Positions 1 through 32,000 of a DNA stretch of 32,000 nucleotides are shown in pieces. This stretch comes from Candidatus Babelota bacterium. Its GTDB lineage: Bacteria; Babelota; Babeliae; Babelales; Vermiphilaceae. The first letter of the stretch is position 1, and each line of letters begins with the position of its first letter. The notes beneath the pieces are model-generated. The model did not search any database. It worked only from the letters and a program-made list of their open reading frames with translations, and was not told the DNA's origin. The stretch spans positions 840,001 through 872,000 of the forward strand of contig JBDHVY010000001.1 in assembly GCA_039809905.1 (NCBI GenBank). Direction: 5' to 3'. A program made the position numbers and the translations under genes.

Positions 1-1602
1 TCCTTTATGATATGCGTCATGTAAAGCTTGATTGATTTTTAAGGATTCAGCATCTTTTTCTTCTTGCGATTTATTTCCAAGGGCTTTTTTTAAAAGGTTT
101 TTTATAGCTTGATGATATCGGCTTGGATTTGAACAGTGATCTAAGTCAGAAGCAGAATAATATCCATAAGCTTCTTTTCGTTTGTCTTGTTCTTCTTTTG
201 ATGCTTTCTTCCATTCTTCGCTTGATTGTTCCAGCTGCTTATCAATAGATTCTAATTGAGCTCGTAAATCGGTTATACCTAAGCTTTTCTCAGTTTCCTT
301 CATGATTGCTACTCTTTGTTTCATTGATAAACGGCTTTTAGTATCACTTTCTGATTTTGCAATTTCCGTAGGCATTTTTTGAGTGAGTAGATTGCGTAAA
401 GAAATTAATTTTTGCACAATCTCATCTTTTTCTTCTCGTAATGACAAGGATTGTGAATCAATATTCTTTCGTCGGTAAATTGCTTGTCCAGCATTATTAA
501 CAGTAACAAATTGTTTAGCTATTGCTGTACAATCTTCATCTATTGGATTTTTCTTGCAAAAGTATCCAGTTGCCGAGTCCGATGAAAAAAGCTGATAAGC
601 ATTTCGTGCTTGTTGTAATGTTATATTTTGAGATTGAGTAGCGCTATCATTTTTATTAAAATGTGCAGAGCTTCTACAATAACACTCTTCAGAATGATAA
701 CGTTTATTATATTCTTTTTCATATTCATCCCATAAAAGAACCATTTTTTCGACTCTAGATGTGTCTCTGAGGATTAATGATTTATCATATGGATCAGTAG
801 TTGATTGTAATTGTTTTTCACAAAGGGCTTGCATATCTTTTGCAAGTTCTTTGGAGGTTTTATTATCATTATTTCTTTGGAAAGGATTTATTCCATGTCG
901 TCTGAGTTTATTAAAAATTATTTCTGACTTTTTTTGATCGATGATACTACAAAAATGTGCTAATGTATGTCCAGCTGTATCACCATAACCATTAGGTTGA
1001 TTTATATCTATGTCAGTGTTAAGTAAAAGCCACTGCATATTTTTTGAATTAAGCAAATTGTTGGAATCACTGAGAAGCGTATCATCGATTTCATTTGTTA
1101 CTACTGCTTTAAAATTTGCCCCATATTTTTTTAATAAAGGCCAAAAGCTAGAAGACGCAATAGCAAGAGTAGGGATATTTTCATTATTGTGCAAAACAGT
1201 ATCATTTGGAGAATGCCCTTGCTGAAGACAACATTCTGTTAATGATTCGTTATTTTTTTCCAAAGCATAAGCTGTTATATCATATCCACGTCTAGTTTCA
1301 ATTCGAGTAAATGGTTCTATCCCAGAGCAGAGAGCCTGTTTAAAGAGAAGATCAATTTTGCTATCAAAACCTACCCAATCTGATTGTGTATCATGTTTAT
1401 GCCATAACTTAAGCTCTCTATACTTCAGTGCTTCTTTTGCTTCATCCTTAGATATACGGCCATTTTTTACCTGTTGCCAAAAGTCATCGAGTTCGATGGA
1501 ATCGCATATGGTACAAGAAAATTTTCTCTGAGGTTGATTCATAGCAGAAACATTATTAACCATGAATCCAAAAACAACTACTAATGGTAATAATTTTTTC
1601 AT
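1..1602 (-). CDS. Secreted ankyrin-repeat / coiled-coil protein, C-terminus beyond window edge (partial)
   Basis: I checked all 534 in-frame triplets on the minus strand and found no stop. ATG at 1602..1600. N-terminus MKKLLPLVVVFGFMVNNVSA is signal-peptide-like. ANK-like repeats are present (…GYDITAYALEKNNESLTECCLQQGHSPN…, NGYGDTAGHTLAHFC…LRRHGINPFQRNNDNKTSKELA). The C-terminal part is K/E/Q-rich and coiled-coil-like. It is absent from the ORF track because it runs off the window. Confidence 0.7.
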   Translation of the reverse strand, partial: MKKLLPLVVVFGFMVNNVSAMNQPQRKFSCTICDSIELDDFWQQVKNGRISKDEAKEALKYRELKLWHKHDTQSDWVGFDSKIDLLFKQALCSGIEPFTRIETRRGYDITAYALEKNNESLTECCLQQGHSPNDTVLHNNENIPTLAIASSSFWPLLKKYGANFKAVVTNEIDDTLLSDSNNLLNSKNMQWLLLNTDIDINQPNGYGDTAGHTLAHFCSIIDQKKSEIIFNKLRRHGINPFQRNNDNKTSKELAKDMQALCEKQLQSTTDPYDKSLILRDTSRVEKMVLLWDEYEKEYNKRYHSEECYCRSSAHFNKNDSATQSQNITLQQARNAYQLFSSDSATGYFCKKNPIDEDCTAIAKQFVTVNNAGQAIYRRKNIDSQSLSLREEKDEIVQKLISLRNLLTQKMPTEIAKSESDTKSRLSMKQRVAIMKETEKSLGITDLRAQLESIDKQLEQSSEEWKKASKEEQDKRKEAYGYYSASDLDHCSNPSRYHQAIKNLLKKALGNKSQEEKDAESLKINQALHDAYHKG

Positions 1603-1741
1603 TGGGAGCTCTTTCTAATATTTTTTTATGAGTATACGTGAGAGTTTTTACTTATATTTTGCTTCTCTTGTCTTTTGATCTTCAATGTATCATGTTACCA
1701 AGAAATATTTCTTTTTGTAGTTTTTAGAATATTAAGCCAAG

Positions 1742-1772
1742 AAAAGAGGTGCGTGTTAAACGCACCTCTTTT
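1742..1772 (-). terminator. Rho-independent terminator downstream of 1802..2398
   Basis: Perfect 12-bp stem AAAAGAGGTGCG / CGCACCTCTTTT with a 7-nt loop. A/T runs on both sides; on the minus strand the stem is followed by TTTTCTT. Confidence 0.6.
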
Positions 1773-1801
1773 GTTTCTTTATTTTCTTTTTAAATCTATG
1801 A

Positions 1802-2398
1802 TTACTTACAAGTCATACGGTATGTTAAACCGGTAAAGAGAGTTAAATCAGATTTAGCAGCCCATGTTTTTTTCTTTGTCTCAATCATAGAAATAACGGC
1901 ATCAATTTTCTTGATCAAGCTTGATTCACCAGCTTGTTTAGCTTTACATTTTAAGGTATTCAATTTTGTAAGTATTTGGCTAAATACGCGTTCGGTATTA
2001 AAATCTCGCTTAATTTCGTTGGCAAATGAACCGGCATCAGTTGAGCCATTATACTTTTTGATAATATTATGAGCAATAGTAAACTGACGTAAAGCATAAT
2101 CCATAAGATCATTGAGTTCTTTTGCTAATTCACTATTATTATTTCGAGTAACAATTTCTTCAACTTTTCTTTTAAAATCACTAAAGAGTTGCTCTAATGA
2201 GATCACGTATGTCCCAAAAGATGTTTTATTGTTCTGACTAAAAAAGTCACTAATCTTTCTATCTACTTCAAAAACGAATGTGCCAAAATCCTTGATGGTT
2301 GTTTCATGTTCGGAATGAGCATATGCTCCCGTTACGGTGATCAATGTTGCAAGTAATGCTACTCTACTCAAAATATTTTTTTTCATTTCATTTTTCAT
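1802..2398 (-). CDS. Hypothetical secreted protein (198 aa)
   Basis: Long ORF whose N-terminus MKNEMKKNILSRVALLATLITVTGAYA is signal-peptide-like. The remainder is helical and K/E-rich. No recognisable catalytic motif. Confidence 0.65.
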   Translation of the reverse strand: MKNEMKKNILSRVALLATLITVTGAYAHSEHETTIKDFGTFVFEVDRKISDFFSQNNKTSFGTYVISLEQLFSDFKRKVEEIVTRNNNSELAKELNDLMDYALRQFTIAHNIIKKYNGSTDAGSFANEIKRDFNTERVFSQILTKLNTLKCKAKQAGESSLIKKIDAVISMIETKKKTWAAKSDLTLFTGLTYRMTCK

Positions 2399-2577
2399 AA
2401 AGAATCCTTCTCATTTAGCATGGTTATCTGTTGTAACCTACTTTTATTGATCTTACTACTATTCTACCCTGGTATCCTTGCCTCGTCAAAGGCACCCCAA
2501 AAAGATTGAATTAATCGCTATTTTCATTATTATGAGCGTAATAATATAGTCTTTAATACTCAAGTCCATGTCTTCAC

Positions 2578-2614
2578 CGGGGTCCCCGTGTGAAGCGCAG
2601 CAAAACAGGGGGTT
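2578..2614 (+). promoter_or_regulatory. GC-rich palindromic box CGGGGTCCCCGTGTGAA plus GGGGGTT box 30 nt downstream, 5' of mraY
   Basis: The 17-mer at 2578-2594 is identical to 17414-17430. The core GGGGTCCCC (2579-2587) is a perfect palindrome embedded in CTTCAC-CGGGGTCCCCG-TGTGAAG. The second G-box at 2608-2614 lies 8 nt before the mraY ATG. Function is unknown (operator, promoter or 5'UTR element). Confidence 0.5.
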
Positions 2615-2620
2615 GATTGC

Positions 2621-3685
2621 ATGATATACCATTTATCGTATTATTTGAAGTTTTATTGGCCATTTTTCAATGTTATGCATTATGTGAGTGTGCGTGCAGT
2701 GGCCTCTTTACTGACTTCTCTGCTATTTTCTTTGGTATTGGGTGAGCCATTTATAGCACTTTCTCGGCAGTTTTTTAGGTCAAAAGTACGTGAATTTACG
2801 CCTGATACGCATAAAATTAAAGATAGCATGCCAACGATGGGAGGGGTTTTTATCCTAACTACGGTGCTCATTAATTCGTTATTATGGTGTGACTTAACTA
2901 ATTATCAGGTTTGGATATTCTTATTTTGTATTATGAGCTTTGGAATGCTTGGTTTTTGGGATGATTGGAATAAAATACATGCCCAAAAGGGCATATCTTC
3001 AAGGTCAAAGTTTATATTGCAGGTTCTGATAGCTGTTCTGGTGGTATCCTGTCTTATTTTTTTTACTTCCTTTTCAACAGAACTCATTTTTCCGTTTTTT
3101 AAGCATTGTAGGCCTGATTTGGGCTTATTTTTTATTCCCTGGGCTGTATTTACAGTGGTAGGGTGTAGCAATGCTGTTAATTTGACTGATGGGTTGGACG
3201 GGCTTGCAATTGGCTCATTATTGCCAAATTTTGCCACTTTTACCCTTATTTGCTATTTGGCCGGGCATTATGGAATAGCACATTATCTACAAATTCCCTT
3301 TGCAGGAACGGCCGAAATTGTTGTTATAGGAGCTATTTTAATAGGATCTTCTTTAGGGTTTTTATGGTATAATGCCTATCCGGCACAGATTTTTATGGGA
3401 GATGTAGGGTCTTTGGCGTTGGGAGCAGGTCTTGCTTTAATGGCAATTCTGGCTAAACAAGAGCTTTTATTATCAATTTCTGGAGGGTTATTTGTGCTTG
3501 AAACGGTTTCTGTAATGGTGCAAGTTCTTTCAGTACGCTATTTAGGAAGGCGTATATTTAAAATGGCGCCAATACATCATCATTTTGAATTACTTGGATG
3601 GCCAGAATCACGTATTACCACACGTTTTGGCATTATTTCTTTGGTTTTGTGTTTATTGGCACTCATTACGCTGAAACTGAGATGA
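2621..3685 (+). CDS. mraY: Phospho-N-acetylmuramoyl-pentapeptide transferase
   Basis: Polytopic membrane protein with MraY hallmarks: PTMGG, NAVNLTDGLDGLA, MGDVGSLALG, APIHHHFE. The N-terminus aligns residue-for-residue in length with the E. coli MraY start as I recall it. Confidence 0.95.
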   Translation: MIYHLSYYLKFYWPFFNVMHYVSVRAVASLLTSLLFSLVLGEPFIALSRQFFRSKVREFTPDTHKIKDSMPTMGGVFILTTVLINSLLWCDLTNYQVWIFLFCIMSFGMLGFWDDWNKIHAQKGISSRSKFILQVLIAVLVVSCLIFFTSFSTELIFPFFKHCRPDLGLFFIPWAVFTVVGCSNAVNLTDGLDGLAIGSLLPNFATFTLICYLAGHYGIAHYLQIPFAGTAEIVVIGAILIGSSLGFLWYNAYPAQIFMGDVGSLALGAGLALMAILAKQELLLSISGGLFVLETVSVMVQVLSVRYLGRRIFKMAPIHHHFELLGWPESRITTRFGIISLVLCLLALITLKLR

Positions 3686-3687
3686 TT

Positions 3688-4194
3688 TTATAGAACTCTT
3701 TTTGTCTTAGGACGTTTTGTATAAATTATGTGTCTTAAGTTGGCAATTATGTTTTTCTCTTTCTGATATTTTCCAGCCATGGAGCGAAAAAATGTGTCCA
3801 TTGCTGCCATGCCTATCGCAGGCGATAAGGTAATCAAGAACTGTAAGAAGGTTTCATCATTAGGCATAGCAAGTAGAGTTGCTGCTTGGATTAATAGGAA
3901 TGTGATTCCAACCCTCTCATTCCTTTCAATAAAAGTAGCCCAACCATTGTAATAAACTATTTTATCAAAGACGATTTTTGATTGTTCATCTAAAATAGTA
4001 AAAAGATCTTCTTCAGATATATTTTTGGCTAAAAAGAACTCATTTAATTGGTTTGACACGTCGGTGCCTTTTTTATCATATAGTGCAACAAGTTGCTTAT
4101 AAATATTTTTTTTTTCTAAATCTGTTAAAGATTTTGTACAGGCAAGACTGCTATATGCAGCGATTACTATCAAAAAAAGTTTTCTTCTATTCAT
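3688..4194 (-). CDS. Hypothetical signal-peptide protein with C-terminal hydrophobic segment; paralog of 5041..5625
   Basis: N-terminus MNRRKLFLIVIAAYSSLA. The first ~65 aa align with the 5041..5625 product (QLVALYDKKGTDVSNQLNEFFLAKNISEEDL vs QIISLYDTHPNDLANELTSFLKEKNITGKEA). A hydrophobic stretch lies near the C-terminus. Confidence 0.6.
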   Translation of the reverse strand: MNRRKLFLIVIAAYSSLACTKSLTDLEKKNIYKQLVALYDKKGTDVSNQLNEFFLAKNISEEDLFTILDEQSKIVFDKIVYYNGWATFIERNERVGITFLLIQAATLLAMPNDETFLQFLITLSPAIGMAAMDTFFRSMAGKYQKEKNIIANLRHIIYTKRPKTKRVL

Positions 4195-4328
4195 ATTTTG
4201 TCTTTTATCTTAAAATAATAAAATAACTTTACTCATTTTAATTATATTAGAGATTAAAAAGCAAAAACAAGAAAAACCTTGCTTTGTGTGTAAGCTCATA
4301 AAAAGCATGCATCCATTTATTTAATTGA

Positions 4329-4366
4329 GCAGAAAACCCTGGCTTTTTAAAGCCGGGGTTTTCTGC
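4329..4366. other. Strong 15-bp hairpin without U-tract (GCAGAAAACCCTGGC / GCCGGGGTTTTCTGC)
   Basis: Arms at 4329-4343 and 4352-4366 pair fully except for one T/G wobble. The loop is TTTTTAAA. No T-run follows on either strand, so it is not a canonical terminator. Confidence 0.5.
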
Positions 4367-4377
4367 AAGTCATATAA

Positions 4378-4414
4378 GCGAAGATGATGAGACAATGAGT
4401 CGAAAAATCTTCGC
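4378..4414. other. Hairpin GCGAAGAT / ATCTTCGC with 21-nt loop
   Basis: Perfect 8-bp inverted repeat at 4378-4385 and 4407-4414, in the same 312-bp intergenic region as two other hairpins. Confidence 0.35.
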
Positions 4415-4447
4415 GTAATTTAATTTTTTGTAATCCTTTTTAAAAGC

Positions 4448-4465
4448 ACCGGCCTGAAGGCCGGT
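4448..4465 (-). terminator. Probable terminator of 4507..4926
   Basis: GC-rich 7-bp stem ACCGGCC / GGCCGGT with a 4-nt loop, 42 nt past the stop. On the minus strand it is followed by GCTTTTAAAA. Confidence 0.45.
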
Positions 4466-4506
4466 CGAAATTTACTGGCGTTAATTACATTAAAATTACG
4501 ATAAGG

Positions 4507-4926
4507 TTATTTTAGCGGTCGGGTATAGTCCGTAATGCCGGCATGTTGTATTTTGAACCACTTTCTATTTTGACACTCTGCTTTTTGTGCTTCAATATAA
4601 AAGTCTCTTTTTTCTTTTATGTTCTTTTTTATGCATTCATATTGCTGTTGATTCAGAGACATTTTATAATATGAACTACATGAATTTACCCTTACATCTT
4701 TGGTATCAGTTCTTTTTTCAATTGAAGATATTTCAACATAGTAAAAACCAAGACTTATTCGATAAAGATCTGATGCTTTAAGGTCCTGTATAATTCTGTT
4801 TTCACGAGGAGGATTTTGAGTCATCTGTTTTATGTTGAACATTGTCACGTTTGGTTTGCAGCTAGCGAGACTCTTATGGGATGAAAGTATAAGTAATACG
4901 AGAGCTACATTCATTATTTTGTGCAT
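4507..4926 (-). CDS. Hypothetical secreted protein (139 aa, Cys-containing)
   Basis: ORF with signal-peptide-like N-terminus MHKIMNVALVLLILSSHKSLA. No recognisable domain. Confidence 0.55.
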   Translation of the reverse strand: MHKIMNVALVLLILSSHKSLASCKPNVTMFNIKQMTQNPPRENRIIQDLKASDLYRISLGFYYVEISSIEKRTDTKDVRVNSCSSYYKMSLNQQQYECIKKNIKEKRDFYIEAQKAECQNRKWFKIQHAGITDYTRPLK

Positions 4927-5040
4927 ATTGTTCCTCGATAATTTTTACAAGTGGTTTTTATGATTCGCGCTAATCGCGAGACGTATGATAACATCATTTG
5001 CAATAACGTTCAATAGAGAAAACGGTAAGATAATGATTTG

Positions 5041-5625
5041 CTACTGTTGTAAGGATTCTAGTATTGAAATTATTTTATCGATTTTTTTTACTTCGTTTTT
5101 TTCAATAGATTCATAAATAATATAAGCCATCGATCCCAAGGCAATTACTATAGAAGAAAAAGAAATTCCTGCAACAAAAAGGTAAAATTTTTCGAGAGGA
5201 CTATAGGTTTTGAATAGTTGCTGTAATGTAGTGGCTGTTTGTTCTTTAGGATAAATTTCAGGAATTTTATCTAGATTTAAGGTTTTTTGCGTTTGCCAAA
5301 CTCTATTTCGAAGTGCATATAAAGGGGCAACAGTAAGTAATTCCACTTTAGTAGCATTTTCCATCAAATTATCAGCTCTATCGAGTTTTTTAAGTGATAT
5401 TGAATGTATGTTGTATTTTCTGTTTACTAAGGCGGTTCTTGCTTCTTTACCAGTGATGTTTTTCTCTTTTAAAAATGATGTAAGTTCATTTGCCAGATCG
5501 TTAGGATGAGTATCATATAAGCTAATAATCTGACGAGCAAGACTTTCTTCTGGTTGAGCTGGTCGAATAGAGTTATAACCACCAGATGCAATACTTACTA
5601 TCACAAGAAATATTTTTTTATTCAT
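5041..5625 (-). CDS. Hypothetical signal-peptide protein with C-terminal TM segment; paralog of 3688..4194
   Basis: N-terminus MNKKIFLVIVSIASGG. Shares an N-terminal domain with the 3688..4194 product. C-terminal hydrophobic stretch FYLFVAGISFSSIVIALGSMAYIIY. Confidence 0.6.
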   Translation of the reverse strand: MNKKIFLVIVSIASGGYNSIRPAQPEESLARQIISLYDTHPNDLANELTSFLKEKNITGKEARTALVNRKYNIHSISLKKLDRADNLMENATKVELLTVAPLYALRNRVWQTQKTLNLDKIPEIYPKEQTATTLQQLFKTYSPLEKFYLFVAGISFSSIVIALGSMAYIIYESIEKNEVKKIDKIISILESLQQ

Positions 5626-5724
5626 GATATGTTCTTCTTACAATAACTATTAAATATCGTAATAGAAATTATATCAAAAGTGACTAGGCTCATTCAAGGG
5701 TAATGTTTTACGTGGTTTTGGATG

Positions 5725-6387
5725 TTATTCAATTAATCCGTGGTCTTGTAAATGTTTAATTGCTTTGGGACGTGTTTTCAACATTATTTTTACGATTGTT
5801 GGTCCGTAACTTTGTATTGCTGCTATTTGTGCGGGATTACCAAATCCTTTTTCAATAATGTACTGATCTAGTTCATCTAAAACAATTAAGAATATTTGGG
5901 TGGGATATAGTCGGTGATTTGCAATATTGGCAATAAGATTGGGGTTCAATTCGGGGTATTTTTGTTGATGACAGTGCAATCTTCTTTGTAATACTTTTTC
6001 TTTAAAGAGAACTTTGCCAGGTATACACTCTTCTTTTTTGAGCTTTTCAAATACCGAAATATTGTTTTTAAGGCACAGTTCTATAATTTTTGGCTTCAAC
6101 ATATGTACTGCAAAAATATTTTTATATAGGTGGAAAAAGTGGAGTTGTTTAAAATTGTCTCGATATATATTTGTATGATAATCAATAGACTCAAAAAGAT
6201 CTTTTACCGGCATAACTTTGTTTGCTATTGATTGAATAAAAGAACTGTGAGTAAAAAAATCATTGCATTTTTCAATGCGTAATAATCGCTTTTGCAAGGT
6301 CTTTTGTGAAGGTAGTGTTACTACTTCCTGCATGGCGGTAATAATGCAGAATGGTAGGAAAAATAGGCTAAAGATAATAAGCTTCAT
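5725..6387 (-). CDS. Hypothetical secreted protein (220 aa)
   Basis: ORF with N-terminus MKLIIFSLFFLPFCIITA. No recognisable domain. Confidence 0.55.
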   Translation of the reverse strand: MKLIIFSLFFLPFCIITAMQEVVTLPSQKTLQKRLLRIEKCNDFFTHSSFIQSIANKVMPVKDLFESIDYHTNIYRDNFKQLHFFHLYKNIFAVHMLKPKIIELCLKNNISVFEKLKKEECIPGKVLFKEKVLQRRLHCHQQKYPELNPNLIANIANHRLYPTQIFLIVLDELDQYIIEKGFGNPAQIAAIQSYGPTIVKIMLKTRPKAIKHLQDHGLIE

Positions 6388-6526
6388 TATAATTTCCCAG
6401 TAAAAACTAAAATTAAGTATTATTTTGAGTTCTCAGATGATATTTTCGAAAATAAAAAATCTAATTCTTTTCTCAACTTTTTTACTTCATTGCTTTCAGA
6501 CCAAAGCCAATGATAAGAATAATAAT

Positions 6527-6664
6527 TCACGTTTTTTGGGTTATTTCAAAAATAAGTTTATTTTGTTCCATTATTTGACGTAATAAAAAGTTATTTTCCT
6601 GTAAAAGTGTATGGTTATTTTCTAATTGTGTTGCTAAAAGATTTTCCAAATTTTTTACATCCAT
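6527..6664 (-). CDS. Candidate small ORF (45 aa), leucine-zipper-like
   Basis: Hand-translated as MDVKNLENLLATQLENNHTLLQENNFLLRQIMEQNKLIFEITQKT*. GGAGAG lies 6 nt upstream of the ATG. The ORF starts 13 nt after the permease stop on the same strand. It is below the ORF-track length cut-off. Confidence 0.3.
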   Translation of the reverse strand: MDVKNLENLLATQLENNHTLLQENNFLLRQIMEQNKLIFEITQKT

Positions 6665-6677
6665 AGAGATCTCTCCA

Positions 6678-7976
6678 TTACTTTTTTTGTGTTCCTCCTG
6701 TTATTACATACACTACCGTACCGCATAATATAATGCCAGCAAATAATTGTAATGGTATTGTGTTGTGGGTAATCCACATAGCATAGAGTGATGCTGTTAG
6801 TAAAATAGCACAATTAGCAAGTCCTAACACGGGAATTAAAAGAGATTTGTTGTTGCGATAGAAGGTGACCAATAATCCCATGATACTCAGTGCGTATGTT
6901 GCTGTTGCGCCAAATGCACTTAATTGTTGAAATGTAGTTGTTACACCAGACATAACGAGCAAATAAACGAGCATAATAATGCCTTGCGCTAGCACGCACA
7001 TAAAAGGAATATTAAAACGATTACGTTGCATTATTGCAGTGGGAGCAATGATATGGCCTAATTCTGCAAGTGAATATAAATTCCACATGTTGGCAAAAAT
7101 AATTCCAAACGCAGCACTTAAGGCAGAGGTAGCAATTGCAAGGTGAATAATGTGTCCCAAAATATCTCGTGCGTAATCACTAATGCCGAATTTGCTAATA
7201 AGAAGTGGAAATGCGCCACGATAGTCAGCTTGAGCTGCAAGATCTGTGCCCAAAATGCCGTAAAATATTGTTTGATACAACACAAATAAAACAATTACCA
7301 AGCTATAGGAAATAACGATTGCTCGTGGCCCATCAACTTTAGGGTTTTCTAAATTTCTACTAATAGCACACGCGATTTCAAAGCCAAGCAATGCATGAAG
7401 CACCAAAGGAATAGTAGACGGAATTCCAGACCATAGTTGATGAATAGGTGTTAGATTTGAGCCTTGCAAAAGAAATATTCCTGATGCGATCACAAAAAAA
7501 AGAGGAAAGAGTTTAAAAAGCATTATCCAGTTCTGTATTTTGCTTCCTGTCCGTACATTCAACATATTAAGACCAAGCAATACACCCAAAATTGTAATAT
7601 CAAAAGTAAGCGCATCGATACATGCTAAAGCAGGGAATGTTTTTTGTAAAAGCAGCGTAAAAATGTGTATTGAAAGTGTTGCTGATGATAGTTTTGCAAA
7701 AAAATAACACCAGGTGTTAATGAATCCAACAATCGGATGAATTGCTGTACTGCAGTATGCGTAAAACCCGCCGCTAGGATATAATTCAATCAATTTTACA
7801 AAAGATAAAATGAGCGGAAGCAATAAAAGACCTACGAAAAAATAACTTAATCCGCCTAATAATTCCGCGCGGCGTGCAAGTTCTGCCGTATTAATAAATA
7901 CACCAGACCCGATAATAATGTTGGTATTAATAACAATGGCTGAAAAGAGTGAGATGGTATTGTTTTTAGTTGACAC
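6678..7976 (-). CDS. Amino acid/polyamine (APC superfamily) permease
   Basis: 432 aa with about 12 hydrophobic segments. The N-terminal LFSAIVINTNIIIGSGVFINTAELA is typical of APC amino-acid permeases. Confidence 0.8.
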   Translation of the reverse strand: MSTKNNTISLFSAIVINTNIIIGSGVFINTAELARRAELLGGLSYFFVGLLLLPLILSFVKLIELYPSGGFYAYCSTAIHPIVGFINTWCYFFAKLSSATLSIHIFTLLLQKTFPALACIDALTFDITILGVLLGLNMLNVRTGSKIQNWIMLFKLFPLFFVIASGIFLLQGSNLTPIHQLWSGIPSTIPLVLHALLGFEIACAISRNLENPKVDGPRAIVISYSLVIVLFVLYQTIFYGILGTDLAAQADYRGAFPLLISKFGISDYARDILGHIIHLAIATSALSAAFGIIFANMWNLYSLAELGHIIAPTAIMQRNRFNIPFMCVLAQGIIMLVYLLVMSGVTTTFQQLSAFGATATYALSIMGLLVTFYRNNKSLLIPVLGLANCAILLTASLYAMWITHNTIPLQLFAGIILCGTVVYVITGGTQKK

Positions 7977-8011
7977 AAATATCCTTGAGATATGTTCGTT
8001 TTAATTATTCA

Positions 8012-8755
8012 CTATTGCGCTGCCAAATACAAAGCAATTGATCCAGCAACAGCGGCGTTTAAACTTTCAAAATTTCCTGGCATTGGTAAGGTGATTTTTT
8101 GATCGCATTGTTCAACCCACTGTTGAGGTATTCCGTTAGCTTCATTGCCTATTACAATCAATGTATCTTTTAAAGCAACTTCATGAGGATTTTTTCCATC
8201 TGTGGCAACTAATGCGCATAAAGAAATATTTTTCTTATGTAATAATAAATCATGCCAATTAATGCAAAAAAGAGAAACCATGCCAATTGCTCCAGCAGAT
8301 GCCTGTACTACCTTTGGATTCCAAGGATCAACACTTTCTATACACACAACTGTTTTTTTATTCATGGCAGCAGCTGTCCGAATAAGTGTTCCCATATTGC
8401 CAGGGTCTGCTATTTTTGCTAAAACAATTCCTGTACCAAGCGTATCAAATGATGATTGTTGTGGTATGCGAAATATCGCAAGAAAACCACTTGGTGTTTT
8501 TGAACTACTCATTTTATTCATTACGTGCGATGTAACTTCTATAATAAATGAATCAGATGCAATTTGTTGTGCATCATACAAAAATTCTTCTGTCGCAAAA
8601 AGAGTTATTAATTGGCTGCCAGCAGCAATAAGTGTTGAAATAGTACGAAAACCTTCAGCAATAAATTCTTGATGTTTATCGCGATATTTTGAGCTATGCA
8701 GTTGTATTGCTCGCTTGATGAGAGCGTTTTCGGTTGAAGTTATTAGTTTTATCAT
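8012..8755 (-). CDS. TrmH/SpoU-family RNA 2'-O-methyltransferase (RlmB-like)
   Basis: SpoU motifs: DPGNMGTLIRTA, VIGNEANGI, ESLNAAVAGSIALY. An N-terminal substrate-binding-type domain is present. Starts 6 nt downstream of tgt, so likely co-transcribed. Confidence 0.85.
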   Translation of the reverse strand: MIKLITSTENALIKRAIQLHSSKYRDKHQEFIAEGFRTISTLIAAGSQLITLFATEEFLYDAQQIASDSFIIEVTSHVMNKMSSSKTPSGFLAIFRIPQQSSFDTLGTGIVLAKIADPGNMGTLIRTAAAMNKKTVVCIESVDPWNPKVVQASAGAIGMVSLFCINWHDLLLHKKNISLCALVATDGKNPHEVALKDTLIVIGNEANGIPQQWVEQCDQKITLPMPGNFESLNAAVAGSIALYLAAQ

Positions 8756-8761
8756 TAGTTT

Positions 8762-9892
8762 TTATATTTCGTTATCCATAATTTTTCTTCTATATTCTGC
8801 CATTAATTGCACCATAAAATGAAGGTTATGAATAGTTGCTAAAGTATATGCACTCAATTCAGCTGCTTTAAAAAGATGGTGTAGATATGCTCGCGTAAAA
8901 TTCTGGCAGGTATAACAGGTGCATGTCTCATCGATTGGTCTGAAATAAGTTGCATTGGTTGCATGGCCAATTTTGACAAAACCTTTGGTAGTAAAGAGTA
9001 ATCCATGACGTGCACAACGTGTAGGATGTGAGCTATCAAATGTATCGATGCCAAGTTTAATAATCGGTTCAAGTGATGCTAAATCTCCAATCCCAAGTAA
9101 ATGATTAGGCTTATCTTCTGGCAGGAACGGCATCATATGCGTGAGCATTTCAATCATTTCTTCTCTATTTTTTCCCATGCTTCCCCCAATGGCGTGGCCA
9201 TCAAAAGGTAATTGAGTTAAAAATTCACAACTTTGCTTGCGCAAATCTTTGTTAATACCGCCATGAATGACCGAATACATTGCTTGCTGTTGTGGGTTTT
9301 TCAAATGTGCATCAAGAGATCTTTTTTCCCAGCGGTGGGTTCTGTGCAGCGAGTTAATTAATTTTCTTGGATCAATGTGATACGGTGGTAATTCATCAAA
9401 AGGAATAATAATATCGGCACCAAGATCTTTTTGAGCGGCAATAGAAGTTTCTGGTGTGAGTAATATTTTTTTTCCATCACGATAAGATCGGAATAAAACA
9501 CCTTCTTCTGATGTTTTTAACACAAGGTTGTTGCCTGTTTTTTGTCCACGGCTTTTGAGTTCGTCTTTTACGGTACCATATGCAAGGCTAAAAACTTGAA
9601 ATCCGCCGGAATCAGTAATGATAGGCATTTTTCTATTGATAAATGAATGTAATCCTCCCGCTTGCTTTACTATTTCTGTGCCTGGTTGAAGCATAAGATG
9701 GTAGGTGTTACAAAACATCAATTGCAAGCCAATCTGATCAACCATAACGGGATCAAGAGCTTTGAGTGATCCATTAGTTCCAACGCCTACAAAGCTTGGG
9801 GTATCAATAATGCCATGTGGTGTATGAATACGACCAACGCGGGCACGTGATTTTTTTGATCGGTGAATAAGTTCAAATTTAAAGTAGGACAT
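8762..9892 (-). CDS. tgt: tRNA-guanine transglycosylase (queuine/preQ1 tRNA-ribosyltransferase), divergent pocket
   Basis: Tgt motifs: ITDSGGFQVFSL, FDSSHPTR, and the zinc site CTCYTCQNFTRAYLHHL. The pocket segments read FDEL and GGSMGK instead of the canonical FDEC and GGLAVGE. Confidence 0.9.
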   Translation of the reverse strand: MSYFKFELIHRSKKSRARVGRIHTPHGIIDTPSFVGVGTNGSLKALDPVMVDQIGLQLMFCNTYHLMLQPGTEIVKQAGGLHSFINRKMPIITDSGGFQVFSLAYGTVKDELKSRGQKTGNNLVLKTSEEGVLFRSYRDGKKILLTPETSIAAQKDLGADIIIPFDELPPYHIDPRKLINSLHRTHRWEKRSLDAHLKNPQQQAMYSVIHGGINKDLRKQSCEFLTQLPFDGHAIGGSMGKNREEMIEMLTHMMPFLPEDKPNHLLGIGDLASLEPIIKLGIDTFDSSHPTRCARHGLLFTTKGFVKIGHATNATYFRPIDETCTCYTCQNFTRAYLHHLFKAAELSAYTLATIHNLHFMVQLMAEYRRKIMDNEI

Positions 9893-9931
9893 GAGTAATT
9901 TACCTATATTATTTATATCCTATAAGTATAG

Positions 9932-9969
9932 CAATAAAAAAGAAAAGCCCCTACAAAAAGGGGCTTTTT
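9932..9969 (-). terminator. Rho-independent terminator of the Na+/solute symporter gene
   Basis: Stem AAAAGCCCCT (9943-9952) / AGGGGCTTTT (9959-9968). On the minus strand it is followed by TTTTCTTTTTTATT. Confidence 0.7.
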
Positions 9970-9992
9970 GATCTGAAGGTATGCAAGCGTTG

Positions 9993-11450
9993 CTATCCAA
10001 CGATTAGTTTCTCACGTTTGGTTAACCAGGAAACTAAATAAGACATGATAATACTCAAGAAGAATCCTGGAATTACTGCCGGGATTTCAAGAGCGTAATG
10101 TTCTGAGAAAAAAGGTAATCCGAATATATGCCAAGAAAGAGCAATAAATCCTCCTATTAGTATACATGTATATGCGCCATATTTGTTAATGTATGTGCTG
10201 TGTAATGATAAAAAAACAAGAGGCCCAAAAGTGCAACCGAAACCCATCCAGGCATAATGTACAAGTTGTTGAATACTATCTGTTTGATTAAAACTTACGC
10301 AGAAACTAAAAAGTGCGATTAAAAGTATGCTCAATCGATATATCCAGAGAAGTTCTTTTGCAGTAGCGTTTTTACGTATAGTTGCATGATACAAATCTTC
10401 GGTCATGACAGAAACAAGGACAAGTGTTTGTGCAGTGATTACCGAAAGAGTAGCGCCTGCAACTGCAGAAAGAATAAAACCAGTAACAAGAGGGGTATAA
10501 AGACTTTTTACTATTTCTATGAAAATAAGTTCTTTGTTTGGTATAGGAACTGAAAAATAAGCTATTCCAATAAGACCTACCAACCCTGCAGCAGTTAATA
10601 CGCTTATTTGCCATGCCATACCAATGTATTGTGCTTTAGCCATTTCTTTTACATCATTGATACCCATAAATTTTGTTAAAATATGAGGTGTGCCAAAGTA
10701 ACCCACTGCCCAGCTGATTGATATAAATATCGCGTTAAGCAAAGCAGTCCAAGAATCAGGAAATAATGATAGTGAAATATTATGGGCACTTGCTGCTGTA
10801 ATTATGGCGCCGTATCCACCAATAAATGAAAGGGCAGTATAAGGAACATAAAAAATAACCATTAATAAAAATAATGCCTGAAAACAGTCAATCCATGCTA
10901 AGGTACGATATCCGCCCAGCGAAATATAACCAACGGTGCAAAGAATGGCAATAATGAGTCCTACAAAATAAGGAACATGAAAAACAGATTCTACGAGTAA
11001 ACCGAAACCTTTTAATCCTGCGGCAATGTAGACTCCAAAAAAAATAATCGATAAAACAGCACTTATTAATCGAATTGTTCCCGAATTATCATTAAAATGA
11101 CGTTCAAAATAAGTTGATAATGTAAAGCAATCATAATGAGCTGTTTTAGTTCGTAATTGTGGTGCTATAAATTGCCATACAATAAACATGCCACTAATAA
11201 GCCCTATAGCTATCCATGCATTGATCATTCCACCTGCATATAAAGCACCTGGAAATGCCATAAAAAGCCAATCACTCATGTCGCTAGCATGAGCAGATAG
11301 AGCTGTTAGCACGTAATTTACTGATCTGTTTCCTAAAATTGTTTCAGAGTACTGAGTAGAAATATTTTTTTTTCTGCTCATATAAGAAATAATAGCAATA
11401 ATGCCAATGATAAAAAAATACGTAACAAATCCAACCAATAATAAAGACAT
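9993..11450 (-). CDS. Sodium:solute symporter family transporter, PutP-like (Na+/proline)
   Basis: 485 aa polytopic protein. ILGNRSVNYVLTALSAHASDMSDWLFMAFPGA closely parallels the E. coli PutP segment [31 protein letters not shown] as I recall it. Confidence 0.8.
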   Translation of the reverse strand: MSLLLVGFVTYFFIIGIIAIISYMSRKKNISTQYSETILGNRSVNYVLTALSAHASDMSDWLFMAFPGALYAGGMINAWIAIGLISGMFIVWQFIAPQLRTKTAHYDCFTLSTYFERHFNDNSGTIRLISAVLSIIFFGVYIAAGLKGFGLLVESVFHVPYFVGLIIAILCTVGYISLGGYRTLAWIDCFQALFLLMVIFYVPYTALSFIGGYGAIITAASAHNISLSLFPDSWTALLNAIFISISWAVGYFGTPHILTKFMGINDVKEMAKAQYIGMAWQISVLTAAGLVGLIGIAYFSVPIPNKELIFIEIVKSLYTPLVTGFILSAVAGATLSVITAQTLVLVSVMTEDLYHATIRKNATAKELLWIYRLSILLIALFSFCVSFNQTDSIQQLVHYAWMGFGCTFGPLVFLSLHSTYINKYGAYTCILIGGFIALSWHIFGLPFFSEHYALEIPAVIPGFFLSIIMSYLVSWLTKREKLIVG

Positions 11451-11700
11451 GGTTTTCTCCGTAAAATAAAAATTTATTATAATAACGTTTGTATGAAGAA
11501 AAGATGAATAAGGAGATTATTGTGTACCGCCACGCGGAATTAGGGCGTTGTATTTGGTAGTAAAGAATAGAATGAAAGATTTAGCATAAATAGTCATAAG
11601 AAGTCTCATTGAGAGTTTCGTATTAAAGCCAATTATTGTCATTTTAATGGATAGTATTTCTAAAGGCAATCTTTTTTATACAAAAAATGATTCATGAGAG

Positions 11701-12369
11701 TTACTTCTGTGTTGCGGCATAAATTTTACGAGAAAAGCTGACAAATGGAGTAGCAATCAAGATGCTCATGAGTTTGACTGAGTAGCTAATAATGATAACT
11801 TCTCCAATGTTATCGATAATGCCATAAAGACCTAAAAAGCTAAATAAAATGGTATCAAGAAGCTGGCAAAACGCTATGGAAGCATAGTTACGTAGTACAA
11901 TATACTTGCTTTGGAAAGTTTTTTTCAGTATGCCATAAAGATAGTAGTCAGTCATTTGAGTGAATAAGTATACCGAAAATGAAGCTACTACGATTCGTGG
12001 CATGAGTTGTAATATGGGTATAAAGTGTTGTTGCGCCGTATCAGCTATATCAGGAATATAAAGGAGATGAATTTGTGATATGATCGCGTAAAAAATAAGG
12101 AGAAAAAAGTTGATCCAGATGGTCTTTTTGGTAATTTCTTTGCCAAAATATTCTTGTAGTAAATTAAGTCCGATGGTTGCTCCAACCGTAAAAGCATCAG
12201 CGCACGTTGCGGTTAATCCAAATAGGGTGATCTGTTTGATAACAAAAAGATTTGCGAGTATGCATTGAATGCATACAAATGCAACAAGGGCGCTACTGCC
12301 CAGAGCAAGAGCTCCTAGGGCGAATCCGGCAATAATTAGGGTGTGAAGTATAAAAATTAATTCATTCAT
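11701..12369 (-). CDS. YhhQ / COG1738 (DUF165) family queuosine-precursor transporter-like membrane protein
   Basis: 222 aa with about 6 TM segments. Family-like motifs LLQEYFGKE and QLLDTILFSFLGLYG, matched from memory of the COG1738 pattern xEVYG and DSxLF. Lies two genes from tgt. Confidence 0.65.
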   Translation of the reverse strand: MNELIFILHTLIIAGFALGALALGSSALVAFVCIQCILANLFVIKQITLFGLTATCADAFTVGATIGLNLLQEYFGKEITKKTIWINFFLLIFYAIISQIHLLYIPDIADTAQQHFIPILQLMPRIVVASFSVYLFTQMTDYYLYGILKKTFQSKYIVLRNYASIAFCQLLDTILFSFLGLYGIIDNIGEVIIISYSVKLMSILIATPFVSFSRKIYAATQK

Positions 12370-12474
12370 GGTGAAATCAGTAGCCTTTTGAAATATTATT
12401 CCTTTTATGATATATTTATTTCTAATATATTACAAATTAACAATCGAAAACATAGAAAGATAAGAGAGATTATT

Positions 12475-13071
12475 ATGGTATCGAGTACGATTAAGAATGG
12501 CAAATTATTTGGAATTTTAGTAAGCAGTATGCTTTTCACTGCGTCTGCTGCTGAGCAATCGCGATTTAGGCCAATTGATAAAAAGAGAATAGAAGCTAAT
12601 AGTAATGCTATCAAAAAATATATCGAACAAACAGGTAGTAATGTTAATTTGGGTCAAACCTTTGGAAAAAGTGCAGCATATTGGACAAAAGGAATAAGCT
12701 ATAAAGCATTCGAAGCTATGCCCATTTTATTTTTTAAAGATCGTAAGGGTAAAGAACGAGCAATTGAGCAATTAAATACTGATCAAGCAATTCAATATAT
12801 GAATGGTACAAAAACAGAGTTTGTAGAAAAATATCTTCTGTATCCTAAAGCAGAACTAAAAATTAATACAATAGCAGAGTTTTTACACGATAAAACAGTT
12901 GATAATTTGAGTGTGCCTGAATCTGAAAAAAATAAATTAAAACAACAGCCTTTATTGATTGTAGATTATTTACATGATACTGCGGTAAAAGAGCAATATA
13001 TGAATTTAACGAGTCGCCATATCTGTGTCCAGTTTTTTGTAGAACAAGAATTTGGTAAGCCAGCGAATTAA
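12475..13071 (+). CDS. Hypothetical secreted protein (198 aa)
   Basis: I prefer the internal ATG at 12475. It is preceded by AGAGAG and gives the signal-like N-terminus MVSSTIKNGKLFGILVSSMLFTASA. The track start at 12388 adds 29 non-signal residues. Confidence 0.55.
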   Translation: MVSSTIKNGKLFGILVSSMLFTASAAEQSRFRPIDKKRIEANSNAIKKYIEQTGSNVNLGQTFGKSAAYWTKGISYKAFEAMPILFFKDRKGKERAIEQLNTDQAIQYMNGTKTEFVEKYLLYPKAELKINTIAEFLHDKTVDNLSVPESEKNKLKQQPLLIVDYLHDTAVKEQYMNLTSRHICVQFFVEQEFGKPAN

Positions 13072-13072
13072 A

Positions 13073-14056
13073 TTATAATAACGGATTTTCTTTAAAGCCG
13101 ATTAATTGGCATTCTGCTTGTGGCAGGATGCCAAATTTATTGTGTACAAGATTCTGCATTTCCCGTGCAAGCATAATGATATCAGTGCTCGTCGCGGATC
13201 CTAAATTAACAATCATATTGGCATGTTGTGGTGATACGATAGCATTGCCAACTTTGAGTGTTCCTTTTACACCAATTTTATCAAGATAATAGGCAACAAA
13301 AATTATTTTTTTATTATCAACAACAAGTGTTACTTCATCAGCAAAAAAATTTCTGAAAAAACTACCGCATGTTCGCACCTGTGGATAACGATGTGCGCGG
13401 TGTCGGATGATTTCTGTTTGTCTACCTCTTGCAAAAGCTGTTTGTTCTTGTGTTGCGCGCGTTAATTTGAATGTTGCATTTACTAAAAAATAATCTTTTT
13501 TATGTAATTCTGAATCGTTATATCCAAAATTAAACCATTGAGCATCAACGGTGTGCAAAGTACCATTCTTTTTATGAAGAACTTGTGCATGTTCAAGAAA
13601 ATGTGCAAGTAAAAATTCAAAATAATGAAGATTGATATATACTGATCCGCCAACTGTTCCCGGAATACCACTAAATTCTTCAAGGCCAATAAGATTATTT
13701 TGTAAGCAATAATCAATTAAGTTTGGCATGGTTACTCCTGCATCAGCGCATATTAATGCAGTTGTGCTATCTTGGCAAGAAATCGTTATTTGTTGCAATA
13801 AAGGACGAATAACAAGACCATCAAATCCATCATCGCTGATTAATATATTTGCCCCCTGACCAAGAATAAATATATCCAGAGAGTGTGTAGTTGCGTAGTG
13901 TATTGCCTCTTGAAATTGTTGAGCAGATGTTGGTTCGCAATAGAATCGAGCTGGACCACCGGTGCCAAACCAGTTTTTATCCGCCAAAGGGATGTTGGTG
14001 GAAATGATCAGAGGATTGTGTTGAGTAGGGGTAGTGGTTGAAGTGGTTTTTTGCAT
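13073..14056 (-). CDS. murB: UDP-N-acetylenolpyruvoylglucosamine reductase
   Basis: MurB motifs: FGTGGPARFYCEP, LGQGANILISDDGFDG, GIPGTVGGSVYINLHYF, CGSFFRN. Start placed at ATG 14056 (MQKTT…) because the longer track ORF overlaps the upstream gene. Confidence 0.9.
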   Translation of the reverse strand: MQKTTSTTTPTQHNPLIISTNIPLADKNWFGTGGPARFYCEPTSAQQFQEAIHYATTHSLDIFILGQGANILISDDGFDGLVIRPLLQQITISCQDSTTALICADAGVTMPNLIDYCLQNNLIGLEEFSGIPGTVGGSVYINLHYFEFLLAHFLEHAQVLHKKNGTLHTVDAQWFNFGYNDSELHKKDYFLVNATFKLTRATQEQTAFARGRQTEIIRHRAHRYPQVRTCGSFFRNFFADEVTLVVDNKKIIFVAYYLDKIGVKGTLKVGNAIVSPQHANMIVNLGSATSTDIIMLAREMQNLVHNKFGILPQAECQLIGFKENPLL

Positions 14057-14069
14057 TACTAATAATTTT

Positions 14070-14981
14070 CTATATCGTACAACTTTTATTAAATTCAGGT
14101 CGCTGCTGTACTTTATTTTCTGCCAACAAAGTCTGACATTGTTCACTGCATGTTTTTTCTAATTTTTCTATACATGTTGCGCACGCAATAAAGTGTTCAT
14201 TACACATTGCATTAAGGCAATTATGGTAATCATCACATGGTTTTGTGCAGATTGCGCAAGAGCCGATAATATCATCATTAACCTTAACAGCGATTCTGCC
14301 ATCAAAAACATAATTTTTCCCGCGGAAAAACCCATCAGGATATTGTTCTACATAGCGATGGATACCGCCATCCATTTGATAGACTTTTTTTGCTATATTT
14401 TTTTCATTTAAGTATGCAGATGCGCGTTCGCAACGTATGCCACCAGTGCAATACATAAGTACTTGTTTATCTTTAAATTGGTCAAGATTTTCTTCCAAAT
14501 ATTGAGGTAAATCTCTGAAGTTTTCAATATTAGGAGTGATTGCATTTTCAAATTTGCCAATTGCCCATTCATAATTGTTGCGTGCATCAAGAATGACAAG
14601 GTCTTCTGGTTGGTTTGCAATAAGTTCATGGGTTTGTTCTGGACTTAAATGCTGGCCGCAATTGCGTGGGGTAAGAGTATCATAGGGAATACCAAGAGAT
14701 ACCGCTTCATTGCGCACTTTCACCGAAAGACGCGGAAAGCATTCTGGACCACCTGTGCTTTCTTTAAAATCTATATTTCCAAACAATTCATGTTCAGACA
14801 TGAGGTTTTTATATTGGTCAAGATTTTCTGATAAACCACCCAACGTGCCATTAATGCCTTCATGGCTGATGAGGATTCTGCCTTTCAATTGCAAGTCTTG
14901 GCATATTTGCTGTTGCCACTTCATAACTTGCTTTGGATAAGCTATTTCAATGTATTTATAAAAGAGAATTATTTTATTCAT
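14070..14981 (-). CDS. trhO: Rhodanese-domain tRNA U34 hydroxylase (UPF0176/YceA family)
   Basis: N-terminal ILFYKYIEI…GRILISHEGINGTLGG, the rhodanese active-site loop MYCTGGIRCERASAYL, and a Cys-rich C-terminus. Start placed at ATG 14981 (MNKIILFYKY). Confidence 0.8.
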   Translation of the reverse strand: MNKIILFYKYIEIAYPKQVMKWQQQICQDLQLKGRILISHEGINGTLGGLSENLDQYKNLMSEHELFGNIDFKESTGGPECFPRLSVKVRNEAVSLGIPYDTLTPRNCGQHLSPEQTHELIANQPEDLVILDARNNYEWAIGKFENAITPNIENFRDLPQYLEENLDQFKDKQVLMYCTGGIRCERASAYLNEKNIAKKVYQMDGGIHRYVEQYPDGFFRGKNYVFDGRIAVKVNDDIIGSCAICTKPCDDYHNCLNAMCNEHFIACATCIEKLEKTCSEQCQTLLAENKVQQRPEFNKSCTI

Positions 14982-15122
14982 GATAAAAAGCCTGCGATAG
15001 ATAAACAAATATATTGCTTTCAGTATAACACATTATCTCCATTTTTTAACCCCACAATTGTAGTTTTGCTTGATTGCCTGTTATATTCGGTTTTAATCGT
15101 AAAAATATAAAAGGGAGATTAT

Positions 15123-15866
15123 ATGAAAAAAAATAGATTTTTTATGCTTATTTTCCTTGTTTTAGCAAGTTCATCATCGATGCTTTTTACAGCGCCAGTG
15201 CAAGAGGCAGGGTATTATGAGCGTTTTAATCAAAGTTTGAGTTCTATAAAGCAGTCAATTTATAATGGAATGTCTTTTGTATGGAATTTGCCGGCATATA
15301 TTAAGGCTTATTTTAATCGATCAGCATCTCCTTTGGCAGCTCATGTTAAAATGGAATTGGAAGGAAAGCCATTTGAAGGATTTTGGCTTAATGTTTCTCA
15401 AGATAGTAATGAGGTAAAGCAATTAAGGAAAAAATTGAATATTTCTGGAATTTATTTTGCTGATGGATCTGATATAACAATATATGAAAAACTGAAATCA
15501 ACTTTTTCTCCAGAGCAGCAGTACATTGAAAATGGTTTTAGTATAAATAAAGATAACACTGTTTCAGCATGCATGTTTAGGCTTTTGAACGATATGATAA
15601 GCATGAATCAGAGAAAAGCGATTAGTGCGCAAGAGTTGAGTGTTTACGTGAGACTATTATGGGAACTTGATAATATTCTTCCTGCTTCTTTTGATAGTGA
15701 TAGCAACGGAGATTTATTTATTGCTTTTGCACAAAAAATGGTGAAAGATAAGCCAACAACTGTTTCTATGCAGCAGCTATTATCAGCATGGCAAAAAGAT
15801 AGTCATAGATTTCATAAAAATGAAGGATTACAAAAAGCTATTGAACGAGTTAGTAATCTTGTTTAA
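15123..15866 (+). CDS. Hypothetical secreted protein (247 aa)
   Basis: AGGGAGA lies upstream of the ATG. Signal-like N-terminus MKKNRFFMLIFLVLASSSSMLFTA. No recognisable domain. Confidence 0.6.
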   Translation: MKKNRFFMLIFLVLASSSSMLFTAPVQEAGYYERFNQSLSSIKQSIYNGMSFVWNLPAYIKAYFNRSASPLAAHVKMELEGKPFEGFWLNVSQDSNEVKQLRKKLNISGIYFADGSDITIYEKLKSTFSPEQQYIENGFSINKDNTVSACMFRLLNDMISMNQRKAISAQELSVYVRLLWELDNILPASFDSDSNGDLFIAFAQKMVKDKPTTVSMQQLLSAWQKDSHRFHKNEGLQKAIERVSNLV

Positions 15867-15887
15867 AAAATGTTTGAAAGGTAAACA

Positions 15888-16436
15888 ATGAAAAAAATAA
15901 TAACAATAGGCTTGTTTTCAATGACTTGTGTTTTATGTAGTATGGATGCACCCAACAAAATGATTTCAGAACCATCTCGTCCTTATTTCCGTCCAATTAA
16001 TCCTGAGGTTGAAAAGCGGTGTAATGTTGCTCAATGGCAGAGTGAACTGGCTTATGCTGTAGCTCTTAATAAAAAGAATGCATTGCCTGGTTTATTAGTG
16101 CAAGCGGGTAAAGATGCTACTGAACTTATTTGTAGTGCTAATTCAGCATATGGTCCAATACTGAAAATTACTTATGTTGAAAATACTCCAGAAATCAGAA
16201 AATTATTAATGAAATATATGGATGAAGAGTATTGTAAAAAATGTTTTTATCGAGAACTAGTAGAGCTGCATGCTGCTTGGGAGTTTAATAATTCACAAAA
16301 AAATTTAAAAAGAACGTGCCCTGCTGCTGAAAGTCTTGTGCGCGATTTTCATCAGCAAGATTCTTTTAAGTATTATTTGACAAATCAAGAATGTGAAAAG
16401 TTAGGTATAGCCAAAAATACTATGTTAAGCCAATAA
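15888..16436 (+). CDS. Hypothetical secreted protein (182 aa, Cys-rich)
   Basis: AAGG lies upstream of the ATG. Signal-like N-terminus MKKIITIGLFSMTCVLCS. Starts 21 nt after the previous gene, so probably forms an operon with it. Confidence 0.6.
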   Translation: MKKIITIGLFSMTCVLCSMDAPNKMISEPSRPYFRPINPEVEKRCNVAQWQSELAYAVALNKKNALPGLLVQAGKDATELICSANSAYGPILKITYVENTPEIRKLLMKYMDEEYCKKCFYRELVELHAAWEFNNSQKNLKRTCPAAESLVRDFHQQDSFKYYLTNQECEKLGIAKNTMLSQ

Positions 16437-16453
16437 ATAGGAGCTAAAAAAGT

Positions 16454-16481
16454 CCCCAATCAGAATGTAATGGGATTGGGG
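16454..16481 (+). terminator. Weak candidate terminator after 15888..16436
   Basis: 8-bp stem CCCCAATC / GATTGGGG with a 12-nt loop, followed by CTCATTT. The T-run is poor. Confidence 0.3.
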
Positions 16482-16572
16482 CTCATTTAAATAATTTGCA
16501 TAATTTTAATGATGTGCTATTAATCGAATGGTAACGAGTAATATTGTTGTATCATAACCAAAGGGCGAATCT

Positions 16573-17187
16573 ATGATGAAGCGTTATGTAATGGAGTTTG
16601 TAGGAACATTTTTTTTGACGGTTGCAATTAGTTTGATGGCTAATCCCATAGCAATTGGCTTAATGTTAATGGCGATGATTTATGTTGGAGGACATGTTTC
16701 AGGAGCACATTTTAATCCAGCAGTTAGTTTTGTATGTTTAGTTCAAAATCGCTTAGATTTTGCTGGCATGATGAAATATATTGCAGCGCAAACGTTGGGT
16801 GCATGTTTGGGTCTTTGTGTTTTTGGAATGATTACGAGTGGTACTTTTGGATTAGATATAGTTCCAGGCAGTCCTATTTTTGGTCCTATGGTAATTGAAG
16901 CATTGTTTGCATTAGTACTTGCTTGGGTGTATGTAACAATGAATCTTATGAATCGCTATAAAGATACTGCAATTCCAGGGGTTGTTCTTGGTTTAACATT
17001 AATGATGATAGCCTTTGCAGGCGGATTATTTAATCCAGCTGTTGCTATGGCATCAATTGCGTGCAATATAGTACAAGGTGGTGAAATGGCAGCAGGAATG
17101 GGTGGAGTGCTTGTGTATATCGTTGGGCCAATGCTTGGTGCGTTTGGTGCATCATTTATGTTTGATTATTTTAAATCAGAAATATAA
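16573..17187 (+). CDS. MIP-family channel (aquaporin-like), compact 204 aa
   Basis: Both NPA boxes are present: HVSGAHFNPAVS and GGLFNPAVAMA. Six hydrophobic segments. Confidence 0.9.
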   Translation: MMKRYVMEFVGTFFLTVAISLMANPIAIGLMLMAMIYVGGHVSGAHFNPAVSFVCLVQNRLDFAGMMKYIAAQTLGACLGLCVFGMITSGTFGLDIVPGSPIFGPMVIEALFALVLAWVYVTMNLMNRYKDTAIPGVVLGLTLMMIAFAGGLFNPAVAMASIACNIVQGGEMAAGMGGVLVYIVGPMLGAFGASFMFDYFKSEI

Positions 17188-17200
17188 GTTTTTTATCAAA

Positions 17201-17244
17201 AAAAGACAACGGCATGGAGGTAATCCATGTCGTTGTCTTTTTTT
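17201..17244 (+). terminator. Rho-independent terminator of the aquaporin gene
   Basis: 14-bp stem GACAACGGCATGGA / TCCATGTCGTTGTC with one G-T wobble and loop GGTAA, followed by T7. Confidence 0.85.
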
Positions 17245-17376
17245 GCGTTTAAGCCGGATACAATATGCGGTGCATTGAAAGATCTGCTATTTAGGTTATT
17301 CTTACATATATAGCTGATTTTATTACAGCAAGATTTATTAAAATAGCCCAGTAAACAATAAAAATCCTCTTAATAT

Positions 17377-17470
17377 GGGGTCCCCATTTATCCCCAATTT
17401 CACTTCGTTCTATCGGGGTCCCCGTGTGAAATGAAGTGAGCAAGGGGTTAAAATAGAGAATGGGGTATAA
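17377..17470 (+). promoter_or_regulatory. Two GGGGTCCCC palindromes plus two GGGGT boxes, 5' of pheT
   Basis: TGGGGTCCCCA at 17376-17386. CGGGGTCCCCGTGTGAA at 17414-17430 is identical to 2578-2594. GGGGTTAAAAT starts at 17444 and GGGGTATAAA at 17462. The pheT ATG is at 17482. Confidence 0.5.
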
Positions 17471-17481
17471 AGAGACTTCTG

Positions 17482-19803
17482 ATGAAAATATCATTGAATT
17501 GGATTTTTGATCATATTATAGGTGATGTATCCCGTATTGATGTAGCGCATTTAGTGGATACTTTTATAAGAACCACTGCAGAAATTGAAGGCTGGAAAAA
17601 AGTTAGAGTTGCTACAGATGAATTGACTCTGGCAGAAGTGAAGGAAATTTCCAGCGATGAGATAATTGTTTATTCATCTGAACGTAAAAAAGAATATGTT
17701 TTGCCCAAGCGAGCTGATGCACGTGAGGGATTGTTATTTATGATCATTGATAGTGGTGCCACGTCTAAGTGGGCAACATCAGTGGTATTTGGTGGCGTCA
17801 AAGATATGATGTTACCTGCTATTTACTGTACACCTGCACTGCAAGATGGCTTATGGAAAGAATCTATAGAACAACAAGATTATATTATTGAAGTTGATAA
17901 CAAATCTATTAATAGTCGTCCTGATTTGTGGGGACATCGTGGTTTAGCTCGTGAAATTGCTGCAATTTTAAATATGTCGTTGCGTCCATTACAGGAATTT
18001 GTGGTAGAAAAAGAAAAAACAAATGATGTGCAAGATCATTTTAGATTTGCTATCAAATCACCTCATGGTTGTGACCGTTTTGCGGCATTATATTTACCAT
18101 CCGTTAACGCGCAGCCATCACATCTTGATATGGTAATTCGTCTCAGTCGTCTTGATAGTAGATCTATTGATTTTTTGGTTGATGCTACTAATTACATAAT
18201 GCTTGATTTAGGGCAGCCAATGCATGCTTTTGATGCTGATAAATTTACTACAAAAGAAATTTCAGTTGCTTATGCTCGCGATAAAGAAAAATTAGCATTG
18301 CTTGATGGTGAAACAATTGAATTAACGTCACAAGATCTGGTCATTACTGATGGTGATAAAGCTATTTCTTTGGCGGGTGTCATGGGTGGAGCAACAACGG
18401 CAATTAATGCACACTCAAAATCTGTTTTGTTAGAAGCTGCGCATTTTGATCCTGTTATTGTCAGACGTACGGCAGCTCGCCACAAAAAAAGAAGTGAAAG
18501 TTCTGCACGTTTTGAAAAAAATATAGATCCTTATCACAATACTGATGCAATTAAACGGTATTTATTTTTGCTTGAAAAAGCAGGAATTTCATATACAGCG
18601 GATGAAAAGATTATCTCATTAGGTATTTCTTCTGAGCAAAAAATTGTTTCGGTAAAACATGTGTTTATAGAAGAGCGTCTTGGTGTTACCATTAAACCAG
18701 AACGTATTATTGATATTTTGAATAAACTTGCATTTACGGTAGATCAATCAATAGAAGATGGTGAAATTAAATATATTATTGTTGTGCCATCTTTCCGTGC
18801 AACCAAAGATATAAAAATTTCTGAAGATATTGTGGAAGAAGTTGGCCGTTATATTGGTTATGATTCATTACCACGGGTAATGCCGAGCTTGCCATTACAT
18901 CCAAATGATTTGCATAAAACATATACTACTCGCTCAATTAAGCGCTTTTTGAGTTATGGTTTAGAAATGCGCGAATTATATGGATATTCTTTTTTTGATG
19001 AATCAATGGTGCGCCAACTTAATTGGCAACCGCATAATTTCGTAGAAATAAAAAATCCTATTTCTGAAAATTACACTCGTATGATTACTACATTGCAGCC
19101 AAACTTACTCAAAGCAATTGGCGAAAATAGTATTGCTTACCGACAATTGCGTTTTTATGAATGGGCGCGTGTTTGGCATATGCGCGGTGAACATATGATA
19201 GAGCAAAAATCATTATGCGGTGTATTTTTTGATACTACTGCTGAAAAAATTAATTTTTATACCGGAAAAGCTTTATTGGCGCGTATGTTTGATATGTTGC
19301 AGATGAATGTTGTGTGGAAAAAATCAGATGATTCTCTCTTTCCATGGAATGTACCTCATGAAACAGCAATGATTATGCATGATGGTAAATCTATTGGTAT
19401 GGCAGGAATGGTTGATGCGTCATACGTTGCTGAACTTTGCCCTGCGGGAGGTTCACTTTTTATATTTGAGATTGATGGTGATTATCTGCTTAACTATAAA
19501 AAACCACTTACTCATTTTAATGCTTTATCAAAATATCCATCAGTTAAAAGAGATGTCAGTATTCTTATTGCATCATCAGTTACGGCTGATACGTTAATTA
19601 ATGTTATTAAGAATGTTGATAAGCGAATTGAATCAGTTAATTTAATTGATTTTTTTAGTAAACCAGAATGGAAAGATCAAAAGGCAATGACATTCCATGT
19701 TGAAATGGAAGATAAAGAAAAAACCCTTACATCTGAGATAATTGATGATATATGGAATGGTGTTATTGCGAAGTTGCAGCAGCAAGGTGCAATGATAAGA
19801 TGA
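17482..19803 (+). CDS. pheT: Phenylalanine--tRNA ligase beta subunit
   Basis: 773 aa with the characteristic N-terminus MKISLNWIFDHI. B3/4-B5 core motifs are present (NSRPDLWGHRGLAREIA, GVMGG). The C-terminus is of the ferredoxin-fold anticodon-binding type. Confidence 0.93.
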   Translation: MKISLNWIFDHIIGDVSRIDVAHLVDTFIRTTAEIEGWKKVRVATDELTLAEVKEISSDEIIVYSSERKKEYVLPKRADAREGLLFMIIDSGATSKWATSVVFGGVKDMMLPAIYCTPALQDGLWKESIEQQDYIIEVDNKSINSRPDLWGHRGLAREIAAILNMSLRPLQEFVVEKEKTNDVQDHFRFAIKSPHGCDRFAALYLPSVNAQPSHLDMVIRLSRLDSRSIDFLVDATNYIMLDLGQPMHAFDADKFTTKEISVAYARDKEKLALLDGETIELTSQDLVITDGDKAISLAGVMGGATTAINAHSKSVLLEAAHFDPVIVRRTAARHKKRSESSARFEKNIDPYHNTDAIKRYLFLLEKAGISYTADEKIISLGISSEQKIVSVKHVFIEERLGVTIKPERIIDILNKLAFTVDQSIEDGEIKYIIVVPSFRATKDIKISEDIVEEVGRYIGYDSLPRVMPSLPLHPNDLHKTYTTRSIKRFLSYGLEMRELYGYSFFDESMVRQLNWQPHNFVEIKNPISENYTRMITTLQPNLLKAIGENSIAYRQLRFYEWARVWHMRGEHMIEQKSLCGVFFDTTAEKINFYTGKALLARMFDMLQMNVVWKKSDDSLFPWNVPHETAMIMHDGKSIGMAGMVDASYVAELCPAGGSLFIFEIDGDYLLNYKKPLTHFNALSKYPSVKRDVSILIASSVTADTLINVIKNVDKRIESVNLIDFFSKPEWKDQKAMTFHVEMEDKEKTLTSEIIDDIWNGVIAKLQQQGAMIR

Positions 19804-20249
19804 TGAATAAATATGTATATTTTTTTATTGCGATCATTATTTTCATTCTTGATCGTGTAACAAAATTAGCAGCATTGACATGCATGCAGATACCTCATGT
19901 TATCAATAAATATGTAACATTCGAGCTAACTTTTAATCGTGGTATTTCGTGGGGCATGTTTCATGATTCAACACAAATAGTTATGATCATTGTTTCAATG
20001 ATTATTACAACAATCACTGTGTTTTTATGTTGGCATGCCTATAATGTGTACAAAAAAGGTAGTTTAATTATTGGGCATGTGTGCGTTATTGCTGGGTCAA
20101 TTTCTAATCTTATTGATCGTGGTATATATGGTGGAGTAATAGATTTTATTCTACTTTCATATCAACAGTATTGCTGGCCAGTTTTTAATATTGCAGATAT
20201 AGCGATTGTCTGTGGAGTTGGATTATTGGTTTTGCTCGATGAAAAATAA
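19800..20249 (+). CDS. lspA: Lipoprotein signal peptidase (signal peptidase II)
   Basis: LspA motifs: DRVTK, NRGISWGMF, VIDFI, WPVFNIADIAI. The ATG at 19800 overlaps the pheT stop (ATGA). The track start at 19752 lies inside pheT. Confidence 0.9.
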   Translation: MMNKYVYFFIAIIIFILDRVTKLAALTCMQIPHVINKYVTFELTFNRGISWGMFHDSTQIVMIIVSMIITTITVFLCWHAYNVYKKGSLIIGHVCVIAGSISNLIDRGIYGGVIDFILLSYQQYCWPVFNIADIAIVCGVGLLVLLDEK

Positions 20250-20913
20250 GATGAAGATTTTTTGGAATCATTGTGTTGCCACAGTGCGTACCTACCTTAT
20301 GCCCTGTATCTGTGCATATTGCAAAAAATTTTTATCTACCTCAGATGTTTTTTGTATAGATTGCAAAAACAAAATTGTTCGTATTGTTTCAAAGCAAATA
20401 GATGTAACGCCGTCATTTTCTATGACGGTTTTTGCAATTTCAGATTATAAAGATCCTCTCAAAAATTTAATTTTGGCAAAAAGTTGGTCAGATAGTTTGG
20501 CAAGTTATCAATTGGGGGAATTATTGTGGGAAATGACGCCAATAAAAAGTCTTGATTATGATGTTGTGGTACCAATTCCATTGCATTGGACACGTTATGC
20601 ATGGCGAGGATTTAATCAAGCACATGAAATTGCGCAGGTTGTTGGTAAGAAAAAAAATGTCCCCTTGCACTGCGTGCTTAAAAGACAAAAACAGACGGTG
20701 TATCAATCAAAAATTCCATCTACTATGCGCGTAGATAATGTGAAAAATGCTTTTGTATTGAATAAAAAATACATAGGTATGTATGAAGATAAGCATATTT
20801 TATTAATTGATGATTTAATGACGACCGGATCAACGTTGCGTTCAGCAGCAAAAGTGTTACTAGCATTGAAGCCTAAAAAGATTAGCGTGGCGGTTGCGTG
20901 TAGAGTAATCTAA
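20239..20913 (+). CDS. comF: ComF-family protein (phosphoribosyltransferase domain, N-terminal Zn-ribbon)
   Basis: CICAYCKKF…CIDCKNK cysteine pairs plus the PRTase loop ILLIDDLMTTGSTL. The start is ambiguous: 20239 overlaps lspA by 11 nt, and 20251 lies just after the lspA stop. Confidence 0.8.
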   Translation: MKNKMKIFWNHCVATVRTYLMPCICAYCKKFLSTSDVFCIDCKNKIVRIVSKQIDVTPSFSMTVFAISDYKDPLKNLILAKSWSDSLASYQLGELLWEMTPIKSLDYDVVVPIPLHWTRYAWRGFNQAHEIAQVVGKKKNVPLHCVLKRQKQTVYQSKIPSTMRVDNVKNAFVLNKKYIGMYEDKHILLIDDLMTTGSTLRSAAKVLLALKPKKISVAVACRVI

Positions 20914-20950
20914 AAAAAGAAGGGAACGAAAATATCGTTCCCTTCTTTTT
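20912..20950. terminator. Bidirectional rho-independent terminator between convergent comF and 20961..22226
   Basis: 12-bp stem AGAAGGGAACGA / TCGTTCCCTTCT with loop AAATA, flanked by A7 upstream and T5 downstream. Confidence 0.85.
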
Positions 20951-20960
20951 TAGGTATGAA

Positions 20961-22226
20961 TTATTTTTCTGTTAATTGTAGATTTTGTTTTTTTTCAAGA
21001 TCAAATAATGGAGTATTGTTGGAGCGATTTAATATAGATTGAGTTCTTTTTTGTGCTGCTTCTTTTTCTCCAGCAAGTATATTTTTAGATTTAACAAAAT
21101 TTTGTTCTGATATATTAGTTGCTTCTTTTCTAATAACTCTATTGAGTATAGCCAATTCAGCCATTGTTGTTTGTATGTGAGCTAAATATTGTAGCTCAGT
21201 AAGTATTGCTTTAGTGCTATCATCTGACATTTTTGCAACATTAGTATCAAATGATTGAGCATGCACCATTATAGCAGCTCTAAAAGCTTGAGCTGTTGCA
21301 TTATATGTTGATTGAGATTGTGCATTGATTTGATCGATTTTTTTCTGTGAATTTTCTGCTTGTTTTTTGAGTTGCTCATGTAAAAATGCAAGAGCTTTTG
21401 GTGCAACTTCATCAGACATTCTTACTGGCTTATCGTGGCTTAGTTTTACCAAATTAGTGAAAGATGTTAGATCTTTCGTTTCAATTGCTTGTGCAATAGC
21501 CTTATTAAATAGATCCGCAAAATAAGTTGTCCCGATTATTGAAGGATTATTTGCGTTCAAGAAATTAATTGTTGGCTGAATGAAATACCCCATAGATGTT
21601 TTAATTTGATCTGCATAGCTTAATACAACTTCTTTTTCTGTAGGTCTTACGGACATAAAGAGTTCTTCAGCCATTGCAATAGGGCTTTCAGGTAAAACAG
21701 GTTGTTCTGTTTCAATAGCTTTTTCTACAACAACGGGCGCTGCAGGTGTTTCTATCTTTTTTTCTACAAGATCTTGTAGTACAGGAAGAGTAGAAACCAT
21801 TTTTTGCAGTTCTGCTTTAGATAGGCTTAATAGTGCAGCAGCAATGTTTTCTATGTTTTTTTGATCTAATGCTTTTGTTTCTTGAACAAGAGTAGTGCTG
21901 TCTGCAACAAGCGTTTCAGTTTCTAATGTTGCAGCTGGGTTATCAATAGTTTGAGTTGGTATTCCAACTTCTATAACTATGTTTGGATTATCAATTTCTT
22001 GAGATTGTCTATTTTGAGTGAATTGGCTTTTAGCAGTAGTATTCTTTTTTTTCTTACTTCTTTTATGGCTACCACTATTTTTAAGAGGGTATGTTATTGC
22101 ATCTTGAGGTAGACGAGTTCCCACTGGTATGTTTATAGCAGGGGTTCTTTCTGCGCAGAATAAAAGAGAAGACGGTAAGAGTACAAGAGTTAACAATGAT
22201 TGAACGAGTAAGATATTTTTTTTCAT
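20961..22226 (-). CDS. Hypothetical secreted coiled-coil protein (421 aa) with basic HKRSKKKK cluster
   Basis: Start placed at ATG 22226 (MKKNILLVQSLLTLVLLPSSLLFCAE, signal-like). Long Q/A/E/K-rich helical regions. Basic cluster encoded at 22044-22067. Confidence 0.65.
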   Translation of the reverse strand: MKKNILLVQSLLTLVLLPSSLLFCAERTPAINIPVGTRLPQDAITYPLKNSGSHKRSKKKKNTTAKSQFTQNRQSQEIDNPNIVIEVGIPTQTIDNPAATLETETLVADSTTLVQETKALDQKNIENIAAALLSLSKAELQKMVSTLPVLQDLVEKKIETPAAPVVVEKAIETEQPVLPESPIAMAEELFMSVRPTEKEVVLSYADQIKTSMGYFIQPTINFLNANNPSIIGTTYFADLFNKAIAQAIETKDLTSFTNLVKLSHDKPVRMSDEVAPKALAFLHEQLKKQAENSQKKIDQINAQSQSTYNATAQAFRAAIMVHAQSFDTNVAKMSDDSTKAILTELQYLAHIQTTMAELAILNRVIRKEATNISEQNFVKSKNILAGEKEAAQKRTQSILNRSNNTPLFDLEKKQNLQLTEK

Positions 22227-22504
22227 CGAAAATCCTTTTTTGTATAAGAATATCATAAACGTTAACGAAGATATGGTTATAAATATTATAGTTATAAAAA
22301 TAATGATGGTTGGATTTTATGGGTGTGATGAACTCCTTTTTTATAAGATTTACTTGTCCTATTCTACTAATGGTTTACAAGAAATGAAAGATCTTTTTGT
22401 TAATTGTGTTCGATTATGATTTGCGATTGTAAAATATCAATTCTATGATAGGATAAAAAATCATTACAAAGATATAGTAAAATCTTATCATACAAAGGAT
22501 AGAC

Positions 22505-23530
22505 GTGAAGAATGCAACACATAAAAATTTATTAATTGGTGGAGTTGTCGCAACAATTTCATTCTTGCCTGGATGCACTGACATGTTCAAAGGAAGTGGT
22601 AATCAGGTTGCAACAGAAAATACACGTGCTCAAGAAAAAGCACCAATGACTGGTGAAGTTTTGGTGACTATGAAAGGTGTTCCTGCAATTACTGCCGATA
22701 GTTTAGAAAAAGAAAAAGAAAAATTGTTAAAAGCAAATCCTCAATTGAGACAAGCTTTTGCATTTATGGATTCTAAAGAGCTCGATCGTAATATTTTGGA
22801 AGGATTAATTCATCAAAAAATAGTTGATGAATATGTTGCTTCTAACAAAATTAATCAATCAGCTGCATATCAAGCAGAGCTAAAAGATTTATATGAATCC
22901 ATGGAACGTATGCTTAATTCCAAATATTTTAGTGAACGTAAATCAGTAAATGTTCCGGAATCTGAAGTAAAAGCATTCTATGAAGAAAATAAAGATAAAA
23001 TACAAGGGCTAACTATTTCCCAAGGTGGAATCGCTACAACAGGTATTGAATTTGCTGATGGAGCAGCAGCACGCGCATTTGCAGCTCGCGCAAAAACAGC
23101 CCCAGGTGGATTTAAGAAAGTAGCGCAAGATGATGGTCTTACTCCAAAAATTAAAGACTTCAAATTAGTTAACAGCCAAAGCATTGGTCTTGATGAACAA
23201 TTGCGCGATAAAATTGTTGCCATTAAAACAGTGCCAAGTGTTGATGTGTTAGATGTTAATGGAACATTCTGGGTTGTTAATGCTACGGCAAAAGAAGAGC
23301 CGAAGTATATTCCTTATGAACAAATCAAAGATCGCTTAAAAGAACAACTTGAGCAAAATAAACGTGTTGAAATTTTTGGCAAAGAAATAGAAGCATTGAA
23401 AAAAGAATATGATGTTCAAGTGAATGACAATTTCTTTAAACAAGATGCGCAAGCAGGAGCAAATAGCCAAGCGTTTGCAAATCCCGCTGCAGCAGACCAA
23501 ATGCCGGCAAAAGAGCAGCGATTGGCGTAA
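22505..23530 (+). CDS. SurA/PpiD-like periplasmic chaperone lipoprotein (parvulin domain degenerate or absent)
   Basis: GTG start preceded by AAGGA. Lipobox-like FLPGC. SurA-N-type helical region (EVKAFYEENKDKI). No canonical parvulin catalytic motif seen. Confidence 0.5.
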   Translation: MKNATHKNLLIGGVVATISFLPGCTDMFKGSGNQVATENTRAQEKAPMTGEVLVTMKGVPAITADSLEKEKEKLLKANPQLRQAFAFMDSKELDRNILEGLIHQKIVDEYVASNKINQSAAYQAELKDLYESMERMLNSKYFSERKSVNVPESEVKAFYEENKDKIQGLTISQGGIATTGIEFADGAAARAFAARAKTAPGGFKKVAQDDGLTPKIKDFKLVNSQSIGLDEQLRDKIVAIKTVPSVDVLDVNGTFWVVNATAKEEPKYIPYEQIKDRLKEQLEQNKRVEIFGKEIEALKKEYDVQVNDNFFKQDAQAGANSQAFANPAAADQMPAKEQRLA

Positions 23531-23552
23531 GCTATAAAATAAAAGCTAACAA

Positions 23553-23582
23553 TAAAAAAGAGGAGCTCAGCTCCTCTTTTTT
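23553..23582 (+). terminator. Rho-independent terminator
   Basis: Stem GAGGAGC / GCTCCTC with loop TCA, preceded by A5 and followed by T6. Confidence 0.85.
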
Positions 23583-23702
23583 ATTGCACTTATCCGCCCT
23601 ATGCGAGCAAAAGAGTCTCTCTCCTAAATTGCTTATTCATTAGAGGTAATAAATGCGCTATACTTTGAAAAACATTTGAACAGTCTTAAGGAGTAAAAGA
23701 GT

Positions 23703-24581
23703 ATGAAAATGCACATATTATTATCGTGTTTATTAGTATCAGTTATTATGATGGCCCAAGAGACCAATGATAGTAATATCGATACATCAAATCTTGTTTT
23801 ACTTGATGAAATAGAAGTTATTGTATACGGATCAGACGTAGAAATTATCACAAAATCGGATCTTGATCGCCCAGCGCTTGGCGGTGGTTTTCGAAAAAAA
23901 GAAGAGATAGTTTTTGAACGAGAAGTTTTACTTGATGCAAAAAAACATAATTTACCACAAGATGATGAAGCGGTTGATGCATATCTTGCACAAATTCAAC
24001 GTGAACATAATTTATCACAAGAAGAATTGGAACAAATCTTTACTTCTTCAGGATATACTATTGAAGAAGGCCGAGAGCAATTGCAAATGATGCAAACGGT
24101 CAACACAATGTTAGATATAAAAATACGATCTAATTTAATTGTCCCGCGCAGAGAAGTTGAAGAATATTACAAAAATAATCCTGTTGTTATAGAGGCAACG
24201 TATACCTTAGAGCGTGCGTTTGTACCACAATCTGAGAAAATCACCTCTGCTCAACAATATAAAGTTTTAGCAAGTTATGCAGAAAAAGGAAGAGGTGTTA
24301 CTGGTATCAAATGGAGCGAACCATTTATCATTCAGCATGCTGATGTAGCAGAAAATAAGCAATTCATTTATGCCATGGAAGTTGGTGAAATTTCATCTCC
24401 TCATTTGGTTAACGGCGGATTTGAATTATTTAGATTGGTAGATAAAACACCAGAGCATCTCAAAAGTTTAGAAGATTCATATCGTGAAATTGTGGAGATT
24501 TTACGCCGACCAAAATATGAAGAATTAATGGAAAAATATCGCGAACAGCTTTCCAAGAATTGTTCGGTTGTTTATTTTTAG
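23703..24581 (+). CDS. SurA/PrsA-like periplasmic chaperone with degenerate parvulin-like domain
   Basis: Signal-like N-terminus MKMHILLSCLLVSVIMMAQE. Contains EVEEYYKNNP. GEISSPHLVNGGFELFRLVDK resembles the parvulin GEVSxPVxTxxGYHIIKV motif but lacks the His. Confidence 0.45.
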   Translation: MKMHILLSCLLVSVIMMAQETNDSNIDTSNLVLLDEIEVIVYGSDVEIITKSDLDRPALGGGFRKKEEIVFEREVLLDAKKHNLPQDDEAVDAYLAQIQREHNLSQEELEQIFTSSGYTIEEGREQLQMMQTVNTMLDIKIRSNLIVPRREVEEYYKNNPVVIEATYTLERAFVPQSEKITSAQQYKVLASYAEKGRGVTGIKWSEPFIIQHADVAENKQFIYAMEVGEISSPHLVNGGFELFRLVDKTPEHLKSLEDSYREIVEILRRPKYEELMEKYREQLSKNCSVVYF

Positions 24582-24792
24582 CTTAATATATAGATTACTT
24601 ATTATTTTTAATTTTTTTATAAAAAATTTTAAATTAAGACTTATATAGTTAGAATATTTTCACAATATATTTATTAACACCCTACTGTAAATTTATTTAT
24701 CTTGATAAAGTAATCATTTATGGCAGGGTGTTAATCATTATTATACTGCTGTTTTAAAATCTGTTCTTTCAAATCAAAAAAACATATATATG

Positions 24793-25794
24793 TTAACTTC
24801 TTTTCTTTTTTGGATACATATATTCTTGTAGATCTAGGTATTCTTTTACGGCTTTTTCTATAGAATCTTTTTTTATAACTTTATTGGCAGAATCAGGAGT
24901 CTGATTGGCTTGTGCTTGATATGTCAAGATAGATAATTGCTCCAAGGTACGGCCTGAACATGAACCAATTTTTGCTAATTGTGTAAACAAAAAATCGTCA
25001 GTTATTTCTGGATGAAGCTTTAGATCGTCTCTTGAAAGATGTTTTACGAATATATTTTTTCTATCTAGGAGTTTGTTTATTGGCTCAAATTTTACACAAT
25101 TCTTAAATATTTTATACCTAGCGGTATCTGACATTTTAGTTGAGTTAGGCAAGATGCCAATGAAAAATAAATTTTGATTGTTTTTTTCTCTCTCAAGGAA
25201 ATCCCATAGAATTTCAGATGTCTCAGCAGTATCATGATATTTGCTATCAGTGTGTTGTAAAAAAAGATCTAAATCATCAATAATGATGAGCGTTGGTTGA
25301 TTTGATGATGCTGCTTTTTCAAGCGTGTTTTCTAAGCGCATTCCTGTTACATGTCGATATGATCCAAGCAATTGACAGCTTGATACTCGTATAAAATGCC
25401 AGCCTTTTTGGGACATTTTATGCGCAATTGCTTCCGACATTGTTGTTTTTCCAGTTCCTGTATCGCCTACAAAAAATATATATCTAGGATTATCATGAGA
25501 ATTGTCAGGATCTTCTAATTGTTTTACAATGTTTTGTGCTTTTTTGGGAGAATGTTCAAATACCATTTCTATTTCAGCAACATGGCTTTCACTGAAAACT
25601 TCAGTTTTTTTAGGTTTTTCTGATTCCTGTTTTAATTCGTTTTTAATTTGTTCTCTCATATCTTCAGATAGTTCTGCTAAATTAAGCGGTTCCATTTTGA
25701 GTTTATGCGTCTTGGGTTTCATTGAAAATTGAGCTGAAACTAAAACATTAGAAAGAAATAGTAGTGAGAAGAAAATTTTAGAAATAGATAACAT
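24793..25794 (-). CDS. AAA+ ATPase with N-terminal hydrophobic anchor/signal sequence
   Basis: Walker A FFVGDTGTGKTT and Walker B TLIIIDDLD. N-terminus MLSISKIFFSLLFLSNVLVSA is followed by the basic stretch KPKTHKLK. Confidence 0.8.
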   Translation of the reverse strand: MLSISKIFFSLLFLSNVLVSAQFSMKPKTHKLKMEPLNLAELSEDMREQIKNELKQESEKPKKTEVFSESHVAEIEMVFEHSPKKAQNIVKQLEDPDNSHDNPRYIFFVGDTGTGKTTMSEAIAHKMSQKGWHFIRVSSCQLLGSYRHVTGMRLENTLEKAASSNQPTLIIIDDLDLFLQHTDSKYHDTAETSEILWDFLEREKNNQNLFFIGILPNSTKMSDTARYKIFKNCVKFEPINKLLDRKNIFVKHLSRDDLKLHPEITDDFLFTQLAKIGSCSGRTLEQLSILTYQAQANQTPDSANKVIKKDSIEKAVKEYLDLQEYMYPKKKRS

Positions 25795-25886
25795 GATGAG
25801 ATCTCCTTTTTAAACAGCAGTTGATTTTATTGGCTTGATTGTAATGTTTTTTATAGGTTTAGCAAGTGTTTACTGAGATCATCTAT

Positions 25887-27131
25887 TTAGCTCTGTTCTT
25901 CTTGTTGATCAAGATGATCTTGCCAAAGAATAAGAGCTTTTTCTATCAGGTTTTCACGCTTATCATTCAGTTCTGGTTTTGTGGTAAAGTAATTGCCCAA
26001 AACTTCAGAAAGATCCATATTCACTTTTAGTGCGCAACCACGTTTTTCACGTACAGGTAAACTGTGTATTGGAATAACGCCGATAAGATCAAGTGCATCT
26101 TGGCATGCAAGTTCTATTGTTTTTAATTCAACCAAGTCTTTTTTGCCAGCAGGTACGTGATACATAATTTTAACGATAGCATCACGAAGATCATATTTTT
26201 TTATTTCATCGATAATTTGATTGGTTTGAGGTATTCCCGAAACAAGCTGTACCTCAATTTGAATAAAAGGACGAGTGGGTACAGGAATAAATTCGTACGA
26301 TGCTTTTCCTTTTTCAGGAATGCTGACCAAACAAAATCCTTTTTCCTCTTTACGTTCGCCAAAATCAATTCGTTCAATTGATCCTGAATAAACAACTGCT
26401 GGATATCCACCAGCATTAAGATTTTGGTGCCGATGCAAATGACCTAATGCAACATAATCAAATGGTTTTAACGCTAATTGCGATGGCATAAGCATCGGAT
26501 CATTGCCATAAATAGCTCGTTTTTCTGAACCTGAAAATATTCCGGTGCTGACGGTAATATGGCTTGCAAGAACAGCAGGAATTGTTTGATCAATTTTTTG
26601 TGCGTAATCGCTGATAATATGAGCAACTGCCTTTGAAATATATTCTGTTAGCTGGGTATTTGATTTATCCAGATGTTTATCAGCAATAGCGATAGTATTG
26701 CGCGTTGGCCAAGGAACGCCAACGATAGTGATAGGACCATTTTTTGTGTTGAGTACAATAGAACCTGGTTTTGAAAAGACATGAAAACCTTCAAGTGGTA
26801 TTTCGCCGAGCATATCAAGTGCATGAGCTTTACCAAAGCTGAGTGGATGATCATGATTTCCTATGACAATAACAATAGGAATGCCTGCTTTATACAAACG
26901 TAAAAAACATTTAAACAACAACTTTTGCTGTGTTTGACTTGGATTATGTGTTTTATACGCATCACCTGAAAATAAAAAGAAATCGACTGATTCTTTTATT
27001 GCAACATCAATACAGCTATTGAGTGCTTTTTCAAAATCAAGAAGGCGTGTATGTATTCCTGTTTTGGCATCAATTCTTCCATAATTTTCCATGCCAAAGT
27101 GAATGTCTGCAGTATGAATAAATTTTATCAT
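25887..27131 (-). CDS. sbcD: Mre11/SbcD-family DNA repair exonuclease
   Basis: Calcineurin-like phosphoesterase motifs in order: HTADIHFG, SGDAYK, GNHDHP, LGHLH. 414 aa. Confidence 0.9.
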   Translation of the reverse strand: MIKFIHTADIHFGMENYGRIDAKTGIHTRLLDFEKALNSCIDVAIKESVDFFLFSGDAYKTHNPSQTQQKLLFKCFLRLYKAGIPIVIVIGNHDHPLSFGKAHALDMLGEIPLEGFHVFSKPGSIVLNTKNGPITIVGVPWPTRNTIAIADKHLDKSNTQLTEYISKAVAHIISDYAQKIDQTIPAVLASHITVSTGIFSGSEKRAIYGNDPMLMPSQLALKPFDYVALGHLHRHQNLNAGGYPAVVYSGSIERIDFGERKEEKGFCLVSIPEKGKASYEFIPVPTRPFIQIEVQLVSGIPQTNQIIDEIKKYDLRDAIVKIMYHVPAGKKDLVELKTIELACQDALDLIGVIPIHSLPVREKRGCALKVNMDLSEVLGNYFTTKPELNDKRENLIEKALILWQDHLDQQEEQS

Positions 27132-27178
27132 TAGATCACTTTCGAAACTACAGTTCTTATTATAAAACTAATTCCAGC

Positions 27179-27213
27179 CGCGCTCATCCTGAACTTGTTG
27201 AAGGATAAGCGCG
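27179..27213 (-). terminator. Candidate glmU terminator hairpin (no U-tract)
   Basis: 11-bp stem CGCGCTCATCC / GGATAAGCGCG with one mismatch and a 13-nt loop, 38 nt past the glmU stop. No T-run follows, so the call is weak. Confidence 0.3.
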
Positions 27214-27250
27214 TGATTAAGACTGATTAGGGGGTAGTATCGAAAAAAGT

Positions 27251-28723
27251 CTATTGCTCATCAGTGTGGTTATCTGGATGAATTAATCGTGCGCCAATGA
27301 ATGAAAACTCATCAGACTCAGTTTTTTCAGCAGCTTTGTGCGATATTGTTTTATTTTTTAATTTTGTTGCATAATCAGCTTTATTGATTTGATGAGATCG
27401 CGCAATTGCTAGTGCATTATCAGCAACATCGTAGGTGATTGTTGAGCCTGCTGCAGTGAATGCATTGTTACCAATGGTAATAGGTGCAACAAGAGTATTA
27501 TTACTTCCGATAAATGCATTATCTTCAATAATTGTTTTATGTTTGTTGGTGCCATCATAATTACACGTAATTGTTCCTGCTCCGATATTCACGTGAGATC
27601 CAATAGTTGCATCACCAATATACGCAAGATGTTTTGCTTTTGAATGAGCATCAACAGTGCTATTTTTTACTTCAACAAAATTACCAATTGCGCTGTTTTG
27701 ACCTATCGTTGTTTGTGATCGTAGATGGGCAAAAGGGCCAACTTGTGCGTGTGATTGTATAAAAGAGTTTTTGATAACGCAATGAGAGTGAACTATTACA
27801 TTATCTTCTACTATGACGTTATCTAATGATGAATGTTCATTGACAATGGAATTTCTTCCAATAATAGTGTTTCCTTTCAGATACACATATCCACCAATGA
27901 AAGAACCGGCGCCAATAACAACCTCTAAATCAATGTGTGTTTGTTGAGGAAACGAAAAACGCACACCATTATCCATCCAATAATTAATAAGTTTACGGCG
28001 TTGTATTTCTTCAACTTTATATAATTCTTGAAATGTATTGATGCCACGAATGGTATCAAAAGGTGCTTGTAAGGTGGCAACAGTAAGATTGTTTTCACTT
28101 GCTATTTTAACCAGATCAGTAATGTAAAATTCTTTACTTGCATTGTTATCATTTAATGTTGCAATGTAATTTTCTAGAAAATCTTTTTTAATCAGATAAA
28201 TACCAGCATTAATGCAACAATGTTTGCTGATGTCACCAGTAAAATCTTTTGCTTCAACGATGGCAATACGATTATCTTCTTTTACAATTCTACCGTATCC
28301 TTTTCCTGTTTCATCAGTGCAACATGATCTGACAAAGCTAATAGCAGCATTATTTTTTATATGTTCTTCATAAAGCATGGTAATGATGTCTGCAGTGATA
28401 AGGGGAACATCAGCATTAAGTACAAGAATATGATTTTTTTTCCATGATGCTTTGGTGCATGCAAGGGCATGTCCGGTGCCTTCTTGTTTTTCTTGTACAA
28501 CAAATTCGATAGTTTCAGTGTGTTGTTTTGCAATAAGATTTCTGACTATTTCCTGTTGATATCCTACAACGATGGTAGTTGCTATATTAAGTTGTGCAAG
28601 CAATTTAGTTGGATAAAGAATCATTGCTTGACCACAAATTGCTTCGGCAAGTTTTGTTGTATCGGTGTTAAAACGAGTTGATTTTCCCGCAGCTAAAATA
28701 ATTGCTTGAACATTATTATTCAT
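27251..28723 (-). CDS. glmU: Bifunctional GlcNAc-1-P uridyltransferase / GlcN-1-P acetyltransferase
   Basis: N-terminal AIILAAGKSTRF nucleotidyltransferase motif and a long left-handed beta-helix of hexapeptide repeats. The start at 28723 (MNNNVQAIILAAG) parallels the E. coli N-terminus. About 40 aa of C-terminal extension. Confidence 0.9.
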   Translation of the reverse strand: MNNNVQAIILAAGKSTRFNTDTTKLAEAICGQAMILYPTKLLAQLNIATTIVVGYQQEIVRNLIAKQHTETIEFVVQEKQEGTGHALACTKASWKKNHILVLNADVPLITADIITMLYEEHIKNNAAISFVRSCCTDETGKGYGRIVKEDNRIAIVEAKDFTGDISKHCCINAGIYLIKKDFLENYIATLNDNNASKEFYITDLVKIASENNLTVATLQAPFDTIRGINTFQELYKVEEIQRRKLINYWMDNGVRFSFPQQTHIDLEVVIGAGSFIGGYVYLKGNTIIGRNSIVNEHSSLDNVIVEDNVIVHSHCVIKNSFIQSHAQVGPFAHLRSQTTIGQNSAIGNFVEVKNSTVDAHSKAKHLAYIGDATIGSHVNIGAGTITCNYDGTNKHKTIIEDNAFIGSNNTLVAPITIGNNAFTAAGSTITYDVADNALAIARSHQINKADYATKLKNKTISHKAAEKTESDEFSFIGARLIHPDNHTDEQ

Positions 28724-28886
28724 ATCATTTTTCTCGATTAATAGCATTAATCACTAACGTATTTATTATGTAATTTTGGCATTAGTGTATCATGAAATTT
28801 CAAAATTTTCATACATCTTTACTATTCAAGAAATTATAGTACAGTTATTGCTTAATTTTGGGTTAACTTACAAAAAGGAAAGCACG

Positions 28887-29783
28887 ATGAAGCACATAAC
28901 ATTTTTATTATGTTGCATGATAATAATGAATATGAATGCAATGCTAATTCAATCTTTGCCTAAAGAACTAATGTTAATTCAATCTTTTCCTGAAGAAATA
29001 AATACTAGAGTTGTTCAAGATATTCCACTATCACCATGGCTTGAAACATTAGAGGAAGTTAATGATGTTATGAAATGCCTGGCTCGCCTAAATAATTCCT
29101 GGCGTTCATATATTAATGATTCAAAAAATACACTTTCTTTAATCAAAGAACTTTCAAAAAGATTTGGTGTATCTGATATTGAAGTGGCAGGGAAACTATC
29201 TATAAAAGATGCACAATCGCGTTATGCTATCCAAACTAGTGTCTTTGCTGTTTGGGAGAGATCAGATGAAACAATCATTCATAGGCATTTGGATAGACTA
29301 GCTTCGAAACTAGATTTAAATTTTACTTATTCAGGTGATTTTTGCGAAGAATCTACCTTGTTAATCTCCGCAGTTTATTCATCAAAAATTGCTATAGCAA
29401 AATGGTTAATACAAAAAGGCGTCGATATTAATAAATGTAATGAATGTAATGAAAGGAAGCTAAATCCTGTTATGGCAGCACTCATTCGTTGTCCAGAAAA
29501 CATGATCAGTTTGTTATTTAATCAGCCATCATTGGATTGTAATAGTGTTGATGGTTATGGTAATACCTTATTGCATTATTGTATTCATAGTCCTCATTGC
29601 TCATCTCAATGTGGTAATCAAAAATTTGAGATAATGGTTCCAATAATCAAAAAATTACTTGAAAAAGGCATTGATCGTAATGCAGTGGACAATGATGGAA
29701 AAACAGCTTTAGATATTGCCAACTCTTATACATTCAAATATGAACCATTTTTGAAAATTTTAAATTCTAAACAGAACTCATAA
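28887..29783 (+). CDS. Signal-sequence + F-box-like + ankyrin-repeat protein (tandem paralog 1)
   Basis: ATG at 28887 is preceded by AAGGAAA. N-terminus MKHITFLLCCMIIMNMNA. F-box-like FPEEINTRVVQDI…LARLNNSWRSYI. ANK-like GNTLLHYCIHS and DGKTALDIA. C-terminus YEPFLKILNS. Confidence 0.75.
   Translation: MKHITFLLCCMIIMNMNAMLIQSLPKELMLIQSFPEEINTRVVQDIPLSPWLETLEEVNDVMKCLARLNNSWRSYINDSKNTLSLIKELSKRFGVSDIEVAGKLSIKDAQSRYAIQTSVFAVWERSDETIIHRHLDRLASKLDLNFTYSGDFCEESTLLISAVYSSKIAIAKWLIQKGVDINKCNECNERKLNPVMAALIRCPENMISLLFNQPSLDCNSVDGYGNTLLHYCIHSPHCSSQCGNQKFEIMVPIIKKLLEKGIDRNAVDNDGKTALDIANSYTFKYEPFLKILNSKQNS
28941..29000 (+). repeat. 30-bp tandem duplication (2 units, 4 mismatches) inside CDS
   Basis: atgctaattcaatctttgcctaaagaacta / atgttaattcaatcttttcctgaagaaata, encoding MLIQSLPKEL / MLIQSFPEEI. 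This duplicates the LPxE(L/I) start of the F-box-like segment. Confidence 0.85.
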
Positions 29784-29806
29784 AAAGGTGATTCGCAAGG
29801 AATGGC

Positions 29807-30745
29807 ATGAAAAAAATAATAATCTTATTATGTTGCATGATAATAATGCATATCAATGCAATGATGAATCCAGAGATATCCGAAAAAAACAAAATAAAAC
29901 TTACAGAATTACCTCAAGAAATCAAGATTATGATTGTTAATGATGTTATTTTGTCTCCGTCGCTGCAAACACCAGAAGAAGTTAATGATGTTATGAAATC
30001 TTTGGCCCGCGTAAATGAATCATGGAAGAAATTTATTACCAATTCAGAAAATACACTTTCTTTAATCAAAGGCCTTTCGGGTAGATTCGGTCTATCTAAT
30101 ATGGAAATAACAAAAAAATTATCTATAAAAAAGGCACGATCACGTTATACAATACAAACAGCAGCGTTGTGTGGTTGGAATAAAGACAATGCTCCTTTTA
30201 TCTACGACAACTTAGATAGGTTGTTTAAAGATGGGCTTGATCTCAATTTTACTTATGATGATGATTGTACGCTGTTATTAAAACCTGCTTTTGCGAATGA
30301 ACGAGAGCATACAGGACATGCTCCTTGTGATCTCTTTTATGACGGGTATTTCAAGGTCAGTAAGTGGTTAATTGATCATGGAGCAGATATTAATGTAATC
30401 ACCAAAGATGGAAAAAGTGCATCAATATTGATTTTTTCCATTTTTAATAAACCGCTTATTGAATTGTTTTTAAATCATCCAAAATTTAAGATCCATTATC
30501 AAGATAATGAAGGGAACACGGTATTACATTGTTGTTTTCAGCAAAGACTTAGGTATGGCCACATTTATGGTGATAATTTTAGTTTAGAATTACATGACAA
30601 TATTTATTCTGTGGTAGAAAAATTAATAGGAATGGGAGCAGATCCTCGTCTGTGTAATAAGCGAGGAAAAACTTCTTTTGATCTTGCAAAAGAAACGGGC
30701 TATGAACCGTTTTTGAAAATTTTAGATTCTCACTATAATTCGTAA
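29807..30745 (+). CDS. Signal-sequence + F-box-like + ankyrin-repeat protein (tandem paralog 2)
   Basis: N-terminus MKKIIILLCCMIIMHINA. F-box-like LPQEIKIMIVNDV…LARVNESWKKFI (nt 29909-30037). ANK-like GNTVLHCC and RGKTSFDLA. C-terminus YEPFLKILDS. Collinear similarity to 28887..29783. Confidence 0.75.
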   Translation: MKKIIILLCCMIIMHINAMMNPEISEKNKIKLTELPQEIKIMIVNDVILSPSLQTPEEVNDVMKSLARVNESWKKFITNSENTLSLIKGLSGRFGLSNMEITKKLSIKKARSRYTIQTAALCGWNKDNAPFIYDNLDRLFKDGLDLNFTYDDDCTLLLKPAFANEREHTGHAPCDLFYDGYFKVSKWLIDHGADINVITKDGKSASILIFSIFNKPLIELFLNHPKFKIHYQDNEGNTVLHCCFQQRLRYGHIYGDNFSLELHDNIYSVVEKLIGMGADPRLCNKRGKTSFDLAKETGYEPFLKILDSHYNS

Positions 30746-30871
30746 AAATTGGATTCATGATTTTTAATTTTTCTGCATGTGTCCTGTACTTTCAAAAAAG
30801 CGAAAATACGCTATGATATACAGAACAAGAATTCTCAACAATGTTTGCCCCAACTTTCTGATTCTGCAATT

Positions 30872-30911
30872 GGGGTCCCCGCGCGGAGAGTAGCGTAGTG
30901 TGGGGTATAAT
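30872..30911 (+). promoter_or_regulatory. GGGGTCCCCGCGCGGA box plus GGGGTATAAT (-10-like) 30 nt downstream, 5' of putative OMP gene
   Basis: Core palindrome at 30872-30880. The flank has the same GYGYGRA pattern as the other copies. TGGGGTATAAT at 30901-30911. ATG at 30924. Confidence 0.5.
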
Positions 30912-30923
30912 TAGGGTAGTTCA

Positions 30924-32000
30924 ATGTCGAAAAAATGCTTTCTTATAATAATTCTTTTGTGTGTAACACAAATAAATCGTGCAGAAATATACGATAATAG
31001 ATTTATTCCTTTATTTGCGCCACAGCAATTTTTTGTTGAAGATTTACCATCTTCATATGAATGTAGTTTTCAAGCAATAACGGCGAGTCAAGCTTTTGCG
31101 CGTGATGAAAAAGTTGTTGGTATTCCAGAATTGTTTGGAATATTTGATTTAAATACGCTTGCCACTTCTTTGCTTGAAATTACCGGAGAAAGTCCATTGC
31201 GTTCTGATTTGCTTGGAAGGGAACTTCCTTTTGCCGTTAATGGACGTATTCAAGGAGAAGGTTTTTTTATGCGATATTACCAAAGCCTAGGTAAACATTT
31301 TGCATTTGGAGCTAATCTCTTATTCCTTAAAACAAATTCACGTCAGACTTTTGAATTGGATCGAGAAAAAGCAAGAAATTTAAGACCTGGTGATATTGCA
31401 GAAATTAATCAGGCCCGGCGTGTAGCATTCCAAGAAATTGGTATTGTTGAAAATGATGCACCACAACATGGCATTGGTGATATCGATATTTTCATTCGTG
31501 GTGGCAGTACATGGGATTATGTATTAAAATGTCGTAAAATTTGGGCTGGATTATCGCTTGGTGGATATATTCCAACCGGTGTCAAAACAGAGATTTGCAA
31601 TGCAGCATCAATACCTTATGGTGGCAATGGTTTTGGTGGAATATACGTGAAAGGTGATGCGCTTTTTGAGTTAAAAGAGGATATTAAAGTTGGATTTTTG
31701 TTACAAGTTAGTAAGCGATTTGCGCGTACAACCTGTGTTCGTATGCCAATGGTTGCAAGTGAACCATATATTTTTGGACCAATTATTGGTAATGCTCATA
31801 TTAATCCCGGTCCAACATTAGCATTTTCGCCCTATTTTATTTTAGAAAACTTACGAGCTGGTCTTGGTGCTGGAGTACATTATACGCTTACATCACATTG
31901 GAAAGATTCATGGTGTGATGCGCGTAAAAATCCTCAGTTTCCGGTAGATCTATCACAAGTGATGAGAACATCCAAGTGGGGATCAGATTATTTTACCGTT
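30924..32000 (+). CDS. Putative outer-membrane beta-barrel protein (partial, continues past window end)
   Basis: I hand-translated 359 codons and found no stop. Signal-like N-terminus MSKKCFLIIILLCVTQINRA. Gly/aromatic-rich segments with alternating hydrophobicity (GLSLGGYIPTG, GGIYVKGDALFELK, KVGFLLQVSK). The functional call is tentative. Confidence 0.55.
   Translation, partial: MSKKCFLIIILLCVTQINRAEIYDNRFIPLFAPQQFFVEDLPSSYECSFQAITASQAFARDEKVVGIPELFGIFDLNTLATSLLEITGESPLRSDLLGRELPFAVNGRIQGEGFFMRYYQSLGKHFAFGANLLFLKTNSRQTFELDREKARNLRPGDIAEINQARRVAFQEIGIVENDAPQHGIGDIDIFIRGGSTWDYVLKCRKIWAGLSLGGYIPTGVKTEICNAASIPYGGNGFGGIYVKGDALFELKEDIKVGFLLQVSKRFARTTCVRMPMVASEPYIFGPIIGNAHINPGPTLAFSPYFILENLRAGLGAGVHYTLTSHWKDSWCDARKNPQFPVDLSQVMRTSKWGSDYFTV

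Follow-up and report, generated by a model that had tools for sequence, protein, structure and literature searches.

The 9-nt palindrome GGGGTCCCC, present four times in the 32,000-nt stretch of DNA analysed here (the window), probably marks the joint of two adjacent hairpins in a small structured interspersed repeat, a reading to which a probability of about 0.8 was assigned. The repeat is lineage-restricted, multi-copy, structure-constrained and self-nesting, and it is occasionally found in frame within ORFs. Its unit, of about 60 nt (about 100 nt in fuller forms), would consist of two neighbouring imperfect palindromes linked by one T. In the proposed arrangement, the first hairpin (H1) would be CCCC-AAy...rUU-GGGG with a pyrimidine-rich loop, and the second (H2) CCCC-AUC...GAU-GGGG with a purine-rich loop. 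The 9-mer would therefore run from the 3′ strand of H1 through this T into the 5′ strand of H2, and the 'second G-box' noticed in the preliminary description of this DNA would be the 3′ strand of H2.

When the window was searched for GGGGTCCCC, cores were found at 2579, 17377, 17415 and 30872, the central base on the + strand being T each time, compared with an expectation of 0.02 from 100 dinucleotide-preserving shuffles, none of which reached four. The excess over chance reported in the preliminary description was thus reproduced, as was the 17-mer CGGGGTCCCCGTGTGAA, identical at 2578-2594 and 17414-17430; a search allowing two mismatches in the 9-mer revealed no extra family members in the window. 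None of the four cores is inside a gene, as had been described, and they lie 42, 105, 67 and 52 nt upstream of + strand ATGs at 2621 (mraY), 17482 (pheT, following two of the cores) and 30924. Pfam assigned the first of the downstream products, MraY, to Glycos_transf_4 and identified PheT, and the third, a signal-peptide protein annotated as a putative outer-membrane protein, had no Pfam match. The G+C content of the window is 34%, and its genes encode housekeeping functions and secreted ankyrin-repeat proteins.

A GGGGT sequence follows the cores at 2609, 17444 and 30902, 29-30 nt past the core start. The fixed spacing of about 30 nt that had been claimed from these sites holds within the window only; across the family it is variable, because the H2 loop ranges from about 5 to 32 nt. 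That the cores precede mraY, pheT and the outer-membrane-protein gene is a coincidence in a small sample, since three independent sites have a chance of roughly 1 in 8 of all facing a gene. The shared orientation of the window copies toward a gene start was counted against the interspersed-repeat reading.

Both stems are backed by compensatory changes in about 30 related copies. In a MAFFT alignment of 29 sequences (A1), 91.9% of the cells were paired, compared with 35-59% when the partner column was slid by 1-3 positions, and changes on both sides were present in 11 cells, the observed value being reached in none of 500 shuffles. Past the invariant C4/G4 clamps, H1 covaries between AAU/AUU and AAC/GUU, and its pair 7 is U-A in about 22-23 copies versus C-G in about 6-7, as counted in the alignment and by anchored parsing of 35 distinct copies. 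By the same parsing, pairs 5-7 of H2 were paired in 26-30 of the 35 copies with several pair types, the covarying combinations being AUC/GAU, AUU/AAU, GU/AC, GUG/CAU, GGC/GCU and GCGC/GUGU. The earlier suggestion that CCCC of the core pairs with the downstream GGGG was therefore borne out, this pairing being H2 itself.

The joining T, invariant in 29 of 29 aligned copies, sets the strand of the element. With a covariance model of the unit (R1), E-values reached 1e-26, and nearly every strong site scored about 25-40 bits higher on the T strand than on the other one; the unit is strand-asymmetric. A scripted helix search with shuffled controls detected an outer helix closing both hairpins in 45% of the copies versus 8% of the controls, with linkers of varying length and locus-specific sequences (TTTCCGC/GCGGAAA, GCGCTCG/CGAGCGC, ACCCCGT/ACGGGGT and CGTTCGT/ACGAACG).

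Energy minimisation gave ambiguous results, as copy C and the consensus fold into two hairpins, whereas copies A and B2 and the copy at locus L208 fold into one long hairpin because the loops of H1 and H2 are partly complementary; folding z-scores were modest. One long palindrome or cruciform with the core at its centre is the minimum free energy (MFE) fold of some copies, but it was rejected, as its positions 2-5 next to the core are paired in only 2-10 of the 35 copies. The copies in the window and their parts are given in Table 1.

Table 1. Copies of the repeat and related features in the window, with scores from covariance model R1.
Feature	Position	Strand	Description
Copy B2	17384-17453	+	Good copy, R1 67.9 bits
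B2, hairpin H1	17392-17418	+	CCCCAAT...ATCGGGG; GGGG at the 3′ end supplies the left half of the 9-mer
B2, joining T	17419-17419	+	Single unpaired base between H1 and H2
B2, hairpin H2	17420-17447	+	CCCCGTG...CAAGGGG; holds the GTGTGAA flank; 3′ strand is the 'second G-box'
Composite nested unit	17377-17465	+	Upstream core at 17377-17385; encloses the whole of B2
Copy C	30840-30911	+	Diverged, stems compensated, R1 47 bits
Copy C, hairpin H1	30848-30875	+	CCCCAA...TTGGGG
Copy C, hairpin H2	30877-30905	+	CCCCGCGC...GTGTGGGG; 8-bp stem including G-U pairs
Copy A, degenerate	2550-2618	+	R1 22 bits, E = 2e-4; H1 lost
Copy A, imperfect palindrome	2572-2595	+	CTTCAC-C-GGGGTCCCC-GT-GTGAAG; no H1 partner CCCC nearby
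Copy A, H2-like pairing	2584-2612	+	CCCC(G)TGT...ACAGGGG(G); by inspection, not MFE
Solo hairpin of the same clamp design	16454-16481		CCCCAATC...GATTGGGG; R1 11.6 bits, E = 0.6, minus strand
Promoter-like TTGAAT-16-TATTAT	2506-2533	+	Consensus scan; separate from the repeat

Upstream of pheT, an outer CCCCAT (17382-17387) pairs with ATGGGG (17460-17465), and as this pairing encloses copy B2 the arrangement is nested. The MFE fold of the composite contains the outer helix CCCCAUUU/AAUGGGG (z = -2.9), and the same nested architecture, with different flanks, is present at three metagenome loci (L113, L125 and L098). The MFE fold of copy C corresponds exactly to two hairpins side by side. Its GCGCGGA flank is the 5′ strand of H2 plus the loop, the GGGGT at 30902 is the 3′ strand of H2, and its GCGC/GUGU stem differs from the AUC/GAU stem of the family by compensating changes. 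The GYGYGRA flank pattern noticed earlier is present, and in one sub-family it makes up the loop of H2 together with the 5′ strand; GTGTGA was also found in the relative L002 (at 18757) and at L125. Copy A has as its MFE fold one hairpin through the core.

Other kinds of element were compared with the repeat and rejected. Some 3′ ends (GTTAAAC) fit the GTTRRRY motif of integron attC sites and others (GGTAAGC or GATAAAC) do not; by inspection, the 5′ inverse core is missing and an integrase is absent. The G4 runs are 14-34 nt apart by inspection, and therefore too far from each other for a canonical G-quadruplex. For an outward promoter within the element (GGGGTATAAT at 30902-30911 and GGGGTATAAA at 17462-17471), the scan called none on the + strand, and the family consensus 3′ of H2 is TTAAAC or TAAGC. 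Consensus scans of the window copies yielded few promoter-like matches, none above shuffle expectation. In agreement with the preliminary description, the boxes are not intrinsic terminators: no terminator-like site was detected at the window copies, the 3′ tails in the alignment of the family are GGGGTTAAA or GGGGTAAG, and a U-tract is absent after the boxes.

The best relatives of PheT in a set of species-representative genomes were from the MAGs L002 (63%) and L003 (59%), and the next (37-43%) from MAGs labelled Candidatus Dependentiae or Babeliales; the homologues of MraY and other proteins also belonged, where named, to Babeliales or Dependentiae. Among 80 genome loci, the 9-mer was found three times in L002 and twice in L003 (in 22 kb) and as single chance matches in two GC-rich loci; it was found in none of six more distant Dependentiae loci. 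A metagenome scan with the pattern CCCCAAYTTY-N5-25-GGGGTCCCC matched at least 120 loci, and among the matches listed about 30 low-GC contigs carry the conserved unit CCCCAATTTCCACTTCGTTCCAATCGGGGTCCCCATCGAAAGAAACTGAAGATGGGG with differing flanks. The full conserved unit is CCTTTTrTCCCCAATTTCCACTTCGTTCCAATC-GGGGTCCCC-ATCGAAAGAAACTGAAGAT-GGGGTTAA, and 57-nt units that are almost the same turn up again and again in unrelated contexts. One metagenome contig, L144, encodes proteins up to 84% identical to those of the window in a syntenic order and is a true relative of the window organism. The multi-copy family is confined to one subclade of the Babeliales (Dependentiae), at a density of about one copy per 9 kb in about 150 kb of related loci; a scan of viral contigs with a 15-mer gave one unrelated match, with 47% GC.

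No match to the window was obtained in Rfam 15 at the gathering score, and searches at E<=1 with 13 element-bearing loci detected tRNAs and noise only; eight further loci gave tRNAs only. A literature search for the 9-mer returned nothing relevant among the matches listed, and palindromic or intergenic repeats are not mentioned in the Dependentiae genome papers (Chromulinavorax, Babela and a TM6 comparative study). Descriptions of published Dependentiae genomes mention hardly any mobile DNA, a single IS4 transposase being reported in Babela (PMC4378268). Small palindromic interspersed repeats are a well-known kind of sequence, and none has previously been described in Dependentiae in the literature searched. 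For annotation, it follows that G/C-rich boxes of this type in Babeliales spacers are better treated as repeats to be masked than as a source of regulatory motifs.

The relation between the element and its neighbouring genes was scored in about 40 copies, drawing on the metagenome matches listed and on crude ORF calls, with L160 counted twice. Of the 44 scored copies, 22 share the strand of the downstream gene and 19 are opposite to it; for the upstream gene the corresponding counts are 16 and 14, and 5 of the 28 copies with both neighbours known (about 18%) were in divergent spacers. The orientation toward the downstream gene, which is true of all the window copies, is therefore not kept in the family; a random distribution of the motif relative to gene starts and strand had been named beforehand as refuting the regulatory reading. 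The contig L160 contains two inverted copies around 3 kb and is as a whole a giant inverted repeat, probably an assembly artefact, so it was taken as one locus. The copies show no replication strand bias of the kind known for IS200/IS605-type insertion (13 versus 10 relative to GC skew). The copies of L002 and L003 are located between convergent genes, antisense between tandem genes and, once, upstream of pheT in inverted orientation, and further copies are located in tRNA spacers. Copies are thus found in every type of spacer and both ways round.

The window, L002 and L003 are largely syntenic, and their elements occupy different spacers. Only the MIP-pheT spacer is occupied in common, and only in the window and L003; in L002, neither pheT nor the outer-membrane-protein gene is preceded by the element, so the expected conservation upstream of orthologous genes was absent there. 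Conversely, L002 carries a copy between the orthologues of 25887..27131 and 27251..28747 that is absent from the window and L003, and both L002 and L003 carry copies directly after pheT that are absent in the window. In L144, an element lies within a spacer of about 640 nt, which in the window measures 36 nt. The element is therefore present or absent at orthologous sites, an insertion polymorphism. The repeats can also be used directly as strain-typing markers.

The mraY leader was compared in five genomes. The TTGAAT-16-TATTAT site, which had been picked out before and was recovered by the consensus scan, is conserved with at most one substitution in all five (the window, L202, L204, L205 and L206), whereas the sequence downstream of it is not. 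As copy A is located 3′ of this site, it probably belongs to the mraY 5′UTR, where the preliminary description had put the box. The element is present in three of the five, namely the window, L202 (MraY 95% identical) and L205 (88%), and absent from L204 (87%) and L206 (82%). In L202 the core is mutated to GGGATTACCCC; the hairpin is kept in the orthologues with changed arms, as in L205 (CTTGCGT/ATGGCAAG, versus CTTCAC/GTGAAG in the window). The 3′ G-run of copy A is 8 nt before the mraY ATG, where L205 has GGAG, so an effect of copy A on mraY translation is possible. A local function is likewise possible, given a hairpin kept in three lineages and a G-run at Shine-Dalgarno distance. Shine-Dalgarno sequestration at mraY could be a local side effect and not the purpose of the family.

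The preliminary description favoured a bipartite operator or promoter, in which the 9-mer and the G-box would be recognised by a dimeric regulator or an alternative sigma factor controlling mraY, pheT and the outer-membrane-protein gene. Such a site would explain why each of the four window cores precedes a + strand start by 42-105 nt, at a constant distance from the G-box, but it is largely refuted, and now very improbable, as the motif turned out to be a dispersed repeat. Its copies face the downstream gene about as often as not (22 versus 19) and are found between convergent genes, in antisense between tandem genes, in tRNA spacers and in ORFs; they are absent at pheT and the outer-membrane-protein gene of L002 and at mraY of L204 and L206, and the core is destroyed in L202. 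Furthermore, the spacing of the G-box varies widely in the family, both boxes covary as a helix, and a conserved sigma70-like site is already located 5′ of the mraY copy. An accidental match of G/C-rich islands in an AT-rich genome, for which the low copy number in the window could speak, has a negligible probability and is refuted by the shuffle expectation of 0.02, the recurrence of 57-nt units in many contexts and the E-values down to 1e-26.

Two further explanations assign a function to the hairpins. As a co-opted 5′UTR element at mraY, and perhaps elsewhere, they would hide the G-rich ribosome-binding region or make the mRNA more stable, and the mraY copy would be kept for cis-regulation irrespective of how the family arose, as suggested by its location 3′ of a promoter-like site conserved in the five genomes, by the G-run at the place of the GGAG of L205, and by the persistence of the hairpin with compensated arms in the window, L202 and L205. 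This explanation appears unlikely: L204 and L206 share the mraY promoter region without the element, the fold that pairs the Shine-Dalgarno region is not the MFE, and just one copy of the family would be accounted for. For the REP/BIME sequences of E. coli, 3′-end protection, RNase processing and binding of nucleoid protein or gyrase have been proposed, and by analogy the hairpins could serve the host by protecting 3′ ends, guiding RNase processing of polycistronic or tRNA transcripts or binding nucleoid protein or gyrase. The conservation of the stems by compensatory changes, also in coding sequence, the copies in tRNA spacers and after genes (right after pheT in L002 and L003) and a near-symmetric design that would work both ways round are in favour of such a role, which nevertheless seems rather doubtful, as orthologous spacers are usually without the element, about 18% of the copies with both flanks known are in divergent spacers, nested and in-frame copies are what would be expected of a spreading element, and a U-tract is absent after the hairpins. 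A host-serving motif is compatible with the explanation as an interspersed repeat.

About 3 of about 45 copies of the interspersed repeat are located inside protein-coding genes. In a conserved Babeliales protein of about 940 aa, the in-frame element is present only in P0121 (locus L156) and P0129 (L208), which are 74% identical to each other. In both, 69 nt replace a 39-nt segment kept by 11 of 11 other aligned homologues, and of the 120 homologues listed the other 118 are without the element peptide. Both hairpins are intact in the two copies, with a compensated stem difference (AUC/GAU versus AUU/AAU). In the third case, the TPR protein P0241 (L168), an in-frame insertion of 21-22 aa in an acidic linker corresponds to the translated antisense strand of the element, and it is absent from P0242, which is 88% identical to P0241. 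The repeats thus account for odd inserts of 20-25 aa in some predicted proteins, and the behaviour in ORFs, together with nesting, is the most intriguing lead of this analysis.

From its distribution, and from this only, since the analysis revealed neither a transposase or RAYT nor terminal inverted repeats with a target duplication nor any clean empty site, we infer that the repeat is mobile, selfish and non-autonomous, like elements of the REPIN/MITE/RPE kind. No transposase, RAYT or parent IS was seen in the window ORFs or in the gene tables of L204-L210, which cover a few percent of a genome, and the Pfam domain of RAYT (Y1 transposase, PF01797) is absent from them. The ends of the element are loosely inverted (TTTAWCCCCA). 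The pairs of filled and empty sites, L168 and L210, and L156/L208 and L209, are too diverged or show replacement, so that they define no target duplication.

Some features of the copies invite speculation about how they spread. The locus-specific outer helices and the nesting in H2 loops might reflect a preferred insertion into the loops of existing palindromes, and the replacement of 39 by 69 nt at one codon position in two species might reflect recombination or conversion at micro-homologous ends. A possible, if tentative, extension is that of an undescribed 'coding palindrome' of Dependentiae: a hairpin doublet that would spread without a recognisable transposase by targeting palindrome loops, its own H2 included, and micro-homologous sites, with stems kept by compensation even in coding sequence. 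Such an element could therefore hit the same codon of the 940-aa protein twice independently, and it would represent a second independent RPE-like invention, in a different lineage of obligate intracellular bacteria. A structured repeat with insertion polymorphism, nesting and entry into ORFs would inform how reduced Dependentiae genomes evolve, and would add a second system, beside the Rickettsia RPEs, on how proteins tolerate palindromic DNA.

Among known systems, REPINs are two inverted REPs that form a hairpin, are found as singlets and complex arrays, and have spacers that keep pairing (PMC3337134). The repeat resembles them in being made of two short imperfect palindromes, of which H2 looks like a diverged inverted H1, with a central base that marks orientation; in the loci covered it is also mostly extragenic, and it has probably tens to hundreds of copies and shows singlets, complex or nested arrangements and a variable sequence between its parts that keeps pairing. 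In contrast, its palindromes are separated by a single T, instead of the tens of nucleotides of the REPIN spacer. Two large super-families of REPs carry a GTAG or CGTC tag (PMC3733652), whereas no conserved GTAG/CGTC is present in alignments A1 and A5 of the repeat, whose ends are CCTTTTrTCCCC... and ...GGGGTTAAA. It also differs from REPINs in that a RAYT gene was not seen in the window or in the gene tables of L204-L210, in its host, a reduced intracellular Dependentiae genome and not a pseudomonad or enterobacterium, and in the location of some copies in ORFs.

The RPEs are in-frame palindromes in Rickettsia ORFs, also located in spacers, which leave the ORF unbroken and add a short peptide (PMC10969869). 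Similarly, the repeat is a palindromic family of an intracellular bacterium, located in spacers and in frame in unrelated genes (L156, L208 and L168), and P0121, P0129 and P0241 carry it in frame in unrelated ORFs where homologues do not. However, its unit is about 60-70 nt compared with about 100-150 nt for RPEs, the fraction of its copies in ORFs contrasts with nearly half in some RPE families, and one of its cases is the 39-nt replacement rather than a simple insertion. From RPE-1 to RPE-10 it is set apart by description and host, its sequence being called unrelated and its host belonging to Babeliales/Dependentiae. MITEs such as Correia (Neisseria) and QMITE (Coxiella) are small, non-coding, multi-copy elements whose transcripts fold into stable stem-loops; many are located just 5′ of genes, whose expression they can alter, and they insert into each other (PMC10969869). 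The repeat is likewise small, multi-copy and stem-loop-forming, often just 5′ of genes and nested in itself; in contrast to these MITEs, terminal inverted repeats with target-site duplication are not demonstrable, no parent IS or transposase was found, and the promoter-like matches in its window copies do not exceed shuffle expectation.

A classical terminator is located in the window at 9945-9970, away from the repeat copies. The solo hairpin listed in Table 1, with a predicted fold of -13 kcal/mol (z = -2.05), may be a singlet relative of the repeat, although its membership is weak.

The promoter-like TTGAAT-16-TATTAT was found to be conserved 5' of mraY, together with about 60 nt of surrounding sequence that include GTCAAAGGCACCCCAAAAAG, in five relatives with MraY identities of 82-95%; the mraY leader 3' of this stretch was not conserved. 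The real promoter of mraY probably lies here, or else mraY and ORF 1802..2398(-) share the stretch as a divergent promoter region.

A classical hairpin was located between the TGT gene and the SSF transporter gene, both on the minus strand. It is bordered by an A-tract and a T-tract, and it shows that the organism makes use of intrinsic terminators of the ordinary kind, built on the C4/G4 clamp that the repeat also has. A solo hairpin elsewhere in the window has the clamp and the AAT start of H1, the first hairpin of the two-hairpin element, and was scored by R1, the covariance model of that element, at 11.6 bits (E = 0.6). It could be a singlet remnant of the repeat or an unrelated terminator-like stem.

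Two tandem ankyrin-repeat genes, of which at least the second encodes a signal-peptide-like N-terminus, adjoin repeat copy C and are absent from the syntenic position of L002, the MAG with the closest PheT relative among the species representatives. The pair is a putative lineage-specific effector insertion.

Among the relatives, the element copies of L154 and L199 lie directly beside, or between, tRNA genes, and their position in such short spacers makes it likely that they are co-transcribed with the tRNA precursors. In L156 and L208, which represent two species, the codon position taken by the element is exactly the same, in a protein that is 74% identical between the two. The element is missing from closer homologues; it may have been targeted to this site repeatedly, or gene conversion may be at work. 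The L160 contig is a single giant inverted repeat whose arms show 85-100% complementarity over their full length. It probably arose as an artefact of assembly, chimeric or fold-back, and the two element copies on it amount to one locus.

The relatives also carry a second repeat family, unrelated to the two-hairpin element and with no copy in the window. A unit looks much like (G/C)CGCTCG-CCCTGA...TCGAAGGG, has CTCAGGRCGARCG as its core and forms its own hairpin. The two-hairpin element is often abutted or enclosed by these units, resulting in BIME-like mosaics.

Coordinates of the features in the window and in related loci
Feature	Position	Remarks
Promoter-like TTGAAT-16-TATTAT	window 2506-2533	upstream of mraY; kept in relatives
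Classical hairpin AAGCCCCTACAAAAAGGGGCTTTTTG	window 9945-9970	A-tract 5', T-tract 3'
Solo hairpin CCCCAATC...GATTGGGG	window 16454-16481	3' of ORF 15888..16436
Two tandem ankyrin-repeat genes	window 28776-30745	flanked by GlmU-like gene and outer-membrane-protein gene
Two-hairpin element in short tRNA spacers	L154:1865-2044; L199:10114-10566	
In-frame two-hairpin element	L156:958-1028; L208:12109-12179	conserved ~940-aa secreted Babeliales protein, function not assigned
L160 (Ga0137420_1447051)	whole locus	5.7-kb contig
Second repeat family	L095, L098, L107, L115, L116, L120, L133, L144, L160, L169, L174, L188, L189, L209, L008	
Second repeat family, example units	L125:431-470; L107:1395-1440

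Follow-up and report, generated by a model that had tools for sequence, protein, structure and literature searches.

Within the 294-nt spacer that separates an aquaporin gene (stop codon at 17187) from pheT (ATG at 17482), the palindromic box GGGGTCCCC occurs twice, raising the question of whether the two copies form a control site for pheT or belong to something that is not specific to this gene. The spacer lies in a 32 000-nt stretch of DNA, the whole of which was analysed and is referred to here as the window. A previous sequence-only reading took the boxes for tandem operator-like sites, with cooperative binding or looping, that control a pheT-lspA-comF operon, or alternatively for part of a leader RNA with two different folds. 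Its description of the spacer, including the length, is accurate: TGGGGTCCCCA (17376-17386) and CGGGGTCCCCG (17414-17424) are 38 nt apart and are followed by GGGGTTAAAAT from 17444 and GGGGTATAAA at 17462-17471, while the second box is bracketed by the arms ATTTCAC (17397-17403) and GTGAAAT (17426-17432). It missed a further, box-less member of the group at 16454-16481, the stem partners of the boxes, the nested architecture that they form and a conserved pheT promoter at 17275-17302.

The box is strongly enriched. GGGGTCCCC is present four times in the window (at 2579, 17377, 17415 and 30872, two of these before pheT) compared with an expected mean of 0.02, and none of 100 dinucleotide shuffles reached four copies. 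The central base on the + strand is T in all four, and a search of the window for variants with one mismatch returned only these sites again, in reverse complement. Three of the copies have a GGGG run 20-21 nt beyond the box, and GGGGTWWAA occurs five times against 0.76 expected. An independent repeat finder joined 2578-2611, 17414-17447 and 30871-30904 into one 34-nt family (D4); another repeat, D10 (6379 versus 17330), looked like chance.

Pfam matches confirm the order of genes around the spacer, namely a MIP channel, PheT (domains B3_4, B5, tRNA_synthFbeta and FDX-ACB), an overlapping signal peptidase II (LspA) and an overlapping ComF-like phosphoribosyltransferase. MraY is encoded after the first box, and a 408-residue protein without a Pfam match after the last (the third locus). 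The G+C content of the window is 34%, ankyrin-repeat genes are numerous and the + strand is G-rich over the whole length; relatives of its PheT and MraY assign it to an uncultured Dependentiae/Babeliales clade. Loci from these relatives are cited below by L numbers, followed by positions where these are needed.

Some features of the genomic context are recorded here in their own right. The gene for the 408-residue protein (30924-32000 in the window; complete at L100 3742-4968) lies directly upstream of mreB, a synteny that is kept across the clade, and its homologs extend to ~30% identity, some of them annotated as Dependentiae; the protein could be a lineage-specific MreB partner. Just upstream of the third-locus box, 28776-30745 holds a tandem pair of ankyrin paralogs whose DNA is ~74-83% identical in several segments (repeat families D1, D3 and D6). 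An Ntox21 toxin and CdiI_N immunity pair lies amid ankyrin-repeat genes at L101 14048-15360 (also in L102 and L103), a region that is absent from the window genome at that position. In L086, gidA and tgt (4221-4928 and 13728-14859) appear fragmented, GIDA being represented by a piece of 235 residues and TGT by two parts, and no gene is called in 1402-3223; the fragmentation could reflect either gene decay or frameshift errors in the assembly.

Comparison of the copies shows that the box belongs to a larger unit, a 27-30-nt stem-loop of the form CCCC-NNNN-(11-13-nt loop)-N'N'N'N'-GGGG. The tetramer after CCCC is complementary to the tetramer before GGGG and differs from copy to copy (GCGC/GTGT, ATGC/GCAT, GTTC/GAAT, GTAC/GTAT, GGCT/AGCT and AACT/GGTT are examples). 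The loop is purine-rich, usually with G first and A last, as in GAAGAGAAACGRA and GAAATGAAGTGA, and it often resembles the former. Single units consist of GGGGT and the hairpin; the base after GGGG is T in ten of 11, C in the remaining one and never A. Inverted pairs consist of a reverse-complement unit, 1-2 nt and a unit, and here the GGGG-N-CCCC box is only the joint, for which relatives show the variants GGGTACCC, GGGCACCC, GGGCGCCC and GGGGACCCC. The copies in the window and the transcription signals near pheT are as follows.

2572-2612, + strand: mraY copy (family D4); left arm truncated (CTTCAC-C), box 2579-2587, unit CCCCGTGT-13 nt-ACAGGGGG (2584-2612).
16454-16481, strand not assigned: box-less fifth member, CCCCAATC-12 nt-GATTGGGG, flanked by the preceding gene and the promoter of the aquaporin gene.
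17204-17245, + strand: aquaporin intrinsic terminator, in which a T run follows a G+C-rich stem, read in the sequence; L002 has the same arrangement.
17275-17302, + strand: sigma-70-like pheT promoter, TTGAAA, 16 nt, TATTCT, from a scan and the conserved block TTGAAAGATCTGCTATTTRAGCTATTCT.
17377-17385, + strand: box 1, the GGGG-T signal and CCCC clamp of an outer single unit; orthologous to the single GGGGCCCCC box of L087.
17382-17465, + strand: outer unit, in which arm CCCCATTT (17382-17389) pairs with arm GAATGGGG (17458-17465) in the minimum-free-energy fold.
17392-17418, - strand: unit A of the nested pair, CCCCGATA-GAACGAAGTGA-AATTGGGG on this strand.
17415-17423, + strand: box 2, the joint of the inverted units A and B.
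17420-17447, + strand: unit B, CCCCGTGT-GAAATGAAGTGA-GCAAGGGG, followed by TTAAAAT; a member of family D4.
30848-30905, + strand: inverted pair before the 408-residue gene that precedes mreB, with unit A at 30848-30875 (folding best on the - strand), the box at 30872-30880 and unit B at 30877-30905.

The stems of this family covary, and they fold in a strand-specific manner. The sample comprised ~30 copies, drawn from several genomes but from a single syntenic 40-kb neighbourhood. Because MAFFT placed length differences at the unit ends, leaving the alignments out of register, the arms used for the pair statistics were anchored only on the C and G clamps. At stem positions 5-8, 89 of 96 cells are paired over 24 units, in which the 5' tetramer takes 18 different forms; when the 3' arms are permuted among the units, 55 cells pair on average, and none of 20 000 permutations reached 89. 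Comparison of folding energies with shuffles of the inner part of the units gives a Fisher-combined p = 1e-13. The stems contain 15 G:T cells and only one A:C cell, an asymmetry from which it follows that each unit folds on the strand carrying GGGGT on its 5' side, and 24 of 26 units are indeed more stable on that strand. Within a pair the favoured strands are consequently opposite, - for the left unit and + for the right. Such opposite-strand folding is not what selection on one transcript would give and is expected of an oriented single-stranded nucleic-acid element.

In the pheT leader the loop of an older single unit has an inverted pair nested in it, and the conserved promoter lies upstream of both. 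The equivalent of the outer unit in L087 is CCCCGTTC-13 nt-GAATGGGG, followed by the same TATAAAGAG as in the window, and the arms of the two differ at two positions, G to A and C to T, both of which keep the pairing. The loop of the outer unit in the window holds a complete inverted pair (17392-17418, box 2 and 17420-17447). Taken together, the matching single unit of L087 and the pair inside the outer loop indicate that the double copy arose by insertion of a pair into an older single unit. The loop of unit A is nearly the same as those of unit B and of the copy in L001. The leader folds better than its shuffles (z = -3.2), and the predicted fold is the nested structure. One third-locus unit at L101 8397-8480 carries a further ~45-nt loop insertion with its own CCTCC...GGAGG hairpin, a second example of nesting.

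The pheT promoter is conserved also in relatives from which the boxes are missing. Block TTGAAAGATCTGCTATTTRAGCTATTCT is present in the window and in 12 of 13 relatives, with only a diverged version in L092, and the start region is kept in all 13. The distance from TTGAAA to the pheT ATG is 66-73 nt in repeat-free relatives compared with 207 nt in the window, and an enlarged, unit-bearing leader occurs only in the window, L087 (one unit, GGGGCCCCC-21 nt-GGGGTATAAAGAG) and L002 (169 nt, with GGGGACCCCC and GGGTACCC). A simple terminator scan flagged only the inner part of 17204-17245, on the - strand. Both the aquaporin terminator and the pheT promoter precede the units, which makes it probable that these are transcribed as part of the pheT 5' UTR; with its units the leader is most likely ~170 nt long, compared with the usual ~35 nt.

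Two other features of this leader were noted. The 16-nt promoter spacer GATCTGCTATTTRAGC, which contains an AGATCT palindrome, is almost invariant across L001, L002 and L087-L099, although the PheT N-terminus is only 51-86% identical among those relatives; judged from this conservation, a real regulator site may lie inside the pheT promoter itself. A possible 16-codon upstream ORF (17459-17509; ATG GGG TAT AAA GAG ...) begins 10 nt after the GGGGT at 17444, overlaps the pheT start out of frame and was created by the repeat insertion.

The remaining copies in the window show the same variability. The G run of the mraY unit is likely to be the Shine-Dalgarno sequence of mraY, 8 nt before the ATG at 2621, and an upstream block with TTGAAT-16-TATTAT is conserved in relatives. 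The mraY hairpin has changed arms (CTTGC/GCAAG) and a different inner stem in L084 and the apex TGGGATATCCA in L085, is decayed in L081 (in which MraY is 95% identical) and is absent from the leaders of L083 and L086. At the third locus, L101 has a pair at the same site with the joint GGGCACCC, the site is empty in L104, and in L106 and L107 the entire locus is free of intergenic boxes and units. The site in L089 that matches the box-less member at 16454-16481 is occupied by a complete pair, GGGGTCCCC ... GGGTACCC, and the promoter block downstream of it is the same.

Across the clade, units have been gained or lost at orthologous sites, with presence or absence varying at all three orthologous loci (mraY, pheT and the third locus): the boxes are found in only two of 13 relatives' pheT leaders and are missing from two of six mraY leaders. 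About 25 intergenic sites were located in ~256 kb of clade loci compared with only five weak descriptor matches in coding DNA, and all copies for which gene tables or ORF lists identify the neighbouring genes are intergenic. Density can be high (five sites in the 32-kb window, six in 20 kb of L101 and six in the 41 kb of L084 and L088 together). No units were detected in the fetched loci of L083, L093, L095, L096, L106 and L107, nor in more distant Dependentiae of the same G+C content (L003-L007 and L044). Copies recur at unrelated positions: near-identical 40-nt copies of GGGGTCCCCATGCGYAAAGTATTGAGCRTGGGGYTATA occupy three unrelated sites in one genome (L084 9079, L088 14120 and L088 18618), and different genera share loop sequences at sites that are not orthologous (window 17392-17418 and L001 5406-5432, for instance). 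Comparisons of filled with empty sites did not establish a target-site duplication of TA or GGGGT.

The orientation of the units does not depend on the direction in which genes are transcribed. All four boxes in the window are sense and lie in 5' UTRs, as do copies in L087 and at L101 8392. L084 9079 and L088 14120, by contrast, follow a canonical terminator and lie between convergent genes, other copies are antisense with - strand genes on either side (L088 5594, 6453 and 18618; L101 6868; L104 14810), and L001 5406 and L002 5369 come just after the pheT stop codon. Counted relative to their genes, five single units are sense, six are antisense and one is between convergent genes. Inverted pairs are found at 17392-17447 and 30848-30905 in the window and at L088 14097-14152, L089 1715-1783 and L101 2991-3048, 5277-5344 and 19072-19128.

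The boxes before pheT are thus not a pheT-specific control site. They are probably part of a lineage-specific family of short GC-clamped intergenic hairpin repeats of the Dependentiae clade that resembles the REP/BIME repeats of E. coli. By analogy with REP/RAYT elements and IS200/IS605 ends, the units would spread or turn over as single-stranded DNA hairpins, GGGGT would be a 5' recognition or cleavage motif, and units in 5' UTRs would be co-transcribed passengers. Insertion at the lagging-strand template would fit the preference of single units for the G-rich strand (11 versus three), a bias that is only suggestive and is not significant without the orthologous copies. Because the 3' GGGG clamp lies at the Shine-Dalgarno sequence of mraY and adjoins that of pheT and of the third-locus gene, secondary effects are plausible, and judged by position the units in 5' UTRs may influence mRNA stability or ribosome access. 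Several observations count against the repeat-family interpretation: the 5' motif is GGGGT and not GTAG, all four boxes in the window are sense in 5' UTRs, and the compensatory changes in the mraY hairpin among orthologs could mean a selected RNA function.

A further point against it is that neither a RAYT gene (Y1 transposase, PF01797) nor any other candidate mobilizing gene was found in ~300 kb of loci (window ORFs and precomputed Pfam matches), which amount to <5% of any one genome. An IS630-family insertion (HTH_Tnp_IS630 and DDE_3, split into two ORFs) is present at L085 2207-3196. The terminal inverted repeats of this insertion, ATATAGCATCTTCCATTA, are unrelated to the GGGGTCCCC units.

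One rival interpretation is that the hairpins are primarily cis-acting RNA elements of the 5' UTR, with a box hairpin and a Shine-Dalgarno-proximal GGGG hairpin that are mutually exclusive and tune translation or mRNA stability of mraY, pheT and the gene upstream of mreB. The boxes in the window are sense and lie between a conserved promoter and a start codon, the mraY hairpin shows compensatory changes, the 3' G run of the mraY unit doubles as its likely Shine-Dalgarno sequence, the pairing of the mraY box hairpin survives the changed arms of L084 and the altered apex of L085, and the pheT leader folds better than its shuffles. However, a structured leader is expected always to be sense and upstream of a regulated gene, and roughly one in two of the relatives' single units is antisense to the genes beside it or between convergent genes. 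The units of a pair are optimized on opposite strands, the element is absent from most orthologous leaders and decaying in L081, and the mraY and third-locus regions fold no better than shuffles. Rfam gave no gathering-level match in the window, and a search of the leader at E <= 10 returned only noise with E > 3. A primary RNA function is therefore unlikely. The suggestion of a foldable leader RNA survives in so far as the boxes probably lie in the pheT 5' UTR, where more than one fold is possible, but the capacity to fold is a property of the dispersed family and not of pheT.

A variant of the repeat-family interpretation goes further and supposes that the units represent an undescribed class of oriented single-stranded-DNA hairpin elements of Dependentiae, in which the enzyme cutting or recognizing GGGGT might not be a RAYT and insertion would be coupled to the lagging-strand template. 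The copies found in 5' UTRs would then serve, by co-option, as two-state switches that either mask the GGGG Shine-Dalgarno sequence of essential genes (mraY and pheT, for instance) or leave it accessible. As a whole this combination is unlikely.

Very little probability is assigned to the boxes being duplex-DNA sites, either for a dimeric regulator, with the tandem pheT sites acting cooperatively, or as an unusual promoter module in which the box is near -42 and is followed by a weak -35 (GTGAAA) and by GGGG with a -10-like hexamer. The 9-bp palindrome is perfect, its spacing to GGGGT and TAAAAT, TATAAT or TATATT is constant at 20-21 nt, and a promoter scan flags GTGAAA-17-TAAAAT at 17426-17454. 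The constant spacing, however, is accounted for by the stem-loop, because the GGGG is the 3' clamp of the unit. Promoter-like matches are no commoner than in shuffles (three versus 1.7), and the AAAGAG after GGGGTAT is the ancestral Shine-Dalgarno region of box-free relatives, with which the pheT hexamer overlaps. The box is not a sequence-conserved site with a fixed place in orthologous promoters, and neither its orientation nor its position is tied to a promoter. The bases around the boxes covary so as to keep pairing and are not themselves conserved, and the same module occurs antisense to genes and, at L084 9079 and L088 14120, pointing into the 3' ends of convergent genes, which argues against operators, cooperative binding and looping alike. 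Control of the pheT-lspA-comF operon by the boxes is not supported by the relatives, 11 of 13 of which lack a box in the pheT leader while the promoter block is kept in 12 and the start region in all. The sequence-only reading had itself held that absence of the boxes upstream of pheT in relatives would count against it, and this is largely what was found.

More specific candidates of this kind were also considered. A class-II activator/promoter geometry with the box at -42 was dropped as copies point into convergent genes. A sigma-32 -10 element (CCCCATnT, box 1 only), a T-box, parS half-sites (TTTCAC/GTGAAA) and CIRCE/HAIR were dropped because each fits at most one copy. A main role at 3' ends, as terminators or stabilizers of upstream transcripts, is the least probable of the alternatives and highly improbable in itself: copies do follow stop codons or canonical terminators (window 16454, L084 9079, L088 14120, L001 5406 and L002 5369) and that at L086 19985 is followed by a T run, but most units have no T run, separate canonical terminators adjoin them and many copies stand directly before start codons.

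Interpretation of the boxes as a repeat family replaces a shared-operator account of mraY, pheT and the mreB-linked gene and prevents the annotation of a spurious 'regulon'. The patchy expansion of the units is a marker of recent genome dynamics in reduced intracellular genomes, and units on or beside the ribosome-binding sites of essential genes may cause variation in expression between strains. The strand-specific G:T signature makes a single-stranded-DNA mechanism testable. A search of the literature on the motif and on Dependentiae palindromes or hairpins returned nothing relevant; the family appears to be new, REP-like repeats being unreported for Dependentiae (TM6) in the searchable literature.

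Among known systems, the Correia/NEMIS elements of Neisseria and the Rickettsia palindromic elements are likewise small, hairpin-forming palindromic repeats of host-associated bacteria; they reach 5' UTRs, where co-transcription follows, and can place -10-like sequences beside genes. They differ in being 100-150 bp in length with defined terminal inverted repeats and a TA duplication, and the Rickettsia elements insert in coding regions, whereas the present units are ~30 nt and comparison of sites established no consistent target duplication. The ends of IS200/IS605 elements and of their miniature derivatives (PATEs) are closer in character: these are strand-specific subterminal hairpins, recognition is of single-stranded DNA, and a short motif for targeting or cleavage lies 5' of the hairpin. 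That mechanism predicts pairing on one strand only with tolerance of G:T, and the units show 15 G:T cells against one A:C. Unlike these elements, however, the units have no distinguishable left and right ends and no tnpA or tnpB nearby, and they are far shorter than a PATE.

The nearest parallel is with the REP/BIME repeats of Enterobacteria and Pseudomonas, which are mobilized by RAYTs. The 5' motif of those repeats is GTAG, whereas here GGGGT occupies the same position with another sequence, and for this reason strict membership of the REP class is not claimed. The present units also differ in their CCCC/GGGG-clamped stems in a 34% G+C genome, in the large purine-rich loop of 11-13 nt, in the lack of a RAYT gene in the sampled DNA and in their host, an uncultured member of the Dependentiae. 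In other respects the two agree: each is an imperfect palindrome, ~30 nt long, whose single strand folds, with a short conserved motif immediately 5' of the hairpin foot, and in the units, as in REP/BIME, pairing is kept across copies. Both are also multi-copy and strictly intergenic, occur singly and as inverted pairs, and vary in their presence among close relatives.

Follow-up and report, generated by a model that had tools for sequence, protein, structure and literature searches.

Tandem ankyrin proteins with signal-peptide-like leaders and a putative divergent F-box-like segment in a Babeliales genome: candidate host-targeting adaptors

Members of the phylum Dependentiae (TM6) occur widely and live as obligate parasites of protists. 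Ankyrin proteins with a signal peptide make up more than 10% of the small genomes of this phylum and their function is stated as unknown (PMC6561590). Babela massiliensis encodes 126 ankyrin proteins, 79 of them with a signal peptide, and just one F-box protein is reported for this species, while Chromulinavorax destructans encodes 98 ankyrin proteins, 78% of which carry a signal peptide (PMC4378268, PMC6561590). In both papers, these are ankyrin repeat proteins with no assigned function, and neither describes an N-terminal module common to them that bears an F-box-like signal. A type II secretion system is encoded in Dependentiae genomes as well (PMC4776705).

The combination of ankyrin repeats with an F-box is known from other pathogens. 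In AnkB from Legionella pneumophila, the F-box comes first and is followed by ankyrin repeats; the protein binds host Skp1 via L9P10 and uses the ankyrin repeats for substrates (PMC2790608). In the ANK/PRANC proteins from poxviruses and the Ank proteins from Orientia tsutsugamushi, the ankyrin repeats are followed by an F-box-like domain at the C-terminus, through which Skp1/SCF1 is bound (PMC4353913, PMC9414399 and PMC4148323).

The window analysed here, a stretch of 32,000 nucleotides from a Candidatus Babelota genome, harbors two adjacent genes, A and B, in the locus between glmU and mreB. The genome is placed in Babeliales by the window's Tgt protein, which shares 84-86% identity with proteins to which NCBI gives the name 'Candidatus Babeliales bacterium'; the contig, of 1.23 Mb, has a GC content of ~33%. 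The two ORFs fill the span 28887-30745 exactly, both on the + strand, with 23 nt between them (Table 1). Their products are 38% identical (BLASTP, E 2e-60), in agreement with the original prediction of tandem paralogs. Taken alone, A and B are ordinary members of their family. This family is homologous to their N-terminal domain (N-domain) along its entire length: with E ≤ 1e-3, the N-domain profile matches 295 or more clusters at 50% identity, in alignments covering profile positions 4-124. Gene A matches an N-domain HMM at E 1.8e-43, and Ank_2 is also found in 96 of 100 family members.

Table 1. Positions of genes A and B and of their observed or predicted parts within the window.
Feature	Position	Strand	Description
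Gene A	28887-29783	+	298 aa; signal-peptide-like N-terminus, F-box-like segment, helical linker, ankyrin repeats
Gene A, signal-peptide-like residues 1-18	28887..28940	+	K2 basic, uncharged hydrophobic stretch, N-A end before Met19
Gene A, tandem duplication, 30 nt, in frame	28941..29000	+	MLIQSLPKEL / MLIQSFPEEI; 25/30 nt identical
Gene A, F-box-like segment, residues 34-78	28986..29120	+	FPEEINTRVV...LARLNNSWRSYIND; aligned with gene B segment
Gene A, ankyrin-repeat domain, residues ~124-298	29256..29780	+	Pfam Ank over residues 157-278; N boundary from alignment to B
Gene B	29807-30745	+	312 aa; parts in gene A order
Gene B, signal-peptide-like residues 1-18	29807..29860	+	MKK + IIILLCCMIIM + HINA, then Met19
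Gene B, F-box-like three-helix segment, residues 33-80	29903..30046	+	TELPQEIKIMIVNDV ... EEVNDVMKSLARVNESWKKFITNS; model helices 37-48, 56-69, 71-77
Gene B, helical linker, residues 81-125	30047..30181	+	NTLSLIKGLSGRF...; strongest conservation within the family; consensus INDxxxxLxLIKxLSxxF
Gene B, ankyrin-repeat domain, residues 126-312	30182..30742	+	C-terminal capping repeat GYEPFLKILDS; Pfam Ank over residues 180-294

Regarding the C-terminal domain, the ankyrin repeats proposed from inspection are borne out by the Pfam profiles, whose gathering scores are passed by both proteins, with Ank_4 at E 9e-17 in A and 4.4e-10 in B. In bits, A scores 61.2 for Ank_4 (cut-off 22.7), 48.5 for Ank_2 (cut-off 27.3; E 1.4e-12) and 35.7 for Ank (cut-off 21.1), and B scores 40.0, 32.5 and 24.5, respectively, against the same cut-offs. 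The strings GNT(L/V)LH and GKT(A/S)(L/F)D, on which the proposal was based, are all found in A and B. In the full-length AlphaFold2 model of B (pLDDT 88.9), the domain is predicted to consist of 4-5 repeats in a stacked helix-turn-helix fold. Foldseek aligns this model with DARPins and consensus ankyrins (E ~1e-6, target-normalised TM-score 0.80-0.86, rmsd ~3 Å); its top 50 matches are ankyrins of the DARPin type only, with neither AnkB nor a Skp1 complex among them. The C-terminal string YEPFLKIL(N/D)S is conserved as had been noted, but it is not a separate motif, since the last ankyrin repeat, modelled as helices 290-297 and 300-310, has this string as its second helix.

The segment located upstream of the linker had been read as matching the F-box pattern. 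The strings quoted in its favor are present (LPQEI.../FPEEI... and LARVNESW/LARLNNSW), but neither A nor B matches an F-box family of Pfam, such as PF00646 (F-box) or PF12937 (F-box-like), at E ≤ 10. This holds for the full-length proteins and for segments of 63-68 residues cut out of them, in searches that gave 27-65 bits for 8 canonical F-box controls. Absence of a significant F-box profile match is the outcome that the original prediction had named as refuting it, and it applies to both A and B; the F-box idea retains partial support through a similarity at the level of the family. The LP start (L35-P36-Q-E-I-K-I-M-I in B, F34-P35-E-E-I-N-T-R-V in A) fits the Leu-Pro/hydrophobic +4, +5, +8 pattern. 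With hhalign, the gene A segment as a single sequence reaches 26% probability against the F-box profile (P 7e-4), the close subfamily of the window 10% (P 0.003, in a different, ungapped register), and protein B alone 2%. In the AlphaFold2 model of the N-domain (pLDDT 92.4, 8 helices), the three helices of the segment stand in the order expected for an F-box, the second (56-69) being about twice the usual length.

At the level of the family, the signal is more consistent. When the segments of 41 members were isolated, PF00646 was matched by 16 and PF12937 by 13 of them (best E 3e-4); these are the only recurrent Pfam families, the next one being matched by 4/41, and PRANC is matched by a single segment (E 0.048). 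The isolated segment of one member, P0093, obtains 21.0 bits where the F-box gathering cut-off is 20.5. When the wide family is compared by hhalign with 8 canonical F-boxes, all of them validated with Pfam, the probability is 87.9% (P 3.2e-6, score 30.0, 47 columns), in an alignment that requires an insertion of 10-11 residues after helix 1. Among the controls, reversed sequences score 6.7, 200 column shuffles at most 14.5 and block shuffles at most 26, and other windows of the proteins at most 8, except those overlapping the F-box-like segment (15-28). The Pro of the LP motif and the Ile at +7 are conserved in at least 90% of the 41 members. It is therefore plausible, judging from these sequence comparisons, that the N-terminal module (N-module), i.e., the F-box-like segment and the linker together, is a weak and divergent look-alike of the eukaryotic F-box.

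Some of these data can also be read in another way, namely that the N-module is a helical domain specific to Babeliales and not a functional F-box, which would contact another host hub or simply cap and position the ankyrin repeats, the LPxE...VNKxW pattern being a relic or the outcome of convergence; A and B would still be secreted ankyrin effectors. Besides the lack of an F-box match in the two window proteins and the weak, register-ambiguous alignment of their subfamily, such a domain would account for the position of the strongest conservation of the module (LIKxLSxxF), which falls in the linker, outside the F-box-like part. The linker columns L84, I87, K88, F94, L105 and Q117 are nearly invariant in 100 members, and no match to the helical linker was found in Pfam, NCBIfam, PDB or Foldseek searches. 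In addition, the family consensus has Leu in place of the F-box Trp in most members. The high-confidence 8-helix model has no neighbor either: Foldseek of the 136-residue N-domain model against PDB and BFVD returned nothing with E < 1 and no F-box protein, although a 45-residue motif is hard to detect in this manner, and hmmsearch of the family N-domain profiles against all PDB sequences yielded no F-box protein, only coiled-coil/formin noise. Against this reading stand the conserved LP motif, the F-box families as sole recurrent Pfam signal in 41 diverse members, the hhalign result, which extends over the full length of the F-box and lies well above the shuffles, and a domain order identical to that of AnkB (PMC2790608). 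A non-F-box module is thus to be regarded as possible but rather unlikely. Should it be correct, the module would still be a helical domain, confidently predicted and without structural neighbor, in hundreds of effector-like proteins, and as such worth characterizing.

The N-termini had been described as near-identical and hydrophobic, and indeed MKKIIILLCCMIIMHINAM and MKHITFLLCCMIIMNMNAM agree at 14 of 19 residues and are signal-peptide-like. Scored for a basic n-region, an uncharged h-region of 10-15 residues and a small residue at -1, both leaders exhibit Sec/SPase I features, the three regions being MKH, ITFLLCCMIIM and NMNA, followed by Met, in A (for B, see Table 1). The highest Kyte-Doolittle mean over 10 residues is 3.0 in A and 3.7 in B. 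The putative cleavage site of A has a Met at -3, which is unusual. A hydrophobic leader can be found in 80 of 100 family members, and the conserved Met is preceded by S, A, T or G in 73 of the 84 members having both this Met and a preceding residue. Such features make a cleavable Sec-type leader the probable reading for both A and B. Among the distant members, 24 out of 100 have a second membrane-helix-like, Gly-rich stretch after the leader, so that by simple topology rules their ankyrin part would be placed on the bacterial cytoplasmic side; A and B have no second stretch. A lipoprotein reading of the LLCC string was rejected on inspection, as there is no lipobox and position -1 is Cys instead of Gly, Ala or Ser; the Cys pair is missing from most family members.

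Altogether, the best explanation, which we place somewhat short of an even chance, is that A and B are adaptors predicted to leave the bacterium through Sec and to act on the host, with an F-box-like head of divergent sequence. A cleavable Sec-type signal peptide would be followed by an F-box-like three-helix segment, a family-specific helical linker of ~45 residues and the ankyrin domain. In the F-box-like segment, helix 1 would still begin with LP and helix 3 would still carry V-N-x-S-W, but helices 1 and 2 would be separated by ~11 additional residues. Once exported by Sec, the proteins might be carried on by type II secretion or by vesicles, both of which are routes known for the phylum, past the outer membrane and into the host cell; their passage from the periplasm to the host cytosol is an assumption. 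There, the conserved N-module would dock on a host hub that is conserved as well, Skp1 of the SCF ubiquitin ligase being the likeliest candidate, while the fast-diverging ankyrin surface would pick host proteins for ubiquitination or sequestration. The analysis shows the gene structure, the paralogy, the ankyrin domain, the signal-like N-termini, membership in the family, the synteny, the accelerated divergence and the resemblance of the family to F-boxes; cleavage of the leader, delivery to host cells, binding of Skp1 and ubiquitination of host proteins are inferred, and A and B are plausible, putative hijackers of host ubiquitin ligases. A broader proposal makes the N-module of ~105 residues an invention of Babeliales, composed of an F-box-derived three-helix core, the 11-residue insertion and the INDxxxxLxLIKxLSxxF linker. 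It would characterize one of the phylum's largest groups of effectors; these would be delivered through Sec and type II secretion, and not through type III or IV, and would plug dozens of rapidly diversifying ankyrin specificity domains per genome into host SCF. Taken as a whole, this is a tentative proposal that we consider doubtful.

If the module were a working divergent F-box, the host SCF ligase would be offered a whole collection of substrate adaptors in the ankyrin repertoire, and F-box mimicry would proceed via the general secretory pathway and not via a dedicated injection system. Bacteria would then have an equivalent of the ANK/PRANC families of poxviruses, and a mechanism would be at hand for the ~100 ankyrin proteins of each Dependentiae genome.

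With regards to AnkB, the likeness drawn by the original prediction stands for the architecture, both cases being small proteins of an intracellular protist parasite with an LP-containing F-box or F-box-like segment N-terminal to a short ankyrin domain. It does not extend further. The F-box is canonical in AnkB, whereas the segments of A and B remain under the Pfam threshold and an insertion of ~11 residues has to be assumed. AnkB (LegAU13) is translocated by Dot/Icm (type IV), whereas A and B have a Sec-type leader, and no type III or type IV secretion context is seen in the window. The C-termini of the two proteins, one ending in ...DSHYNS and the other in ...NSKQNS, have no CaaX box and no Cys at four from the end, and both proteins possess the additional conserved 45-residue linker. 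In NCBIfam, no AnkB model is matched, the only matches to other Legionella Ank models being far sub-threshold and in the ankyrin region.

The poxvirus ANK/PRANC and Orientia Ank proteins resemble the present family in being large, fast-evolving pathogen families in which ankyrin repeats are coupled to a divergent F-box-like module that is hard to detect. However, their order is reversed, with the ankyrin repeats first, and their delivery relies on viral expression or, in Orientia, on type I secretion (PMC4315096). Eukaryotic F-box proteins such as Skp2, beta-TrCP, Fbxw7, Cdc4 and TIR1 share, according to the hhalign alignment, the LPxE(I/L)xxxI start of helix 1, the V-x-K/N-x-W of helix 3 and a helical linker leading into a repeat domain; they differ from the family of A and B, in which the spacing is ~11 residues longer, the Trp is not conserved and a bacterial export leader is present. 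The Dependentiae ankyrin proteins already described belong to the same phylum and order and have the same layout of signal peptide and ankyrin repeats, with scattered and clustered copies and a presumed role in host manipulation (PMC4378268, PMC6561590).

The evolution of the locus bears on a further possibility, i.e., that A and B are periplasmic or envelope ankyrin proteins acting on proteins of the bacterium itself, for instance as immunity or self-protection partners of secreted hydrolases, and not host effectors. A Sec-type leader alone predicts the periplasm only, the genes lie among envelope genes (glmU, mreB), the window has none of the secretion contexts mentioned above, and an ankyrin protein from Bdellovibrio, Bd3460, is cited as an example of self-protection (PMC6561590). 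However, the gene at this position is only 33-39% identical to its syntenic counterparts in two related loci (L048 and L049), where the flanking glmU, sbcD-like, hyp408, mreB, rsmA and hyp482 are 75-96% identical. The number of copies also varies, from one each in L048 and L049 to two in the window and three in tandem in L001. Because of this fast divergence and of the changes in copy number between lineages, an arms race with a host fits better than a housekeeping partner. Considering also the F-box-like signal in the family, and that such proteins, present by the dozens in Dependentiae genomes, are generally taken as host-directed (PMC4378268, PMC6561590), action on the bacterium's own proteins appears improbable. 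Display on a membrane, with the leader as an uncleaved anchor or the second helix of the distant members inserted in a host or vacuolar membrane, would keep the F-box-like and ankyrin part at a membrane surface instead of releasing it. It would recall AnkB, which is also membrane-anchored, by farnesylation (PMC2916131), and is in line with the second stretch of those members, but it is more improbable still for A and B, which do not have this stretch and whose leader, with a hydrophobic core of ~11 residues, is probably too short for a stable anchor. Cleavage is also suggested by the small residue at -1 and by the conservation of the site that follows the leader.

Returning to the host-directed adaptors, A and B are best read as lineage-specific tandem copies of a fast-evolving gene in a Babeliales parasite of protists. 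Two more family members can be found in the same genome, at most 7 kb beyond the end of the window. A scan of a set of genome contigs from which the window's own genome was absent retrieved one true relative (L001) together with 45 generic ankyrin matches, and a scan of viral contigs retrieved no relatives. Identity between A and B is 26/47 in the F-box-like segment and 27/45 in the helical linker, which are the conserved parts, and drops to 41/131 in the ankyrin half and to 1/13 in the spacer after the signal peptide. Hence, the rapid diversification that had been proposed is real, but the divergence is located in the ankyrin half and a short spacer and not in the middle region.

At the nucleotide level, the 24-nt identity reported between the two genes is exact, TTATTATGTTGCATGATAATAATG being found at 28905-28928 and 29825-29848. 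Further identities of 24 nt (29125/30048) and 22 nt (29055/29978) are present. Of the 117 residues that are identical in A and B and have degenerate codons, 78 are encoded by the same codon in both genes (rate 0.67). Stretches of 8 identical codons can thus be expected wherever the protein sequence is conserved, and gene conversion as their source was rejected as unnecessary. The 30-nt duplication in gene A doubles the Met and the LP motif, which are present as a single copy in orthologs. A scan for promoters and terminators gave a result no better than that of shuffles, and a GC-rich patch located 3' of gene B (30845-30905) matches nothing in Rfam, its fold z-score being -0.17. Shine-Dalgarno-like sequences precede both genes, with AAGGA 7 nt 5' of the ATG of gene A and AAGGAA 4 nt 5' of that of gene B. 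The mechanical ORF of gene A starts earlier, at a TTG at 28776.

The locus comprises two tandem, fast-diverging genes of a Babeliales genome, A and B, each encoding a leader, a conserved helical head (the F-box-like segment and a helical linker) and an ankyrin tail. As originally noted, the two are tandem paralogs; they lie on the forward strand, 23 nt apart, and their products align end to end with 38% identity (E 2e-60); the mechanical ORF for gene A opens upstream, at a TTG (28776). The 24-nt identity noted previously is exact (28905-28928 and 29825-29848), and further long identities of 24 nt (29125/30048) and 22 nt (29055/29978) are found. These stretches coincide with conserved residues, and since the same codon is used at 78 of the 117 identical residues with degenerate codons (67%), gene conversion was rejected as an unnecessary source. 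Identical residues amount to 14 of 19 aligned positions in the leader, 1/13 in the spacer after it, 26/47 in the F-box-like segment, 27/45 in the linker and 41/131 in the main ankyrin part. Through a short duplication, gene A has two copies of the LP motif and of the Met that follows the leader; orthologs carry a single copy. Downstream of gene B, the AT-rich spacer includes a GC-rich patch (30845-30905), for which Rfam gave no match and folding was not better than that of shuffled sequences (z -0.17).

Coordinates of the gene pair, its relatives and neighbouring features (window positions unless a contig is named)
Feature	Position	Strand	Details
Gene A	28887-29783	+	298 aa from ATG preceded by AAGGA box
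Gene B	29807-30745	+	312 aa; AAGGAA box upstream
In-frame 30-nt tandem duplication in gene A	28941-29000	+	MLIQSLPKEL / MLIQSFPEEI; 25/30 nt identical
Family copy (N-domain + ankyrin), same genome past window end	L047 6657-7688	+	HMM E 5e-39
Family copy (N-domain + ankyrin), same genome past window end	L047 10939-11814	-	HMM E 5e-32
Three tandem paralogs	L001 3923-6945 (MAG MFD04434.bin.1.151, CAWAHQ010000001.1)		directly downstream of mreB
Five consecutive small ORFs	1802-6387	-	139-220 aa; leader- or lipobox-like N-termini
GlmU homolog	27251-28747	-	498 aa

Babeliales are part of the Dependentiae (TM6), an obligately parasitic group with amoebae and flagellates as hosts. The window has a GC content of ~33%, its Tgt is 84-86% identical to proteins named 'Candidatus Babeliales bacterium' by NCBI, and protein B is encoded on a contig of 1,228,744 bp. 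Published Dependentiae genomes of ~1.1-1.2 Mb encode 98-126 ankyrin proteins, most of which have a signal peptide and no known function (PMC6561590, PMC4378268), and A and B clearly belong to this class. Their ankyrin repeats are borne out by several Pfam models above curated cut-offs in both proteins (A: Ank_4 61.2 bits, Ank_2 48.5 bits; B: Ank_4 40.0 bits, Ank_2 32.5 bits). In an AlphaFold2 model of B (mean pLDDT 88.9, with 100 family members as input alignment), the last ~190 residues match the fold of DARPins and consensus ankyrins (target-normalised TM-score 0.80-0.86, rmsd ~3 A). The YEPFLKIL(N/D)S sequence noted as a conserved C-terminus is present but is no additional motif: it forms helix 2 of the final repeat (helices 290-297 and 300-310 in the B model).

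The new element is the cryptic F-box-like head common to the family, of which a limited literature search found no description. A profile (A2) covering residues ~19-152, built from A, B and five homologs, retrieved 295 clusters (50% identity) at E<=1e-3, including 116 at E<=1e-10, from 1.84 billion representatives, most alignments being nearly full-profile (positions ~4-124). Ank_2 is found in 96 of 100 family members and a hydrophobic leader in 80. No NCBIfam model covers the module, and the scanned viral contigs hold no relative of it. The family consensus reads LPxExxxxIxxxL-(5)-AxSLxEAAxxINxLAQVNKxLNxxINDxxFCLxLIKxLSxxFxCSD; the LP proline and the Ile seven positions further each show at least 90% conservation. 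The LP pair is needed for Skp1 binding in Legionella AnkB and eukaryotic F-box proteins (PMC2790608).

The F-box proposed for A and B is supported in part, at the level of the family only, and stays below threshold in the two proteins themselves, for which no Pfam F-box model was matched at E<=10, either full-length or as isolated segments. When 41 isolated family segments were scanned against all 24,736 Pfam models, 16 matched PF00646 (F-box) and 13 PF12937 (F-box-like), with a best E of 3e-4, against at most four for every other family. These matches align the whole F-box profile over the LP...VNKxL stretch, and that of P0093 reaches 21.0 bits for a gathering score of 20.5 bits; scanned full-length, the same proteins gave a best F-box E of only 0.033. 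By hhalign, the family segment matched eight canonical F-boxes (each confirmed as F-box by Pfam with 27-65 bits) with 87.9% probability (P 3.2e-6, score 30.0) over 47 columns, i.e., F-box columns 4-50 of 52, with an insertion of 10-11 residues between helices 1 and 2. The score was 6.7 for the reversed alignment and at most 14.5 for 200 column shuffles, 26 for 200 seven-column block shuffles and 8 for other 70-residue windows free of the segment, those overlapping it partly or fully scoring 15-28. This gapped register matches F-box helices 1-3 to three of the eight helices in the N-domain model (pLDDT 92.4), at 37-48, 56-69 and 71-77, of which the second is longer than in the F-box. The window's own subfamily reaches only 10% probability (P 0.003) and favours an ungapped register, in which W73 is aligned to the 'LW' that follows F-box helix 3; single sequences give 2% (B) and 26% (A). 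A and B are among the more diverged family members.

Judged from these profile comparisons, the family head probably descends from, or converged on, the F-box. The foremost alternative, a lineage-specific domain with a different partner, is less probable. Evidence against an F-box is that hmmsearch of A2 and A5, a further N-domain profile, against all PDB sequences listed no F-box chain, and Foldseek of the N-domain model against PDB/BFVD gave nothing with E<1, a 45-residue motif in a 136-residue query being a hard case.

In both N-termini, one or more basic residues precede an uncharged hydrophobic run of ~11 residues, and N-A stands directly ahead of a Met (MKKIIILLCCMIIMHINA and MKHITFLLCCMIIMNMNA, each followed by that Met). 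The leader features of the claimed signal sequence are present in both, and on good grounds the leaders are predicted Sec signal peptides. The Met (B Met19, 29861-29863; A 28941-28943) is kept in 91 of 100 members (alignment A3), with S/A/T/G before it in 73 of these and E or D after it in 54; it is the start codon in some family gene calls. It may be the +1 residue of a conserved signal-peptidase site or else an internal start codon used as an alternative. In one of the five consecutive small ORFs (5725-6387, reverse strand), the leader likewise ends in ...ITAM-QE. With such leaders, the proteins might stay periplasmic and act on bacterial partners, which we consider improbable. Membrane tethering and display is more doubtful still, as the hydrophobic stretch appears too short for a membrane anchor. 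No lipobox can be read in either leader. In 24 of 100 members, distant ones such as P0024, P0034, P0061 and P0067, a second Gly-rich, membrane-helix-like stretch (e.g., GWAAIVGGVLLGAVAIKMLWQ), absent from A and B, lies between leader and LP motif; it might either keep the ankyrin part on the bacterial side or insert in a host membrane.

Contig L047 matches window 27183-32000 at 100% identity and continues past its end, where two more copies follow ~1.8-7 kb on; this makes four in ~10 kb, with mreB, rsmA and a kinase-like gene lying among them. In the related metagenomic contigs L048 and L049, the slot holds just one homologous gene, with glmU on one side and, on the other, a conserved 408-aa gene and then mreB, so the tandem pair is a lineage-specific state; since sequences like A (P0010) and like B (P0002-P0004) are both found in other samples, the duplication is older than this strain. 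L048 carries a second module copy (module HMM), and the triplet on L001, a 1.5-Mb MAG contig, is an independent local expansion at a neighbouring slot. Compared with L048/L049, the slot gene is only 33-39% identical whereas its neighbours reach 75-96% (GlmU 75-78%, hyp408 81-82%, RsmA 83%, hyp482 83%, the SbcD-like protein 87-88%, MreB 96%). The contrast in rate is very sharp, even hypothetical neighbours showing 81-83% (window 25887-28747, L047/L048/L049). A conserved head with a variable repeat surface is the pattern expected for an adaptor with changing targets.

For such an adaptor, export would proceed by Sec, with cleavage before Met19, and the outer membrane would be crossed by type II secretion or vesicles, delivering the proteins to the host cell. 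Sec and a type II secretion system are encoded in Dependentiae genomes (PMC4776705), and type II secretion or vesicle routes have been discussed for this phylum (PMC4776705, PMC6561590). The head would dock on a conserved hub of the host, Skp1/SCF being the likeliest, and the variable ankyrin surface would pick host targets; Skp1 binding is a putative, unproven function. Functionally, Legionella AnkB comes closest: its F-box precedes ankyrin repeats, and it binds Skp1. A and B, however, show neither its canonical F-box nor its type IV delivery, and inspection of their C-termini revealed no CaaX box, which AnkB has. Poxvirus and Orientia ANK/PRANC proteins follow the same logic, many ankyrin domains sharing one divergent F-box-like module, although in the opposite domain order.

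Besides the pair, MraY, MurB, PheT, LspA and GlmU, named from our reading of the translations, and many small leader-bearing proteins are encoded in the window. The GlmU homolog has a C-terminal tail past its hexapeptide-repeat region.
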